Shown: positions 1 to 64,000, counted from the first letter of the stretch. The stretch is DNA of 64,000 bases from an uncultured Smithella sp. (GCA_964539765.1 CAZIJZ010000003.1:12734-76733), one strand, 5' to 3'. The notes: generated from the letters alone by a model not told the origin. Program-made: numbers and translations.

Positions 1-501
1 ATTGTTCAGATGAAATGCCCCGAACAGAAAGCATGGGTCGGCGTGCTGAAGCGGGAAATGCTGATGGGCTACTGCATTAAAGGAACATGGCTTAAGGCCT
101 TTTTAAAGCCGTTTATGATTTTATTCCTGTGGAAAACAAAAATCTATTTCAGAATAATCGCCAAAGAAGTCGTGTACGAAATCAGAGACTACATCGATTC
201 CGGCTTCGAGGTTTCGGGAATCGTCGGAATAAAAGGCTCGCCTTCCTGCGGGGTTTCCGCCGCGCTGGATCTGAAAAAATCCGCTCAGTTCGCCGCCGAT
301 CTGGATATCGAAACCTTGAGCAGGGAATATTTTAATGAAAACTGTTATAAAAAGTGTATGGTTGAAAGAAGCGGTCTTTTTTTCGAGGAATTGAAAAAGC
401 GTCTTTCCTCACAAAATATCAACATAACCTTCTTTGAACACGATTTGCCCGGAGAAATAAGCGGTAAAGAGAGTAATGTTAATTTTGATCAAATCCTGTA
501 A
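1..501 (+). CDS. hypothetical protein, 5-prime end possibly outside window
   Basis: The frame is open from base 1, with the first ATG at 10 and the stop at 499-501. It contains an IKGSPSCG motif reminiscent of DUF523-type proteins. I recognise no stronger match. Confidence 0.5.
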   Translation: MVQMKCPEQKAWVGVLKREMLMGYCIKGTWLKAFLKPFMILFLWKTKIYFRIIAKEVVYEIRDYIDSGFEVSGIVGIKGSPSCGVSAALDLKKSAQFAADLDIETLSREYFNENCYKKCMVERSGLFFEELKKRLSSQNINITFFEHDLPGEISGKESNVNFDQIL

Positions 502-560
502 AGTATGCCTCAAAGTCGGCGCGGCAGGCAAACTTCGCTAATGTATTAAAAAGACGTAAA

Positions 561-1724
561 ATGAACAATGTAATCTTAATCGGACTAGTCAGTTTCTTCG
601 CGGATTTAAGCACCGAGATGGTTTATCCGCTTATTCCGCTTTACCTGACAACGGTATTCGGCGCGACTCCCGCCCTTGTCGGCGTGATAGAAGGAATCGC
701 GGAAAGCATCGCCAGCCTTCTGAAAGTCTTCAGCGGCTACATTACCGACAAATACCGCAGGAAAAAACCCGTCGCCTTTACCGGCTACGCGGCTGGACTT
801 GCGTACAAGCTGATTCTGCTTATTGCCGGTTCGTGGCAGAGCGTTCTCGCGGCACGGGTGATAGACAGGTTCGGCAAAGGCATCCGCACGGCTCCCCGTG
901 ATGTTCTGGTCAGCGAAAGTTGCGAGGCGAACAATCTGGGACATTCTTTCGGCATCCACAAGGCTCTCGACATGGCCGGTTCCGCCGCCGGAATTCTGAT
1001 AGCCTTCTTTATCATGACAGCGTGGCAAGGAGAATACGCCTATAAGCAGCTCTTTTTGCTTTCGTGTATTCCGGCAATCCTGTCGCTTTTCATGTTTATT
1101 TTCATCAGGGAAACAGCAAGCCGATGCGAAACAGGAAAACCGCTTCATCTTTTCAACGGATTGAAGAATCTCGACGCGCGTCTCAAGCTTTATCTTGCCG
1201 TTGTCTTTCTGTTCACCCTGGGGAACTCATCCAACGCCTTCCTGCTTCTTCGGGCGGGAAACGTCGGCTTCAGCGCCGCAAACGTCGTGCTTCTCTACTT
1301 TTTATACACAATAGTTTCGTCTGTGTTTGCTATACCTTTCGGCAAACGGTCCGACCGCATCGGACGCAAACGCCTGCTGGTTGCCGGTTACGCCGTGTTC
1401 GCGGTCGCGTACGCCGGATTTGCCTGGGCGCCGGATAAGACAGTCATCATCGCCGCGTTCGCGCTGTACGGGATATTCACCGCGATGACGGCGGGAGTGG
1501 AACGCGCGTTTGTTTCGGAAATCGCGCCGGAAAATCTGAAAGGAACTTTGCTCGGACTTCATTCGACAATCGTGGGAATCGCCCTGCTCCCGGCTAGCAT
1601 CATTGCCGGAGTGCTCTGGACAGCGTTCGGCCCTGTGATCCCTTTTGCTTTCGGGGCCAGCCTCTCGCTTGCCTCGGCGCTGATACTCGCCTTCGGCCTG
1701 ACGCAAAAACCTGTCAAGATTTAA
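561..1724 (+). CDS. MFS-type transporter
   Basis: 387 aa and strongly hydrophobic, with about 12 helices. MFS motif-A-like loops are present: DRFGKGIRTAPRD, and a second copy GKRSDRIGRKR. Confidence 0.85.
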   Translation: MNNVILIGLVSFFADLSTEMVYPLIPLYLTTVFGATPALVGVIEGIAESIASLLKVFSGYITDKYRRKKPVAFTGYAAGLAYKLILLIAGSWQSVLAARVIDRFGKGIRTAPRDVLVSESCEANNLGHSFGIHKALDMAGSAAGILIAFFIMTAWQGEYAYKQLFLLSCIPAILSLFMFIFIRETASRCETGKPLHLFNGLKNLDARLKLYLAVVFLFTLGNSSNAFLLLRAGNVGFSAANVVLLYFLYTIVSSVFAIPFGKRSDRIGRKRLLVAGYAVFAVAYAGFAWAPDKTVIIAAFALYGIFTAMTAGVERAFVSEIAPENLKGTLLGLHSTIVGIALLPASIIAGVLWTAFGPVIPFAFGASLSLASALILAFGLTQKPVKI

Positions 1725-1822
1725 ACTAGTGCGCTGTTGTTAATTACCTAAAACATGAGCCAAGCAAAGACTTGAGACACCTTTGCTACTTTAGAGATAA
1801 ATCGGTGGCTGTCCCTAATTTC

Positions 1823-1882
1823 CTGGAGCAATCATGCTGATTGCTCCAGAATATTTTGGTTCAATCGAAGGACGATTGAACC
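1823..1882 (+). other. two adjacent perfect stem-loops downstream of the MFS gene (possible terminator or island boundary)
   Basis: ctggagcaatca-tgc-tgattgctccag forms a 12-bp stem at 1823-1849. ggttcaatcg-aagga-cgattgaacc forms a 10-bp stem at 1858-1882. Only a weak T-tract follows. Confidence 0.6.
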
Positions 1883-1911
1883 AGCAAAAGCCTTAACCAT
1901 GATCCTGAAAT

Positions 1912-1940
1912 AATTAAGTGTTATGTCCCCCGAATTTCCT
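1912..1940 (+). repeat. short direct repeat DR1, copy a (AATTAAGT..GTCCCCC.AATTTC.T)
   Basis: aattaagtgttatgtcccccgaatttcct matches 3334-3362 (aattaagtatactgtcccccaaatttctt). A partial third copy, gtccctaatttcct, lies at 1811-1824. Confidence 0.7.
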
Positions 1941-1967
1941 CTCTTGAATAAATAGAAACTTAGTATT

Positions 1968-2100
1968 TGATTCCTGAGAAGTAACCCCGTTTTCCTGAAA
2001 AATGCTTGGTGACAAAAAATAAAAGTATCGTAATTATAAGGCATTAGAAGTGCCGTATTTTGCCATTTTGCACCAAAAGGCAGTTACTTCTCAGGAATCA
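1968..2100. repeat. MITE-like inverted-repeat element (18-bp perfect arms, 97-nt spacer)
   Basis: The left arm tgattcctgagaagtaac (1968-1985) is the exact reverse complement of gttacttctcaggaatca (2083-2100). No ORF lies inside. Confidence 0.6.
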
Positions 2101-2130
2101 GTATTTTAGAGGCGTCCCTATGCGCCTATC

Positions 2131-3087
2131 CTATTTATGATTTTTAATCGCTTCACCTATTGTACTACGAATCTCATCAGAAGATGGTGGCAATAAATCT
2201 CCGTATGGCAGTAATTGTTCAACACTTTTCTTTTCTAGAATAATATGATTTAAGTTAAGTAAGCGTTGTTTACACGGTTCATATGCTTTGTGCCATTTAT
2301 CAATATATAGTAATTCAATTTTATATTTAGCAGATGCGTTACAGGATGAATCGTATGTCCCTCGATTTTTACACATTGAATTTGCTATAAATAAAGAATT
2401 ATTATATCCATTCTCCCAAGCCTTATAATCTGGCTCTGGACACAGAAGCGCTTTATAGTTATTTTCCAATCCTTTTTTATAATCAGATAATAATCGCACT
2501 TTTATTTTTTTATTAAATCCATTTGTCTCTTTTGGAATACTATCTTCGATTTCTTTAACGATTATTTTTGTAACATTTAATGGTTGAATAAAATCAGATT
2601 TAAGTTTTTCTGCCGTATATATTTTAGATTTATCATTAAAACGTGATCCTAATTTATTCATATATGCCATGTAACTTTTACCATTTAAATATGCTATTTG
2701 TTGGCCATAAAGCTGTTCCTCTGCATAATTGAGTTTTTTAGACATAGAATCACTCTCGGTTCGTAAATTAGACAAATTACTGCTCAATTCGTTCTTTATT
2801 TTGTTTAATTCTTCTATCTCTTGCTTGCTGTTTGATATTTCTTGTTTGTATTTTTCAACTTGTTCTTGCCACTTACTCTTTTCAATTTCTAACTTAGCAA
2901 GTTCTTCAGATATTTTTTCTTTTTGAAAGACAGGCACAACCGTATAAAAATAACCCCATGCCACCACTATTAACATCAAAATTTGAGATACATTAGCTAG
3001 TATCTTAATGACTTTTTCTAAGTCAGGTGAGGTAATAAATTTCCCTAATCTTTGATATATTGAATGTTTTAATAAATTTGTTTTCAT
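2131..3087 (-). CDS. membrane-anchored coiled-coil protein, unknown function
   Basis: 318 aa with one N-terminal TM helix (ILMLIVVAWGYFYTVVPVF). A K/E/S-rich coiled-coil-like stretch of about 90 aa follows, then a Cys-containing C-terminal domain. Its AT-rich codon usage matches the island. Confidence 0.6.
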   Translation of the reverse strand: MKTNLLKHSIYQRLGKFITSPDLEKVIKILANVSQILMLIVVAWGYFYTVVPVFQKEKISEELAKLEIEKSKWQEQVEKYKQEISNSKQEIEELNKIKNELSSNLSNLRTESDSMSKKLNYAEEQLYGQQIAYLNGKSYMAYMNKLGSRFNDKSKIYTAEKLKSDFIQPLNVTKIIVKEIEDSIPKETNGFNKKIKVRLLSDYKKGLENNYKALLCPEPDYKAWENGYNNSLFIANSMCKNRGTYDSSCNASAKYKIELLYIDKWHKAYEPCKQRLLNLNHIILEKKSVEQLLPYGDLLPPSSDEIRSTIGEAIKNHK

Positions 3088-3110
3088 AAATTATTTTATA
3101 ATCGCTGCGC

Positions 3111-3268
3111 CTAAATCTCAAATCTGGGGACACCATATTAGTTTGTTCTAGATACTATTAATTTATTTTTTTGAATCATGCGGAATCAAAAGTTTCTTCT
3201 GAAACTCGCCGCTAAATTAGACAGATTTTTAATAGCGCCTTTTGGGGATGGAAAGCAAGGAAAATATT
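3111..3268 (+). repeat. direct repeat DR2, copy a (~130-160 nt)
   Basis: It aligns by eye at roughly 70 percent with 7424-7546. Shared blocks are aatct.aaatc.gg.gacaccata, ttcta.a.acta.t.aatttatttt, tgaa.catgc.gaa, cgcctttt and gcaag.aaatatt. Confidence 0.7.
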
Positions 3269-3333
3269 AGAATGTTCAAGATTCTATGTTCAATTTATCA
3301 AGGGAATAAGAATGCAGGCTGAGTAAAGTTTCT

Positions 3334-3362
3334 AATTAAGTATACTGTCCCCCAAATTTCTT
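3334..3362 (+). repeat. short direct repeat DR1, copy b
   Basis: Same as the 1912-1940 repeat. The pair brackets the 318-aa gene. Confidence 0.7.
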
Positions 3363-3451
3363 ACCCTCATCCCTTGTTACCCCAAAAATAATGTTGTCAT
3401 CTCTGCATCATTGATATATTAATAGCAAGGAGTAATCTCGGGAATATCCCA

Positions 3452-4588
3452 ATGAAAAAAAAGCATAAAATAATAGATTTATTCTGTGGTGCTGGCGGCT
3501 TCACCCTAGGTTCGCACTTTGCTGGTTTTGATACCGTCTTAGCGATCGATATTGACAAAGATATTACTGCGAGTTTCAATAACAATTTTGCCAAAACATC
3601 GCTTTTATTAGAGGATGTTTCTCGTCTGAGTCCGGCATATATTAGAGATAAGGCAAATTCAAAAACAGATCGTATTGCCGGTATCATAGGCGGGCCTCCA
3701 TGCCAAGGATTTAGCCATATTGGCAAGAGAAATAAAAATGATGAACGTAATACATTAGTTAATCATTTTTTTAGGATTGTTTCAAAGATAAAACCAACTT
3801 TTTTTGTTATGGAAAATGTACCGGGAATTATGCACGGCTTCGGACGTCGCATCCTCACTTCTGGTATTGATTTAGTTCATAGACGATATGAAATATTGGG
3901 ACCGCTAACCCTGAACGCTGTAGATTTTGGCGCTGCAACTATAAGACGTCGTGTGTTCGTGATTGGTTATCTGCCTGAATATATGGAACGACTAACAGAA
4001 GTCGACATCAACACTCTTAAAATAATGACACCCGCCAGTACCGCAGATGCAATAAATGACCTGCCAAAACTTTGTAAGGGATACAAAAATGACAATGATG
4101 AATATTTAGCATTTTATCCGAAGGATATAGATGAAGATCTAATTAGCGCATATGCTCGAAGGGCAAGAAAGGCGCCGCCCAAAAGAAGTGTTTCAAAGAT
4201 TATTAGTGATGCACATGCTAATGGCATAGTATCAGGCTATCAGCCTACTACTCATACGCAGGATGTGTTTAAACGTTTTTCAAAGATTTTGCCTGGGCAA
4301 ACTGACAATATTTCTAGATGCCAGAGACTTTCATGGAATATGCCTTGTAATACTTTACGGGCTGGTACAGGAAAAGATAAAGGCGGTTATCAATCTATTC
4401 GACCGATTCATCCTGAAGAAGATAGAGTTATTTCTGTAAGAGAAGCGGCAAGAATTCAAGGATTTCCAGATTGGTTCCAGTTTCATCCCACTATATGGCA
4501 TAGTTTTAGAATGATAGGTAATAGTGTATCGCCTTACATTGCAAAAGCCATACTCAGTCAAATCGCAAAAAAATTAGATAATAATTGA
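3452..4588 (+). CDS. dcm: DNA (cytosine-5)-methyltransferase
   Basis: 378 aa with the canonical C5-MTase motifs: I DLFCGAGGF, IV GGPPCQGFS, VI ENV, VIII RRRVFVIG and X GNSVSP. Confidence 0.95.
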   Translation: MKKKHKIIDLFCGAGGFTLGSHFAGFDTVLAIDIDKDITASFNNNFAKTSLLLEDVSRLSPAYIRDKANSKTDRIAGIIGGPPCQGFSHIGKRNKNDERNTLVNHFFRIVSKIKPTFFVMENVPGIMHGFGRRILTSGIDLVHRRYEILGPLTLNAVDFGAATIRRRVFVIGYLPEYMERLTEVDINTLKIMTPASTADAINDLPKLCKGYKNDNDEYLAFYPKDIDEDLISAYARRARKAPPKRSVSKIISDAHANGIVSGYQPTTHTQDVFKRFSKILPGQTDNISRCQRLSWNMPCNTLRAGTGKDKGGYQSIRPIHPEEDRVISVREAARIQGFPDWFQFHPTIWHSFRMIGNSVSPYIAKAILSQIAKKLDNN

Positions 4589-4609
4589 TTAAGGGCAATA
4601 ATATTTAAA

Positions 4610-5557
4610 TTATAAGTAAAACTCACCAAACATCGGGTAATATCTATATAATTCATGGTAGGATTTAAGTTGATCATCGCGCAAGCCTAGTTTTTCCATT
4701 TCATCACTTGTCGGAGCTTTTTCGCGTGGCAATATTCTGTCAAGTTCAATTTTTTCTTTTATAGTCAGATGTGGTACATTTATTACAAATGGTGTTTCCC
4801 CTTTTATATAATCGAATTTATCCGATAATCTACAATCTATTAGTCGCCGCTTGTAATCGTCGTCTACAAACATTCCGCTAATAGTGATCATCGGCGCTCC
4901 GTCTGCGTAAAGAATATTAAATAATGGATAAAATTCTTCTCGCCTACCCGATTTTTTTAAAGCACTTTTTATTCGAGAAAAAATAATTTTTGCGAGAAGA
5001 ATGGGGTACGTCCCCACACGAATATCCGAGTCTTTCGTGTTGATTGGGACAAAGTCGCCCGCCAATCTACGTAAGGCGTCTAATCTTGTATATTTTCCTT
5101 TTTTCCCCTTAATTTTATCATGATCTGCATTAACAGTTAAAATAAAAATACTTCCTATCGGTGCTTTTTCGCAAACGATTCTAGTATCCTCCAAAGCTGG
5201 TCCATTAGCAAGACCGGTATCGTGATCAAGCCATATGACAGCTTTTTGCCGCAATGCTGACATATCAGGAAGTACTTTTGTTGTTTCACCTGGCACTATC
5301 TTAATACAATCGTAAGGTTTATTAAAATCTGCACGTTTCTCATATTCAGCTCTTTCTATCGAAAACATCTTCTGGATATTAAGAATTTTATGCACCAAAA
5401 TAAAATCAACGAACCACATAGATCCCATGCCAATATACGAATAATCGGATATCTCGAAAGGTTCTTTTATTTCCGTTAATGCTTCGACAATAAGCTTACG
5501 TTCTATATTTTTATTTGGACGGAGCAAATAATTTATTTTATCAAACGACGGTTTCAT
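4610..5557 (-). CDS. uncharacterised 315-aa protein, translationally coupled partner of the GHKL ATPase
   Basis: The long ORF starts at an ATG that overlaps the upstream GHKL stop by 4 nt (ATGA). I recognise no catalytic motif. YIGMGSMWFVDF and VIWLDHD could be Rossmann-like strands, but that is speculative. Confidence 0.7.
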   Translation of the reverse strand: MKPSFDKINYLLRPNKNIERKLIVEALTEIKEPFEISDYSYIGMGSMWFVDFILVHKILNIQKMFSIERAEYEKRADFNKPYDCIKIVPGETTKVLPDMSALRQKAVIWLDHDTGLANGPALEDTRIVCEKAPIGSIFILTVNADHDKIKGKKGKYTRLDALRRLAGDFVPINTKDSDIRVGTYPILLAKIIFSRIKSALKKSGRREEFYPLFNILYADGAPMITISGMFVDDDYKRRLIDCRLSDKFDYIKGETPFVINVPHLTIKEKIELDRILPREKAPTSDEMEKLGLRDDQLKSYHELYRYYPMFGEFYL

Positions 5558-6885
5558 ATTTCCTCTTCCAATTCATTCTTCGCATAATAATCGAATGTCT
5601 CGAGTCCCAATTCTCTGTTGGACATATCTTTATTACCTAAGGATTCTTTCACTTTATTAACTATATCTAACTGTTTCCGATAGCTAATAGAAGTCATAGT
5701 TATCGCGCGTTTTGTGAATGTAGGAACTACAATAGCTTCGTTTTGCTCTAGCGCATAAAGATTGGTGGGTATGGCTTTCTCCTCCATTTCCTTTGCCTTA
5801 TCTAAATCTGCCTTTCGAGCATTAGTGTAATCGAGATATTTACGCGTCACATCTTTCATTTTAGTTAAAGCACGTCTATAAAGTTCCGATGATCCATCTA
5901 AGTTTCTCTTTGTTGTTGTCCAAGGTAATTTTCCAGGATCTGCGCATTGAAAATTAATTATTCCCATAAAACCATTATATTGCGGATGCCAATGCGGAAA
6001 ATCGTCTCCCCAAATGGTACTAGCCGTTTTATCGCCAGCCAAGACGATTCTATCGTTGCACGACACAAACCATCCATAATAATCTATTTGACGTAATTCT
6101 TGCATTTCTTCTGCCGAGTCGTCATCTGGAGGAATATTAGCCATTCCTGCTTTTATCTCTATCATTACGTCTTTTTCTACATCATCGATATATTTTATAT
6201 AAACGGGTGTAAATTCATCGCTCTTAAGAAGAGTAAAATTGAAAGGCGATACGTTGTTTTCATTGACCATTAATTTAAAACCCTTCTGCAGGAAAAATGA
6301 GTAATCGCGAGCTACAATGCGGACAAATGCATTTGCAAAAGCGTCCAACTTAAATTCATCTTTTATAGGTGGCCTAAGATTTTTTATTACAATACTAGTA
6401 CCTTGAATTTTCGAATCCCACGGTTCGATATCGAAATCCCAATCTTCCGTTTGTTGCCAAGCTGAAACATCTATAGGAACCTTATATGAATCGGCACCGT
6501 TTTTTGTAGCAATTTCGATATTACGTCCAATTTTAAAAATCGCTCTTTTCATCCCGATTCCGTATAGACCGATCAGGCCCTTTGCATCGGCCGGCGCTCC
6601 GGGACGTCTCCCAAAATGAAAAGCGTAATCAATTGCTATGCTAAGAGGTATCCCTCCGCAATTGTCTTCAATAGAAAATTTATCGGCATCAAATGATATT
6701 TTGCAGAAAAAACCGTTATATGGTTTCTCTGAGGAAGGTGGACTGTGTTCTATATTTATTCGCATTGCCCCATCTAGAGAATTATCCAGTAAATCTAGAA
6801 TGCAATCTACAAGTGACACATCCTTTGTTATTGTATCAATGAAAAAATCTTTAACAGGTCCACCATGCGCTTTTGTACGTTCCAT
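5554..6885 (-). CDS. GHKL-superfamily ATPase (HATPase_c_3 / MORC-MutL-like)
   Basis: 443 aa with the Bergerat-fold motifs: N-box DLLDNSLDG, G1 EDNCGGI and G2 GLYGIGMKRA. There is no histidine-kinase dimerisation/phosphoacceptor (DHp) domain and no gyrase or MutL C-terminal domain. Confidence 0.85.
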   Translation of the reverse strand: MERTKAHGGPVKDFFIDTITKDVSLVDCILDLLDNSLDGAMRINIEHSPPSSEKPYNGFFCKISFDADKFSIEDNCGGIPLSIAIDYAFHFGRRPGAPADAKGLIGLYGIGMKRAIFKIGRNIEIATKNGADSYKVPIDVSAWQQTEDWDFDIEPWDSKIQGTSIVIKNLRPPIKDEFKLDAFANAFVRIVARDYSFFLQKGFKLMVNENNVSPFNFTLLKSDEFTPVYIKYIDDVEKDVMIEIKAGMANIPPDDDSAEEMQELRQIDYYGWFVSCNDRIVLAGDKTASTIWGDDFPHWHPQYNGFMGIINFQCADPGKLPWTTTKRNLDGSSELYRRALTKMKDVTRKYLDYTNARKADLDKAKEMEEKAIPTNLYALEQNEAIVVPTFTKRAITMTSISYRKQLDIVNKVKESLGNKDMSNRELGLETFDYYAKNELEEEI

Positions 6886-6909
6886 ATTACTCGCTCCAAA
6901 TCAGTCAGA

Positions 6910-7317
6910 CTAATTTTCTAAAAATTTAATTATGCGTTTCGATGTAGAATTAATATTTTTAAGATTACATTGCCATATTATAAGATATCTCCACCCCATC
7001 GAGGTTAGCTCCTTGAATTTTTTATTGTCTCTCAATTTATTGGACTCGATTTTAGTTCTCCAATAAGCAACACGCGTTTTGGGCAATCTGGCTTTTTCGC
7101 AACCATCATGCCCATGCCAAAAGCAACCGTTTACAAATATGGCTTTCTTTTTAGATTTGAATACCAAATCGGGTTTGCCCGGAAGGCTTTTATCATGCAA
7201 ACGATATCTATGACCCATTGCATACACTAGTTTCCTTACTAATATTTCAGGCTTAGTGTTCTCAGAATGAACCGCTGCCATTATTTTACTTCGTTTTTCT
7301 TTTGTCACATGGTCCAT
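6910..7317 (-). CDS. vsr: very short patch repair endonuclease
   Basis: 135 aa with SENTKPE near the N-terminus. It carries FVNGCFWHGH and WRYLIIWQC, both typical of Vsr. Confidence 0.9.
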   Translation of the reverse strand: MDHVTKEKRSKIMAAVHSENTKPEILVRKLVYAMGHRYRLHDKSLPGKPDLVFKSKKKAIFVNGCFWHGHDGCEKARLPKTRVAYWRTKIESNKLRDNKKFKELTSMGWRYLIIWQCNLKNINSTSKRIIKFLEN

Positions 7318-7423
7318 ATATGAACCTTTATATCTATAATAAAAAACACGACCATTTTATTATGCTGGTTTATTTAGTTAGTTTACATTCCTCTCCGCGA
7401 GGATTACATGGAATGAATCTTAA

Positions 7424-7546
7424 ATCCGGTGACACCATACTAATATATTCTAAACACTATATAATTTATTTTAGTGAAACATGCAGAAAAATGTGGGACG
7501 GAATTTTATAAACGCCTTTTTTGAGGATATTGCAAGAAATATTTTG
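7424..7546 (+). repeat. direct repeat DR2, copy b
   Basis: See 3111-3268. Together the two copies bracket the dcm / partner / GHKL / vsr module. Confidence 0.7.
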
Positions 7547-7658
7547 TACTTAAGTCCTACGTCGCTTCGCTCCTAGGATAGTTCGTCCTGCAAATTTCAG
7601 CGCGCTACGCTTCTAAAATTTGGGACTCACTAAAATCAAGAATTTTTTTGAAAAACCG

Positions 7659-7700
7659 TTCTATGTTCTATGTTCTACGTTCTACGTTCAAAGTTCTATG
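7659..7700 (+). repeat. heptanucleotide tandem array (TTCTAYG x6)
   Basis: ttctatg ttctatg ttctacg ttctacg ttcaaag ttctatg, contiguous with exact 7-nt periodicity. Confidence 0.9.
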
Positions 7701-7757
7701 TTAAAAATAGCTGAACCAAGTTTTAAGATTTAAGGGTTAAGTAGTTAAGAAGCAAAA

Positions 7758-7813
7758 GGTGAAAGGTGAAGAGTGAATGGTAAAAAGTGATTGGCGGCTA
7801 GTGAATGGTGAAT
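7758..7813 (+). repeat. heptanucleotide tandem array (RGTGAAN x8, degenerate)
   Basis: ggtgaaa ggtgaag agtgaat ggtaaaa agtgatt ggcggct agtgaat ggtgaat. Confidence 0.8.
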
Positions 7814-7948
7814 AGAAAAATGCTATGTTAAAAATAACTGAATGGTGAAGAGCTTCCATGCTCTATATCTTGCGGCTACAACCTTCTTGACTCGCAAGAA
7901 ATCGTTTCTTATACTTCACTCCCAATAGATGAAAGGAAGTTCTTAGAA

Positions 7949-8434
7949 ATGAAATTAACAGACACACAGATGATGGAAATTGCGCAGCACGCGTTTACGC
8001 GCATGGATGGGGCCTGGTTTTTGGCGCTGGCCAGGAAGTTCGGCATTCAAACAGCCTGGGAAATGGATGTGGAAGCCTGGAAACATTTTTCTTACGTTTT
8101 CGGCAAGAACCTTCGGAAGAACTATCTTCCCAATCCCGTCTGGCCGGAGAGTTTTTTGGATGCATTTGATATTTTCAGCAAGGTTTTAAAGATCGAGGGA
8201 CGGAAAGTCTGCATCGAAGATGGTAAAATTATCATGCGCATTACGGATTGCGAGACACAGAAAGCCATTGCCAAGGCCGGCGTTGCCGATTGCGGTATTG
8301 TCACCGTCCAGACCTATCAGGGGATAATCGGCGGCCTGTTTGATAATAAAATTCTCGTGGATGTTGCTCACACTAAAAATTTAAATCGCGGTGATGATTG
8401 CTGCGAAGTTGTTGTCACCCGGAAATCGCCGTAA
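7949..8434 (+). CDS. hypothetical protein (weak resemblance to ATC-hydrolase-like small proteins)
   Basis: 161-aa ORF with a plausible RBS (gaaaggaag) upstream and core-like composition. The functional call is not secure. Confidence 0.55.
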   Translation: MKLTDTQMMEIAQHAFTRMDGAWFLALARKFGIQTAWEMDVEAWKHFSYVFGKNLRKNYLPNPVWPESFLDAFDIFSKVLKIEGRKVCIEDGKIIMRITDCETQKAIAKAGVADCGIVTVQTYQGIIGGLFDNKILVDVAHTKNLNRGDDCCEVVVTRKSP

Positions 8435-8596
8435 ATGTCCGTAAAAATGTCCACCGAGCTCCGCTCCTGGGATAATTAAATTTAATGTGCTCATGATCCC
8501 ATTCCGCCACGCTTCAGGGATGCCACGGATATCTTCGATATCCTCCGCTGGCGCGGGATAATTCAACTTACGTCTCAATCATCGTTTCACTCGATT

Positions 8597-8677
8597 TTGA
8601 CGAGTTTCATTAGTTCCACCAACGCTTCGAACGTCGCAGAACTTGCTCTCAGCGGGTGTCATTATCAGCTTGGCTCT
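8597..8677 (-). repeat. REP-like modular element, partial copy
   Basis: ccaccaacgcttcgaacgtcgcagaacttgctctcagcgggtgtcattatcagcttggctc matches 54890-54946. Its reverse complement matches 48003-48050. Confidence 0.75.
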
Positions 8678-9505
8678 CTACTTAAAGATGATTGTCCCGA
8701 CGTGTTTGCCGTTGAGCGCTTTGGTCAGGTTTCCTTTTTCCAGCCCGTTGATGATTTGAATCTTGTCGATGACTTCGCTGTTGAGCAGGATGTCCAGACA
8801 CGGCCTTTCAATGATCAGATCGTCAAGGTCTTTTTTCAGAAGATCCTGAACGCTGATTTCAGGAATGAACTTTGCCCTGCCGTTTTTCTTCGGATCGTCC
8901 GTATAAAGTCCCCGCTCATCCTTGACGAAGATGCAGCTGCGGGCGCCGATCAAATCGGCAATGATCAACGTTCCCACATCGGTGCGGTGAATGGGAATGC
9001 GCGATTTTGCAACGGGCAGGGCAAAATAATCGTACGGCGGCATGCCGTGCATGACGGGAATGCAATCCTGGCCGAAGTAATTATATAATTTTGTAATTTC
9101 GTCATGACCGATCTTGATGCCGCCCCAGGGAGCAAGCAGCGTGGAGACCAGCAGGGCGTTCTGTTCGGAGATGGAGCTGCCGAACTTGGCGATGATGCCG
9201 GTCGGCATGCCCAATTCCAGACCGATGGAGTAAATGTGACGGCTGCGCGTGCCGCCGCCGGTTGTCAGCAGAATTTTGTGTTTCTTCTTGTTGGCGATAA
9301 CTTCCTTGACAATGGCGGGCAAGGCCTTGATCCCGCGATCGCAGATGGATTGCCCGCCGATCTTGACGACATTAACGTCGCAAAAAAGTCTTTCCTGGGG
9401 AGCAACGTTCAGCTCTTCCATAAATTTCTTGCTCACCAGACTTTCGCCCATCAATCTGCTTTTTACATGCAGTCGGCGTCCGTCTCTTTCTCTGAACAGT
9501 GCCAT
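8678..9505 (-). CDS. molybdenum storage protein (MoSto, MosA/MosB)-like amino-acid-kinase-fold protein
   Basis: 275 aa. Long collinear blocks match my recollection of A. vinelandii MosB: VVKIGGQSICDRG, GGGTRSRHIYSIGLELGMPTGIIAKFGSSISEQNA, HGMPPY, HRTDVG, IFVKDERGLYTDDPKK..AKFIPEISV and INGLEKGNLTKALNGKHVGTII. Confidence 0.8.
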   Translation of the reverse strand: MALFRERDGRRLHVKSRLMGESLVSKKFMEELNVAPQERLFCDVNVVKIGGQSICDRGIKALPAIVKEVIANKKKHKILLTTGGGTRSRHIYSIGLELGMPTGIIAKFGSSISEQNALLVSTLLAPWGGIKIGHDEITKLYNYFGQDCIPVMHGMPPYDYFALPVAKSRIPIHRTDVGTLIIADLIGARSCIFVKDERGLYTDDPKKNGRAKFIPEISVQDLLKKDLDDLIIERPCLDILLNSEVIDKIQIINGLEKGNLTKALNGKHVGTIIFK

Positions 9506-9523
9506 AAATTTTCTTACCTCTGA

Positions 9524-9748
9524 TTACTTGACTTCGATTTCTTCGTCTTTGAGCGTGCCATCCTTCGGAGCCTTGATTAAAACAAGTTTCGCACCTACAG
9601 CCGCGGCAATTTCCTCCAGCTCTTTTTTCTTCAGATGCTCGGCATAAAATTTGATATCCACACCGGAAACCGCTACAAGTTTAAATCTTGGTTTCTTCTC
9701 TTTTGTTCCCACTTTGATCCGTTCACGATAGAATATTTTCCCCGCCAT
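9524..9748 (-). CDS. small hypothetical protein (74 aa, Lys-rich)
   Basis: The ORF is tightly packed within the operon: 18 nt to the downstream gene and 12 nt to the upstream gene. I recognise no motif. Confidence 0.5.
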   Translation of the reverse strand: MAGKIFYRERIKVGTKEKKPRFKLVAVSGVDIKFYAEHLKKKELEEIAAAVGAKLVLIKAPKDGTLKDEEIEVK

Positions 9749-9760
9749 AATGTTACCTCC

Positions 9761-10510
9761 CTAAGTTTTCTTTTTGTCAGGGTTTCGTTTTTCTCCCAGG
9801 CTTTCCCACAGACCGTCGCCGGCCGGTTTTACGGGAAGCACCGCTTCATGCCCCCAAAGCCTGGGTCTTAGCCAGCCTTTTGTATCAACAATATCTTCCG
9901 GACGGGGACAACAGGCGTCCCGGTCCAGAGACACAACGCGAATATTCTTTTTCAGCAGTTCCGCAACCGCTACGCGCTGAGGGAAATTCCTCAAGTCTTC
10001 GTATTCAATAAAACGCCCGCTCCATCCGGAAGCGGTGAGACCGACCGCTGCCGCGGCTCCGATCATGCCGCCGTTGGTTCCGCCATGACCGGAAAGATGA
10101 GCGCCGCCTGCCGCTTCGACGGCATCCTGCGGTGAGACTACTTTTCTCGTACACAGCACACCGAACACTTCCAGCGCCGGCAGAGCCGAATCACCTTCTG
10201 CAACCAAACAAAGTCCCGGGTCGCTTCCGGAAACCGACATGTTTTCGATGTGCGCGATAGCAGCACTTTTCAAAACATCAAAATACGATGACTCCGGACA
10301 CTCCACCATAACGCAGGCCGAACTGTTGTGCGACGTATAGGGGATGGCCGGATCAACAAGCAACTGCTGGCGCACAACGCCCCGGATTTTACACCCCGCG
10401 GGCAGAGACTTTTTGTAACGACGGGCCACTTTGCCTGTCCCGAAATCCGAAGTCACACTATCCGTATCATCAAAACCGATATAAACGAGCATCTTCTCCT
10501 TCTTGTGCAA
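9761..10510 (-). CDS. TiaS-N-terminal-like (DUF1743-like) domain protein, function unknown
   Basis: 249 aa. The N-terminus LVYIGFDDTDS resembles the IGxDDTDS signature at the start of archaeal TiaS. A Gly-rich GHGGTNGGMIGAAAA segment is also present. Confidence 0.55.
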   Translation of the reverse strand: MHKKEKMLVYIGFDDTDSVTSDFGTGKVARRYKKSLPAGCKIRGVVRQQLLVDPAIPYTSHNSSACVMVECPESSYFDVLKSAAIAHIENMSVSGSDPGLCLVAEGDSALPALEVFGVLCTRKVVSPQDAVEAAGGAHLSGHGGTNGGMIGAAAAVGLTASGWSGRFIEYEDLRNFPQRVAVAELLKKNIRVVSLDRDACCPRPEDIVDTKGWLRPRLWGHEAVLPVKPAGDGLWESLGEKRNPDKKKT

Positions 10511-10605
10511 TAAAAAACATTCTCAGTGGATTATAGAGTGCCCGTTAAGGCCTGTCAATTAATTAAAGTTGCCGACGACAACAGGAGACGCGGGAACTTG
10601 CGTTG

Positions 10606-10911
10606 TCATCCTCCGGCTACCGGGGGGAATAAAGCAATAATGTCGCCGTCGGACAAAGGTGTGGCCATGTCTTTGAGAAAGGCAATATTACGGCCGTTGA
10701 TAAAAATGTTGATGAATTCTTTAAGCTCTCCGGCCGGTGTAAACATTTCACGGCGAAGTTTCGGGTAACGGTCGCCAAGCCCGGCAAGCAGTTCCCCGAT
10801 CGTTTTTCCTTCCGGCTCGATCAGCTCCATTTCCTTGCCGATAATTTCCCGGTAATCGGCAAAAGCCCGTACGGTAATGTTCATCTTCACCGGCACCTCC
10901 ATCCGATCCAT
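10606..10911 (-). CDS. MoaD/ThiS-family sulfur-carrier protein
   Basis: 101 aa ending in ...FPPVAGG, the C-terminal Gly-Gly. Its start overlaps the ThiF-like stop (TGATG). Confidence 0.85.
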   Translation of the reverse strand: MDRMEVPVKMNITVRAFADYREIIGKEMELIEPEGKTIGELLAGLGDRYPKLRREMFTPAGELKEFINIFINGRNIAFLKDMATPLSDGDIIALFPPVAGG

Positions 10912-11633
10912 CAGACGCCTCCGCAGATGATACAGCGGGGATTGCGTTTTGCATCAATGACCGTTCCTTCCCCGGCCTGACCATCCCAGAAAAATAATCG
11001 ATTCGCCAGCGGTTCGCCCCGGGCCGTCAAAACCTTGATGGTCTCCACGGCCTGAACAGATCCGATGACGCCGCAGGTGGCGCCGAGTATTGGAACAATT
11101 TCCCCGGGCGGGTTCCCGGTGAAAAAGCATTGCAGACATCCTGTTTCCCCCGGAAACAGGGTGGTCGCCTGTCCGAAAAAGCCGCGCACGGCGCCGTGAA
11201 TCAGAGGAAGACGGCGCCTGAAGGCGGCTTTGTTCAGAATAAACCGGGCGGCGAAGTTGTCCATGGCATCCACAATCAGATCGATATCCTTTACCAATTC
11301 ATTGATCGTCTCATCACCAATGGTTTGATGGATCCCCTCTATCCGGACATCAGGATTCAGGAGCTGGAGTTTTTCCATCGCGGCAACAACTTTCTTCCGG
11401 CCGACATCAGTTGTCTGGAAGAGGAGCTGGCGGTTGAGATTGGATAGTTCCACCCTGTCGTTATCCGCCAGGCGGAGAAAACCCACGCCGGCCGCGGCAA
11501 GGTTGGCGGCAACCATTGTTCCCAGACCGCCGACGCCCGCCACCAGCACACGGGCACGCCGCAGACGTTCCTGTCCTTCCTCACCCAGAAGAGGGATCTG
11601 GCGCTGATAACGATCAATACTATAGTCGGCCAT
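10911..11633 (-). CDS. ThiF/MoeB-family adenylyltransferase (E1-like)
   Basis: 240 aa with the nucleotide loop VAGVGGLGT. CxxC pairs are present: CLQC and CIIC. Confidence 0.85.
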   Translation of the reverse strand: MADYSIDRYQRQIPLLGEEGQERLRRARVLVAGVGGLGTMVAANLAAAGVGFLRLADNDRVELSNLNRQLLFQTTDVGRKKVVAAMEKLQLLNPDVRIEGIHQTIGDETINELVKDIDLIVDAMDNFAARFILNKAAFRRRLPLIHGAVRGFFGQATTLFPGETGCLQCFFTGNPPGEIVPILGATCGVIGSVQAVETIKVLTARGEPLANRLFFWDGQAGEGTVIDAKRNPRCIICGGV

Positions 11634-11653
11634 TGCTTCGTTTCACCGTATCA

Positions 11654-12868
11654 TTAAATTCGCATTGCCCGGCGCTGGAAGCGCCCGTAAGTATAGCTTC
11701 CTCTGAGAAGGGAATCGGCAAAAAGCCCCACGCCGGTCTGACGCTGAAGGATCTCCCTGTAGAGACCTTCATGTCGGACTTCTCCGATAAAAATGAAACC
11801 TTTCAGGATGCCTTTATCCATAACGATCTTATGGTAGAAACCGGCGCCTGCGGAAACTTTGATTTCCGGTCCGTCCGCCCGTCCCTGTCCGGCAACGAAG
11901 ATGGACAGGCCGAAGACCCGCAGGATATTTCGGGAAAGACTTCCGTCATAGCTTGCCGCAATGCCTGCCATGTTCAACGCCGCAATCCGTCCCTGTTCAA
12001 CCGCCGCGGGCCAGAGGGCGTTGACCCTCTGATCGCCGGCAACCAAATCCTTCGTTTCCACGGCGTCGCCGGCGGCAAAAATTCCGGGAATGTTTGTCTC
12101 CATGTGTTCATTGACCGTAATGCCGCGCCGCACGGCAATTCCGCTGTCGGCCAGGAATGCGACACAGGGATTGACGCCTTTTCCGAAAACGACAAGATTG
12201 CTGTCCAGTGTCGCTCCGGATTTCAGGGTGACCTTTCCTCTGCTGCCGATGCTGACAATATCCTCACCCTTGAGAATATCCACGCCCTGACGCCGGAGGT
12301 GATCCTCCACGACTGCCGCGCCGGGAACATCCAGCATGGTCGAAAAAACGCGGTTCGAGGTGACGATAAGGGTAATCTTCATCCCCAGACGGTGCAGAGC
12401 GTCGCCGGTTTCCATGCTGACGGGACCGGCTCCCGCAATCACGGCATGGCCTTTTTTCTTCTTTCGCTTCAGCATCTGCTGAATCCGCTGTACATCGGGA
12501 AGATCCCGGATGGTCAATACGAAGGGATAATCGCTGCCCTTGATAGACGGCCGTTCCGGAACTCCGCCCGTAGCGATTAGAAGTCTGTCGTATTCCAGGG
12601 TCTCCCCGTTGCCGGTTGCAATCGTCCGCTGCTGCGTATTGATCCCGGTGACTTTACAGCCCGTGCGGAAAGTCACGCCGTCCGGCACGGGCAGGTATAA
12701 ATTTTTTTCTTCCATCCGTCCGGACAGCAGGTAGGGAAGCACCATTTTAGCGTAAGGGGGCGTCGCTTCGCCGGAAAGCAGGGTGACGTTCCCCCCGGAA
12801 TCAAGCCGACGCAGAGTTGCGGCGGCTTGGAGCCCCGCGGGACCCGCTCCGATGATTACATATTTCAT
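11654..12868 (-). CDS. aorC: FAD/NAD(P)-dependent pyridine nucleotide-disulfide oxidoreductase (AorC-like)
   Basis: 404 aa with two dinucleotide-binding loops, VIIGAGPAGLQAA and AVIAGAGPVSME. It lies directly downstream of the AOR gene. Confidence 0.75.
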   Translation of the reverse strand: MKYVIIGAGPAGLQAAATLRRLDSGGNVTLLSGEATPPYAKMVLPYLLSGRMEEKNLYLPVPDGVTFRTGCKVTGINTQQRTIATGNGETLEYDRLLIATGGVPERPSIKGSDYPFVLTIRDLPDVQRIQQMLKRKKKKGHAVIAGAGPVSMETGDALHRLGMKITLIVTSNRVFSTMLDVPGAAVVEDHLRRQGVDILKGEDIVSIGSRGKVTLKSGATLDSNLVVFGKGVNPCVAFLADSGIAVRRGITVNEHMETNIPGIFAAGDAVETKDLVAGDQRVNALWPAAVEQGRIAALNMAGIAASYDGSLSRNILRVFGLSIFVAGQGRADGPEIKVSAGAGFYHKIVMDKGILKGFIFIGEVRHEGLYREILQRQTGVGLFADSLLRGSYTYGRFQRRAMRI

Positions 12869-12881
12869 CGATGTTTTCCTC

Positions 12882-14684
12882 CTACAATCCCAGGTCCGTC
12901 AGCGTCTGCTTTGTCGGTACGCCCACGGAATCCCATCCGCGCAGTTTGTAGTATTCCGGCAGCATTTCATCAAGCCGGTTTACCAATCCTTTGGACGGTC
13001 CCGTCAATATGGGGTCTTTGATAAGGCGCTCCGGCAGTTTGTCATCCGCCGCCGACAATCCCGCTTTGAGGTTGAAGAGGCGTTCCAGATTCCAGATACG
13101 CGTTCCGATTTTCATGAATTCTTCCGTTGTAAAATTTATGCCGGTCGCGGCGCTGAGCAGTTCCGCCAGATCTTCCGCGCCCAGGCCGAACGTGGTAAAC
13201 AGGCACATGCCGGACGAATCCAGCGCCGCGGTCAGATCCTGAAACGTAATATCGAGGGCCGGTTTTCCTTCCGTCGCTCGCGGGTCCAGTTTGACCGGTT
13301 GTCCCAGAACTTCCGGCGAGATCGTGTAGCCGCGAACATGGCAGCCGCCGCGGTTTCCCGTGGCAAAATTAAGTCCGATGCCCTGAATGGCCCGCGGATC
13401 GTAGGCAGGCATTTCCTGCTTCTTGCAGGTCATGGAGTATTCGGGATGCCCGTAACTTTCCGCCAAACGATAACTTCCGAGAGCCAGCTTTTTCCCGAAT
13501 CCCTCGCCCTCGGCGGTTTTGCGAACCATCTCAATCATCGCCTCCATGTTCCCGAAGTTCAGGGCGATTCCGTCCGTATCTTTTGTCGTAATAATTCCGT
13601 CTTCGAACAGATTCATCGCGCAGGCCACGGAGCTCCCCATCGTGATCGTATCCATGCCGTAGTCGTTGCAGATGTAATTGGCTTTGGTCACGGCATCCAG
13701 ATTGTCGATTCCGCAATCCGGACCGAAAGCCCATGCCGTTTCATATTCCGGACCTTCACCCCGACCGGCGAATTTCGGATTGGTCACTTTCGTTGCCCGG
13801 CCGCAACTGATGATGCACGCATAACAACCGCGGGGCCTGATCAGTAATTGTTTGGTCAGAGATTCGCCGCCCACCTTGTCCGCCGTGGGGAAATAACCAT
13901 CGATGAAGTTTCTGGTGGGCAGACCGCCCAGTTCATTGAGAATATTCACCAGGACATCCGTTCCAAAGTTTCTTAATCCCTGACCGCCGACAGCGTTGGC
14001 TTTAATCTTTGCCGACGCCCTGACAACGGCCTCCCGGAATGCCTTGGGATCGGGAACCCGCACGGCGCCCGTTCCCCGCACTGCAACGGCCTTGAGATTT
14101 TTGGAGCCCATCACAGCGCCGACGCCGCTCCGGCCCGCCGCGCGGCCGCATTCATTCATGATATTGGCAAACAGAACCTGTCTCTCTCCGGCGGGACCGA
14201 TGCAGGCCACACAGGCCTCTTCGTCCGTGGCCGCCCGGACAGCCTCCGTCGTTTCCGGAACCGTCTTCCCCCATATGTCGGCAGCGTCACGGATTTCTAC
14301 GACATCGTCGCAGATCCATAGATAGACCGGCTTCGCCGATTTGCCTTCCAGAATAACCATGTCATACCCGGCGTATTTCAGCATGGGACCGAAGATGCCC
14401 CCGGAACTGGAAGCGGCAATGGTTCCGTTGAGCGGCCCCTTGCTGACCACGTCAAAGTGGCTGGCAGACGGGGCATTCGTGCCGGAAAGAGGTCCGGCGG
14501 CAAAAATAAGTTTGTTCTTCTGATCCAGCGGATCTATCCTGGGATCCACCTCCGTCATCATGAAATGCGTTCCGAGACCGCGGCCGCCCAGATATTTTCT
14601 GGCGAGGTCGGTGCTAAGGACTTCTTTACGTACGGTCCCGCTGCCCAGATCAATTCTTAAATAACGACCAATCCATCCGTGCAT
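12882..14684 (-). CDS. aorB: tungsten-pterin aldehyde:ferredoxin oxidoreductase family, catalytic subunit
   Basis: 600 aa with the AOR N-terminus GRYLRIDLGSG. It also has GVGAVMGSKNLKAV and the 4Fe-4S ligand region RGCYACIISCGR. Confidence 0.9.
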   Translation of the reverse strand: MHGWIGRYLRIDLGSGTVRKEVLSTDLARKYLGGRGLGTHFMMTEVDPRIDPLDQKNKLIFAAGPLSGTNAPSASHFDVVSKGPLNGTIAASSSGGIFGPMLKYAGYDMVILEGKSAKPVYLWICDDVVEIRDAADIWGKTVPETTEAVRAATDEEACVACIGPAGERQVLFANIMNECGRAAGRSGVGAVMGSKNLKAVAVRGTGAVRVPDPKAFREAVVRASAKIKANAVGGQGLRNFGTDVLVNILNELGGLPTRNFIDGYFPTADKVGGESLTKQLLIRPRGCYACIISCGRATKVTNPKFAGRGEGPEYETAWAFGPDCGIDNLDAVTKANYICNDYGMDTITMGSSVACAMNLFEDGIITTKDTDGIALNFGNMEAMIEMVRKTAEGEGFGKKLALGSYRLAESYGHPEYSMTCKKQEMPAYDPRAIQGIGLNFATGNRGGCHVRGYTISPEVLGQPVKLDPRATEGKPALDITFQDLTAALDSSGMCLFTTFGLGAEDLAELLSAATGINFTTEEFMKIGTRIWNLERLFNLKAGLSAADDKLPERLIKDPILTGPSKGLVNRLDEMLPEYYKLRGWDSVGVPTKQTLTDLGL

Positions 14685-14685
14685 A

Positions 14686-15165
14686 TCACTTCACCTCCTC
14701 GAACGTTTTTTTGAATTCCACAGCGACGGCCTTCTTACGATCTCTGGCAGAGTCGGTTTCTTCGACGTAATCCAATGCTTTGGCGGGACAGAAGGTCACA
14801 CATTCGGGTTTCCCGTCGCAAAGATCGCACTTGATGATCCGGCGGCGTTCCGTTTCGAAAACCACGGCGCCGAAAGGACAGGCTAACGTGCACATCCGGC
14901 AGCCGATACACTTCACGTCGTCCCAGGCCACACGATTCATCGTCAAATCATCATGCATGGCACCGGTCGGACAGACCGCCACACAGGGAGCATCTTCGCA
15001 CTGCTGGCAAGTGGTAGGCATGGAAAATCCTTCACTCTCCCAGGTCGTTACCTGAATCCTGGAAGTATGCGGACGAAATTCGCCGTCATGGAAAAAGGAA
15101 CATGCCAATGCGCAATTATGACATCCCGTGCAACGATCAGGATAAATCATCAACATCTTCGACAT
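14686..15165 (-). CDS. aorA: poly-[4Fe-4S] ferredoxin subunit (AorA-like)
   Basis: 159 aa with four CxxCxxCxxxC(P)-type clusters. Examples are CTGCHNCALAC, CQQCEDAPCVAVCP, CIGCRMCTLACP and CDLCDGKPECVTFCP. Confidence 0.85.
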   Translation of the reverse strand: MSKMLMIYPDRCTGCHNCALACSFFHDGEFRPHTSRIQVTTWESEGFSMPTTCQQCEDAPCVAVCPTGAMHDDLTMNRVAWDDVKCIGCRMCTLACPFGAVVFETERRRIIKCDLCDGKPECVTFCPAKALDYVEETDSARDRKKAVAVEFKKTFEEVK

Positions 15166-15795
15166 AATTTCCTCCTGAAAATGAAAGAACGTTAATTATG
15201 GATTACCCGTCTATTGGTCATTATCGCAAAGCATGCCCCTGCGGATCAGGAGAGAAAAACTGAGGATCGGGCTACTGGAAACGAAGAAGATCAGTTGCAG
15301 GAAACGGACGTGAAAATGGCCACTCTTCGATATTTTTGAAACTCAAGCCATTTAAAGATTCAGTCATCACCCCCTTTATCCAATCTAAAGGAAGAGCGCT
15401 GATCGTGCGCATAATGTTTTAAGCCGCATTGCAGCAACCGGATAGAGGGAATACGTCCGGCAGGAGGTTGTGATTTTTCCTTGCGGCTCATAAAACTGTT
15501 TCACCCGTTTCATCAAAAGATTTTCAGATGACGAGACGGATCTATTTGTTAACTTAATTATAACATTCTCAAATCCAATATGCCATCGTTCAGGCAAATA
15601 TTTATGAAATATTACGCCATCTTATGTCTTTTTTGACATCGAGGCAAAGCGGAGCGCTGTTTGAAAGGCCAAGCGCTTGTCATCAATAAAGGTTTTGACG
15701 CTTTTATTCATTTAAGGTATATCCCGTATGAAACGAGATGAAGCATTTAAAAGGATTTTAACTTCTTTAAATTATTACTGCCATGGAGGATTGAT

Positions 15796-16248
15796 ATGAA
15801 AACCGACGAATACAAAAAAATAATTATGTTTGCAGTTGACAATGAAATTGAAGCCTACGAGTTCTACAAGGCGGTTGCCGATAAAACAAAAGATGGCGGT
15901 TTGAAAAAAATATTTGCGGAACTGGCGGAGGAAGAGGCCGGGCATCGCAAACTTCTGGAAGGACTGGCTTCCGGCAAGGGGCAGATGCATTTTGACGAAT
16001 CCAAAGATTACAAAGTGGCCGAATCAATCAATAAGCCCAAACTGAGTATGAGCATGAAACCGGCGGATGCCATCGCGCTGGCGGTCAAGAATGAACAGGA
16101 GGCCATGGAAATGTACAAGGAAATGGCCGGATGCAGCACCGATGCCGAGCAGAAGAAAATGTTCCAGTCGCTGGCGAATATGGAACAGGGGCACAAAGTC
16201 AAACTGGAAGACACCTTCACCAACATGGCGTTTCCGGAAGCCTGGTAA
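15796..16248 (+). CDS. rubrerythrin/ferritin-like di-iron protein (no rubredoxin domain)
   Basis: 150 aa with two ExxH motifs, AEEEAGH and NMEQGH, in a four-helix-like repeat. Confidence 0.75.
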   Translation: MKTDEYKKIIMFAVDNEIEAYEFYKAVADKTKDGGLKKIFAELAEEEAGHRKLLEGLASGKGQMHFDESKDYKVAESINKPKLSMSMKPADAIALAVKNEQEAMEMYKEMAGCSTDAEQKKMFQSLANMEQGHKVKLEDTFTNMAFPEAW

Positions 16249-16311
16249 GTTTAATTTTTATACCATCTGTTTTACGTTAGATGGGAAATGACCATAAACA
16301 CGACATTCCAA

Positions 16312-16343
16312 ATGGAGTCTTGAAAATATTTTCAAGACTCCAT
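16312..16343. terminator. bidirectional terminator hairpin (perfect 32-nt palindrome)
   Basis: atggagtcttgaaaat/attttcaagactccat, with T- and A-runs on both sides. The right arm overlaps the last codons of the minus-strand ATPase gene. Confidence 0.7.
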
Positions 16344-17036
16344 TAATTTTTTAGTTTCTCCCCCTTGAGGGTTTGTCGCGGGATAACTCTTTTTTCCCGG
16401 AGCATTTTTGCTTATATTTTTAATGAGTTCAATTATATTCAAGGGATATCCATGAACAACGCCGGCAAGCTCATGAATATGTTTGTCAGACAAGTTTAAT
16501 CTATGCTTTTGGGAATAAATCCGCAGGAAGGATATGACATCGTTCGTCTTTAAATTACGCAGTGATAAGACATCGGCTGGCAATAGATGAGCTCTCAGGT
16601 GAGCCAAATCACGAGGCGGAAGAAAATTCTCCACAATGGCTATAAATTGAAAGTGATCTTCCTGAATGAGATACCGAAGAAAAATAATTTTCTGACCGGT
16701 AAGTTTGGCGATATTGTCAAAAACAATAATGGGCTTATCGGCGAAGGATGCGGAGGCTGCGACGCAATATCGCATGGCCTTATACCCCATTTTTTCACCG
16801 GTTTTTTTAAATCGTGCAGAGAGTTCCAGCTCTCGTATCAGCTTCTCGCTCATTTTACCGGGTGTTTTACTAAAATCGATGAATATAAATTTTCTTTTAT
16901 CGGCGAATATTTCTGATATTCTTTTCATCAGGCTGGTTCGTCCGATCCCGAACTTTCCGCCGAGAATGATGTTCTTGCCGTCCTTGAGCGATTTTATAAT
17001 TTTCTTTTTCTCGCTTTCGCGTCCGACAAACAGCAT
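16332..17036 (-). CDS. P-loop NTPase (AAA/ORC-like) with degenerate Walker motifs
   Basis: 234 aa. The Walker A-like GGKFGIGRTS has Arg in place of the canonical Lys. The Walker B-like IIVFDNI is DN rather than DE. It lies 34 nt downstream of the dynamin-like gene. Confidence 0.65.
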   Translation of the reverse strand: MLFVGRESEKKKIIKSLKDGKNIILGGKFGIGRTSLMKRISEIFADKRKFIFIDFSKTPGKMSEKLIRELELSARFKKTGEKMGYKAMRYCVAASASFADKPIIVFDNIAKLTGQKIIFLRYLIQEDHFQFIAIVENFLPPRDLAHLRAHLLPADVLSLRNLKTNDVISFLRIYSQKHRLNLSDKHIHELAGVVHGYPLNIIELIKNISKNAPGKKSYPATNPQGGETKKLMES

Positions 17037-17070
17037 AGGATATTTCCATTTAATGTTGATGCAAAGAAAA

Positions 17071-18726
17071 TCAGGTTAAGGATTTTTCTAATTGTGAAAT
17101 CAGATTCCGGATGGCGTCTGTTTGCCCGTGTGTGCGCGATAACATTGTTTCAATGGTGGAAAGTTCTTCGTGAATATAGTTGATGGCCTGGGCGCGCATT
17201 CCGTCAATGGCATGGTTGACGCTTTTTTCCCATTGATAGGCCAGGCGGGATAAATTGATTTCCACCTCTTTCGGCAGGCCGTCGATAAAATGTTTTTCAA
17301 AAACGGGCCTGAATAAAAACATGGGAATAAGAAACCAGATCAGGTCGAGGTGAATGTCGAATGTTTTCGTAAAGGAAATGTCCGGATGATCGGGTTCGAT
17401 GACGTCAATCTTCCAGTCAAACTCCGCCAGTTTTACCCCCAGTACTTTTTCGATGTTGTCGCCAAGATATTTACTGAACAGGTCCAGGGACCGCGAAAAA
17501 CCGGCGTGCGCTTTTTTCAAAGTGCCCAGAAAATTTTCATGTTCGTTTTTGGAAATAACATGCATTTCTGCGGAAAGGGTTTCCGAAACCCATGCTTCAT
17601 AATGTCTCGAAAGTTTCCAGAGATTACCCTTCCAGGAAGGTATGTCGTTTTTCAGTTTTGCTGTAACTTTTTTTGTTACAGGCGCTTTAAACTGTTCCAG
17701 ATAGGTTCCGATCAGGGGACGGGTTTGCCTCTGGTGCTCGCGGGAAATGATACCCAGTTCTTCGCCCATCATGGATTCATTGACTTTTTCATTGATAATC
17801 TGTGCGCGCAGATTTTCCCGATTCAAATCCGCCTGCATGGATGCTTTGAGCGCAATTCTTAAATAGCTGAGGCAATTTCGGGCAAGCGAGTGAACTTTAT
17901 AATGCAATATTCTCAGAAATTCATAATCTCTGTTAGCGCAGATTATTTTGAAAATATCTTCTTCCACGCGTTGTTTGAACTCACCGGTGTTGCATTTCGT
18001 TGAATAAAGGTAAACCGGCAGGGCCCGATGAAGTTCGCGCTGCAGGGTTTCCTGAAAAAACGAAACGACTTCCTTTTGCTGATCCGGTGAAAGCATATCC
18101 GCTTTGGTGAGCAGCAGAATAATGTTGGGGGTATGACCGGTCAACTCGCGAATCAGCATCAGGTCATGTTCCGCAAGAGGCCGGTCGGCGCTGACGGCCA
18201 GAAGCGCCGTTCCGACCGCCGGCAGCCAGTGCTCGGAAGTGGACTGGTGATACTTATAGACACTGCCCAGCCCCGGTGTGTCAACCAGACGAAGACCGGA
18301 ATATTTCTGCATCGAAGGCAATTCAATGTCCACAATGGCCACGTTTTTATCGTTGCCGGGATTTTTGGCCTCCGATGTGAACTCTGCGATCTCGGCCAGC
18401 GGGATTTCGGTTGTGTGCCCGTCAAAATGCTTCACCAGGACTCTTTCTTTGTCTCCATGTTGCAGTCGGGTGATGGCGGTCGTGACAGGGATGGCGCCGA
18501 CCGGCAATACATTCTGGCCCAGCAGGCTGTTTAAAAAAGAACTTTTTCCCGCCTTGAACTGTCCCATAACGGCAACATCGATCGGAGGATTATCTGCGAG
18601 AAGCGTTTGAGCGGTTTCCAACTGGCGATTCAGGGAAACCATCTGAAACTGTTCGCCAGCGGCAGCAATGGTTTTTAGAAGACTGTGAAGATCGGAACGT
18701 TTTGTGCTATCGGGGATTTTTTCCAC
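17071..18726 (-). CDS. bacterial dynamin-like GTPase
   Basis: 551 aa with G1 GQFKAGKSSFLNSLLG, G3 DTPGLGS and G4 TKAD. It has a long helical stalk and a hydrophobic paddle-like segment, LIWFLIPMFLF, near the C-terminus. Confidence 0.85.
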   Translation of the reverse strand: MEKIPDSTKRSDLHSLLKTIAAAGEQFQMVSLNRQLETAQTLLADNPPIDVAVMGQFKAGKSSFLNSLLGQNVLPVGAIPVTTAITRLQHGDKERVLVKHFDGHTTEIPLAEIAEFTSEAKNPGNDKNVAIVDIELPSMQKYSGLRLVDTPGLGSVYKYHQSTSEHWLPAVGTALLAVSADRPLAEHDLMLIRELTGHTPNIILLLTKADMLSPDQQKEVVSFFQETLQRELHRALPVYLYSTKCNTGEFKQRVEEDIFKIICANRDYEFLRILHYKVHSLARNCLSYLRIALKASMQADLNRENLRAQIINEKVNESMMGEELGIISREHQRQTRPLIGTYLEQFKAPVTKKVTAKLKNDIPSWKGNLWKLSRHYEAWVSETLSAEMHVISKNEHENFLGTLKKAHAGFSRSLDLFSKYLGDNIEKVLGVKLAEFDWKIDVIEPDHPDISFTKTFDIHLDLIWFLIPMFLFRPVFEKHFIDGLPKEVEINLSRLAYQWEKSVNHAIDGMRAQAINYIHEELSTIETMLSRTHGQTDAIRNLISQLEKSLT

Positions 18727-19026
18727 AAAAAACTCCTTCAGGATAATTTCCTGCAGGAGTTATCAGCAATGAATGCGGTTGAAAGGTGAACTCCATCACC
18801 CTGTTGTATTAAAAAACTGCAGTAAACATATGCAAAAAAGAACTTTAAGTCAATATGATTGTTCAGGGGATTAATGCCGGAATTTGTAATTTTATTCGTA
18901 TTCTTATCTTAACACTGGTCAGTTTTTATTTAAATAACAGGATGGGCATGTTATGTTTAACATAACCCATTGATTTGATTTCCAAAACCAGTCTAATAAA
19001 TTCAACTCATGTTATTTTAAACATAA

Positions 19027-19055
19027 TTGACAGACTGCCGGTCAAGTTGTATGAG
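19027..19055 (+). promoter_or_regulatory. sigma70-like promoter of fdhA
   Basis: TTGACA (19027-19032), a 17-nt spacer, then TATGAG (19050-19055). Confidence 0.5.
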
Positions 19056-19097
19056 TCACAACTGACATATGCCATCACTGGCATATGTCAGTTGTGA
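19056..19097 (+). promoter_or_regulatory. perfect 19-bp inverted repeat at the predicted fdhA transcription start (operator or 5-prime leader hairpin)
   Basis: tcacaactgacatatgcca-tcac-tggcatatgtcagttgtga. It starts immediately after the -10 box and ends about 20 nt before the RBS aaggtgg. Confidence 0.7.
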
Positions 19098-19127
19098 TAT
19101 TAATTTTTTAATAAGGTGGACAAGATT

Positions 19128-21836
19128 ATGAGTGATACATTTCTATTAAACGGAAAAGAGACGCCCTTTACACAGGGGCAGACGATTGTAGATGCGGCGA
19201 AAAACGGCGGCGTTGAAATTCCAACGCTCTGCTATTTGAAAGGTTCTAAACCGACCGGTGCCTGCCGTATTTGCTGTGTTGAGGTCAAGGGAGCGCGCTC
19301 CCTGGTGGCGGCCTGTTCCACGCCGGTAAATCCGGGAATGGAAGTACTGACCGATACAGAAATGGTTCATAAAGCGCGAAAAATGAACGTTGAGTTTTTA
19401 TTGTCCAGTGGCAGACATAATTGCCTGATGTGCGAATCCAATGGCAATTGCCGACTTCAGGATTTGGCTTATTTTTATAAAATTACTACATTGCTGTTTC
19501 CGGAGAAGGATGAAAAAGATATCTATCCCAAAGAAGATCAGAATCCATTTATCGTTCGCGATTTCAGCCGCTGCATTCTTTGCGGCCGCTGTGTGCAGGC
19601 CTGTAATGAAGTGGTTGTGAATCGGGCCATCTCGCAGGGTTATCGCGGGAAGAAAAGCAAGATCGTCACCGGTGGTGACACAGCGTACGACGATGAAATC
19701 AGCGAATGCGTTTTCTGCGGACAGTGCGTGCAGGTCTGTCCGGTCGGCGCGTTAACGGAGAAAAAAGCCAAAGGTCTGGGACGCCCCTGGGAAACGCAGA
19801 AAATTCGCACGACCTGTCCGTACTGCGGTGTCGGTTGTCAGCAGTTATTACATGTGAAAGACGGCAAGATTGTCAAGGTCACGGCGGTTGAAGATGCCCA
19901 GCCGAATCAGGGCCGTCTTTGTGTGAAGGGACGCTTCGCCTATGATTTCATTTATTCGGAAGAGCGTTTGAAAACGCCGCTGATTCGCGAGACAAACGGC
20001 GAATTCCGCGAAGCATCGTGGGATGAAGCGCTCGATCTGGTGGCGAATAAATTGAAAGAGATTATCAAAAAAGACGGGCCGGATGCCATTGCCGGCGTCA
20101 GTTGCGCCCGCAGTATCAACGAAGATTCCTATCAGATGCAGAAATTTTTCCGCGCGGTTATCGGTACGAATAATATCGATCACTGCGCGCGTACCTGACA
20201 CGCTCCCACCGTCGCCGGTCTGGCGACTTCTTTCGGTTCGGGCGCGATGACCAATTCGTTTGCCGATTACGCGAAGGCGAAAATGATTATTCTGGTCGGC
20301 ACCAATATCACCGAGGCGCATCCGGTCGCTTCCACGTTTGTGAAGGATGCCGTGCTTAACGGCGCCAAGTTGATTGTGATTGATCCGCGGCGTACCGATA
20401 TGGTTGATTTTGCCGACATGTTCATTCAGCTGAAAGTCGGCTCCGACGTGGCGCTGATTAATGCTTTGATGAATGTTCTCATCACGGAAAATCTTTACGA
20501 TAAAAAATATGTGGACTCTTGCACGGAGGGATTTGAGGAGTTAAAGAAAAAGGTAATGGAGTACACGCCGGAAAAAGCCGCGAAAATCAGCGGCATTTCC
20601 GCCGATACCATTCGCGAGCTCGCCCGCACGATGGCTTCCGTCAAGCCCGCCATGCTGATGTACACGCTCGGCATTACCGAACACATCTGCGGCGTCAACA
20701 ACGTGATGTCCTGCGCCAATCTCCAGATGATGCTGGGCAATGTCGGCGTTGACTGCGGCGGCGTCAACCCCCAGCGCGGTCAGAATAACGTTCAGGGCGC
20801 CTGCGATATGGGCGCGCTTCCCAATGTATTCCCCGGCTATCAGCAGGTAGCCAATGCGGACGCCCGGGCGAAATTCGAAAAGGCCTGGAACGTCAAATCG
20901 CTTCCGGACAAACCCGGCATGATGATGCCGACAATGATGAAAAATCTGACCACCGGAAAAGTCAAAGCCTTTTATGTTTTCGGTGAAAACCTGGCCAATA
21001 CCGAACCGGATATTCATCATGTCGAGCGTGAACTGCAATCCGCGGAGTTCCTGGTCTGCCAGGATATTTTCCCGACGGAAACCACGCGCTTTGCTCACGT
21101 GATTCTGCCTGCCGCCGCCTGGAGTGAAAATGACGGAACCTTCTCCAGTTCGGAACGGCGCATCGCCCGCGTGCGCACGGCCAGTGTGCCCCCGGGCGAT
21201 GCCAAACCCAACTGGTGGATATTTAAGGAACTGGCCAAACGTTTCGGTCACGAGTGGACGTCCAATAGCGCTCAGGAAATCTGGGATAACGAAGTGTCCG
21301 TGTTGGCCCCCTCCATGGCGGGAATCAAATACGCCCGTCTGGAAGGTGATGGACTGCAGTGGCCCTGTCCCACCGCTGATCATCCCGGCACTCCGACACT
21401 GCATAAGGGCGGAAAATTCACCCGTGGTCTGGGGATGCTGAAAGCCATTGACTATATCCCGCCTGCGGAAGTTCCGGACAAGGAATATCCGATGGTGCTT
21501 TCCACCGGTCGTCGTCTGTATCATTATCATACCCGGACGCAGACCGGACGTTGTGAAGGGATCAACGATCTGCTGGGTGAGGAAACAGCCGATATATCCC
21601 CGGCCGATGCCGAAGCCAAAGGCATTAAACATGGCGAGAAGATTCTGGTGAAATCGCGACGCGGCAAGGTCGAGGTCAAAGCCAGGATAACAGAAGAGGT
21701 TCCGCAAGGGCTTGTCTGGATGGCCTTTCATTTCCGCGAAGCTTGCGCGAACTGGCTGACCAATCCGGTTTACGATCCGATGACACAAACGGCGGAATAC
21801 AAGGCCTGTGCGGTAAAAATAGAGAAATTGAAATAA
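19128..21836 (+). CDS. fdhA: formate dehydrogenase alpha subunit, selenocysteine-containing, with N-terminal 2Fe-2S/4Fe-4S domains
   Basis: Two track ORFs (19116-20198 and 20247-21836) are in the same frame and joined by TGA 20196-20198. The context DHCART-U-HAPTVAGL matches the FdhF active site (CARVUHGPSVAGL). Other motifs are CPYCGVGC and CGQCVQVCP. I prefer the ATG at 19128, which lies 8 nt after aaggtgg. Confidence 0.9.
20196..20227 (+). other. UGA(Sec) codon plus SECIS-like hairpin
   Basis: The hairpin gtcgcc-ggtct-ggcgac (20211-20227) begins 12 nt after the UGA. The apical loop contains GGUC, as in the E. coli fdhF SECIS. Confidence 0.75.
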
Positions 21837-21848
21837 AAGGAAATCAAA

Positions 21849-21881
21849 ATGTCCCGCTGTAAAAAGCGGGACATTTTTTTA
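21849..21881 (+). terminator. rho-independent terminator after fdhA
   Basis: atgtcccgct-gtaaaa-agcgggacat followed by TTTTTTT. Confidence 0.85.
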
Positions 21882-21968
21882 ATGTATTTATTAATCGTAA
21901 AAAGAAAACAGCCGAAAAACCTGTTAAAAATAATCCCGGAAAAGATAAAATTTTTTATTATGTTTTAT

Positions 21969-21995
21969 TTGACATAGCGTTATTTTTAATATAAC
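21969..21995 (+). promoter_or_regulatory. putative modA promoter with overlapping GTTAT-N7-ATAAC inverted repeat (ModE-like operator candidate)
   Basis: TTGACA at 21969-21974. The repeat cGTTATttttaatATAACc at 21979-21995 overlaps the spacer and -10 region. Confidence 0.4.
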
Positions 21996-22039
21996 CTTCC
22001 TGCAATTTATTATATAGAAAAAGGGAGGCCCTATTCTTT

Positions 22040-22813
22040 ATGAAGCGATCAAAATTCAAACTTGCAGTTACAGAAATTTTATTAATGGTGATTGGCGCGG
22101 CTGTTTTTGCGCTAACACCCAATCAAGCTTTTGCCGAGGAAAAAATTTCCGTCGCGGTAGCGGCAAATTTTATATCGGCCTTTAAAGATATAGCGTCTGA
22201 TTTTGAAGCGAAAACAAAAATTAAAGTCGAAGGCACTTTTTCTTCCACGGGAAATCTTTACAGTCAGGTCATCAACGGCGCGCCCTATGATTTGTTTTTA
22301 TCCGCCGATGAAGCAAGACCGGCCAAACTTCATAAAGACGGTCTCGCTGAAACACCATTCATTTATGCCCAAGGACAGGCGATTCTCTGGTCGGCCAATA
22401 AGGACTTCTGCAAAGCGAAGACCTGGCCGGATGCCCTGAAAAGTGTACAGGTCAAAAAGATAGCGATCGCCAATACACAAACTGCGCCTTACGGAGCGGC
22501 TGCGCAGAAGGCCTTGGAAAAGACCGGGTTGTGGACCGATGTACAGAGCAAACTGGTTGTTGCGCAATCGATTGCGCAATCGTTTCAGTATGCCTCAACG
22601 GAGTCGGTTGACGCCGGTTTCTGCGCCCTGTCGGCTACATCCAGCCCGGAAGGGAAGAAGGGCTGTTTTTATATTTTGAATGAAGCACCGGAAATTATTC
22701 AGTCGGCCTGTCTTTTGAAAAGAACAACGAATCGCGCCGCGGTGGAGAAATTTGTTGAATTTCTGGTTTCTCCGGCGGCGAAGGAAATAAAGGTTAAATA
22801 CGGTTATCGCTAA
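22040..22813 (+). CDS. modA: molybdate/tungstate ABC transporter substrate-binding protein
   Basis: 257 aa with a signal peptide. It has ModA-like blocks (ISVAVAANF, TFSSTGNLYSQVINGAPYDLFLSADE, PYGAAA) and lies directly upstream of modBC. Confidence 0.85.
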   Translation: MKRSKFKLAVTEILLMVIGAAVFALTPNQAFAEEKISVAVAANFISAFKDIASDFEAKTKIKVEGTFSSTGNLYSQVINGAPYDLFLSADEARPAKLHKDGLAETPFIYAQGQAILWSANKDFCKAKTWPDALKSVQVKKIAIANTQTAPYGAAAQKALEKTGLWTDVQSKLVVAQSIAQSFQYASTESVDAGFCALSATSSPEGKKGCFYILNEAPEIIQSACLLKRTTNRAAVEKFVEFLVSPAAKEIKVKYGYR

Positions 22814-23473
22814 ATGGATTTTCTCGCGCTTTACGTGACATTAAAACTGGCACTGGTGACAACCATCTTTTTGATGGTCATCGCTGCGCCTGTCGCGTAC
22901 GCGCTGGCCTATTACCGTTTCGCGGGAAAATCTTTTCTGGAAGCGCTCATCTATCTGCCGATGGCTCTTCCTCCCACGGTCATCGGATTTTATCTGATTA
23001 TCATCATGGGTCCTAAAGGTTTTGTGGGTAAAACCTGGGAGATGCTTACCGGCGGTTCGCTGCTTTTTACTTTTATCGGAATAACGGTTGCGTCCATTAT
23101 TTACTCGATTCCCTTTGCCGTACAGCCGATGAAAGCGGCATTTTCCAAGATAGACCGCCGCTTGCTGGAGTCCGCCTACGTGTTGGGCTTGTCCAAACGC
23201 GCGACATTTTTCCGGGTGATTGTTCCCAATTCTATCAGCGGGATCGCCGCAGCCGCCATTCTGGTTTTTCTGCATTCGATTGGCGCGTTCGGTGTGTTGC
23301 TGATGGTCGGCGGCAGTATTCCGGGCGAAACCAAAGTGGCATCCATCGCGATTTACGAAGCTGTGGAAATGATGGATTACCGGGCTGCTGGAATGATCGC
23401 ATTGAGCTTCATCCCGATCAGTTATGCCTTTTTATTGCTGATTAATAAACTGAATGAGAGATCACGCGCATGA
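22814..23473 (+). CDS. modB: molybdate ABC transporter permease
   Basis: 219 aa with about 5 TM helices. A binding-protein-dependent permease loop, ESAYVLGLSKRATFFRVIVP, is present. Confidence 0.85.
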   Translation: MDFLALYVTLKLALVTTIFLMVIAAPVAYALAYYRFAGKSFLEALIYLPMALPPTVIGFYLIIIMGPKGFVGKTWEMLTGGSLLFTFIGITVASIIYSIPFAVQPMKAAFSKIDRRLLESAYVLGLSKRATFFRVIVPNSISGIAAAAILVFLHSIGAFGVLLMVGGSIPGETKVASIAIYEAVEMMDYRAAGMIALSFIPISYAFLLLINKLNERSRA

Positions 23474-24183
23474 CCATAGAAGCTTCTTTTAAAAAGAAAC
23501 TAAAATATTTTGATCTGGACATTGCGTTTTCCTGCGCGAAGAAAAACATGGTGGTGATGATCGGACCATCCGGCGGCGGCAAAACGACAATCATCCGTAT
23601 GCTGGCGGGTCTGGAAAAACCGAAAGAGGGAAAGGTTCTGTTCGGCGATGAAGTCTGGTTTGATTCCCTGCGGCATATCAATGTTCCACCGCAGAAACGA
23701 CGTCTGGGTTATGTTTTTCAGGACTATACGCTTTTCCCTCATCTGAATCTTTACGAGAATGCGACCTTCGCCGCCGTGGATAAAAAGGAAGTGGATGAAC
23801 TTTTCGAGCTTTTTAAGATCGACCATCTGAAGAAGCGCAAGCCGCACATGGTTTCCGGCGGAGAGCGCCAGCGGTGCGCGATTTGTCAGGCGCTGGCCCG
23901 ACATCCCCGCATCCTGCTTTTGGACGAGCCTTTTTCGGCGCTGGATGCCATCACGCGGCGCGGCCTGCGCGAAGAATTGAAAAATTTGAAAGGCGACATG
24001 TCTTTCCCGATTATTTATGTAACGCATGACATCACGGAAGCCCTGTATCTGGCGGATGAACTTCTGCCGGTTGTTGAGGGCAAAATTGACAATCAATGGT
24101 TGCAACGGATGATTACACGCGAGCCTTCACAGGAAGTAGCTTTGCGCGCCGCGCGCGAGCCACGTTTATCATTAGTTTACTGA
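23470..24183 (+). CDS. modC: molybdate ABC transporter ATPase (short form, no C-terminal TOBE domain)
   Basis: 237 aa with Walker A GPSGGGKTT, signature VSGGERQR and Walker B LLLDEPFSALD. It overlaps modB by 4 nt. Confidence 0.85.
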   Translation: MTIEASFKKKLKYFDLDIAFSCAKKNMVVMIGPSGGGKTTIIRMLAGLEKPKEGKVLFGDEVWFDSLRHINVPPQKRRLGYVFQDYTLFPHLNLYENATFAAVDKKEVDELFELFKIDHLKKRKPHMVSGGERQRCAICQALARHPRILLLDEPFSALDAITRRGLREELKNLKGDMSFPIIYVTHDITEALYLADELLPVVEGKIDNQWLQRMITREPSQEVALRAAREPRLSLVY

Positions 24184-24223
24184 GTTTGATTCAAAAAGGA
24201 TATTAGCAATTAAGGAGCAAAAT

Positions 24224-24805
24224 ATGAACATCTGTACCTATTCCTATGAAGAATACATCCATCTGGTAAAATCATTCCACGGAACACTGGCGCCCGGCCT
24301 GCTGATCGGCGGTTTTATCGTCGATCTGGCGATGAAGAATCTGCCCGAGGGAGAATTTTTTGACGCTGTCTGCGAGACTCCGGTTTGCCTACCCGACGCC
24401 GTGCAGATTTTGACGCCGTGCACCATCGGCAACGGCTGGCTCTCCATCGTCAATTTCGGCCGCTTTGCCGTGACGCTTTATGAAAAATACACCGGCAAGG
24501 GTGTGCGGGTTTATCTGGATACCGAAAAACTCAACAACTGGCCGGAAGTGCGCGACTGGTATTTGAAAAAGAAGAAAAAAAACGAACAGGATTCTGATGT
24601 CCTTATGGCGCAAATCAAAGAAGCCGGACACAAACTGCTGAGTGTGCAGAAGGTTCAAGTCGAACCGGAAAAAGTCCGCCGCAAAAAAATGGGACCCGTC
24701 GGAATCTGTCCGGCCTGTGGCGAGGCCTATCCTTCAAAACACGGCGAAAAATGTCTGAATTGTCAGGGAGAAACACCTTACTCGGAAACTTCCGCGGTCA
24801 AATAG
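24224..24805 (+). CDS. FmdE/FwdE-family protein with C-terminal zinc ribbon
   Basis: 193 aa. FHGTLAPGLLIGG is typical of the FmdE family. The C-terminal CPACG...CLNCQG forms the zinc ribbon. Confidence 0.75.
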   Translation: MNICTYSYEEYIHLVKSFHGTLAPGLLIGGFIVDLAMKNLPEGEFFDAVCETPVCLPDAVQILTPCTIGNGWLSIVNFGRFAVTLYEKYTGKGVRVYLDTEKLNNWPEVRDWYLKKKKKNEQDSDVLMAQIKEAGHKLLSVQKVQVEPEKVRRKKMGPVGICPACGEAYPSKHGEKCLNCQGETPYSETSAVK

Positions 24806-24892
24806 CAAAATATCATTAAAAATTATTTGCATCATGAGGTATGCTGTTTCACAAATTCTGAATGGTTCTCAGAGAAATTTGAAGGTTGTTGA

Positions 24893-25501
24893 TTGTTCCC
24901 TAAAGCATTCAAAGAATGGCTGTTGATTTTACTGGTTTTTATTATCTTCGGTTACTTTATTTATGAGAAACTGGAGCAAAAGCGCATTGCCGCCATCGGG
25001 CCGGTAGAGGAACAGCCTGTTCAGGAAAGAACGAATAAGCCATCACTGCAAAGAGATGGTTATAACATTCAACCGGTTGCCCGTTACGCAGTCCGCGCCA
25101 AGGTACTGTCCTCTGAACGATACAGAATGGGACGAATGTCGGATTTATCTCCCCTGGATCTCGCACTGGGCTGGGGCCCGATGTCACGCAATGACGTCAT
25201 CGAAAAACTGGATATCCGTCAAAGTAATCGCTGGTATTATTACTCTTGGGAAGACAGGCCGCCCATCGATCCCGCTGATATTGTCCGCTCCTCCGCCAAT
25301 ACCCATCTGGTTCCCGCCAGTGACAGCGTGAAATCCCTGCTGTTCAAGGTGCGCGCCGGTGAAATCGTTAAACTTAAAGGATACCTGATAAATATCAAGC
25401 ATCGTGACGGATGGACGTGGAACTCTTCACTGACCAGAGAAGACAGCGGCGCCGGGTCGTGCGAATTAATGTGGGTGGAAGAAGCGTTAATCGACAACTG
25501 A
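24893..25501 (+). CDS. membrane-anchored hypothetical protein
   Basis: 202 aa with a TTG start and an N-terminal TM helix (LLILLVFIIFGYFIY). I recognise no catalytic motif. Confidence 0.55.
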   Translation: MFPKAFKEWLLILLVFIIFGYFIYEKLEQKRIAAIGPVEEQPVQERTNKPSLQRDGYNIQPVARYAVRAKVLSSERYRMGRMSDLSPLDLALGWGPMSRNDVIEKLDIRQSNRWYYYSWEDRPPIDPADIVRSSANTHLVPASDSVKSLLFKVRAGEIVKLKGYLINIKHRDGWTWNSSLTREDSGAGSCELMWVEEALIDN

Positions 25502-25537
25502 AGAAGCAACTTAGACACATAAATAAAGGATTTATCC

Positions 25538-26308
25538 ATGATCACGTCAGGGACTGTTTTAAAACGTCTTTATGAACGGCTGGAGGGATCAGCGCAAAAT
25601 CGCAAAGTTGCTGATTTGCGCATCGGGTTGAGCTATGTCGGAATAAAACTTGATAACGGTTCCGCGGGACTTGCCGCTATCCTGCCGGGGAGTTCCGCAC
25701 GCGGCTGCACGGTTTTAAAGGAAGCGGGGACATACGTCGGATCATCCGCGGCTGAAACATTGAAATATCTTGTGGAGGCAAAAGACGCTCTGCGCAGGGC
25801 GATCGGTGTGGCGACGGCCAACGCGCTTGTTTTTCCTAAGGCAGGAGATAACGAAGACCGTGAAGCGACAACTTTTCTTGATTTAAAGTCTGGAGAAAAA
25901 GTGGCTATGGTGGGTCTGTTTGCTCCGTTAGTCGAACGCATTCGATCGACCGGCGCGACGCTCACCATTGTTGAAAAAAACCCGGAACGCCTCGATTTGC
26001 TTTCCCCGGAGGATAAAGAAAAGGCGCTCAATGAATGTGATGTCGCGATTATTACCGCAACCACGCTTCTGAATAATACGTTTGAAGAAACGATCGATTT
26101 GCTGGGCGCGCCGCGGTCGGTGATTCTGATGGGGCCTTCCACCCCGCTTGTTCCTGAAATCTTCCACGACACGCCAGTTACTCATCTGGGCGGCTCGGTT
26201 GTTGTTGATGCCGCGAAAGCGCTGCAAATCATTTCCGAAGGCGGCGGCACGCCGGCGCTGCGCCCCTGTCTGCGTTTTGTGAATCTTCTCTTAACGCAGT
26301 CGGAATAA
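25538..26308 (+). CDS. DUF4213/DUF364-like Rossmann protein (putative metal-chelation family)
   Basis: 256 aa. Its architecture and blocks (IGLSYVGIKL, VAMVGLFAPL, DVAIITATTLLNNT) are consistent with the DUF364 family that is often linked to Mo/W loci. Confidence 0.6.
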   Translation: MITSGTVLKRLYERLEGSAQNRKVADLRIGLSYVGIKLDNGSAGLAAILPGSSARGCTVLKEAGTYVGSSAAETLKYLVEAKDALRRAIGVATANALVFPKAGDNEDREATTFLDLKSGEKVAMVGLFAPLVERIRSTGATLTIVEKNPERLDLLSPEDKEKALNECDVAIITATTLLNNTFEETIDLLGAPRSVILMGPSTPLVPEIFHDTPVTHLGGSVVVDAAKALQIISEGGGTPALRPCLRFVNLLLTQSE

Positions 26309-26376
26309 GTCTGGAAAAACACCTGCTCCGGATCTGATTTCCGCCGCTCTCGCACAAGTCATGGTGAAAAAATATT

Positions 26377-28626
26377 CTATGCCGCTTCAACCCGGCAGGG
26401 TACATAGCGGTGAATCGGCGTCCCAAACTGGTCGCGGTGTGTGTTTTTGGTCAGGCGATTCACGTTGGCGCCGTATTTGACACCATTGTAAACCAGACCG
26501 AAACCGTGTGGAATCACCACATGGCCCTTGCGCGCGGTGTCTGTCAATTCCAGCTCGATCTCTTCACTGCCGGCTTCCGTGGTGACTCTGACCTGCTGAC
26601 CGTCCTTTAAATTCAAAGCTGCCGCATCATTCGGATGCATGGCCAGCGTACAGGCGCGCTTGCCTTCATTCCATTGTGGATCACGCATCAGCGTGTTGGC
26701 GTTCATGGAGAAATGTTTTCCCGCCATGAGCACCAGCGGAAATTTGGGGTCTGTGACCAGCGCCTCTTCTTCACAGGTCGCATCCAGAATGTTCAGTTCG
26801 TCGAGCAGTTCCGGAATGTGAAGATTAATTTTTTTGTCCTCGGTCTTGATTTCGGCAAAGTTGTTTCCCGGATCGACTTTGCCCACCCAGATACCTTCAG
26901 GATAATCGATAATCTGCTGAAAGATTTCCTCCCCGAGCGTCGGCCCGGGTTTGAATCCCGCTCGCGCTGCATTTTCCTGGAAGGATTTCGGCATGACCTG
27001 CAGCATTCCCCACAGCGCCGCCAGGTGAACGGAACCCATCGCCTTGCCCAGTGTTTTTCCTAAAATAAACGGCATGGCTTTCATAGCTTTCGGTTCCGTT
27101 ATCGCGAACTCCATCAGGGCGTTGGCAAAGGCTGTATGATTTTCATGGGCCGCTGAATAAAGCTTATCGGGAATCGGCGGAATCAATCCGAGCTTGTCAG
27201 CGATTCGGAGATGAATTTCACCCAGCTCCAGCTGTTCTCCGTCCGGTTCAATGACGGGACGCCGCATTTGAAAGTGAATACCCGGATAGGTCATGGGAAA
27301 GAAGGTGCCGTCCCACGCTTCATAACCGGAACGCGAAGGCAATACGTAATGCGAAAGAGCGGCCGTTTCCGTCATGGCCATTTCCGCCGTGACCAGCAAG
27401 TCCAGCCGGGCGAAGGATTTTTCGTAGGCGGTAGTATCCGCGTAGGATCGAAGCGGATTGCAACCGGCGATCAGAACCGCCCGCAGCCGTTCCGGGTGAT
27501 CGGACAGAATTTCTTCCGGCATGACATTCGGCGGGAAAACACCGCAGACGGGGAAGGAATTAGTGGACATCGTGCGCCAGACTTTTGGATTTCTTTCGTC
27601 GGTATGAGAGCCGAGAGGCATCATGTGGCCGCGAATGATATTGCTGCCGGGAACGCAGAGCCTGCCGCAAATGGCTTGCAGAATAACAATGAGGTATGAA
27701 TTCAGGGCGCTGTGGCGTCCCATGTAAATACCCAGATCGTAGCGAATCGATGATATGCGCGTGGCGTAAGCTTTGGCGACTTTGCTGACCAGATCAAAAT
27801 CGAGATTGCAGACTTTCAGGGCAGCGTGGATATCGAAATCCTTAAAAAATGATTTCACCTGTTCAAAGCCGGATGTGTGATTTTCCAGATAATTTTTGTC
27901 GTCCCATCCCTCGGTGAGGATGATGGAAATCATAGCCTTGAGCAACAGAGCATCCGTGCCGGGACGGATCTGGAGATGGATATCCGCGATTTTTGCGGTT
28001 TCAGATATTCTCGGATCAACGACGATCAGCAGTTTGTCCGGATCTTTGGCAAGACGTTGAAGCTGCCGCGGCGCCTGGGGAATCTGATGGCTTTGCATGC
28101 CGTTCCATCCAAACACCAGAAGGACGTCTGTGTTGTCCACATCCGGCTGATCATGCAGGTACTGACGGCCGTGCGTGCGTCCGCATACCCAGAAAGCGCC
28201 GGCGAATTCCTGAGCCAGAGCGCCGTAATGATACTGCGAGCCCAGTCCCCTCATGAGGCGTATGCCGAAGGCCGCTTCGAAATGGCATCCCTGCATGCTG
28301 GCGCCCATATAGGCAAATGACCGCGGCCCGTATTGACCGACGATTGCTTTGAGTTTGTCCGCAATCTCATCAATGGCCTGATCCCACGAAATGCGCTCGA
28401 ATTTGTCTCCTACTTTTTTCAACGGATATTTCAATCGGTCGGTATTGTGCTGGTGATAGGCGACGTTCAGGCCTTTCCGGCAGAAGTAGCCTTCGCTTTT
28501 GACGTTGGACTTGTCCGGCTTAACCTTGACAATGCGGTTATTTTCCACCTCGATTTCCAAGCCGCAGTTTTGCGCGCACAGCACACAACCGGTTTTATGA
28601 ATTGTTCCCATGATTTTTCCTTTCAT
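26377..28626 (-). CDS. molybdopterin (bis-MGD) oxidoreductase, cytoplasmic
   Basis: 749 aa. The N-terminal 4Fe-4S motif reads CVLCAQNCGL...C. It has no Tat signal, and a C-terminal beta-barrel-like VRVTTEAGSEEIEL segment is present. Confidence 0.8.
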   Translation of the reverse strand: MKGKIMGTIHKTGCVLCAQNCGLEIEVENNRIVKVKPDKSNVKSEGYFCRKGLNVAYHQHNTDRLKYPLKKVGDKFERISWDQAIDEIADKLKAIVGQYGPRSFAYMGASMQGCHFEAAFGIRLMRGLGSQYHYGALAQEFAGAFWVCGRTHGRQYLHDQPDVDNTDVLLVFGWNGMQSHQIPQAPRQLQRLAKDPDKLLIVVDPRISETAKIADIHLQIRPGTDALLLKAMISIILTEGWDDKNYLENHTSGFEQVKSFFKDFDIHAALKVCNLDFDLVSKVAKAYATRISSIRYDLGIYMGRHSALNSYLIVILQAICGRLCVPGSNIIRGHMMPLGSHTDERNPKVWRTMSTNSFPVCGVFPPNVMPEEILSDHPERLRAVLIAGCNPLRSYADTTAYEKSFARLDLLVTAEMAMTETAALSHYVLPSRSGYEAWDGTFFPMTYPGIHFQMRRPVIEPDGEQLELGEIHLRIADKLGLIPPIPDKLYSAAHENHTAFANALMEFAITEPKAMKAMPFILGKTLGKAMGSVHLAALWGMLQVMPKSFQENAARAGFKPGPTLGEEIFQQIIDYPEGIWVGKVDPGNNFAEIKTEDKKINLHIPELLDELNILDATCEEEALVTDPKFPLVLMAGKHFSMNANTLMRDPQWNEGKRACTLAMHPNDAAALNLKDGQQVRVTTEAGSEEIELELTDTARKGHVVIPHGFGLVYNGVKYGANVNRLTKNTHRDQFGTPIHRYVPCRVEAA

Positions 28627-28880
28627 GAATAAAGCTGCTTGTCAGTCATCTTTTTTTTACCATAAATCAAATATCAGAGCACCTTTTATAATTTTTCTGT
28701 GATTTGAGACTTGTATTTTTCATAAAAAAGTTAAAAAATATTTAAACCGGTTTCCCGCTGTTTCTGACTCCAAGTCAATTTATTAATCCGGTCATAAAAA
28801 AATAAAATGACCAGAGGTCATTAGCACTTCCGATCTTGAATCCCCTTTCGGTAGAAAGTTAATCTTATTGGCATTTTGCA

Positions 28881-28900
28881 TTATGTCATAAATGACATAA
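28881..28900. promoter_or_regulatory. perfect palindrome upstream of the fdnG promoter (candidate regulator site)
   Basis: ttatgtcat-aa-atgacataa. A second palindrome, aatgacc-aga-ggtcatt, lies at 28806-28822. Confidence 0.45.
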
Positions 28901-28927
28901 AAGGTTGAATTTATTAACATTTTGCCG

Positions 28928-28956
28928 TTGACAACAGTCTTGCCCTCATGTATAAA
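28928..28956 (+). promoter_or_regulatory. sigma70-like promoter of fdnGHI
   Basis: TTGACA (28928-28933), a 17-nt spacer, then TATAAA (28951-28956). This leaves a leader of about 160 nt. Confidence 0.6.
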
Positions 28957-29124
28957 GAGCACGCAGTGAAAGCGTTATTCTCTGGAAAAACGTTGTGCTC
29001 TACCAAATCATGGTTGTTCTCAAAGGTTTTTTCCTGAAAAGACAAGAAATGCGTGAATAACTGTATGCTGGATTTTTAGAGCACGAAAAGAATATTAGAA
29101 ATTCTGATGAAAGGAGAAAATTTC

Positions 29125-32100
29125 ATGAACGTCAGCCGAAGAGGTTTCTTGAAGATTTCCGGTGCTGTGGCGGCAGTCAGTGGTTTGGGTATCAGTCTTA
29201 AGTCCATATCTGCGCACGCTCAGGACCTGAAAATCAAATACGCTAAAGAAACCACCACCGTTTGTCCGTATTGTTCCGTCGGATGCAGTATTATCGTATC
29301 CGTACGTGACGGCAAGGTTATCAACACAGAAGGTGATCCCGACAGCCCCATTAACAGAGGCGCGCTTTGCAGTAAAGGCGGATCGATTTATCAGATGGCC
29401 GTCAATGAAAACCGCTTGGGCAAGCCTCTGTACAGAGCGCCGTTCGCCACGGAATGGAAAGAAGTTGAATGGGAATGGGCTATTGAAGAGATTGCCAAGA
29501 AAGTTAAAAAAAGCCGCGATGCAAGTTTCAAGAAAGTCAATGCCAAGGGCGAAGTTGTTAATCGTACGGAAGGCATCGCTTCTGTAGGAAGCGCGGCGAT
29601 GGATCTTGAAGAATGCTTCACGTACCAAAAATTCTTAAGGGGGTTGGGTCTGGTCTATATTGAACATCAGGCCCGTATCTGACACAGTCCGACTGTACCG
29701 GCTCTGGCAGAGTCGTTCGGACGCGGCGCAATGACCAACCACTGGGTTGATTTTAGAAATGCTGATGTGATTTTAATCATGGGGAGCAATCCCGCTTCCA
29801 ATCATCCGGTGTCCTGGAAATGGATTCAGGAAGCCGTTGATAAACGCGGAGCGAAAATCATCTGCGTTGATCCCCGCTTCACCCAGTCGGCTGCGAAAGC
29901 TCACCTTTACGCACCGCTTCGTTCAGGAACGGATATCGCTTTCCTGGGCGGCATGATCAAATACATTCTGGATAACAAACTTTATTTTGCTGAATACGTC
30001 AAAAATTACACCAACGCTTCTTTCCTGGTCAATCCCAACCTGAAACTTCCGGGAGAGAACAACGGGGTATTTTCCGGTTTGACCGACGGCAAGTATGAGA
30101 AGGATACCTGGTCTTATCAGAAAGGTCCCGATGAGGTCATCAAGAAAGATCCTACCCTGTCGGATCCCAACTGCGTATTCCAGCTTTTGAAAAAACATTA
30201 TTCCCGTTACACGCCTGATCTTGTTTCCAGGATTACAGGAACACCCAAAGATAAACTGATTGAAGTTTACAAACTGTACGCTTCAACCGGAAAACCCAAT
30301 AAGGCGGGCGTTGATCTTTATGCCATGGGTTGGACGCAGCACACGGTCGGCACTCAGAACATCCGTACCATGTGTATGATCCAGCTTCTGTTGGGCAACA
30401 TGGGTATTGCCGGCGGCGGCGTCGCGGCCATGCGCGGTGAATCCAACGTTCAGGGTTCCACCGACCACGGTCTGCTTTTCCATATCTGGCCCGGCTATCT
30501 GGGAGTCCCCACCGGTTCACTGGCAACCCTGAAAAACTTTATTGAAAAACGCACACCGAAAACCACAGAGAAGGATTCTCTCAACTGGTGGAAAAACACG
30601 CCCAAGTATGTGGCCAGTTTCCTGCGCTCCATGTACGGACCGGATATGAGTCTCGACGATACCTACGATATCCTGCCCAAGGTCGATGACGGCGTTAACT
30701 ACTCGTGGCTGACGATTTTCGATCAGATGTACAAAGGCAAGTTCACCGGTTTCTTTGCCTGGGGCATGAACCCCGCCTGTTCAGGCGCTCACTCCAATAA
30801 GGTTCGTCAGGCATTGACGAAGGTGGACTGGATGGTCAATGTCAATTTATTCGATAACGAAACCGGTTCTTTCTGGCGTGGTCCGGGAATGGATCCCGCA
30901 AAGATCAAGACGGAAGTTTTCATGCTGCCCTGCGCTTCCTCGGTGGAGAAAGAAGGCAGTATCGCCAATAGCGGACGTCTGCAGCAGTGGCGTTATAAAG
31001 CCATTCCTTATTACGGCGATTCCAAGCCGGATGGCGATATCATGAGCGAACTCTTCTTTAAAGTGAAAGAACTTTATCAGAAGCAGGGCGGTCCTAATGC
31101 GGCAGCAATTACTAAAATGACCTGGCCCTATGGCAAGCATGTGGGCAAGGAATTCCACTATGAACCCCGCAAAGTGGCCGCGGAAATCAACGGCTACTTC
31201 CTGGAAAATAAAACAGTGGAAAACCCCACCAAGAAGGGCGAATTCAAGGAATTCAAGAAAGGCGATCTGGTTCCGACGTTCGCCTGGCTGCAGGATGACG
31301 GTTCCACCTCGTCCGGCTGCTGGGTCTATTGCGGCTCCGTGAGTGAAAAAGGAATTCTGCCCATGCGTCGCGGACAGGCCGATCCGACTGGTCTGGGACT
31401 TTATTCTGAATGGGCCTGGTCGTGGCCGGTCAACCGCCGCATCATCTACAACGGCGCTTCGGTTGATTTAAACGGCAAACCCTGGGATCCGACACGTGCG
31501 GTTATTACCTGGGATGCCAAGGAAGAAAAATGGAAAGGCGATGTTCCCGATGGAACCGGCAATCCCGGCAAGGGTCGTCCGCCTTTCATCATGAAACCGG
31601 ACGGCGTGGGCTCGCTGTATGGCCCCGGTCTGGCTGATGGTCCTTTCCCCGAGCATTACGAACCGCTGGAATGCCCGGTCGAGAAGAATCTGCTGTCAGC
31701 GCAGAAAAATAACCCGGCTGTCAAACGATTTGATAAGAAGGGCGTCGGCTCGGATATGGATGTGTATTCCGGTGTCGGAACCTGCGATCCCCGCTTCCCG
31801 TTTATTTGTTCGACTTACCGCGTCAGTGAGCACTGGCAGACGGGTGTTTTAACCCGCTGGTGTCCGTGGCTGGCAGAAATGCAGCCCGGCATGTTCGTGG
31901 AAATGAGTCTGGAACTGGCGAAGATGAGAGGTATTGAAGCCGGAGATAAATGTACGGTAAGTACAGCGCGCGGCGAAGTGGTGTGTACAGCCATTGTTAC
32001 ACCCCGCTTCAAGCCTTTTAATATTGATGGCAATGAAATCCATGAGATCGGTATCCCCTGGCATTTCGGTTGGATTACAACCAAAGACCGGAAATACGAC

Positions 32101-32235
32101 GCCAAAGATAAGAAAGCGGAAGTATTCACCACCGGCGATTCGGCCAACCTTTTAACGCCGACCATTGGTGATGCCAACACCATGATACCGGAGAGCAAAG
32201 CTTTCATGGCTAATGTTGTAAAGGGGGTGAAGTAA
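29125..32235 (+). CDS. fdnG: periplasmic formate dehydrogenase catalytic subunit, Tat-exported, selenocysteine-containing
   Basis: Track ORFs 29107-29682 and 29731-32235 share one frame and are joined by TGA 29680-29682. The context IEHQARI-U-HSPTV matches E. coli FdnG (QARVUHGPTV). It has the twin-arginine signal SRRGFLKISGA and the motif CPYCSVGC. The ATG at 29125 follows the RBS aaaggagaa. Confidence 0.9.
29680..29722 (+). other. UGA(Sec) codon plus SECIS-like bulged hairpin
   Basis: The outer stem is gtccga/tcggac (29687-29692 / 29717-29722). The inner stem is ctg-ua-cc / gg-cag around the loop ggcucu. It is less canonical than the fdhA element. Confidence 0.5.
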
Positions 32236-32236
32236 C

Positions 32237-33040
32237 ATGTCAGAGAAAGTCAAATTATACGATGCTTCGAAATGTACAGCGTGCCGCGGTTGCCAGCTGG
32301 CCTGCAAACAGTGGAACGGATTGAAGGCCGGACAGACGGAACACACCGGCACTTATCAGAATCCGCCTGCTTTGCAGCCCAATACTTTCATGATCATTCA
32401 CTTTCAGGATTATGTCGCGCCCGAAGGTGATGTCAGATGGCTCTTCCGGAAGGAAGCCTGCATGCATTGTACCAACGCGGCCTGCGTTACCGTCTGTCCC
32501 AGCGGCGCTCTTCATTACAATAAAGAGTTCGGCACGGTCAGCATGGACCGGGAAAAATGTATCGGCTGCAAGGAATGTATGGCGGCCTGTCCGTTCGAAG
32601 TTCCCAAGTACGATAAAGAAACGGAAAAAGTTTTCAAGTGCGATATGTGTGAAACAAGAATTACCAATAAGATGACTCCGGCCTGCGTCAAGGCCTGTCC
32701 GACCGGCGCCCTCAAGTGGCTGGATAAGGAAGAGGCCGTTAAAACGGCCGAAGCCCGCGTTCAGCAACTGGGCGGCGATGCCAATGTTTACGGCGATAAA
32801 CTTGTCGGCGGCACGCACATGATGTATGTATTGAAAGAAAAACCGGAAGTTTATGATGGAATCAAGAAAGATCCCAAGGTTCCGTTCACCCTCACAATCT
32901 GGAAGAGCTGGCTCAAGCCCCTGAGCCTTTTGGGCGCGGGCGGCGTGATCGGCGGAGCATTTCTGCACTACATTCTGCACGGACCGCACAAGCCCCATCC
33001 GGAGCATTACGATCAAGACACGAAGCAGGGAGGTGCATAA
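32237..33040 (+). CDS. fdnH: formate dehydrogenase iron-sulfur subunit
   Basis: 267 aa with four Cys clusters: CTACRGCQLACK, CMHCTNAACVTVCP, CIGCKECMAACP and CDMCETR...CVKACP. A C-terminal TM anchor is present. Confidence 0.9.
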   Translation: MSEKVKLYDASKCTACRGCQLACKQWNGLKAGQTEHTGTYQNPPALQPNTFMIIHFQDYVAPEGDVRWLFRKEACMHCTNAACVTVCPSGALHYNKEFGTVSMDREKCIGCKECMAACPFEVPKYDKETEKVFKCDMCETRITNKMTPACVKACPTGALKWLDKEEAVKTAEARVQQLGGDANVYGDKLVGGTHMMYVLKEKPEVYDGIKKDPKVPFTLTIWKSWLKPLSLLGAGGVIGGAFLHYILHGPHKPHPEHYDQDTKQGGA

Positions 33041-33041
33041 C

Positions 33042-33689
33042 ATGAAAAACAAAATGATAGTCGTCACATCAAAATACGAGAGATTCGTGCATTGGCTGCT
33101 AGCCATCTCCTGCCTGCTTTTATGCTACACCGGATTAGGCATGATGTACAAAGAACTGAACTTTCTGGGATTCATTTTCGGCGGATTGAGTGGTCTGGCC
33201 ACCGTCCATGACATCATGGCCGTCTTCTTTGCCGTCGGTTTAATCCTGGCCATCCAGATGTGGTGGAGAGAAGCCGGGTTATTTGTTTTTCCGGAAGACT
33301 GGGAATGGATCAAAGCCGCGGGCGGATATCTGTGGCATTTGGATCATGTTCCCGAGACGGGCAAATACAACCCCGGCCAGAAAGCGTTTTTCCTGACCGT
33401 AGCGTTATGCGGATTACTGATGATCTGCACCGGCTTCTTCATGTGGTATCCGACGATACTGCCGGCGGTATTGATGGACTGGGTCTATGTACTGCATGTA
33501 CTGGGCTTTGTGGTCATCTTTGCTTTCTTCTTTGTTCACCTGTACCTGGGCACCATTGGTAATCCCGGGAGCGTTTCCGCGATGATCAGCGGGAAGATGG
33601 AACTGCCGGTGTTAAGAATGCTTCATCCGAAATGGGTCAAAGAGATGGAACATGAAGGCAAACTCATTGTTGCCGATGATAAAAAGTAA
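33042..33689 (+). CDS. fdnI: formate dehydrogenase cytochrome b subunit
   Basis: About 215 aa with 4 TM helices carrying conserved His residues. The ATG at 33042 lies 8-9 nt after agggagg. The track start at 33033 is a GTG. Confidence 0.8.
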   Translation: MKNKMIVVTSKYERFVHWLLAISCLLLCYTGLGMMYKELNFLGFIFGGLSGLATVHDIMAVFFAVGLILAIQMWWREAGLFVFPEDWEWIKAAGGYLWHLDHVPETGKYNPGQKAFFLTVALCGLLMICTGFFMWYPTILPAVLMDWVYVLHVLGFVVIFAFFFVHLYLGTIGNPGSVSAMISGKMELPVLRMLHPKWVKEMEHEGKLIVADDKK

Positions 33690-33717
33690 GATAATAAAAA
33701 ATTAAGTTCATTTTTCA

Positions 33718-33754
33718 AGAGGCCTGAGAATAAAATTTCAGGCCTCTTTTTTTT
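33718..33754. terminator. bidirectional rho-independent terminator
   Basis: agaggcctga-gaataaaatt-tcaggcctct followed by TTTTTTT. It sits between convergent genes. Confidence 0.8.
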
Positions 33755-33771
33755 GCGCTGACGGAGGGAAA

Positions 33772-34212
33772 TTATTTACATTCCCGCAACTGTTTCCATT
33801 TCATATAAATATCCGCGTGATTTTTCTCGTCTTGGATTATTTTTTTAACAATGTCCATATATTTGTTGTTCGCGCCGCCGGCAATCTCCCGCTCAAACTG
33901 CTTCACGGCCAGCAGTTCGGTCGCTCTCGCCATTTTTAACTTGCGCGAAACCGGCAGAGCAAAAATCAGGTAAGATTGTAGAAATCCAAACCCCATCCAG
34001 AATTTCCCGCCGCCGAGTTTTTTATTGTACAGCTCGTCATAACACTTGCCAAACAGCAGACTGTGTCCGTACTCCTGATTTCCCGCCTGATCCAGCATTT
34101 TTGTCAGGCCGGGATATTTGTTTTTGTATTGCCTTGATAATCCCCTGTAAAATCCGGCGCCGAATAATTCCACTCTGTAGGATAACTTGATCTGAAATTT
34201 TAATTTGTCCAT
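33772..34212 (-). CDS. ferritin-like di-iron protein
   Basis: ExxH motifs are present: NQEYGH and QDEKNH. I prefer the internal Met start (MDKLKFQ), which is preceded by aaggataagga and avoids overlap with the sigma gene. Confidence 0.6.
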   Translation of the reverse strand: MDKLKFQIKLSYRVELFGAGFYRGLSRQYKNKYPGLTKMLDQAGNQEYGHSLLFGKCYDELYNKKLGGGKFWMGFGFLQSYLIFALPVSRKLKMARATELLAVKQFEREIAGGANNKYMDIVKKIIQDEKNHADIYMKWKQLRECK

Positions 34213-34240
34213 GGGCGGTTCCTTATCCTTATTTAATGTC

Positions 34241-35113
34241 TTAAATATTGAGAAGCTGTCTGAATTTGTCATTTTGCATGGTGTCTTTCAGCCATTGGGT
34301 AACGTCGGGGGAATCGTAAAAAGGCTGTTTCCGGAAAAGGTCCAGGAACGGAAGGTAGTAGGACTGCTCAAACTCATCGCATCCTTTCATAAGGACATCC
34401 TGCACGCGCCGGAATTCCGGACGGTGAAATCTTGGTTTCCCGGGAGTGATCATTTTCAAATGAAGAAAGGTCTTCACTTTGTTTTCGCACCGGCAGGGAT
34501 TGTCGGGATTGACCTGGCCGCATACGCCGTTCATATAAGAATATATTTTATTCCGGCTGCGCGAGAGCATCTTCCGGAAATTGTCTTTTTTAACATCCAG
34601 AAGTTCGGCGCCGACGGCGTCTGTCACGCCGAACACCGCTCCCAGCAAAAAAACGATCCTTTCTTTTCTGTTCAGGCACATCAACATACCCATGGTGCAG
34701 CCTGTTTTCAGTTCTTCCGCCAGCATCTTCCTGTCGGGATGAGCAAAGTCACGATCATCCGGCAGCGCTTCAATCAGGGCGACGTAGGTATCGAAATGTT
34801 CAATGCGTGTTTCGAACTTCTGTTTTCTCATGGTTAGAATATGATTGACGACGATTCTGTATAGCCATGTTCGGAATTGCGCCTTTTGCGGGTTGTATAA
34901 AGAAAGGCCGGTAATCATTTTAATGAGGATTTCCTGCGTGATTTCCGCGGCGTTGTCGTGATCCATAACCATTTTGAAAGCAATATTATAGATCCACGCC
35001 TGATGACGCAGGATGAGTTTTTCCAGATCTTTCCGGCTTCCTTCCAGCGCGGATTGAATCAGGTCAAGGTCATCTTCAGCTTTATCTATTTTTTCGGCAA
35101 ACGGGTTATACAT
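34241..35113 (-). CDS. ECF-type sigma-70 family factor with ~100-aa C-terminal extension
   Basis: 290 aa. The region 2 block reads HQAWIYNIAFKMV..AAEITQEILIKM and FRTWLYRIVVNHI. A Cys motif, CGQVNPDNPCRC, is followed by the extra C-terminal domain. Confidence 0.75.
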   Translation of the reverse strand: MYNPFAEKIDKAEDDLDLIQSALEGSRKDLEKLILRHQAWIYNIAFKMVMDHDNAAEITQEILIKMITGLSLYNPQKAQFRTWLYRIVVNHILTMRKQKFETRIEHFDTYVALIEALPDDRDFAHPDRKMLAEELKTGCTMGMLMCLNRKERIVFLLGAVFGVTDAVGAELLDVKKDNFRKMLSRSRNKIYSYMNGVCGQVNPDNPCRCENKVKTFLHLKMITPGKPRFHRPEFRRVQDVLMKGCDEFEQSYYLPFLDLFRKQPFYDSPDVTQWLKDTMQNDKFRQLLNI

Positions 35114-35388
35114 CGGATATCCTCTTCGCTATGAGCATCATAACCTTATACGGCAAAACAAAGCGAGCGTGACAAAAAAGATAATAAATATTCCGGCAGC
35201 AGATCCTGTCCGGACAGCGGAAGTAATGGATGGGCATAATGACGTCTTTCCCGGTTCGCCTAAACAGGGAGTATCGTGACGCGGCTTCTCTGTCCCGGAC
35301 AACGGCTGAACATTCCGGCGGTTTTTCGTTTTTTTAGAATCATGGTCTGCCGGGCTGATTTTTTATCCGGGTTGATGCCGCTGAAGGC

Positions 35389-37086
35389 TTAAACCTGAAA
35401 TTTGTTCAGGAAAGATCTCTCCGTCTCGTAGGTGCCGATCAGGATCAATTCATCTTCTTTGTCGAGTCTCATATCCGGCTCCGGATTGATTTGAGTTTTC
35501 CCTTTGCGCAACACGGCCGCCACTGTGCAGCCCGTGTTCTCTCTGATCCCCGAATCGGCCAGGGTTTTGCCCCACAGGGATTTGGGGGTGTTCAGATGAA
35601 AGAAGTTCAGCCCTTCAGCCAACAGCAGGGTTTCCTCATTCATCAGAAAATTGAATATCGTATTGGCGCCCAGCGACGCGTAAGACATGACAAAATCAGC
35701 GCCCGCCCGATGCAATGTGGATACATTGCGGTCTTCGCTGGCGCGGCTGAGAATCTGCATGTCCGGCCGCAGACTGCGCAGATATTTCGTTAGATAAATA
35801 TTGGTGGCGTCATCATGTGATGTAATCAGGGCCGCCGGCGCTTTTTCAAACCAGGCCTTCTTCAGCGTGTGAATATCGGCGGCGTCTCCATAAACAAAAT
35901 GAGCATCTTCTTCGCCTCTCCGGCGGTTTTTTTCGATAATCAGATAAGGGATTTCTTCTTTTTCAAAATAATCGGCCACCGCGTGTCCGACTTTGCCTCC
36001 GCCGACGATGATGACCGGGTCTCCGGCGATTTTGCAGATGTGGTAGAAGGAATAGACTTCATCGTATTTGGACACGGAAGATTCATGTCCCGCGAGAACC
36101 AGCACACTCGTCCGGTTGATCGTATCGTGAGATTTGGGAATGATAAATTTTCCGCGTTCCCAGATTCCTACGACCGTCAATCCGAATGTTTCCCGAAGCT
36201 TGCTTTCCGCGAGTGTCTGACCGACCAGAGGCGTGCCGATTGCCGGTGTCTGGGCGATGATAAATTCCTTGTAGCGTCCGATGATATTCGCTTTGCAGTC
36301 GCCCGCGATCGTCCAGCTGGCCAGAGACTCTCCCATAATGTCATACAACTGCAGGACCCGGGAACTGCCCGCCAGCTGCAGAATGTCCACAGAATGCGGC
36401 GATTCCGCCGTGGTGATGATCGGAATATGTTCAAAATCTTCCCGGATGGTCAGGGTGATGTTGGTATTCATCTGATCGCTGTTGGAGGCCACAACCAGTG
36501 CGGCGTTCTGGATGCGCATTCTGTTATATGTCCCCGGATCATCGATATTGCCGAGAGCGACCCGGATGTCCCGGTCATACAGTTCCAGCGCCCTGGCGAG
36601 GTCGTCAACCACCACTACATATTTTTTATTGTGACTTTTCAGTTTTTCGATCAGCGCCGCGGTGACGGGATCAAAATTGGTGATGATGATGTGATTTCTC
36701 GTGTCAACGGGAAGTTCCCGGGGCGCGCGGTTACGGGTCTGCGCGTCCATCCACGGAGCGAAAAAGAATTTGATGAAAACGAAAGGCAGAAGAATCAGCA
36801 GAAGAATCACGCCGGAAAGCAAGACGATAATCGAGAAAACCCTGCCGATATCGCTGGTGAACGTTATGTCTCCGAATCCGAGCGTGGACATGACCACCAT
36901 GGTCCAGTAGAAACCGGTGACCCACGAATGTTCCTGTCCTTCCATGGCCATGATATAGTGGAACAAAATGCTGTAGAGGGTAATCAACGCGACAATGACG
37001 ATAAGATACTTTACCAGCAACCGGATGTTGGCCTTGATAATTTTACTTTCAACAAAAGAGCTGACTACAGCGGGTAAAAATTTCAT
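35389..37086 (-). CDS. potassium channel with tandem RCK (TrkA-N/C) domains
   Basis: 565 aa with the selectivity filter TLGFGD. Rossmann loops (IIVGGGKVGHAVA) are present downstream of 2 TM helices plus a pore helix. Confidence 0.85.
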   Translation of the reverse strand: MKFLPAVVSSFVESKIIKANIRLLVKYLIVIVALITLYSILFHYIMAMEGQEHSWVTGFYWTMVVMSTLGFGDITFTSDIGRVFSIIVLLSGVILLLILLPFVFIKFFFAPWMDAQTRNRAPRELPVDTRNHIIITNFDPVTAALIEKLKSHNKKYVVVVDDLARALELYDRDIRVALGNIDDPGTYNRMRIQNAALVVASNSDQMNTNITLTIREDFEHIPIITTAESPHSVDILQLAGSSRVLQLYDIMGESLASWTIAGDCKANIIGRYKEFIIAQTPAIGTPLVGQTLAESKLRETFGLTVVGIWERGKFIIPKSHDTINRTSVLVLAGHESSVSKYDEVYSFYHICKIAGDPVIIVGGGKVGHAVADYFEKEEIPYLIIEKNRRRGEEDAHFVYGDAADIHTLKKAWFEKAPAALITSHDDATNIYLTKYLRSLRPDMQILSRASEDRNVSTLHRAGADFVMSYASLGANTIFNFLMNEETLLLAEGLNFFHLNTPKSLWGKTLADSGIRENTGCTVAAVLRKGKTQINPEPDMRLDKEDELILIGTYETERSFLNKFQV

Positions 37087-37229
37087 GAGATGGACATCCT
37101 TGAGACAAAACAGGGTTTATGTTGATTGTTGCTTAGTTTGTGTTACGAAAATTATAGGAAGAACGTTCGGGTCTGTCAATTAAAATAATCATATAACGGG
37201 AAGCGAACCACAGGCATTCACCCCGTCTG

Positions 37230-38771
37230 TCATTCAATCAGCGCCTTATCGTTATTTGATTTTAAGGCCAGCAGAATCAGGGACAGCGCGAAATAACCGA
37301 TCGACGTTAAATAGTGAGCCTGAGCAGGAATGTGCCAGGGCAGATACAGTTCGCCCGTCGGCAGGACCGAATGAATAATTCCAAAAAGCGTGAACACGGC
37401 GCAGACCGCAGCGCATAAAGCCGCAAGTTTCGCTTTGTGATCGATCAGAAAGGCCAGCAGGCTTCCCCACAGCAGTCCCGTAATAATGAACCCGTTGCTG
37501 AGCATCGTCAGCGTCTGATGCAGGACTTGCAGCCGCGCCGGCAGTTTCTCCATTGCGATGCCCATTGCCCCGGTGAACTGTCCCAGAATGATCAGCACCA
37601 TGCTGGCGATGACCGGCAGGATGCTGAGACTGACCGCCGGAGAGTGAGCGGGCGGCGAATCATTGTAAGCCTGTCGCATGATTTCAAAACCGATAAAGAT
37701 AAAAATCGGCGCGATGACTGCGCGCGGAATCAGACTGACAAAAAGCGAAAGCAGCCCGGTCATGGAGCAGACGCCGATTAGGATTCCCGTCAGCAGGGTG
37801 TACCACCACGTTGCACCCATCTTTTTGTAAGCCGGATGACCGATGTAAGGTGTTGTTTGCGCCACCCCGCCGAAGAATGCCGCGATCAGCGACGAAAATG
37901 CTTCCGTGAGCAGAATGTCTCTGGTGCGGTAATCGTCGCCGGCCAGCCGCGCGCTCTCCGTGTTATTGATTCCGCCGATGATGGTCAGAATGCCGAAGGG
38001 GATGGCAATCGTCAGATAATGCATGCTTTGCGGAACGGTTTTCAGAAACTCAACGGTAGGCAGGGGCAGCGCAAAATGCATATCCAGAGAAGGCGCGGTG
38101 AACTCGGGCAGATATCCGCCGAACCCCAGGAGAAAATGAATGCCGGTGCCCAGGATAACTGCCGCCAGCACGCCGGGCATCCGTCCCGGCAGCTGCATTT
38201 TGCTCATGAGTGTTGTGAAGATCAGTCCCAGCGCCACCATGCCGACAACCGCTTCATTGAAAATTTCCAGCAACGGAAGAAAACCAAGCAGCATCAGTCC
38301 GATTCCGGCCAGCGGTCCCAGCAGGCCTGCCGTGGGAATGATGCGTTGCACCAGACCACCGAAAAAAGAAGTGAATATCTTTACGATGCCGATCATAAAA
38401 AGCGTGGCCATGCCGATGTGCCAGGTCAGCTGCGCGTCGCGTGTGGCGACATAAGCGGGCCCCATAACGGCGTAGGCGATGCCGATGGTGGAGGGCGTAT
38501 CGATTCCGAGAGGCATGGACGTGACATCGGTTCGGCCCGTTCTTTTTCTCAGACGCAGCGCCAGCCATGTATAGACCATATCCCCGATGAAGATGCCGAC
38601 AGCCGTTCCCGGAATCATGCGCGTCAGAATAATATCCGGCGGATAGTTGAACGTGAAAACAAGAATCGCGCTGAAGAAGATCAGCGTTCCGACGTTATCC
38701 AGAAACAAAGCAAGGAAAGCGGTTGTCTCTCCCCAGAATCTGTTTTGACCGGCTGTATTTTCGGCGTTCAT
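37230..38771 (-). CDS. polytopic permease (NCS2/AzgA-like or related; family call tentative)
   Basis: 513 aa with at least 12 hydrophobic helices and Gly-rich intramembrane segments. I see no secure signature. Confidence 0.6.
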   Translation of the reverse strand: MNAENTAGQNRFWGETTAFLALFLDNVGTLIFFSAILVFTFNYPPDIILTRMIPGTAVGIFIGDMVYTWLALRLRKRTGRTDVTSMPLGIDTPSTIGIAYAVMGPAYVATRDAQLTWHIGMATLFMIGIVKIFTSFFGGLVQRIIPTAGLLGPLAGIGLMLLGFLPLLEIFNEAVVGMVALGLIFTTLMSKMQLPGRMPGVLAAVILGTGIHFLLGFGGYLPEFTAPSLDMHFALPLPTVEFLKTVPQSMHYLTIAIPFGILTIIGGINNTESARLAGDDYRTRDILLTEAFSSLIAAFFGGVAQTTPYIGHPAYKKMGATWWYTLLTGILIGVCSMTGLLSLFVSLIPRAVIAPIFIFIGFEIMRQAYNDSPPAHSPAVSLSILPVIASMVLIILGQFTGAMGIAMEKLPARLQVLHQTLTMLSNGFIITGLLWGSLLAFLIDHKAKLAALCAAVCAVFTLFGIIHSVLPTGELYLPWHIPAQAHYLTSIGYFALSLILLALKSNNDKALIE

Positions 38772-39019
38772 CGCGCCTCCTCAAACTTGCGTTTTCCTGT
38801 GCGTCACTGCGACCGAAGGCTATCGTCCGGCGATGCCGGGGAGAAGTCCTGATTTGCAATCACGTTATTATTCTTTTCGCCCACTTTATAAACAAAAAAG
38901 CGCTGTTTGACAATTCGTTTTCCGTTAAACAGAATTTGATGAAAATCACTGATCAAGCAATGATTTGACCCGCAAGAGAAATGTCCTGATGTTTTTTAAT
39001 ATGCGGTCATGCTTTGGAA

Positions 39020-39775
39020 TTACTTTTTACGTTTTGAGGCTTTTCCCTGCTCAAAGAGCAATTTACGCATCGTGGCGCGATAACCATTGAGTGTTTCGCG
39101 ATATCGTTCAATGAGCGTCAGACTGTCCGGGGTTGCACTCGCCATATAGGAGAGCATCAATTCTTTCTTGATCTCGATGTGCTTTTTGATACGTTCTTCA
39201 TCAAGAGAATCATAAAATATTTCGATCATTTTTTTGCGCAGGGGACGGCAGGTGTGTGTGATGAGGATAACGACAATGTTGTTTCCTGCTTCCGCGATAG
39301 CTTCCTGTGACAGGAGCTCCAGATCAATCAAATATTTTCTATCATGCAAATTAGCCAGCTCTTCATCAAAAAAGTCAATCATGGTTTTAATATCGCGGGG
39401 CGTAATTTTGGGGGCGGCGAGTTTAAGCATTTCCGGCAGGAAAAACGTCCAGAATTCCCAAATTTCATCCAGGATGTAAGGATCGGTCAGCCATTCATTT
39501 TCCGGCTCATCCGTTTGCAGAAAAAGCATTCTCAGAAAATCAATGCTGGCACCCTTCATATAGTCACGGACATAAACGCCGTCGCCCTGCCGGATGCTGA
39601 GCACGTTCATCAGTTCCAAATTTTTCAGGGCAATCCTCAGCGATGCACGGTCCACGTGGATATCTTTGGCCAGTTGGCGCTCGGAAGGCAGTTTGTCTCC
39701 GGGTTTTATCTGTCTGCTGAAAATCTGCCTGACCAAAATGTTCATGACGCGCTCATGTGCTTGAAATCCTTCCAT
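39020..39775 (-). CDS. GntR-family (FadR-subfamily-like) transcriptional regulator
   Basis: 251 aa. The N-terminal wHTH reads KPGDKLPSERQLAKDIHVDRASLRIALKNLELMNVLSIRQGDGVYV. An all-helical C-terminal domain follows. Confidence 0.85.
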   Translation of the reverse strand: MEGFQAHERVMNILVRQIFSRQIKPGDKLPSERQLAKDIHVDRASLRIALKNLELMNVLSIRQGDGVYVRDYMKGASIDFLRMLFLQTDEPENEWLTDPYILDEIWEFWTFFLPEMLKLAAPKITPRDIKTMIDFFDEELANLHDRKYLIDLELLSQEAIAEAGNNIVVILITHTCRPLRKKMIEIFYDSLDEERIKKHIEIKKELMLSYMASATPDSLTLIERYRETLNGYRATMRKLLFEQGKASKRKK

Positions 39776-39821
39776 GTTTACTCCTTAATCAATCCTTTCA
39801 TTTGTAAAAAATAAAAAATAC

Positions 39822-39885
39822 TTGACACGTGGTAAATATGTGTTATGAATTGGTCAACCAATTACATAATAGTCATTTACCACGT
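39822..39885 (+). promoter_or_regulatory. divergent promoter/operator: TTGACA-N16-TATGAA plus nested palindromes
   Basis: The core palindrome is AATTGGT-CA-ACCAATT (39848-39863). The outer arms are acgtggtaaat (39827-39837) and atttaccacgt (39875-39885). The TGGT..ACCA core fits FadR/GntR-type operators. Confidence 0.6.
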
Positions 39886-39935
39886 TTGTTTCGCATTATC
39901 AAGTACGAAGTTGATTAAAGACAGAGAGGTTTGCT

Positions 39936-41342
39936 ATGCGCGATGTCTATATCATCGGAGTTGATACCGTCAAATTCGGCAAACACATGGATAAGAGCAT
40001 CAAGGATCTGGCAATTATGACAGCCACCGGGTGCCTCAAAGATGCCGGTCTGACCAAGAACGATATTCAGGCCCTCTGGTTTGCCAATGCCGGCTGGTGT
40101 GAAAGAGGACAGATGACCATTCGCGGCCAGGTCGCCCTCAAGGGAATGGGAATCGAAGGTATTCCCATCACCAATGTAGAAAATGCCTGTGCAGGCGGTT
40201 CCACTGCCCTGCATCATGCCTGGTACGGCGTTGCCGGCGGTTTGTACGACATCACCATGGCGGTCGGCGCGGAAAAACTTTATTTTTCCAACAAGAATCT
40301 TGTCTTCCAGGGGTTCCTGGGAGGAATTGATATTGAAAATGTCTTACCCATTGCGAACGCACTTTCTGCTTTCGGCCTTACGGATGACGAGAAAGTCAAG
40401 GTAGAACAATTTAAACAAAAATATCAGAAGAAGGCCGTCAACGAAGATAAAGGCGCAAAAAAAGCCAAAGTCAAAGAATCAAGATGGAAAAAATACCGGG
40501 ACCAGTTCACATCGGCCATTGTTCTGGGTGAAAAGATCGGCTACGATACTGTATGGAAACTGGCTAAACTGACAGCCGGCGACCACTCTCCCTTCATGGA
40601 TGTTTATGGCTATGCCTGCCGCCAGCACATGAAAAAATATGGTTCCACCGCGGAACAACTGGCGATCATTGCTTCTAAGAATCACTTCAATTCCACTCTT
40701 AATCCCAACGCACAATACTGCTTTGAAGTTCCGGTAGAAAAGGTTTTGACAGACCGTATCGTATCGTGGCCATTGACCCGTTCCATGTGCGCTCCCATCG
40801 GCGACGGCGCCGCTTCGGCCATTTTATGTTCCGAAGCTATGGTGAAGAAACTGGGTTTGACCGGTCAAGCTGTCAAAATCAGGGCTTCGATTCTCGGTTC
40901 AGCCATTAGAACATCTTTTGATTCCGACATTCCGGAAATAGGAGAAAGGCTTTCTAAACAGGCTTATGAAAAAGCCGGAGTCAGCCCCCAGGATATCAAT
41001 ATGGCGGAAGTGCATGATGCCTCGGCTTTCGGTGAAGTGGTGCAGGCGGAAAATCTGGGCTTCTGTCCCAAAGGTGAAGGCGGCATCTTTGCCGAAAAAG
41101 GCGAAACGAGCCTGAAGGGCCGCATTCCCATTAATCCCAGCGGTGGTTTGATTTCGCGCGGCCATCCCATCGGTGCGTCCGGTCTGGCTCAGGTACACGA
41201 ACTGGTTACCCAGTTGAGAGGCAGAGCCGGAAAACGTCAGGTCAAAAATGCAAAACTGGCTCTGGCGGAAAATGGCGGAGGCGCTCTGGGCACGGAAGAA
41301 GCGGCGATGTGCATCCATATTCTGGAAGCGCCGTCACGTTAA
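39936..41342 (+). CDS. thiolase-fold protein (SCP-x/lipid-transfer type) with a Lys-rich insertion
   Basis: 468 aa with the N-terminus MRDVYIIGVDTVKFGK. It has the active-site-like NACAGGSTAL and the C-terminal GGLISRGHPIGASG. The insertion of about 70 aa reads EKVKVEQFKQKYQKK... Confidence 0.8.
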   Translation: MRDVYIIGVDTVKFGKHMDKSIKDLAIMTATGCLKDAGLTKNDIQALWFANAGWCERGQMTIRGQVALKGMGIEGIPITNVENACAGGSTALHHAWYGVAGGLYDITMAVGAEKLYFSNKNLVFQGFLGGIDIENVLPIANALSAFGLTDDEKVKVEQFKQKYQKKAVNEDKGAKKAKVKESRWKKYRDQFTSAIVLGEKIGYDTVWKLAKLTAGDHSPFMDVYGYACRQHMKKYGSTAEQLAIIASKNHFNSTLNPNAQYCFEVPVEKVLTDRIVSWPLTRSMCAPIGDGAASAILCSEAMVKKLGLTGQAVKIRASILGSAIRTSFDSDIPEIGERLSKQAYEKAGVSPQDINMAEVHDASAFGEVVQAENLGFCPKGEGGIFAEKGETSLKGRIPINPSGGLISRGHPIGASGLAQVHELVTQLRGRAGKRQVKNAKLALAENGGGALGTEEAAMCIHILEAPSR

Positions 41343-41471
41343 ATTGACAATAAGTATTGGCAGGCTGTGCGAGATCCACTTTTGACGAGCATAGAGTACC
41401 GCACTTCTTGAAATTCGAAGAACAAAGGTATTCCAAATTGTTCAGACATAATTAATGCGGAAGGGAGTATT

Positions 41472-42983
41472 ATGATAAAACCAAAGTTGAACAAATCTTT
41501 ATTGGAGCGAGAGCCGCGCTTCGACGATAGTTTCTGCAGTATGCAGGCTATTCCGAAGATTCCCAAGATTCAGCTTAAGGAGACAAGAATTCTTGTCAGC
41601 TATGCACGCCGGTTCAACGATGAGGTCGTCAGGCCGCTGGCGCTCAAGACGGATCTGAAGACTTTCCAGGATCCGGAATATCTTCCCTGGGACCTTATTC
41701 AGAAGGTCAATGAATGGGGTTTCTACACCCTGTTTATTCCCAAAATATTCGGCGGTAAGGGGTGGGCTTTAACAGGCATCAATTACGTGATCGAAGAGTT
41801 GGCCTCGGCCTGTGTGGGTATCGCCAACGTGGTCTTTGTGCACTATCTCGGTTTTGTGACCATGCTGGGGTCCTGGAATATATCGGTGATCAACAGAGTC
41901 TGCCGGGAAGTGGTGGAGGGAGAACGCACAGGCAATCCCTGTCTGATTTCTCTGGCGATCACCGAACCGGGGGCCGGCACGGATGTGGAAGAAGTTGAAC
42001 TGATCGATCGCGGCCGGGTAACCTGCTATGCCGAAAAAGTCAAAGGCGGCTACATCGTCAACGGCAGCAAGATATTCATCTCCATGGGCCATGTTTCCAC
42101 CTGGCACGCGCTGATCGCCTATTCCGATCTGAAAAAGCCGTCCGAAAATACATTAATGCTGGCGGTCAAGAACGGCATGAAAGGATTCTCCTTCGGCAAG
42201 CATGAAGACAAGATGGGTCAGCGGGCGTGTCCGGCGAGCGAACTTATTTTTCAGGACTGTTTTATACCGGATGAAAATGTTCTGGTTGATTCAAGAACTC
42301 TCCCACCATCCCAATTGCGCGAAACAGGAGAACTGGTCAACCAGATCATTCATTATGTCGTTGAGGGTTCACGTCCTGCGGTCGGTGCTTTTGGAACCGG
42401 CGTGGCGCGCGGCGCTTATGAACATGCTCTGAAATTTGCCGGCGAAACCGAAGTGGACGGCAAACTACTTATCAATCATGAATGGGCGCAGATCATGCTG
42501 GCCGAGATGTATAAGAACGTCATCGCCGGACGGCTCGCTTATTGTGAAGCCAATTTTTCCAATAGTCTTAAAGGCGGGATTTTAAGTTTCCTGCAAATCA
42601 AGCCGGTTTACTATTATATGAAGTACGTGCCGCAGGCGGTAATTGATCTTTTTGTCGTACCTCTCTATAAAACGAAATTATTCAATTGGTTCACGCGTCA
42701 GATTTTCGTGGAAGGACAATCCCTGGAAGCCCAGAAGCGCTGTTCCGGATGGGCATCCATTGCCAAGTTTGTGGGGACGGATATGGGCATGAAAAACAGC
42801 CAGATGGCCATTGAGATGATGGGGCAGGCGGGACTGCGGCACGACCAGGGCGTCGAGAAGATCCTTCGTGATTCCAAACTGCTCCAGATCTACGAAGGCA
42901 CCAACCAACTCAACCGGCTTAATCTGTTTAACTGCCTCATTGCGCGTTGCATACCGCAGGCTCGCGTATTCGAAGAAGAATAG
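41472..42983 (+). CDS. acyl-CoA dehydrogenase (catalytic subunit)
   Basis: 503 aa. The catalytic-base motif LLQIYEGTNQLNR is retained. Confidence 0.85.
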   Translation: MIKPKLNKSLLEREPRFDDSFCSMQAIPKIPKIQLKETRILVSYARRFNDEVVRPLALKTDLKTFQDPEYLPWDLIQKVNEWGFYTLFIPKIFGGKGWALTGINYVIEELASACVGIANVVFVHYLGFVTMLGSWNISVINRVCREVVEGERTGNPCLISLAITEPGAGTDVEEVELIDRGRVTCYAEKVKGGYIVNGSKIFISMGHVSTWHALIAYSDLKKPSENTLMLAVKNGMKGFSFGKHEDKMGQRACPASELIFQDCFIPDENVLVDSRTLPPSQLRETGELVNQIIHYVVEGSRPAVGAFGTGVARGAYEHALKFAGETEVDGKLLINHEWAQIMLAEMYKNVIAGRLAYCEANFSNSLKGGILSFLQIKPVYYYMKYVPQAVIDLFVVPLYKTKLFNWFTRQIFVEGQSLEAQKRCSGWASIAKFVGTDMGMKNSQMAIEMMGQAGLRHDQGVEKILRDSKLLQIYEGTNQLNRLNLFNCLIARCIPQARVFEEE

Positions 42984-42995
42984 GAGGGTACAAAT

Positions 42996-44120
42996 ATGCT
43001 GACCACCGTAAAATGCGAACTCAAATCATTTGAAGACCTGGCCAGAAGCTTTGCGGCCAAAGAACTTGCCGCCAACCGGGAAGAACACGATCGCTATCCT
43101 TTTGGTCCTTTTTTTGATTCCGTTGTCACCAAAGCCCATGAAGTCGGACTCTTGAGCGCCACATTACCTGAAGAATGCGGAGGCATCGGCCAGGACGTAG
43201 GCGCCTTATGTATTATTCTTGATCATATCAGTGCAGTGGATGCCAGCCTCAGTGGCATTATTTTTACCAATGCTCTTTCTCAGGAAATTATGCTTGCGGC
43301 GGGGAACAAAGATCTCCTCGCCGGCATTATGGAAAAAGCGGCCGATGCCAAAGCGGCGCTCATTGCCTGCCCTTCTTTCGCCAATCCCTCGGAAACAGGC
43401 ACCACACTGGAGGCAGTGAAGGTCAAAGACAGTTATATGCTCAACGGCTCGATTGAATATGTCGTTCTGGGCGGTATATCCGGACATGCTTTAGTCCCGG
43501 CGCGTATCAAAGGGCAGGAGGGTTATTCGTTCTTCCTCATCGATCCGGCGGATAAGGGATTGAATAAAAGCGAGCCGGTATTTAGTCTGGGGCTGCATTC
43601 CTGTCCGGCTGTGGATTTGACGCTTTCAGGCGTCGAAGGAAAACTGATCGGTCAGGCGGGCGAAGGAGCAAAATATTTCAATCGGGCTGCCGACCGCATG
43701 CACTCGGCGGTTGCCGCCATGCAGTGCGGGATTATGAAAGGCTCCTTTAATGAAGCCTTGGATTACAGCCAGCAGCGCTTCCAGGGCGGCAAGGAAATCA
43801 TCAAATGGTCGGGACTGAGGATGCTGTTAGGCCAGATGGCCGTTCAGGTGAAAATTGCTGAAATGGTCCTCTCCGAGGCGGCCATGGCCGTGGAGAATCA
43901 GGAACCGCAATGGAATTTATACACCAGAGCGGCGTCTGTGCATCTGTCGGAACTGGCCTGTAAATTGACCACGGACGGTATCCAGTGTTTAGGCGGCAAC
44001 GGTTATATGAAAGATTACGGTCAGGAAAAAAGATTCCGTGACGCCAAACACGTGCAGGCGTTTTTAGGTTTGGCCCCCATGCGAAAGTTGGGAATGATAA
44101 AGTCTATCGTTAATGGGTAG
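42996..44120 (+). CDS. acyl-CoA dehydrogenase-fold protein lacking the catalytic Glu
   Basis: 374 aa. The position equivalent to IYEGT reads AFLGLA, so there is no Glu. The rest of the fold is recognisable (FRDAKHVQ). Confidence 0.8.
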   Translation: MLTTVKCELKSFEDLARSFAAKELAANREEHDRYPFGPFFDSVVTKAHEVGLLSATLPEECGGIGQDVGALCIILDHISAVDASLSGIIFTNALSQEIMLAAGNKDLLAGIMEKAADAKAALIACPSFANPSETGTTLEAVKVKDSYMLNGSIEYVVLGGISGHALVPARIKGQEGYSFFLIDPADKGLNKSEPVFSLGLHSCPAVDLTLSGVEGKLIGQAGEGAKYFNRAADRMHSAVAAMQCGIMKGSFNEALDYSQQRFQGGKEIIKWSGLRMLLGQMAVQVKIAEMVLSEAAMAVENQEPQWNLYTRAASVHLSELACKLTTDGIQCLGGNGYMKDYGQEKRFRDAKHVQAFLGLAPMRKLGMIKSIVNG

Positions 44121-44158
44121 TGCTTTATATTCAAATAAAAAAATAATGAGGAAGTAAA

Positions 44159-45874
44159 ATGTATTTGTTAGCGAATTCAAGAATTGCAGGTTCCATTGCC
44201 AAAAGTTTATTAACATTTTTTAAAGATGAGATGGGGCGTGGAACGTTCCGGGCGAATATAAGGAGTATGATTAAAGCGCAGGAAATCGCGGAAGACATGT
44301 CCTGGGCTGAGCTCATCGAAGAAAAAGCCTGCAAGTATGGGGACAGGACATTTCTGATTTTCGAAGACAAGGAATTTTCCTTCCGGCAGATGGATGAAAA
44401 CGCCAACAGAGTAGCCAATTATCTCCTTTCACTGGGCGCCGGCAAGGGCAAGGGTGTCGCCATCATCATGGGCAACAGCCCCCAGTATCTGGACGTCTAT
44501 ATCGGATCTCAGAAACTCGGGATGTATTCCATTCCCATCAATACATCTCTTCGCGGCGACAGTCTCCTTTATATTCTGGACCACAGCAATGCCGAATTCG
44601 TCGTTATCGACGAGGAATTTCTCGATGCGTACAATAAAATAGCGGACAAGGTAGAAAAAAGAAAAAAGATTATCGTGAACCAATCCGCCACGGCTGGCAA
44701 ATCTCCCCTGCCTCAAGGGATGTTGAATCTTGCTGACGCGTACAGGCAGTCTACAAAAAAACCGGATATAAAATACGATAAGAAAGATATCTGCTTCATC
44801 CTTTACACTTCGGGAACAACCGGCCTGCCCAAGGGGGTAATGTACCGCTATGGGAAAACCACGGTGAAGTTACTTTCGATACCGGCAAATGCACTGTACA
44901 AAAAATCGGACATTCTCTACACCAGTCTCCCTCTTTTCCACGGCAACGCTCTCTGGCTCTGCGTCACGCAGGCCATGCACCGCGGCTGCAAGGTGGTGCT
45001 GGCCAGAAAATTCTCCGCGAGCAAATTCTGGGACGAAATGCGCAAGTACAAGGTTACGGAATTCAATACCATCGGCGCCATGATTCCCATATTGATGAAA
45101 CAGCCGCCGAAGGAAAATGACCGTGACAACTGCGTACGCTTTACTATATCGGCCGCATGCCCGGTGGACGAGTGGGCGAAATTCGAAAAGAGATTCGGCA
45201 TTAAAATCTATGAAGCCTACGGCTCCGTTGACGGCGGCGGCAAGACCATCATGAATCTGGGTAATGCCCCGGTCGGTTCCATCGGCAAGCCCGCCCCCAA
45301 CACGGTGTACCGGCTGGTGGACAACGAAGGCAAAGATGTTCCGGACGGCACGCCGGGGCAACTTATTTTTGAATCCAAAGGCAAGAAAAAATCGGTGGAA
45401 TATTTTAAAAATGAGAAAGCCGGCAATGATAAGCTGAAAGACGGCTGGATATACACCGGCGACCTGGTCAGGCGGGATAAAAACGGTTACCTCTACTTTG
45501 TCGGACGCAACGCGGAGTTCATGCGCATCAAGGGCGAAAACGTGTCCGCTTACGAAGTTGAACATACGATTCAGAAACACCCCTCGGTGTTGGAAGCGGC
45601 CGTGTACGCGGTTCCTTCGGAACTGGCCGAAGATGAAATCATGGCATGCGTCTCTCTGGTTGACGGACATACCCTGAAAGAAGCGGATCTGGTTGAGACT
45701 CTGAAAGAAGATCTGGCCAAGTTTGCTGTTCCGCGCTTTGTCAAGATCGTCAAAGAATTTCCCAAAACAGAAACACAGCGAATCATCAAAAAAGAATTGG
45801 AAAAGAAGGGCATCATTGCAGGAACTTTTGATGCTCAGAAAAATCAATATCTCGGCGAAGCAAATGCGTTATAA
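44159..45874 (+). CDS. AMP-forming acyl-CoA synthetase/ligase
   Basis: 571 aa with the AMP-binding motif LYTSGTTGLPKG. The blocks YTGDLVRRDKNGYLYFVGR and IKGENV are also present. Confidence 0.9.
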   Translation: MYLLANSRIAGSIAKSLLTFFKDEMGRGTFRANIRSMIKAQEIAEDMSWAELIEEKACKYGDRTFLIFEDKEFSFRQMDENANRVANYLLSLGAGKGKGVAIIMGNSPQYLDVYIGSQKLGMYSIPINTSLRGDSLLYILDHSNAEFVVIDEEFLDAYNKIADKVEKRKKIIVNQSATAGKSPLPQGMLNLADAYRQSTKKPDIKYDKKDICFILYTSGTTGLPKGVMYRYGKTTVKLLSIPANALYKKSDILYTSLPLFHGNALWLCVTQAMHRGCKVVLARKFSASKFWDEMRKYKVTEFNTIGAMIPILMKQPPKENDRDNCVRFTISAACPVDEWAKFEKRFGIKIYEAYGSVDGGGKTIMNLGNAPVGSIGKPAPNTVYRLVDNEGKDVPDGTPGQLIFESKGKKKSVEYFKNEKAGNDKLKDGWIYTGDLVRRDKNGYLYFVGRNAEFMRIKGENVSAYEVEHTIQKHPSVLEAAVYAVPSELAEDEIMACVSLVDGHTLKEADLVETLKEDLAKFAVPRFVKIVKEFPKTETQRIIKKELEKKGIIAGTFDAQKNQYLGEANAL

Positions 45875-45951
45875 AGATATTGTTTGGGAACTTTAGAAGT
45901 ATTTAAAGTTAATACGAATAAACGTCAATATAATCCAACCAAGGGGGGAGT

Positions 45952-46758
45952 ATGGAAAATGTTGTTCTGGCACAATCGGAAGAAACAGATGAGGGGAATA
46001 AAAACTCTAAAAATGAAACATTATCTCCACTGGGAAAATATGAAGAAGGCATGGCCTGGAATCCGGTTGAAAAAATCATCATGGAACGGCGCAGCATTCG
46101 GGCGTTTAAAAAAGAACCCCTGCCCGATAGTATGATTCACAGGATTCTGGAGGCCGGCCGCTTTGCTCCGTCGACCGGCAACACTCAGCCGTGGAAATTC
46201 ATCGTTGTCAAAAGTCCGGAAATCCTCGCTGAAATGGAGAAGGATGCGGTAAAGATGGCCAAATTCTTCATGTTTCTCATCGATTACACCCGGGGTAATA
46301 TTTTGCGGAGACTCTATATTCTAAGCTGGATCAAGTGGATGATACGGTTCATGTATAAAAATTTACTTAATCCTGTGCCGTTTGCGTTGCTGTCGCAGAT
46401 CGCTCAGGAAAAAACTCCTGTCTTTCACGGTGCGCCGACATTGATATTGCTGATTGAAGACAAGCGCGGCGCCGGATGTCCGCCGACGGATATCGGCATC
46501 TGTGGCCAGAATATGGTTTTGGCCGCACACAGCATGGGGGCGGGAAGCTGCTGGTTCGAGACGACCACGCTACTGATGTATCTGCCCAAGTGGAGAAAGA
46601 AATTTGGCATTAAATATCCGTACTGTCTTAATGACTGCATTGCCTTTGGCTGGCCCAGCCCTAAAGCGGATGGCATGGTGCCGCGCGAGGTGCAGTTGGT
46701 TCAGTGGTATGAAAGAGGAATGAACGATGCTCCAAGAGTTAAGAAACAGGGGGAATGA
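45952..46758 (+). CDS. nitroreductase-family flavoprotein
   Basis: 268 aa with RRSIRAF and PSTGNTQPWKF. Confidence 0.8.
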   Translation: MENVVLAQSEETDEGNKNSKNETLSPLGKYEEGMAWNPVEKIIMERRSIRAFKKEPLPDSMIHRILEAGRFAPSTGNTQPWKFIVVKSPEILAEMEKDAVKMAKFFMFLIDYTRGNILRRLYILSWIKWMIRFMYKNLLNPVPFALLSQIAQEKTPVFHGAPTLILLIEDKRGAGCPPTDIGICGQNMVLAAHSMGAGSCWFETTTLLMYLPKWRKKFGIKYPYCLNDCIAFGWPSPKADGMVPREVQLVQWYERGMNDAPRVKKQGE

Positions 46759-46759
46759 T

Positions 46760-47137
46760 ATGAAAAAATTCAGTTTGATAGACAGATTTAGAATACCGAC
46801 CTATGATAAATTAACTCATATGCAAACCGCGGATCTTTATTTTAACGCCAAAAAATGCAAACAATGCGGCATATGCATCAAAGTATGTCCGGGCGGATGC
46901 CTTGTGACAGACAAGGTGGCCAAGAAGGACATACTGAAAGACCCGAAGAAGGCCGTAAAAGGCGGAGTACCGCATGTGGATACCTTGAAGACGGGAACTA
47001 CCCTTTGTATGGCCTGTTTTTGTTGCGGTGCGGCATGTCCCGAAGGCGCCATCTCCATCAAAAGAAATTTTGATCCGAAGTACTTTTATAAGAGGCTGAC
47101 GCAAACGTCTGATCTGACGTATCCGAAAAAATATTAA
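46760..47137 (+). CDS. 2x[4Fe-4S] ferredoxin-domain protein
   Basis: Motifs CKQCGICIKVCP and CMACFCCGAACP. The ATG at 46760 lies 2 nt after the nitroreductase stop and is preceded by ggggga. The track start at 46727 would overlap that gene. Confidence 0.75.
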   Translation: MKKFSLIDRFRIPTYDKLTHMQTADLYFNAKKCKQCGICIKVCPGGCLVTDKVAKKDILKDPKKAVKGGVPHVDTLKTGTTLCMACFCCGAACPEGAISIKRNFDPKYFYKRLTQTSDLTYPKKY

Positions 47138-47471
47138 TAACGATTCAGCCAATCCAATTGCGTTTTGCGCCAAAGCTCCGTGTGTCGGTCTGTCCCAAAG
47201 ACAGCGAGTGAGCATCTCGAAAAGTCAGCGGACCGGCACATTTCCTTTCGTACAAATTGTAAAAATGTTTGACAAATTACACGACCTCCGTTTTAGTCTT
47301 TTCAGATAATGCCTTGAAAAATAGTTTCGCCGGTTTCCTGAAATAATCTTCATCTCGATTTCAGGCCAGGCTTGATCGTCCGGATATATCAATATCGCGC
47401 GTGAAGAGTTTATGGCAAAAGGGCGCTGTTTCTTATTGTTAAATATTTGTGAATTTAAGGAAAATTGAAAA

Positions 47472-48005
47472 ATGTTCAGAAGGAAAGTCATGTTATTGGG
47501 CGTGCTGTTGTGCTTCGTCATCCATGTGCCTGTTTATGCCGGCGATGGCATTGAGACCGCCGGTGAAGTTCTTACCTTCCTTTTACCGGCCGCCGCCGCA
47601 GGCTTGACGGTCAGTTCTATGGATACCCAAGGCATGTTACAGCTTGGAAAATCAGCGGCACTTGCGCTGGGTGTATCTTACGGCCTGAAATACACAGTTG
47701 ATGAGAAACGTCCTAATGGAGAAGATTATTCCTTTCCCTCCAATCACGCTTCAATTGCCTTTGCCTCTGCCGAGTTCATGCGCAAACGCTATGGATGGGA
47801 GTTCGGAATACCGGCATACCTCGCCGCGGTTTTTGTCGCTTACAGCCGGGTTGAATCGGAACAGCACTATACCCATGACGTTGTTGCCGGAGCGGCCATC
47901 GGTATCGTGAGCAGTTATCTTTTTACACAGCCATACAAAGGCTGGCGCGTCAGTCTGGATTATGACCATGAATACTACGGGATTATCTTGAGCTGTACCT
48001 TCTAG
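47472..48005 (+). CDS. PAP2-family phosphatase (membrane/periplasmic)
   Basis: 177 aa with a signal peptide. The PAP2 motifs are KRPNG, PSNH and SRVESEQHYTHDV. Confidence 0.85.
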   Translation: MFRRKVMLLGVLLCFVIHVPVYAGDGIETAGEVLTFLLPAAAAGLTVSSMDTQGMLQLGKSAALALGVSYGLKYTVDEKRPNGEDYSFPSNHASIAFASAEFMRKRYGWEFGIPAYLAAVFVAYSRVESEQHYTHDVVAGAAIGIVSSYLFTQPYKGWRVSLDYDHEYYGIILSCTF

Positions 48006-48165
48006 TGACACCCGCTAAGAGCAAGTGAAACGCAGTTCGAAGCGTCGGTGGTAGTGAGGCAAGCTGAAGACAAGTGCAACGAAATATGAAGCGTAAGCCG
48101 CACTATCCAATCCCGATTTATCGGGATTGGAAACTATCCCGGGCACGAAGTGCCGCGGGACAACC
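48003..48165 (+). repeat. REP-like modular element, long copy
   Basis: Two homologous subunits of about 48 nt both begin with tagtga. Next comes a tccaatcccga/tcgggattgga hairpin flanked by a duplicated ACTATCC. The copy ends with cccgGGCACgaaGTGCCgcggg (48138-48159). It matches 54854-54950 (reverse complement), 8597-8677 (reverse complement), 50447-50470 and 51175-51265. Confidence 0.85.
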
Positions 48166-48188
48166 TAACAAACTGATCTTTTAACAAG

Positions 48189-48238
48189 GAAAATAGAACG
48201 TTGAACATAGAACTATCTTTTTAATGAGACTCGCTAAG
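48189..48238 (+). repeat. heptamer array (GAACRTW x4) plus conserved ctttttaatgagactcgctaag block
   Basis: gaaaata gaacgtt gaacata gaactat. The stretch 48199-48236 is near-identical to 51155-51192. Confidence 0.85.
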
Positions 48239-49066
48239 ATGGAAGCATTCACTTATAAAAACCTCCAAATACTCTACAAAAAAACAGGCAACGGCAAACC
48301 GATGATCTTTCTGCACAACGGCGGCAACTCGCACATCATCTGGGATCATCAAGTCGAATACTTTTCCCGCACCCACACCTGCTACGCTTTCGATCTGCCG
48401 GGCTACGGCATGTCGGTAAACCCCGATATCAGATATCCCCTCGAAATCTACACGAGTTTCCTTGATGCTTTCATTGCCGGGCAAAACCTGGCGCCCGTTA
48501 CCCTCGTGGGCAACTGCATCGGCAGCGCCACATCCTTGACCTACGCCATGAAAAACCCCGACAATGTGGCAAGGCTCGTTCTCTTCAACATTCTGACCCG
48601 AAAAACAGTATGGGACGGCACATGGGGAATCTTCTTCAAACTCACCGCACCCGTGCCAAAGATGCGCGAACTCCTGCACAACGGATTCGGCAACTGGAAA
48701 ATTCCGCAACCCGTCGCGCACTATTCCGTTGTCAGCCAATTCGGCGACCGCGGCTATCGCGACCCGGACTTGATCAAAGCATTAAAAAAACACTACAGTC
48801 AGAAAGGGCAGCTTGGCGCGCTGATAGACATCCTGGCGGATATCGAATCATTCGGGCCGATGGATAATTTTGAAATACCCGCAAAATTCCCCGGGACGCT
48901 CGTTATCTGGGGAGAAAAAAACAAAGTACTGCCGGCAAAAGCAGGGCAAATCCTTTGCGAAAGACTCAAACCCCGCAAACTGGAAATCATCAAAGGAGGC
49001 GGGCACGTCGTCATGCACGAACTGCATCAGGAGATTAATGACATACTGAAAGAGTTTATTGGTTAG
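48239..49066 (+). CDS. alpha/beta-hydrolase-fold protein with Cys in the nucleophile elbow
   Basis: HNGG oxyanion motif and an elbow reading GNCIGS (GxCxG). I prefer the start at 48239 (MEAFTYK) because the track ATG at 48224 lies inside the dispersed repeat block aatgagactcgctaag. Confidence 0.75.
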   Translation: MEAFTYKNLQILYKKTGNGKPMIFLHNGGNSHIIWDHQVEYFSRTHTCYAFDLPGYGMSVNPDIRYPLEIYTSFLDAFIAGQNLAPVTLVGNCIGSATSLTYAMKNPDNVARLVLFNILTRKTVWDGTWGIFFKLTAPVPKMRELLHNGFGNWKIPQPVAHYSVVSQFGDRGYRDPDLIKALKKHYSQKGQLGALIDILADIESFGPMDNFEIPAKFPGTLVIWGEKNKVLPAKAGQILCERLKPRKLEIIKGGGHVVMHELHQEINDILKEFIG

Positions 49067-49210
49067 GGAGGAAAGAAAATGGCGATTCGTATTGTTCAAC
49101 CCGGACGTGCCAGGCAAAGAGGTGAAGGCATTCGTTTCGGCACCGTCAGGAGAACGCCGCGCGGCGTCCAAATCAGATAAACTTTTTATATCGACGGATG
49201 GCAAAGGATT

Positions 49211-50365
49211 TCAGGAAACGTAAACAATCGGATCGCCGGTTTCCATCTTGACGGGTTCCGGTCTGTAAACAACCACCCTGTATCTTCCCGATTGCTTGGC
49301 CTGATAGAGGGCCTTATCGGCGCACGAGACAATGTAATCCGGCCGCGTGTCCTGCTCCGGAATACAGCTCATGATTCCGGCGCTGATGGTGGTTGCCAGC
49401 CGGTTGCCCTGAAAATAAAGAGCAAGCGATTCAATGTTTGCTCTGGCCTGCTCCGCCAACACGCCGGCGTTTCGGGCTGAGATGCCCGGCAGCAGCACAA
49501 TAAACTCCTCGCCGCCGTAGCGGGCGACAATATCATAATCCCTTTTAAAAACCGCATCCAGCATCGCCGCCATTCTTGTCAGATATTGATCACCGGCCTG
49601 GTGGCCGAACGTATCATTGATATTTTTAAAATAATCAATGTCGAAAATAATGACGGAAAGAATAGCCTGGTTGCGGCCGGAGCGTTTCCATTCCACATCG
49701 AGCGCCTGGTCGAAATAACGCCGGTTATAAAGACCGGTCAGCACATCCGTATTGCTCAGGCGCGCCAGTTCCGCGGATTTTAATTCCAGCAGATGTTCAT
49801 TTTCGAGCGCTTCCCAGTATTCCCGATTTCCCCGGTAGGTGATAATCACCATATAAACGGAAAATAAAATAACCATCATGCCGAGCGTTATATTGGATCT
49901 GGTGATCAGCATGGGAAGAGCGCCCGGCAGCAGCATCAACAGGTTATAAATGATGGCAAGCCGCCTGTATGGCATGAACGCGAGCACGCCGCCGGCGCAA
50001 AGACCGCATATCACGACAGGCATCAGCATTTTCGTGGCATACTCGTTTTGCTGAACCATGATCACCGCGAAGGCGATTCCCCAGACCAGGGCGCTGGCCG
50101 TGACGCTGATATAAAAAATATTTCTATTTAATGCCTCGTAACGGTTGTCCGTTTTTTTGGAAATAAAAAGGTGGGCAAGCCGGAAAAAGCAAACACCCAG
50201 CATCGACAAAAGAAACAACGCGGAAAAAAGAGGATGCCTGTCATAATAACCATTCTCAACGACAATGATGAACGCCACGATGAGATAAAAGAAAATCCCG
50301 AACGTGGAACGCTTTTTCAGATCCTGCAACACCCGCCTGTTCACTTTGTGCCGTTCAAATGTCAT
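49211..50365 (-). CDS. membrane-bound diguanylate cyclase (GGDEF)
   Basis: 384 aa with about 6 N-terminal TM helices. The GGDEF domain has the active site RYGGEEF. Confidence 0.9.
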   Translation of the reverse strand: MTFERHKVNRRVLQDLKKRSTFGIFFYLIVAFIIVVENGYYDRHPLFSALFLLSMLGVCFFRLAHLFISKKTDNRYEALNRNIFYISVTASALVWGIAFAVIMVQQNEYATKMLMPVVICGLCAGGVLAFMPYRRLAIIYNLLMLLPGALPMLITRSNITLGMMVILFSVYMVIITYRGNREYWEALENEHLLELKSAELARLSNTDVLTGLYNRRYFDQALDVEWKRSGRNQAILSVIIFDIDYFKNINDTFGHQAGDQYLTRMAAMLDAVFKRDYDIVARYGGEEFIVLLPGISARNAGVLAEQARANIESLALYFQGNRLATTISAGIMSCIPEQDTRPDYIVSCADKALYQAKQSGRYRVVVYRPEPVKMETGDPIVYVS

Positions 50366-50446
50366 GAATTATTCTGCTTGTGATTTTTATAGTGCTTGTT
50401 GGAGGGCCACTGTATACGAAAAATCTCCATCTGCCAATAAAAAATA

Positions 50447-50566
50447 TCCCAGGCACGAAGTGCCGCGGGGCATCCTGGTCCCCTGATCTTTTAACGTAGA
50501 ACATAGAACAGTTCTTTCTATTCACTCTTCACTATTCACATTTCACAGTTATTCTTCAGTCTTCAA
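50447..50566 (+). repeat. composite repeat: GGCAC-GAA-GTGCC hairpin, ctgatcttttaac block, GAACATA units, then NNTTCAC x7 heptamer array
   Basis: cccaggcacgaagtgccgcgggg lies at 50448-50470. The heptamer array tattcac tcttcac tattcac atttcac agttatt cttcagt cttcaac lies at 50518-50566. Confidence 0.85.
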
Positions 50567-50632
50567 CCTAACCCAGGTTTCACTAATGAAGTTCTGTCTT
50601 GACAAATACTTGTTTTGTGATACATTGTATAC

Positions 50633-50902
50633 ATGATCAAATATGAAGATGAAGTTTTAAAAAGTATCAAAAAAAGCAAGTTGCCAAAAGATATTTTTAT
50701 ATTATTTCATCATGCATTCATTGCTCTGGAAACAACAAATGATCTCAACTTATTCGATATAAAGCGGTTACGGTCAAATAAAAAAAGAACTTATTACAGA
50801 CTGAGGAAGAATAAATATCGTGCAATATTTTATATTGAGAATGATAATTATTTCGTAATCAGCATAGCAAAGAGGGAAGAGGTGTACAAACAATGGGAAT
50901 AA
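50633..50902 (+). CDS. RelE/ParE-superfamily type II toxin
   Basis: 89 aa. The C-terminal pattern YRLRKNKYRAIFYIENDNYFVISIAKREEVYK is typical of RelE-fold toxins. Confidence 0.75.
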   Translation: MIKYEDEVLKSIKKSKLPKDIFILFHHAFIALETTNDLNLFDIKRLRSNKKRTYYRLRKNKYRAIFYIENDNYFVISIAKREEVYKQWE

Positions 50903-51111
50903 TATCTGTGCGACTCAATTCTCAGGAAGAAAAAGTGATAAAAAAATTAGTAGAGTATTATGATGAAGATAGGTCAAAATTATTAAAAAGATCACTTTTT
51001 GAACTGTATGAAAATATTGTTGATGGGAATGTGATTTTGAAATATGAAAAAAAAGAATCCGCAAGAAAGGCAAAATTTCACTCAGCAGAGGAAATATTAA
51101 AGACAATATAA
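50893..51111 (+). CDS. ribbon-helix-helix antitoxin
   Basis: 72 aa. The N-terminal beta-strand plus helices (ISVRLNSQEEKVIKKLVEYYDEDRSKLLKRSLFELYE) fit RHH. It overlaps the toxin gene by 10 nt. Confidence 0.7.
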   Translation: MGIISVRLNSQEEKVIKKLVEYYDEDRSKLLKRSLFELYENIVDGNVILKYEKKESARKAKFHSAEEILKTI

Positions 51112-51154
51112 TTCATATAGGAAATGGTTCTGTTTAATCTTAGGATCTTTAAAC

Positions 51155-51265
51155 CTTGAACATAGAACTTCTTTTTAATGAGACTCGCTAAGCGCGATTG
51201 GAATGAGGCGCGAAGCGCTGGTGGAACTATCCCCGAAGGGTAAGCGGAGCGGGAAAGCGGACAAC
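51155..51265 (+). repeat. REP-like modular element copy
   Basis: ccttgaacatagaacttctttttaatgagactcgctaag is followed by gcgaagcgctggtggaactatcccc. It is homologous to 48199-48236 and to 48036-48140. Confidence 0.8.
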
Positions 51266-51400
51266 TGCTCAATTGATAAAGGGCAACTTGAAATAAAATC
51301 TTTGCCGATATAAAAAACAGGGCGCTGTCCCTCGTTTGAGTTCGATTTTTTGATAGGTGTCTTTTGGGGACTATCAAGAAAGACAAATAATTATTCATAA

Positions 51401-52216
51401 GTGATGCGAATTATGAAGACTGAAAATGTTTCTTGGACACGCACGCACCTGTTGATTGCGCTCAATCTCTACTGCAAAATTCCTTACGGCAAGTTCCATA
51501 ACCGTAACCCAATGATTGCGGATGTAGCGGCAAGAATGGGACGGACGACAAACAGTCTCGCAATGAAGTTGAGTAACTTTGCTTCATTAGACCCGGTACA
51601 TCGTGCGCGTGGTGTAAAAGGACTTGAGGGTGCTTCTCAGCGTGATCGGCAGTTATGGATTGAGTTTAACGATAATCCAGAACGGTTAATGCCGGAAAGC
51701 GAGCAACTCCTGCATGATCTTTATACGATGGATCAGGATAAAGAAGTCGATATCGTTGACGCAGAAATGATTCGTGTGGCAACGCCATCAGATCTATTTG
51801 TCGGCCCAACAGAAACAAAAGCAATGGTTAGTATTCGACGTGGTCAGCAATTCTTCCGGCAGGCAATTCTAGCGGCTTACGATATTGCTTGCTGTATTTC
51901 TGGCGTAAATATTTCAACACTTTTAGTAGCAAGTCACATTAGGCCGTGGAAATTATTTCCGGAAGAACGCCTGAATCTTAGGAATGGTCTGTGTCTTTCT
52001 TCCATTCATGATGTGGCTTTTGATCAGGGGCTTCTGACCTTGGATGATCAATTTCGCGTAGTGCTGAGTCGTGCGTTACGAGAAAGAATGGACAATCGTG
52101 AATGGCGTATATTCTTTGTTCCGTACGAGGGCCAGAAAATTAGCCTGCCGAACAAGTTAGCTGAACCAGATCCTATGGCACTTGAGTACCATAGGACACA
52201 TATATTTGAGAAATAA
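51401..52216 (+). CDS. HNH endonuclease (HNH_2-type, restriction-endonuclease-like)
   Basis: 271 aa. The C-terminal motifs are SHIRPW and NGLCLSSIHDVAFDQG. The N-terminal domain block MGRTTNSLAMKLSNFASLDP is common in this family. Alternative starts lie at 51404 and 51413. Confidence 0.8.
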   Translation: MMRIMKTENVSWTRTHLLIALNLYCKIPYGKFHNRNPMIADVAARMGRTTNSLAMKLSNFASLDPVHRARGVKGLEGASQRDRQLWIEFNDNPERLMPESEQLLHDLYTMDQDKEVDIVDAEMIRVATPSDLFVGPTETKAMVSIRRGQQFFRQAILAAYDIACCISGVNISTLLVASHIRPWKLFPEERLNLRNGLCLSSIHDVAFDQGLLTLDDQFRVVLSRALRERMDNREWRIFFVPYEGQKISLPNKLAEPDPMALEYHRTHIFEK

Positions 52217-52283
52217 TAGGAAATAATCGGGGGCGGTGCTATTTAAATAAAATCGGACAGGTACAATTATCTCCTCTGCCGGG

Positions 52284-53090
52284 ATGATCAAAATGCGCTT
52301 TGATCCTTTGCAAATATTTCAAAAAAGTAAATCACCGGCCGGGCTTTATGCGCGCAAGAAGTGGTTGGATGAAGCCGAAACGTCCGCCTGGCAAAATGAC
52401 TTTCAGGAAACCGTGTCTTCTCTGATGAAGGGTCAATCCGCCGATGGTTCATGGTTTCAATCACCGGTTGAAACGATCAGGCGTTTGTTTGGCCTGCATC
52501 TCACGGTTCGGGAAAGAACAGCCAATATCGATAAAGCTCTGGGCTGGCTGATCCACAAAACATTAAACAATAATCTTTCCGAAGCGCCGGATGCGAATTT
52601 GCCATCTGATATTTTTCGGGAATTGCCTTTCATCAAAGCGCAGGATAAATTAACCCTGATCTGTGCAGCGCTTTTTCTTGCTTGCGTGTTCCGGCTGGAA
52701 AACGATCAGCCGGTGGTGACGCATTATAAGTTGCTCACCCTGTGGCTTGACGATCACGCGGGCCGTGCGGATGTATGGACGGACAAAAGCAACATTCTGC
52801 GGGCAATGATTGTTCATCCTGTGTACGCGAATGATCCCGCCATGTTGAAACTTGTTGATGATCTGGGCGAAAATCAGGAACCGTCAGGAATCTGGCCGGC
52901 GCCAATCCCTTTTTTTCTGACTGTAAACGCTCTGGCTCATTTGAACCTGGAATCGGCGCACCGTCAATGGCTCAAGGCATTTCCTTTTTTGCTGGATTCA
53001 CAGAAGAAAGACGGCTCGTGGGGTGATCAGGATGTTCAATGGAATACTTTTCTGATTGTTCACGCTTTGAAAAATAAGAAGTGTTTGTAA
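52284..53090 (+). CDS. hypothetical protein, possible alpha/alpha-toroid (prenyltransferase/terpene-cyclase-like repeat) fold
   Basis: 268 aa with repeated DGSW-type motifs: QSADGSWFQ, EPSGIWPAP and QKKDGSWGDQ. Confidence 0.5.
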   Translation: MIKMRFDPLQIFQKSKSPAGLYARKKWLDEAETSAWQNDFQETVSSLMKGQSADGSWFQSPVETIRRLFGLHLTVRERTANIDKALGWLIHKTLNNNLSEAPDANLPSDIFRELPFIKAQDKLTLICAALFLACVFRLENDQPVVTHYKLLTLWLDDHAGRADVWTDKSNILRAMIVHPVYANDPAMLKLVDDLGENQEPSGIWPAPIPFFLTVNALAHLNLESAHRQWLKAFPFLLDSQKKDGSWGDQDVQWNTFLIVHALKNKKCL

Positions 53091-53126
53091 TAAGGTGACG
53101 GTTCTGTTTTATTCTTTCGCAGAAGG

Positions 53127-53759
53127 CTACAATGTAGGCGGCCACAAGCCTTCTCTTTCAGCCCGCCTTTTTATTACATCCGCCGAAACGCCAAACGGCC
53201 TACAAATCGTTGGTGAAACTCTTGATAAAACGGCATCAGGATCATTCTCTAAATAATCTGTCAGATTGTTTTCTTTGATAATGGTGGTGGCTTGTTCGAT
53301 AGCTGAAACTAAATCCAAATGCGGCACTAAAAGCCTACCGGCAAATTCATTGGCCTGCCACTCAAAATTACTATATTCATTTTCAGGCACATTAAGGATG
53401 AAGTTTTTCCATGCCGCTGGATCAATTAAATCAAAAGAAGCAAATACTTCCTTATGCAAAAAGAAATGACCCAGTTCATGCGCAAATGAAAAGCGTAGTC
53501 GATTGGCAAATTTCTCATCCATGTAAAAATCATAGTCAACAACGATTGCAGTCAAATCCATTTCAAGATACGCATCCATGTCTATTGACGAGAATAATCC
53601 ACGTTTCGGTTTAATGAGAAGATTGAGCCGAAATTCAACAATTTTTTCTATGTTGATCGGCAGAGTTCCTTCCGGCCAGTAAGTTTTTCTAATGTCGTCG
53701 GCAAAAGACCAAAGTTCACTTTTGTCAATCCATTTGCACCTGAAATCGCTGGGTTCCAA
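53127..53759 (-). CDS. ImmA/IrrE-family zinc metallopeptidase
   Basis: 210 aa with the HExxH motif HELGHFFLH. It lies 3 nt downstream of the XRE gene. Confidence 0.85.
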   Translation of the reverse strand: MEPSDFRCKWIDKSELWSFADDIRKTYWPEGTLPINIEKIVEFRLNLLIKPKRGLFSSIDMDAYLEMDLTAIVVDYDFYMDEKFANRLRFSFAHELGHFFLHKEVFASFDLIDPAAWKNFILNVPENEYSNFEWQANEFAGRLLVPHLDLVSAIEQATTIIKENNLTDYLENDPDAVLSRVSPTICRPFGVSADVIKRRAEREGLWPPTL

Positions 53760-53762
53760 GTG

Positions 53763-54167
53763 TCAATCCTCCTTTTTAATCATATCGATTAACTTGTCCA
53801 GTTCTTCGGCTGTCGGTTTGTCACTCCTGATTGTGCGGAAGAATATGGGCAGGGCTTTTAAAACATCTGCATCTGAACGGATATCTTCAGGAATAATGCC
53901 AGCATCAATGTTGGCGAGATCTTTCATTTCATTCCATGCGTCGGTGCCAATTTTAATGCCCAATACTTTTGCAATTTTTTTTAATTTTTCTTCATCCTGC
54001 GGTGGAGCTAATAATCCTCTTTCAATTTTACTCCAGTTGCTGGCATCCATCTCGGCAAGTTTACAAAACTCTCTAAGGCTTATTTCTTTACTGAGCCTTA
54101 TTTCTTTGATATATTCTCCATACATAAAGATTCCCCCTATCTTTTTATGTTTTTTAACTCGGTTCAA
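53763..54167 (-). CDS. XRE-family HTH transcriptional regulator
   Basis: 134 aa with the HTH ISLREFCKLAEMDASNWSKIERG. Confidence 0.85.
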   Translation of the reverse strand: MNRVKKHKKIGGIFMYGEYIKEIRLSKEISLREFCKLAEMDASNWSKIERGLLAPPQDEEKLKKIAKVLGIKIGTDAWNEMKDLANIDAGIIPEDIRSDADVLKALPIFFRTIRSDKPTAEELDKLIDMIKKED

Positions 54168-54176
54168 AAGTCACGC

Positions 54177-54214
54177 GTGGTAAAATATTAACCACGTGGT
54201 TTTAGTATAACCAC
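54177..54214. promoter_or_regulatory. two abutting GTGGT-N9-ACCAC operators
   Basis: gtggtaaaatattaaccac (54177-54195) is immediately followed by gtggttttagtataaccac (54196-54214). They sit in the divergent region between the XRE gene and the flavin-reductase-like gene. Confidence 0.6.
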
Positions 54215-54255
54215 ACGCAATAAAAAGTCAAGTAATAATATTGAAGGAGATTATT

Positions 54256-54756
54256 ATGAAAAATCTAAATTACACTCGCATTGCTGATGACGCGATGAGC
54301 AAAATCAAGAAAGGAGCTTTTTTAACAGTTAAGGCTGCGGATGCGCTCAATACCATGACCATCGGCTGGGCCACTTTCGGAGTTATCTGGCAAAAACCGA
54401 TCATGATGGTGGCCGTGCGCGATTCGCGTCATACGTTTAATATTATCGAAAAGGCCCAGGACTTTACAGTTACAATACCTTCAGGTGATCTGAGCAAGGC
54501 CATCGCTTTTTGCGGATCAAAATCAGGACGGGATGTGGATAAGTTCAAGATGTGCAATCTGGAAACGGCAGACGGGCAGAAGGTTGCATCGCCGATCATC
54601 AAGGTGCCGGGGGTTCATTATGAGTGCAGGATAGTTTACAAATCCGCCATGAATCCGACGCATCTGGATAAAGATTATGATAAGTCTCTCTATCCGCAAA
54701 AAGATTATCACACCCTTTATTTTGGCGAGATTGTGGCTTGTTACGAAACAGAGTGA
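54256..54756 (+). CDS. flavin reductase-like (FMN-binding split-barrel) domain protein
   Basis: About 166 aa. The block NTMTIGWATFGVIWQKPIMMVAVRDSRHT fits the family pattern. The ATG at 54256 lies 6 nt after gaaggag. The track start at 54241 is a TTG inside the RBS. Confidence 0.65.
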   Translation: MKNLNYTRIADDAMSKIKKGAFLTVKAADALNTMTIGWATFGVIWQKPIMMVAVRDSRHTFNIIEKAQDFTVTIPSGDLSKAIAFCGSKSGRDVDKFKMCNLETADGQKVASPIIKVPGVHYECRIVYKSAMNPTHLDKDYDKSLYPQKDYHTLYFGEIVACYETE

Positions 54757-54770
54757 AAGCATAGGTGATT

Positions 54771-54995
54771 AGGCTGAAGACCGAAGACTGAAGGAAAAAC
54801 TGTGAAGAGTGAAGAGAGAATGGTGAAGAAGACAACTGTGAAGGGTGAAGAGTGTCCCACGGCACTGCGTGCCTGGGATAGTTTGCCTTACGCTTCGAAC
54901 TACGCTTTACTTGTTCTCAGCGGGTGTCACTATCAGCTTGGCTCACTAGCTGGTGAATGGTGAATAGAAAAAATAAGTTCTAAGTTCAACGTCGA
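54771..54995. repeat. composite repeat: purine-rich heptamer array, inverted REP-like element, GGTGAAT/TTCNAVG heptamers
   Basis: The purine-rich heptamer array (54771-54852) runs aagaccg aagactg ... aagagtg aagagag aatggtg. The REP-like element 54854-54950 is the reverse complement of the 48003 element. The stretch 54951-54995 reads ggtgaatggtgaatagaaaaaataagttctaagttcaacg. Confidence 0.85.
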
Positions 54996-55108
54996 AAACC
55001 AGTGGATGGTGGTCCGAATATGAATGAAAACATTGATGAAATATGGTATAAAAAATTTAAATTATTATCCATAAAATAGGCTTTTTCTGATTCTCAGCAG
55101 GGTTTGCC

Positions 55109-55659
55109 ATGAATAAAAAAACAGATATATGGAAACCGGTTTTTACTATTAATGCAGTGATCGCACGCGCGTTAATGGATATCGAAGCGGCCAAAGCCGT
55201 GGTTGAGAATACAGTTTTATCTCCTGCCGCTGAATCCCAATTGCGTCATCAGGCGCGCATCCGGTCAACGCATTATTCAACGCGCATCGAAGGAAATAAA
55301 CTGACGTTAAAAGAAGCGCAGGAGGTGATCGAAAAAAAGCAAACAGGTTTTCATGGCCGTGAACGGGATGTTCAGGAAGTACGTAATTACTGGGATGCGC
55401 TGATCAAGGTGGAAGAATGGGCAAGTAAGAAAACGGAATTTTCTGAGGATTTGATCAAAAAACTGCACGCAATAGTTGATAAAGGCAGGCGCGCAAAACC
55501 AACACCATACCGCGATGGCCAAAATGTTATTCGCGATTCTGCTTAAAAAAATGGGTGGAAGACGGCTGGTTAATCGTTGCTGATCAATCTAATCGGGGCC
55601 GGGCATATATTTTATCGGCAATTTATCGGAAATTTGTCGGCAATCTGCCGACAGAGTAG
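55109..55659 (+). pseudogene. Fic-family gene with internal deletion of the catalytic core
   Basis: An N-terminal Fic_N-like 145 aa (STHYSTRIEGNKLTLKEAQEVI ... YRDGQNVIRDS) stops at 55544-55546. A C-terminal wHTH-like tail, KKWVEDGWLIVADQSNRGRAYILS, continues in another frame to 55659. No HPFxxGNGR motif occurs anywhere. Confidence 0.7.
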
Positions 55660-55773
55660 GGCGATTACAAGATGAATTTCACCCTCCCTCAGTCCCTCTA
55701 CCCTCAATACTCTGAATACCCTGAAGAGCACCATGGGGTCATCTACCACGAGAAATGACATATGGGCCTGAAT

Positions 55774-57564
55774 TTACATCGTACGCTCGGACAAAATCTC
55801 CCAGCGGTGGTAATATTTGTCGAGGGCTTCTTTGTCTGAGGCGATTTCCTGAGTTAATTTGTGGAGTAAAACAAAGTCGCTGAAGTTTTTAGGATCGCTA
55901 AGCTGAGCTTCGAGTGATTTAATTTTATCGTCTAGAATTTCAATTTGTTTTTCTACGTTTTCCAGTTCCATCTTCTCTTTGTAGCTCAGTTTTGTTTTTT
56001 CTTTTTTAGGTTTTGTATTTTTATTTGTTCTGGGGGTTTTGCCGGCATTTTCTTTTTGGATTGTTTTTAAACTTTCTTCCCATTGTTCGTAGTCGGCAAA
56101 GAGTTCCGCTTTGCCGTCGGTTGTGAAGCCGATAAATAAACCGCACACTCTGGATATCATGTAGCGGTCATGTGAAACGATCACCAGCAGGCCGCCGAAT
56201 TCCAGAAGGTTTTCTTCAAGCGCTTCGATGGTTCTGATGTCCAGATCGTTGGTCGGTTCGTCTAAAAGCAAGATATCCGCGGGTTGCAGCATCAGCCGGG
56301 CAATGAGTATTCGGGCCTGTTCTCCGCCGGACAGCGCTGTAATGGGTGCGTCGATTTGCTCCGGTGAAAACCCGAACCGTTTTATCCACGAAACCAGATG
56401 CACGGATCTGTCTTTAAATATGACCGTGTCATTGCCGTCCGCCAAATATTGCTTGACGGTTTTTTGCCGGTGCAGGGATTCTCTTAACTGATCGAAATAA
56501 ACTATTTTTAAGTTGTCGGCATGCTCCACGCTGCCCGAATCGGGTTCTATATTTTTGCTGAGCAGTTTCAGCAGGGTGGTCTTCCCGACGCCGTTTCCCC
56601 CGAGTAATCCGATACGCAGGCCTGTGGTAAGGTTGGCGGTAAAGTTTTTCAAAATATGTTTATCGCCGAATGATTTGCTGATGTTTTTGATTTTAACCAG
56701 CACTTTGGTTTTTCTGCTGGAAGCGCTGAATTCGATTTCGGTCCGCGATGTTTGCTTCCTCTCTTTTAAATCCGCCAGTTCTTTTATTAAATTATGGGCT
56801 TCGTCGATCCTGTATTTCGCTTTTGTCCTGCGGGCTTTGGGACCTCTTCTTAACCACTCGATTTCCGCCCGGACTTTGTTGGACATCACGGCTTCGAGTT
56901 TATTTTGCTGTTCGATGAAGAGCAGGTGTTTTTCCAAAAAATCGTCATATCTGCCGTCGGATTGAAAAATATTGCTTTCGTACCGTTTGTTGATTTCCAC
57001 AATTCTGTTGGCGCAGCGCTCCAGTAAAAACCTGTCGTGGCTGACCATGACCCACGTAAACCTCGCGGAACCTAAAAAGTTTTCCAGCCAGGCCAGCGCC
57101 TGATAGTCCAGATGATTGGTCGGCTCGTCCAAAATTAACAGGTCCGGTTCGTTAACGATCCCGCAGGCAATGTCGAGGCGTTTCGACCAGCCGCCGGAAA
57201 GTGTGTTAACTTTGACGGTATAATCGTCAAAGCCGACAATGCTTAAAGCGGTGGCTGTTTTTACGTCGGCATTTTTAAAATCGGTGGTTGCTGTTTTGGC
57301 TACAATATCCCACACCGAGGCATGGGCCTCGTAGTTGCTGACTTGAGGGATGTAGGCGGTTTTTAAGTTTTTTCTGATGGCGATATTGCCGGAATCGGCG
57401 CCCTCCAGATTCACCATTATTTTGGTTAACGTGGTTTTGCCCGTTCCGTTATCGCCGATGATTCCAATCCGGTCGCCTTCGTTAACCGTCAGGGAAAGAT
57501 CGGTGAAAAGAGCTTTGGTTCCGAATGATTTGCTGATTTTGTCCAGGTTCAATAATACGGCCAT
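55774..57564 (-). CDS. ABC-F family ATPase (Uup/YheS-like)
   Basis: 596 aa with two ABC cassettes (GDNGTGKTT and GGNGVGKTT) and two LSGG signatures. It has no TM domain and a C-terminal coiled coil. Confidence 0.9.
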   Translation of the reverse strand: MAVLLNLDKISKSFGTKALFTDLSLTVNEGDRIGIIGDNGTGKTTLTKIMVNLEGADSGNIAIRKNLKTAYIPQVSNYEAHASVWDIVAKTATTDFKNADVKTATALSIVGFDDYTVKVNTLSGGWSKRLDIACGIVNEPDLLILDEPTNHLDYQALAWLENFLGSARFTWVMVSHDRFLLERCANRIVEINKRYESNIFQSDGRYDDFLEKHLLFIEQQNKLEAVMSNKVRAEIEWLRRGPKARRTKAKYRIDEAHNLIKELADLKERKQTSRTEIEFSASSRKTKVLVKIKNISKSFGDKHILKNFTANLTTGLRIGLLGGNGVGKTTLLKLLSKNIEPDSGSVEHADNLKIVYFDQLRESLHRQKTVKQYLADGNDTVIFKDRSVHLVSWIKRFGFSPEQIDAPITALSGGEQARILIARLMLQPADILLLDEPTNDLDIRTIEALEENLLEFGGLLVIVSHDRYMISRVCGLFIGFTTDGKAELFADYEQWEESLKTIQKENAGKTPRTNKNTKPKKEKTKLSYKEKMELENVEKQIEILDDKIKSLEAQLSDPKNFSDFVLLHKLTQEIASDKEALDKYYHRWEILSERTM

Positions 57565-57668
57565 GCGCGGGACTATATATAAAAAACTTTTTTAGCTCCA
57601 GAAAAAAGAAGTTCAATGTGCTATGTTGTATATAAAAGGGAACTAAAAAAAAGAATAAAGGAGTCGAT

Positions 57669-57866
57669 ATGAATAAAAGTATCTTTAAAATTATTGGAAT
57701 GCTTCTGCTTTTCGCAATGTCAATCTTATGTCAGTCGTGCACCGATGCTAAATGCATGATCGATAAGCAGGTCTGTAATTTTGATTGTCCGTCAACCGTC
57801 GGCGTGAAGCAGGCTTGTGAACAAAAATGTAATCTTTTATACGATATTTGCAGACAGAAAGAGTGA
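57669..57866 (+). CDS. small secreted cysteine-rich protein
   Basis: 65 aa with a signal peptide (IIGMLLLFAMSILC). The mature part of about 45 aa has 8 Cys in CxxC, CxxxC and CxxxxxC spacings. The RBS aaaggag lies upstream. Confidence 0.6.
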   Translation: MNKSIFKIIGMLLLFAMSILCQSCTDAKCMIDKQVCNFDCPSTVGVKQACEQKCNLLYDICRQKE

Positions 57867-57954
57867 TTACCGGTCTGACCTTGCTTCCGAAAACTGATCC
57901 GTTTTCCGATAGAGTTGTTACTGCTCACACAAGAAAAAAGAGGAACAGCAGTAA

Positions 57955-59241
57955 TCAGGTGAAGGGAAACCTGCTTGTCAACTGAGCAAATATCCGGCCG
58001 GTTTTTTCTTTGAACATAATAAAACTTGTCGGGATGGTTGAATTAATGTGTACAAAACTTCCCATTTCCGAACCAATCCCCAGGGATTCAAGGTCACTCA
58101 AGTGAGTCAGGTTGCTGGAAACAATATCTGTATCGATATTAAAAGAAGGATAATTTTCCAGGATGTCAGCTTGAAACTCTATGCCGTACGGGGATAAATA
58201 TGCCATTTCTTTAACGTACTTTTCATCTCTCGTGCGGGTGACTGATTCTTTCAGACGATATGCGATCTCAAATATTGACATTTTATTTAATTCGTCTTTT
58301 GAAAATGCCGTAAAACTATCGAGTACCGCGTTGCCGATATATAATGAATCAATATCAGGATGAATTTCTCTGAAATCTACAGGAATTTTTAATCGGATCC
58401 TGTCCGTGTCAGGCAGCATTAAATGATGATATTTTTTCAGTAAAAATGCAGTCATGATTTGATTGTTGGAAATTATATATCGCTCGCTTTCTGATTTAGC
58501 TTTATTTTTGATTTCCCGGAGAAGCTCATCTGAAAAGTATTCCCGTTTAAAGTATCTTCTGATGTTGAGGGATCCGGCCCGGTTTTGAATTTTATCGCTT
58601 AACGCGGTTAACGGAGGGATAAACGCCTTGTCAATTTTATCAGAATGAACAGGTTCACCCTTGAATAATCTTTGGGCTGACGGAGGGAGGAAGCTCTTGC
58701 CTTCCAGGATACATCCCCAGGCATACAGGAAAAGCATCAATGAAATGCCATCGGCGATGGTATGAGAACAGCTGAATCCGCCAAATATTCCGTCTTTGAC
58801 CGGGATGCCGGTAACCGCCAGCAGAGGTTCGCCCGGCAATGTGACGACATGCGCCATCATTTTCTTTATGTCATCAATTTTAATTTCATCAAAAGCGGCG
58901 TCAACGGGCGGTAAAATGTTGAACTTAACGCCATCCGTGCAATATTGCAGGGCGAATTTATTATTATCGATCATAATCAGGCGACTTGAAAAAAGATTGT
59001 AATGCTCGATGGTTTTAAAAAGGCTTGCTTCGAATTTTGACGGAGGATGCTGTTTCTTGTAAAACAGCAAAATCTCCACGGGTCCCCCGCCTGGAAAGCG
59101 GTCATTATCAACCGCTGAAAGCGGCAGAATATTTTTGCCGTAATTATTCTCCAGATAGACGATATGTGCCTGATGATTGTTTTGATTCAACGCCGTCATG
59201 ATATTTCCGATATTCCGATAAGAATTTATTGTGAGACTCAA
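57955..59241 (-). CDS. condensation/CAT-fold acyltransferase (HxxxD)
   Basis: 428 aa with the active-site motif SCSHTIADGIS. The TTG start is at 59241, and an alternative ATG at 59199 gives MTALNQ. Confidence 0.7.
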   Translation of the reverse strand: MSLTINSYRNIGNIMTALNQNNHQAHIVYLENNYGKNILPLSAVDNDRFPGGGPVEILLFYKKQHPPSKFEASLFKTIEHYNLFSSRLIMIDNNKFALQYCTDGVKFNILPPVDAAFDEIKIDDIKKMMAHVVTLPGEPLLAVTGIPVKDGIFGGFSCSHTIADGISLMLFLYAWGCILEGKSFLPPSAQRLFKGEPVHSDKIDKAFIPPLTALSDKIQNRAGSLNIRRYFKREYFSDELLREIKNKAKSESERYIISNNQIMTAFLLKKYHHLMLPDTDRIRLKIPVDFREIHPDIDSLYIGNAVLDSFTAFSKDELNKMSIFEIAYRLKESVTRTRDEKYVKEMAYLSPYGIEFQADILENYPSFNIDTDIVSSNLTHLSDLESLGIGSEMGSFVHINSTIPTSFIMFKEKTGRIFAQLTSRFPFT

Positions 59242-59543
59242 ATTTCAAAAACGAAGTGTGTTGAAATTTGTAAGTCGAACAATCCTGCCTATGCATGGAT
59301 ATAATACCCCGCAACTTACTGCGGAATTAGGGTCCAGTGCTTTCCCTGGGGTTCATACCCGTGATTTTGTCCTTTTTAAAGGATAGGTAGAACTTTGCTG
59401 TCTGTCAATCACATTCTGAGACGTGAAATAAAAAATGGCAGAATTCTAAGTTATCATGTGGTAAAAGTGTCCGGGACAGGTTTCTGTCAATTGCGCGGTA
59501 TCACGCAAAGGTGTTAGAAATAAGCGGTGTCCAGGGGAGTGTT

Positions 59544-60545
59544 ATGAAGGTTCTCGTTACCGGCGGCGGGGGATTTCTGGGCGGGTATGTTGTCCGCCAA
59601 TTGCTGGAACGCGGCGACAAGGTGCGAAGTTTTTCCCGCGGGTTTTATGACGGGTTGCTAAAACTGGGCGTGGAACAGAAGCAGGGACGTCTTGATGATG
59701 TGAACGCCGTTTTTGACGCTGTCGCGGGCTGTGATGCCGTCGTGCATGTCGGGGGCAAGAACGGGGCGTGGGGTCCCTATGAGGAATATTACAGCGCTAA
59801 TGTGGCGGGCACCGGGAATGTGATCAACGCGTGTATAAAACACGGGGTCAACCGGCTCGTTTACACATCATCGCCCAGCGCGGTCTTTCAACGATGTGAC
59901 ATGGAGGGCGTTGACGAATCGATTCCTTATCCGGATCATTCCACGCATTATGCCAGGACAAAGACCATGGCCGAGCAACTGATGATTGCGGCAAATGGAG
60001 ATCGTTTGGCCACGGTTTCTCTCCGGCCGCGCTTGATTTGGGGGCCGGGTGATAATCATTTCGCCCCGCTCCTCGTTTCCAGGGCCAAAGCGGGGAAACT
60101 TCTGCTGATTGGAAACGGCAAAAATCTTGTTGATACCGTGTGGGTTGAAAACGCGGCTCGGGCGCATCTTCTTGCTCTCGACAGGCTTAAGCCCGGCGCC
60201 CGGATTGCCGGCAAGGTTTATTTCATCACGAACGGCGATCCAAGACCGATCGAATTTATCATCAATATGATCATGGACGTCTATGGACTTCCGCCGGTAA
60301 AACGGCATGTGCCGAGGTGGCTCGCTTATGCGGGTGGATGGTTTTTTGAGAAGGCTCATGATACATTGCATCTGAGGAGTGAACCTCTTGTGACGCCATT
60401 TGTGGTTGATGAGTTGACCAAGTCTCAGTGGTTCAACATATCGGGGGCAAGAAAGGATCTGGGATATAATCCTGAAATTACTATTGAGGATGGAGCAAGA
60501 CGTCTCAAGGATTATATTGCAGGGGAAAGAGAACGATTCTATTGA
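59544..60545 (+). CDS. NAD-dependent epimerase / 3-beta-hydroxysteroid dehydrogenase family SDR
   Basis: Motifs VTGGGGFLG and the catalytic YARTK. The ATG at 59544 (MKVLVTGG) follows caggggag. Confidence 0.85.
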   Translation: MKVLVTGGGGFLGGYVVRQLLERGDKVRSFSRGFYDGLLKLGVEQKQGRLDDVNAVFDAVAGCDAVVHVGGKNGAWGPYEEYYSANVAGTGNVINACIKHGVNRLVYTSSPSAVFQRCDMEGVDESIPYPDHSTHYARTKTMAEQLMIAANGDRLATVSLRPRLIWGPGDNHFAPLLVSRAKAGKLLLIGNGKNLVDTVWVENAARAHLLALDRLKPGARIAGKVYFITNGDPRPIEFIINMIMDVYGLPPVKRHVPRWLAYAGGWFFEKAHDTLHLRSEPLVTPFVVDELTKSQWFNISGARKDLGYNPEITIEDGARRLKDYIAGERERFY

Positions 60546-60571
60546 GTTTAATATTTCTATGAAAACAACAG

Positions 60572-60763
60572 GTGATAATAATGAACGAAGAAATTGATGA
60601 TGAAATTTTAGATTCGGAACTGGCGGATGACGCTCTGGATAAGAAGATGAAAAAGCTGGAGAGTGAAGCCGCACGATTATTGGATCACTCTACGGAGCTG
60701 ATAAAGGCAATGAGTCAGAGGAAAGAAAAGCAGGAAGAAGAAAAGCCGGTGGATAGTGAATAG
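60572..60763 (+). CDS. small acidic hypothetical protein
   Basis: 63 aa and D/E-rich. The stop codon and last codons lie inside a heptamer repeat block. Coding status is uncertain. Confidence 0.35.
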   Translation: MIIMNEEIDDEILDSELADDALDKKMKKLESEAARLLDHSTELIKAMSQRKEKQEEEKPVDSE

Positions 60764-60800
60764 AAAAAACTGTTCTATGTTCAACGTTCAACGTTGTAGA
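60748..60800 (+). repeat. heptamer repeat block (GGTGGAT AGTGAAT AGAAAAA .. TTCTATG TTCAACG TTCAACG TTGTAGA)
   Basis: It has the same gtgaatagaaaaa + TTCNAYG architecture as 7800-7830 and 54951-54995. Confidence 0.85.
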
Positions 60801-60808
60801 ATAATTGT

Positions 60809-61057
60809 ATGACAATTAATATAATTCCCGTCAACAAACTCAGTGCGCAGGCTTTAAACGGGGTGATTGAAGAATTCATCACCAGAAGCGCTACGGATTA
60901 CGGTGCGGTTGAGGCTTCACTGGAAATAAAGGTTAATCAGGTAAAAAACAAACTTAAAGATGGTTCCGCGGTATTGGTTTATGATGATGAGACGGAAACA
61001 ACCAATATTTTTTCAGCGGAGGATCCGATATTAAAAATGGTACCTGGTGAAAAGTAA
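60809..61057 (+). CDS. YheU-family (UPF0270) protein
   Basis: 82 aa, collinear with E. coli YheU: L..VIEEFITRSATDYG, KVNQVKNKLKDGSAVLVYD and TTNI. Confidence 0.8.
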   Translation: MTINIIPVNKLSAQALNGVIEEFITRSATDYGAVEASLEIKVNQVKNKLKDGSAVLVYDDETETTNIFSAEDPILKMVPGEK

Positions 61058-61523
61058 AACGAAAAAAACAAGCGCGGGAATCCTTTTGTATCGCCTGTCG
61101 GATGACGGGCTGGAAGTTTTTCTTGTTCATCCCGGCGGGCCTTTTTGGGCGAAGAAGGATGAAGGCGCGTGGTCGGTGCCCAAAGGTTTGTTCGAAGATG
61201 ACGAGAATCCACTGGAAGCGGCCAGGCGCGAATTTCGCGAAGAAACAGGTTTGGATATCACCGGTGATTTTATGGAATTGACCCCGCTGAAGCAACCCAG
61301 CGGGAAAGTGGTTTATGTCTGGGCGGTTGAGGGCAATATTGACGCGGCGGCGATCAAGAGCAATATGTTTCCGATGGAATGGCCGCCGAAATCGGGCAAA
61401 CAACAGGAATTTCCGGAAGTGGACAGAGGCGGCTGGTTTACGATGGCGCAGGCGCGGGAAAAGTTGCTTCCGGGTCAACGCGGCTTTCTGGATGAACTGC
61501 AAAGGACGCTGGTGGTTGGTTGA
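61047..61523 (+). CDS. NUDIX hydrolase
   Basis: 158 aa with the Nudix box GLFEDDENPLEAARREFREETGL. Confidence 0.9.
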   Translation: MKSKTKKTSAGILLYRLSDDGLEVFLVHPGGPFWAKKDEGAWSVPKGLFEDDENPLEAARREFREETGLDITGDFMELTPLKQPSGKVVYVWAVEGNIDAAAIKSNMFPMEWPPKSGKQQEFPEVDRGGWFTMAQAREKLLPGQRGFLDELQRTLVVG

Positions 61524-61562
61524 TAGTTGATAGTTCATAGTTCATGGTTGATGGTTGATGGT
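61514..61562 (+). repeat. heptanucleotide tandem array (TSATRGT x7)
   Basis: ggttggt tgatagt tgatagt tcatagt tcatggt tgatggt tgatggt. The NUDIX stop codon (61521-61523) lies inside it. Confidence 0.9.
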
Positions 61563-61663
61563 GTCCGGTATAAAGAAAATTTTATGATTGCGGGCCGGCG
61601 CATCAGGATCAAGTCAAAGGGGAAGTAGATTCACGCCGCAGTTGCTTTCAGAAAGGAGATCTT

Positions 61664-62554
61664 GTGATGAGAAAATCATTATTTTTTATTTTAATCAGCA
61701 GTTTCATGGTTTTGTGTTTTAACTCTGGAAAAGCGCAGGCTGATTGGCCGCGCATTGTTCCTTCCCAGGACGGCACGCCGGTTTCGTATGAGGTTTACGG
61801 CACGGGGGAGCCGACACTGGTGTTTGTTCACGGCTGGTGCGGCGATTCCCGTTACTGGCGCAATCAGGTTCCGTATTTTTCCCCCAAGTATCGTGTGGTG
61901 ATGGTTGATCTTGCCGGTCACGGCCATTCAGGCATGGCGCGTAAAACGTATTCGATGGCGTCTTTCGGCGAGGATGTGCGGGCGGTGACGGAGGCGGCCG
62001 GCGGCAGCAAGGTTATTCTGATCGGTCATTCCATGGGCGGTTCGGTGATCGCGGAAGCTGCCCGGCTGATGCCACAGCGTGTGATCGGTTTAATCGGCAT
62101 CGATACGCTGGAGAATATTGAATATCCGCTGACGAAAGAAGACTTCAAAAAGATGGTTGATCCTCTGGAAAAGGATTTTCCCGCCGGCAGCCGGCAATTT
62201 GTGGGTGAGATGATTCATCCCGACGGCGATGCGCAACTGCGCGAGTGGATTCTGGCGGATGTGTCGTCAGCGCCGCCGGCGGTTGCCCTAAGCGCGATGC
62301 ATGAAATGATGTCGCAGTACATCACGGGCGAAGCGGCGAAGATATTCGAACAAATCCGTGTTCCCGTTGTTACTGTGAACGGCGATTTGTGGCCCATCAA
62401 TTATGAGGGAAACCGGCGGCACATGTTTTCTTATGATGCCGTTGTGCTGAAAAAAGCAGACCACTTCCTGATGATGAATCGTCCGGGAGATTTTAACCCC
62501 GCTCTGGAGAAGGCCATCCGGATGATTTTAGAAAAGCAGGCAAAGATCAAATAG
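61664..62554 (+). CDS. secreted alpha/beta hydrolase
   Basis: 296 aa with a signal peptide. It has the HGW oxyanion motif and the nucleophile elbow GHSMGG. Confidence 0.85.
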   Translation: MMRKSLFFILISSFMVLCFNSGKAQADWPRIVPSQDGTPVSYEVYGTGEPTLVFVHGWCGDSRYWRNQVPYFSPKYRVVMVDLAGHGHSGMARKTYSMASFGEDVRAVTEAAGGSKVILIGHSMGGSVIAEAARLMPQRVIGLIGIDTLENIEYPLTKEDFKKMVDPLEKDFPAGSRQFVGEMIHPDGDAQLREWILADVSSAPPAVALSAMHEMMSQYITGEAAKIFEQIRVPVVTVNGDLWPINYEGNRRHMFSYDAVVLKKADHFLMMNRPGDFNPALEKAIRMILEKQAKIK

Positions 62555-62890
62555 TTTAATTTTTAAAGACGGATCGGCAAAAGCAAAAAGGAGACGTGCA
62601 TTGAAAAAATTACTTTTACTCATGGGCGTCGGGATGGTTGCTTCTGTTTTTGTATTCAGTTCCTTGACGCTTGCCGCCGGGCCGACGTGACGCTCATGGA
62701 TTAAAATAGATGATATATCAATACTTTACACGCGTCACGGTTTCGTTCCGGATCGTTGAAAAACAGCTCAAAGGATCTGAAAAAAATCGCTTGAACATAC
62801 GGTAGAAAGCCGATATAGGTCTATCAGCTTTGTTCTAATGAAATTCGATTATTCAGTGGTACTCAGGATAACAAATCTAAATATATCTTC

Positions 62891-63757
62891 ATGGAGTTTG
62901 AAAACATGGTTGGCACATTGCGCAAATCTTTAGAGACAATTGAGGATTATAAAACGGCAAATCCTCATTATACCGAGCTTCTGGATATCATGGCTGATAT
63001 CCTGATTCTGCGGGAAGAATATATGAAAAATATGACGGATTCCATTTTCAGCGTGGATGAGAAATTAATTGCTCAGAAAATGCTGGGCGGCCTTCCTTTA
63101 ATTGATCTGACGGGGAAAGAATTCGATCTGAAACGTCCCCGGGAATATTTTGATTCTCTGGTTGCCGCGGCGGGAAAAAGAATGCCCGAACTGGCGCAAA
63201 GCATTCAGGAGATCGTGAATGATCCGGAGTTCGACTGGGAGCAGGATATTCTCGCGTCGTTCGATCGTAAAGCCGAAGAACCGGAACCCAGGGAATCCAA
63301 AGAGGAACGCGAAACCGAAAGCCACATCGACCTGGTTGAGCTTTTTCTGGAAGAAAGCCTGCGGCCGGAGCTGGAAGTCATTGCCAAAAAGTACGAGGAA
63401 GTCGTCGGCAAATCGGAATGGTCCGAAGGATACTGCCCCATTTGCGGCAAAGAGCCGAAGATCGGTGAAATCAGAAAAGATGAAGAGGGCAAACGATATT
63501 TGTTCTGCCATCAGTGCGGTTGCAAGTGGTACTTTTATCGCATCAAATGTCCTTTCTGCGGCAACGACGAACAGCATTCCCTGGCGTATTTTGAAGTGGA
63601 AGGTGAAGAGCGTTACCGGGTGGATGTCTGCAATAAATGCTGGCGTTATATTAAAACAATAGAATTGCCCAAATCAAGCGAAGAACCGAATATGGATGTT
63701 GAGGATATCGCGACGCTGCACCTGGATATGATTGCTTTTGAAGAAGGTTATAACTAG
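62891..63757 (+). CDS. fdhE: formate dehydrogenase accessory protein FdhE
   Basis: 288 aa with four CxxC pairs in FdhE spacing: CPICG, CHQCG, CPFCG and CNKCWRYIK. Confidence 0.8.
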   Translation: MEFENMVGTLRKSLETIEDYKTANPHYTELLDIMADILILREEYMKNMTDSIFSVDEKLIAQKMLGGLPLIDLTGKEFDLKRPREYFDSLVAAAGKRMPELAQSIQEIVNDPEFDWEQDILASFDRKAEEPEPRESKEERETESHIDLVELFLEESLRPELEVIAKKYEEVVGKSEWSEGYCPICGKEPKIGEIRKDEEGKRYLFCHQCGCKWYFYRIKCPFCGNDEQHSLAYFEVEGEERYRVDVCNKCWRYIKTIELPKSSEEPNMDVEDIATLHLDMIAFEEGYN

Positions 63758-63786
63758 TGGGGAAGCTTCCGCTATGGGGAAGTTTG

Positions 63787-63826
63787 AAAATCCCGCCTCT
63801 CCTTTTCCGGTGAGAGGCGGGATTTT
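63787..63826. terminator. bidirectional rho-independent terminator
   Basis: aaaatcccgcctctc-cttttccggt-gagaggcgggatttt, between convergent fdhE and hsp20. Confidence 0.85.
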
Positions 63827-63830
63827 TGTT

Positions 63831-64000
63831 TTAGGCGCTTTTTATGGAAACTTTTGTTCCCCTGGCTTTGGCGCTCTGGCTCTTGGGAATCTTGATATCC
63901 AGGATTCCATTCTTGAAACGCGCTTCCGCTTTGCCGGATTCAATCTCCGCTTCCAGCGGAATCACTCTGCAAAATGAACCGTAAGATCTTTCCATGTAAT
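63831..64000 (-). CDS. Hsp20/alpha-crystallin family chaperone, C-terminal fragment (5-prime end outside window)
   Basis: My own translation of the reverse strand gives YMERSYGSFCRVIPLEAEIESGKAEARFKNGILDIKIPKSQ..., with the stop at 63831-63833. This is the classic ACD C-terminal pattern. The ORF is too short to appear in the track. Confidence 0.8.
   Translation of the reverse strand, partial: YMERSYGSFCRVIPLEAEIESGKAEARFKNGILDIKIPKSQSAKARGTKVSIKSA

Follow-up and report, generated by a model that had tools for sequence, protein, structure and literature searches.

The 315-aa protein encoded in the 64,000-nucleotide window analysed here (the window being the whole stretch of DNA), which we call MT35, is firmly assigned to the methyltransferase fold, and its cofactor site is conserved. 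Equally firm are the findings that MT35 is genetically inseparable from a MORC-like ATPase and that the pair travels with a DNA methylase of changeable class, accompanied by T:G repair genes only in the 5-methylcytosine (m5C) versions. The explanation that we judge probable is that MT35, a member of the Pfam family PF20553, is a methyltransferase-fold, SAM-using subunit and the obligate partner of a GHKL ATPase in an ATP-driven complex acting on unmarked nucleic acid. We rank this explanation first, a second modification enzyme next, regulatory methylation or SAM sensing third and a cryptic nuclease last.

If the pair is the active arm, the cassette would be a restriction-modification-like immunity module with a methyltransferase-fold effector that is driven by a MORC-like ATPase and has no nuclease. 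This would represent a new effector chemistry for bacterial immunity and would provide a tractable bacterial model for MORC-type ATPases reading DNA methylation, which is an open question in plants and animals. The MT35 family is large (2394 clusters at 50% identity), mobile and present in phages, plasmids and DISARM operons; because the family is absent from PADLOC-DB 2.0.0, the genomes that carry it are under-annotated. The window protein itself is another member of the already catalogued PF20553.

The MT35 gene and its cassette

The cassette and the island that carries it comprise the following features of the window.

6910 to 7317, minus strand: Vsr T:G mismatch endonuclease, 135 aa, first gene of the operon (Pfam Vsr, E 9.6e-33; TIGR00632, E 8.3e-43)
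5554 to 6885, minus strand: MORC/Hsp90-like GHKL ATPase, 443 aa (HATPase_c_3, E 8.5e-10; AF2 model; fold matches)
4610 to 5557, minus strand: MT35, PF20553 class-I SAM-methyltransferase-fold protein, 315 aa (ORF, translation, Pfam, AF2 model, fold matches)
3452 to 4588, plus strand: Dcm-type C5-cytosine DNA methyltransferase, 378 aa, convergent (PF00145, E 1.9e-57; TIGR00675, E 1.6e-43; PADLOC MTase_II, E 1.5e-97)
2000 to 7900, no strand: low-GC island carrying the cassette (composition profile)

The island has a GC content of 30-39%, compared with ~48-56% in its flanks. The minus-strand operon has the order vsr-ghkl-mt35, with vsr lying 24 nt upstream of the GHKL start and MT35 last, and the stop codon of MT35 is separated by 21 nt from that of the convergent Dcm gene, the translation of which has intact PCQ and ENV motifs. 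The MT35 ORF (ATG start, 315 codons, minus strand, 4610-5557) is as the first-pass annotation had described it, and all four peptides quoted there are found in the translation. A GAGGA-type ribosome-binding site precedes the ATG of MT35, which shares 4 nt (ATGA) with the TGA end of the GHKL gene upstream. MT35 is a real gene with many homologues: there are 72 clusters at 90% identity, all of ~310-340 aa and all (72/72) with PF20553, and a profile search over 1.84 billion representatives recovered 2394 clusters at 50% identity that reach E ≤ 0.001, 1352 of them with E below 1e-30. A search for fusions, which is weak evidence, found no longer, fused forms of MT35.

Apart from the Vsr mismatch-repair gene, no nuclease gene was found in the core cassette by Pfam, PADLOC or fold matches. 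DrmA/B/C/D or Brx/Pgl genes are absent from the window, and PADLOC-DB 2.0.0 returned zero families for the window MT35 and GHKL ATPase at E ≤ 1. We also note, within the low-GC island, a 318-aa protein (2131-3087, minus strand) that has a single TM helix near its N terminus, then a long coiled coil and, towards the C terminus, a part containing Cys; this protein gave weak coiled-coil matches only and is not conserved beside the cassette elsewhere.

MT35 has a predicted class-I methyltransferase fold and a conserved cofactor site

MT35 matched PF20553 (Methyltransf_35, "putative O-methyltransferase") over residues 4-313 with an E value of 2.5e-93 and a score of 313.2 bits, against a gathering cut-off of 27 bits, and the match covered positions 2-307 of the 309 in the model. 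It also belongs to phrog_19983 in PHROGs, where its function is given as unknown. The first-pass annotation had seen no recognisable catalytic signature in this protein and had suggested a new family; neither view survives this full-length match to existing families and the conserved class-I methyltransferase motifs described below. Its observation that nuclease, helicase and NTPase motifs are lacking was borne out, as Pfam, NCBIfam and PADLOC searches revealed no nuclease, helicase or P-loop motif, and the NCBIfam and PADLOC searches with MT35 gave no match at all. No confident match to a well-characterised non-DNA enzyme, which would have counted against the first-pass proposal, was obtained, PF20553 being a family for which we found no characterised member; MT35 may still be DNA-modifying, the other role suggested there. 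Searching PDB sequences with the MT35 family profile yielded only a chance isoprenyl-transferase match (E 0.52). Full-text searching of the literature found no paper naming PF20553 or Methyltransf_35, no test of any GHKL-plus-methyltransferase-fold module and no biochemical or genetic test of a family member; "O-methyltransferase" is a putative name that the database gives to PF20553.

The AF2 model of MT35, for which a 69-sequence alignment was the input, had a pLDDT of 93.5 and a pTM of 0.91. Its strands (40-44, 63-68, 85-89, 106-111, 137-143, 208-218 and 222-231) form a seven-strand beta/alpha core with the order of elements, read from the secondary structure, that defines class-I methyltransferases. 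Foldseek comparison of the model with the PDB counted at least 500 matches, of which 489 reached E ≤ 0.001, and every enzyme among the matches listed has a SAM-dependent-methyltransferase fold. VIA-align, which is independent of Foldseek, placed Trm1 (3axt) at the top, with a Z score of 15.2 over 215 residues (model range 6-309), followed by RsmD-like enzymes, RlmI/RlmO, PrmA, RsmH, TlyA and Trm5 at Z 13-15; the RsmD-like HI0767 and Rv2966c had Z 14.2-14.7 and rmsd 2.6-2.7. As modelled, MT35 is a class-I Rossmann methyltransferase fold with a small helical C-terminal addition, and these two parts account for the whole chain; the first-pass guess of a Rossmann/methyltransferase-like alpha/beta fold was right. 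The folds nearest to the model are mostly those of RNA-modifying enzymes, with scores that lie within one Z unit and single out no substrate.

We considered MT35 as a member of the Trm1 family (PF02005) and rejected this assignment: there was no Pfam match at E ≤ 1, and hhalign comparison with 16 archaeal Trm1 sequences gave a probability of 0.2%, the alignment being confined to 33 columns around motifs IV-VI. The resemblance between MT35 and Trm1 is structural only. Like Trm1 (tRNA m2,2G26) and the RsmD-type N2-guanine RNA methyltransferases, MT35 has a class-I core in which a GxG loop is present and strand 4 is followed by an Asp; unlike them, it has D-Y-D in place of DP(F/P)(G/F), shows no sequence-level relation and lies in a defence-island-like rather than a translation-related context.

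Conservation was counted over 69 aligned MT35 sequences and mapped onto the predicted secondary structure. Gly-43 and Gly-45, which form the GxG after strand 1, are invariant, Glu-68 at the end of strand 2 is present in 66/69 sequences (Asp in 2), and Asp-111 at the end of strand 4 is invariant; further, Thr-141 and Asn-143 after strand 5 and Tyr-217 and Asp-219 at the turn between strands 6 and 7 are conserved. MT35 thereby has both the glycine-rich motif I and the strand-2 acid that characterise SAM binding in class-I methyltransferases. The conserved positions are SAM-binding or catalytic-edge sites in class-I enzymes and therefore point to selection on a working cofactor site, which, judged by its sequence, is predicted to bind SAM. 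Conservation also extends to an N-terminal basic helix (Arg-13, Lys-16, Glu-19, Arg-20 and Lys-21) and to two C-terminal motifs (Thr-265/Glu-268/Asp-273 and Tyr-300/Tyr-304/Pro-308/Glu-312). Of the acidic clusters that had been picked out for mutation at first pass, Asp-111 and Asp-113 hold up, the latter being Asp or Glu in 64/69 sequences, but Asp-145-His-146-Asp-147 is not conserved.

The residues that follow strand 4 read D111-(Y/H)112-(D/E)113-x-x-L-x-G-P, and the (D/N/S)-P-P-(Y/F/W) or Trm1-type D-P-F-G motif expected at this position of a nucleic-acid amino-methyltransferase (N6-A, N4-C or N2-G) is absent, D-Y-D standing there instead. The conserved N79-x-P81 precedes strand 3 and is, by topology, away from the catalytic edge. 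A C5-cytosine methyltransferase was rejected, as MT35 has no PF00145 match and no conserved Cys at motif IV; Cys-84 is present in only 57/69 sequences and is located before strand 3. MT35 has no large variable region able to serve as a target-recognition domain. A Toprim-like reading of Glu-68 and D111-x-D113 was likewise rejected, as Glu-68 occupies the canonical SAM-ribose position on strand 2 and the fold is that of a seven-stranded methyltransferase.

MT35 is genetically inseparable from a MORC-like GHKL ATPase

The AF2 model of the GHKL ATPase (pLDDT 83.8) consists of a GHKL domain and a middle (transducer) domain, and its best solved matches are TRAP1/Hsp90, SMCHD1 and the N-terminal and middle domains of MORC2/3. 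Conserved residues (D31..N35..D38, D74xGxG, G106xxGxG and K326) include the Asn that binds Mg, the loops DxGxG and GxxGxG and the lysine of TTTK. The ATPase has no nuclease domain, its last 40 residues being three short helices. We note that Asp-31 (in D-L-L-D-N) replaces the usual catalytic Glu of ExxxN and is an invariant Asp in 20/20 aligned GHKL homologues; an Asp as general base suggests a slow ATPase or an ATP-binding switch.

Related loci were identified by a scan with a 25-sequence MT35 alignment, and those from genomes span the Spirochaetota, Acidobacteriota, Gemmatimonadota, Pseudomonadota, Bacteroidota, Myxococcota, Actinomycetota and a Woesearchaeote. In 29/30 genome loci, the GHKL ATPase gene directly precedes MT35 and shares its strand, the sole exception being a contig that begins 409 nt before MT35; the ATPase gene also lies upstream of MT35 in 56/56 metagenome loci with at least 1.4 kb of upstream sequence (the two sets partly overlap, as some metagenome contigs duplicate genome loci). 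As a rule, the start of MT35 overlaps the ATPase stop by 1-11 nt. The first-pass proposal that MT35 is a functional partner of the ATPase is thus supported by gene order. Prediction of a complex between the GHKL ATPase and MT35 gave a median score of 0.06, against a mark of 0.32, which we take as speaking neither for nor against binding.

The pair travels with a DNA methylase of changeable class

A full Dcm gene is present within ~5 kb of the pair in 24/30 genome loci, and the remaining six are short or truncated contigs or the locus L020. Vsr is found in 17/30 genome loci and an HhH-GPD glycosylase instead in 3/30, and, among metagenome loci with wide flanks, Dcm is present in 23/26 and Vsr in 22/26. 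The orientation of the cassette genes relative to each other varies. Two instances of the HhH-GPD glycosylase in place of Vsr, beside a Dcm-linked cassette, are L005:5860-6708 and L010:8924-9709, where the glycosylase presumably provides an alternative T:G mismatch repair function.

At two loci (L063:8512-9483 and L064:6035-6886), an N6_N4-class DNA methylase replaces Dcm, and its gene overlaps the pair at stops and starts. Both loci come from the phylum of the window, lie in low-GC islands and are without Vsr or any other T:G repair gene; T:G repair genes accordingly accompany the Dcm versions and 0/2 of the N6_N4 versions. The two N6_N4-linked MT35 proteins form one clade nested among the Dcm-linked ones, a placement subject to a long-branch caveat. 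In the lineage to which both L020 (1926-3501) and L130 belong, an intact ATPase-MT35 pair is directly preceded by a C5 methylase of which no more than the C-terminal ~60 residues can be recognised. Here the methylase is degenerate and the pair is not, which argues against strict lethality of the pair without a methylase at the locus, although a second methylase elsewhere in the genome is possible.

This gene content recalls several known systems. ParaMORC GHKL ATPases have been predicted to be restriction-modification components beside Dcm and Vsr (Iyer, Abhiman and Aravind 2008, PMC2292703), and the defining combination of that operon type, a GHKL and S5/transducer ATPase linked to a DNA methylase and Vsr, is found in the window, in the related loci and in the fold of the ATPase. 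As described in the passages of that paper on paraMORC/MORC operons, these likewise combine a GHKL and S5-type ATPase with a cytosine DNA methylase and Vsr, are sporadic and laterally mobile and are predicted to act on DNA depending on how it is methylated (PMC2292703). The same passages describe them with helicases and with RE-fold, HNH, HKD or TIR nucleases, whereas our cassette has no helicase and no such nuclease; its only constant ATPase partner is a methyltransferase-fold protein, of which those passages make no mention (PMC2292703).

Like type II m5C restriction-modification systems with Vsr (M + V + R), the cassette combines a Dcm that looks active with a gene for T:G repair, varies in relative gene orientation, lies in a low-GC mobile island and has an extra module tightly linked in the R-gene position. 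Unlike in those systems, however, the R position is held by an ATPase and a methyltransferase-fold protein and not by an endonuclease, and the same ATPase-MT35 pair also joins N4/N6 methylases and DISARM. DISARM and BREX, which are methylation-based defences whose mechanism is unclear or nuclease-independent, similarly combine self/non-self marking by a DNA methylase with ATPases, and one homologous pair lies inside a class-1 DISARM operon; the window differs from them in having none of their Drm or Brx/Pgl genes. Recent work has described Tiamat and VcSduA, in which GHKL ATPases with a role in defence are fused to PD-(D/E)xK nucleases, and these fusions underline how unusual the nuclease-free partner MT35 is.

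Possible modes of action of the ATPase-MT35 pair

We propose that MT35 and the GHKL ATPase form an ATP-driven complex and that the cassette is a mobile immunity module linked to methylation. The complex would be its restriction-like or effector arm, which does not itself modify; the adjoining DNA methylase would mark self DNA and Vsr or the HhH-GPD glycosylase would repair deamination of 5-methylcytosine. The GHKL clamp would supply ATP-dependent engagement of DNA, and MT35, which most likely binds SAM within the complex, may either methylate nucleic acid that lacks the protective mark or probe it via its methyltransferase-type pocket. A methylase of changing class, together with T:G repair confined to the m5C versions, is what would be expected of the restriction side of a restriction-modification system with an exchangeable M gene, and this linkage pattern fits the 2008 paraMORC restriction-modification prediction as set out in the relevant passages of that paper (PMC2292703). 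The lack of a nuclease executor in the core cassette, the lack of an obvious target-recognition domain and the Dcm remnant at L020 and L130 do not fit a restriction-like arm. Also against this explanation are the D-Y-D motif, which differs both from the PP-aromatic motif that marks amino-methyltransferases and from the PC found in C5 enzymes, and the Trm1 profile comparison, which was not significant.

A bolder form of the same proposal is that the pair is a nuclease-free immune effector that recognises DNA without the methyl mark of the cassette and neutralises it without cutting, either by adding a methyl group that is harmful or silencing or by trapping and compacting it in an ATP-dependent manner. 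The pair would then be a prokaryotic equivalent of the connection that eukaryotes show between MORC proteins and DNA methylation. We put this forward as speculation and think it unlikely.

Among the alternatives, MT35 might be a second self-marking DNA or RNA methyltransferase that is loaded or regulated by the GHKL ATPase and adds an extra epigenetic mark, in which case the cassette would have no restriction arm. The intact SAM site, the nucleic-acid methyltransferases among the nearest folds and the absence of a nuclease are all consistent with such an enzyme, as is the survival of an intact pair beside the Dcm remnant in L020 and L130, which would be expected of a non-toxic module. We nevertheless consider it unlikely, as it does not account for the near-constant attachment of a separate, conventional DNA methylase whose class changes, for the dependence of a methyltransferase on an obligate ATPase or for a distribution typical of defence cargo (a genomic island, prophage/inovirus cargo and the interior of a DISARM operon).

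MT35 could instead methylate a protein or a small molecule, or sense SAM without catalysis, and thereby regulate the GHKL ATPase or the DNA methylase without touching nucleic acid; either of these two could itself be the protein target, as in CheR-type carboxyl methylation. The database name of PF20553 points in this direction, COMT-like enzymes, which do not stand out from the many other Foldseek matches, and PrmA are among the fold matches, and the family has a median pI of ~6. Further, Asp-111, Asn-143 and Asp-219 lie at the strand ends that, by topology, we take to hold the metal and substrate residues of catechol-type (COMT) enzymes. Against this, neither an O-methyltransferase (PF01596) nor a protein-methyltransferase profile was matched in Pfam or NCBIfam, RNA base methyltransferases predominate among the top structural neighbours, and the change of class of the partner methylase makes a conserved protein substrate in that methylase unlikely. 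We regard a regulatory role as distinctly improbable.

Finally, the first-pass suggestion of a new nuclease, in the form of a cryptic nuclease or DNA-damaging enzyme on a methyltransferase scaffold with metal bound by Asp-51, Asp-111, Asp-113 and Asp-219, appears very improbable: the cassette does fill the place of an R gene without a recognisable nuclease, and several invariant acids do occur where helix A begins and at the C-terminal end of strand 4 and of strand 6, but the invariant GxG and Glu-68 are exactly SAM-binding elements, no nuclease is among the fold matches listed, no nuclease domain or fold (PD-(D/E)xK, HNH, PLD/HKD, Toprim or GIY-YIG) was found by Pfam, NCBIfam, PADLOC or fold comparison, and we know of no nuclease with a class-I methyltransferase fold. 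MT35 is not a nuclease by any criterion applied; the fold, the motifs and every profile library indicate a SAM-dependent methyltransferase instead, and we retain the SAM-using subunit of an ATP-driven complex as the preferred explanation.

Distribution, mobility and variant settings of the cassette

An HMM search of an unbiased sample of 401 genomes from the phylum of the window identified 3 carriers, including the window genome, and the cassette was found in 0/7 other genomes of the same genus or family. The other two carriers are those of the loci L063 and L064 described above, where the pair overlaps an N6_N4-class methylase and not Dcm. The MT35 tree is incongruent with taxonomy, the closest relative of the window protein being from a Spirochaetales MAG (55% identity). 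We conclude that the cassette is sporadic and horizontally moved because it lies in a low-GC island, is patchily carried, conflicts with taxonomy in its tree and occurs as inovirus cargo. The last of these refers to the Pseudomonas inovirus PfAC20 (L032; PP058144.1, 280-3711), in which the ATPase, MT35 (38.7% identity) and a cytosine methylase are the first three ORFs, as accessory cargo; L035 (IMG/VR), the only locus from viral contigs, is a near copy of this cargo. PHROG families exist for both MT35 and the ATPase.

The DISARM-embedded pair lies on the Microvirga terrae plasmid pR24_2 (L033; NZ_CP102847.1), between an MmeI-like DrmMI and DrmA of a class-1 operon. Its MT35 is 25% identical to the window protein and matches PF20553 with E 1.2e-80, and PADLOC-DB 2.0.0 returned zero families for this pair.

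The E. coli EC36 locus (L062), an integrase island at ssrA in which Dcm is followed by a gene for a 583-aa GHKL protein and then a PD-T7-5 gene, was considered as the same cassette and set aside as a different module. A DNA search with the PfAC20 cassette, made to find it in E. coli, matched only Dcm genes.

Additional genes adjoin the cassette at some loci. A Rhodobacterales clade has a conserved 279-280-aa ORF between MT35 and Dcm (L024:5058-5897, L027:9044-9886, L028:9008-9847 and L029:9008-9847), which gave no Pfam, PDB or PADLOC match and which language-model features put near DUF6997/DUF6996 proteins. One metagenome variant, with no detectable Dcm, has an HNH_2 endonuclease-domain protein directly after MT35 (L129:8131-9129), and two loci (L007:4369-6117 and L022:9113-10870) have a second, longer GHKL protein of 582-585 aa, with HATPase_c_3 only, adjoining the cassette; the 583-aa GHKL protein of E. 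coli EC36 is similar to it. None of these extra neighbours (HNH_2, DUF6997-like ORF or second GHKL protein) is general. Lastly, in an alphaproteobacterial genome, the cassette is adjoined by a gene for a CAP12/Pycsar-type TIR effector (L017:10047-10979), which indicates a defence-island setting.
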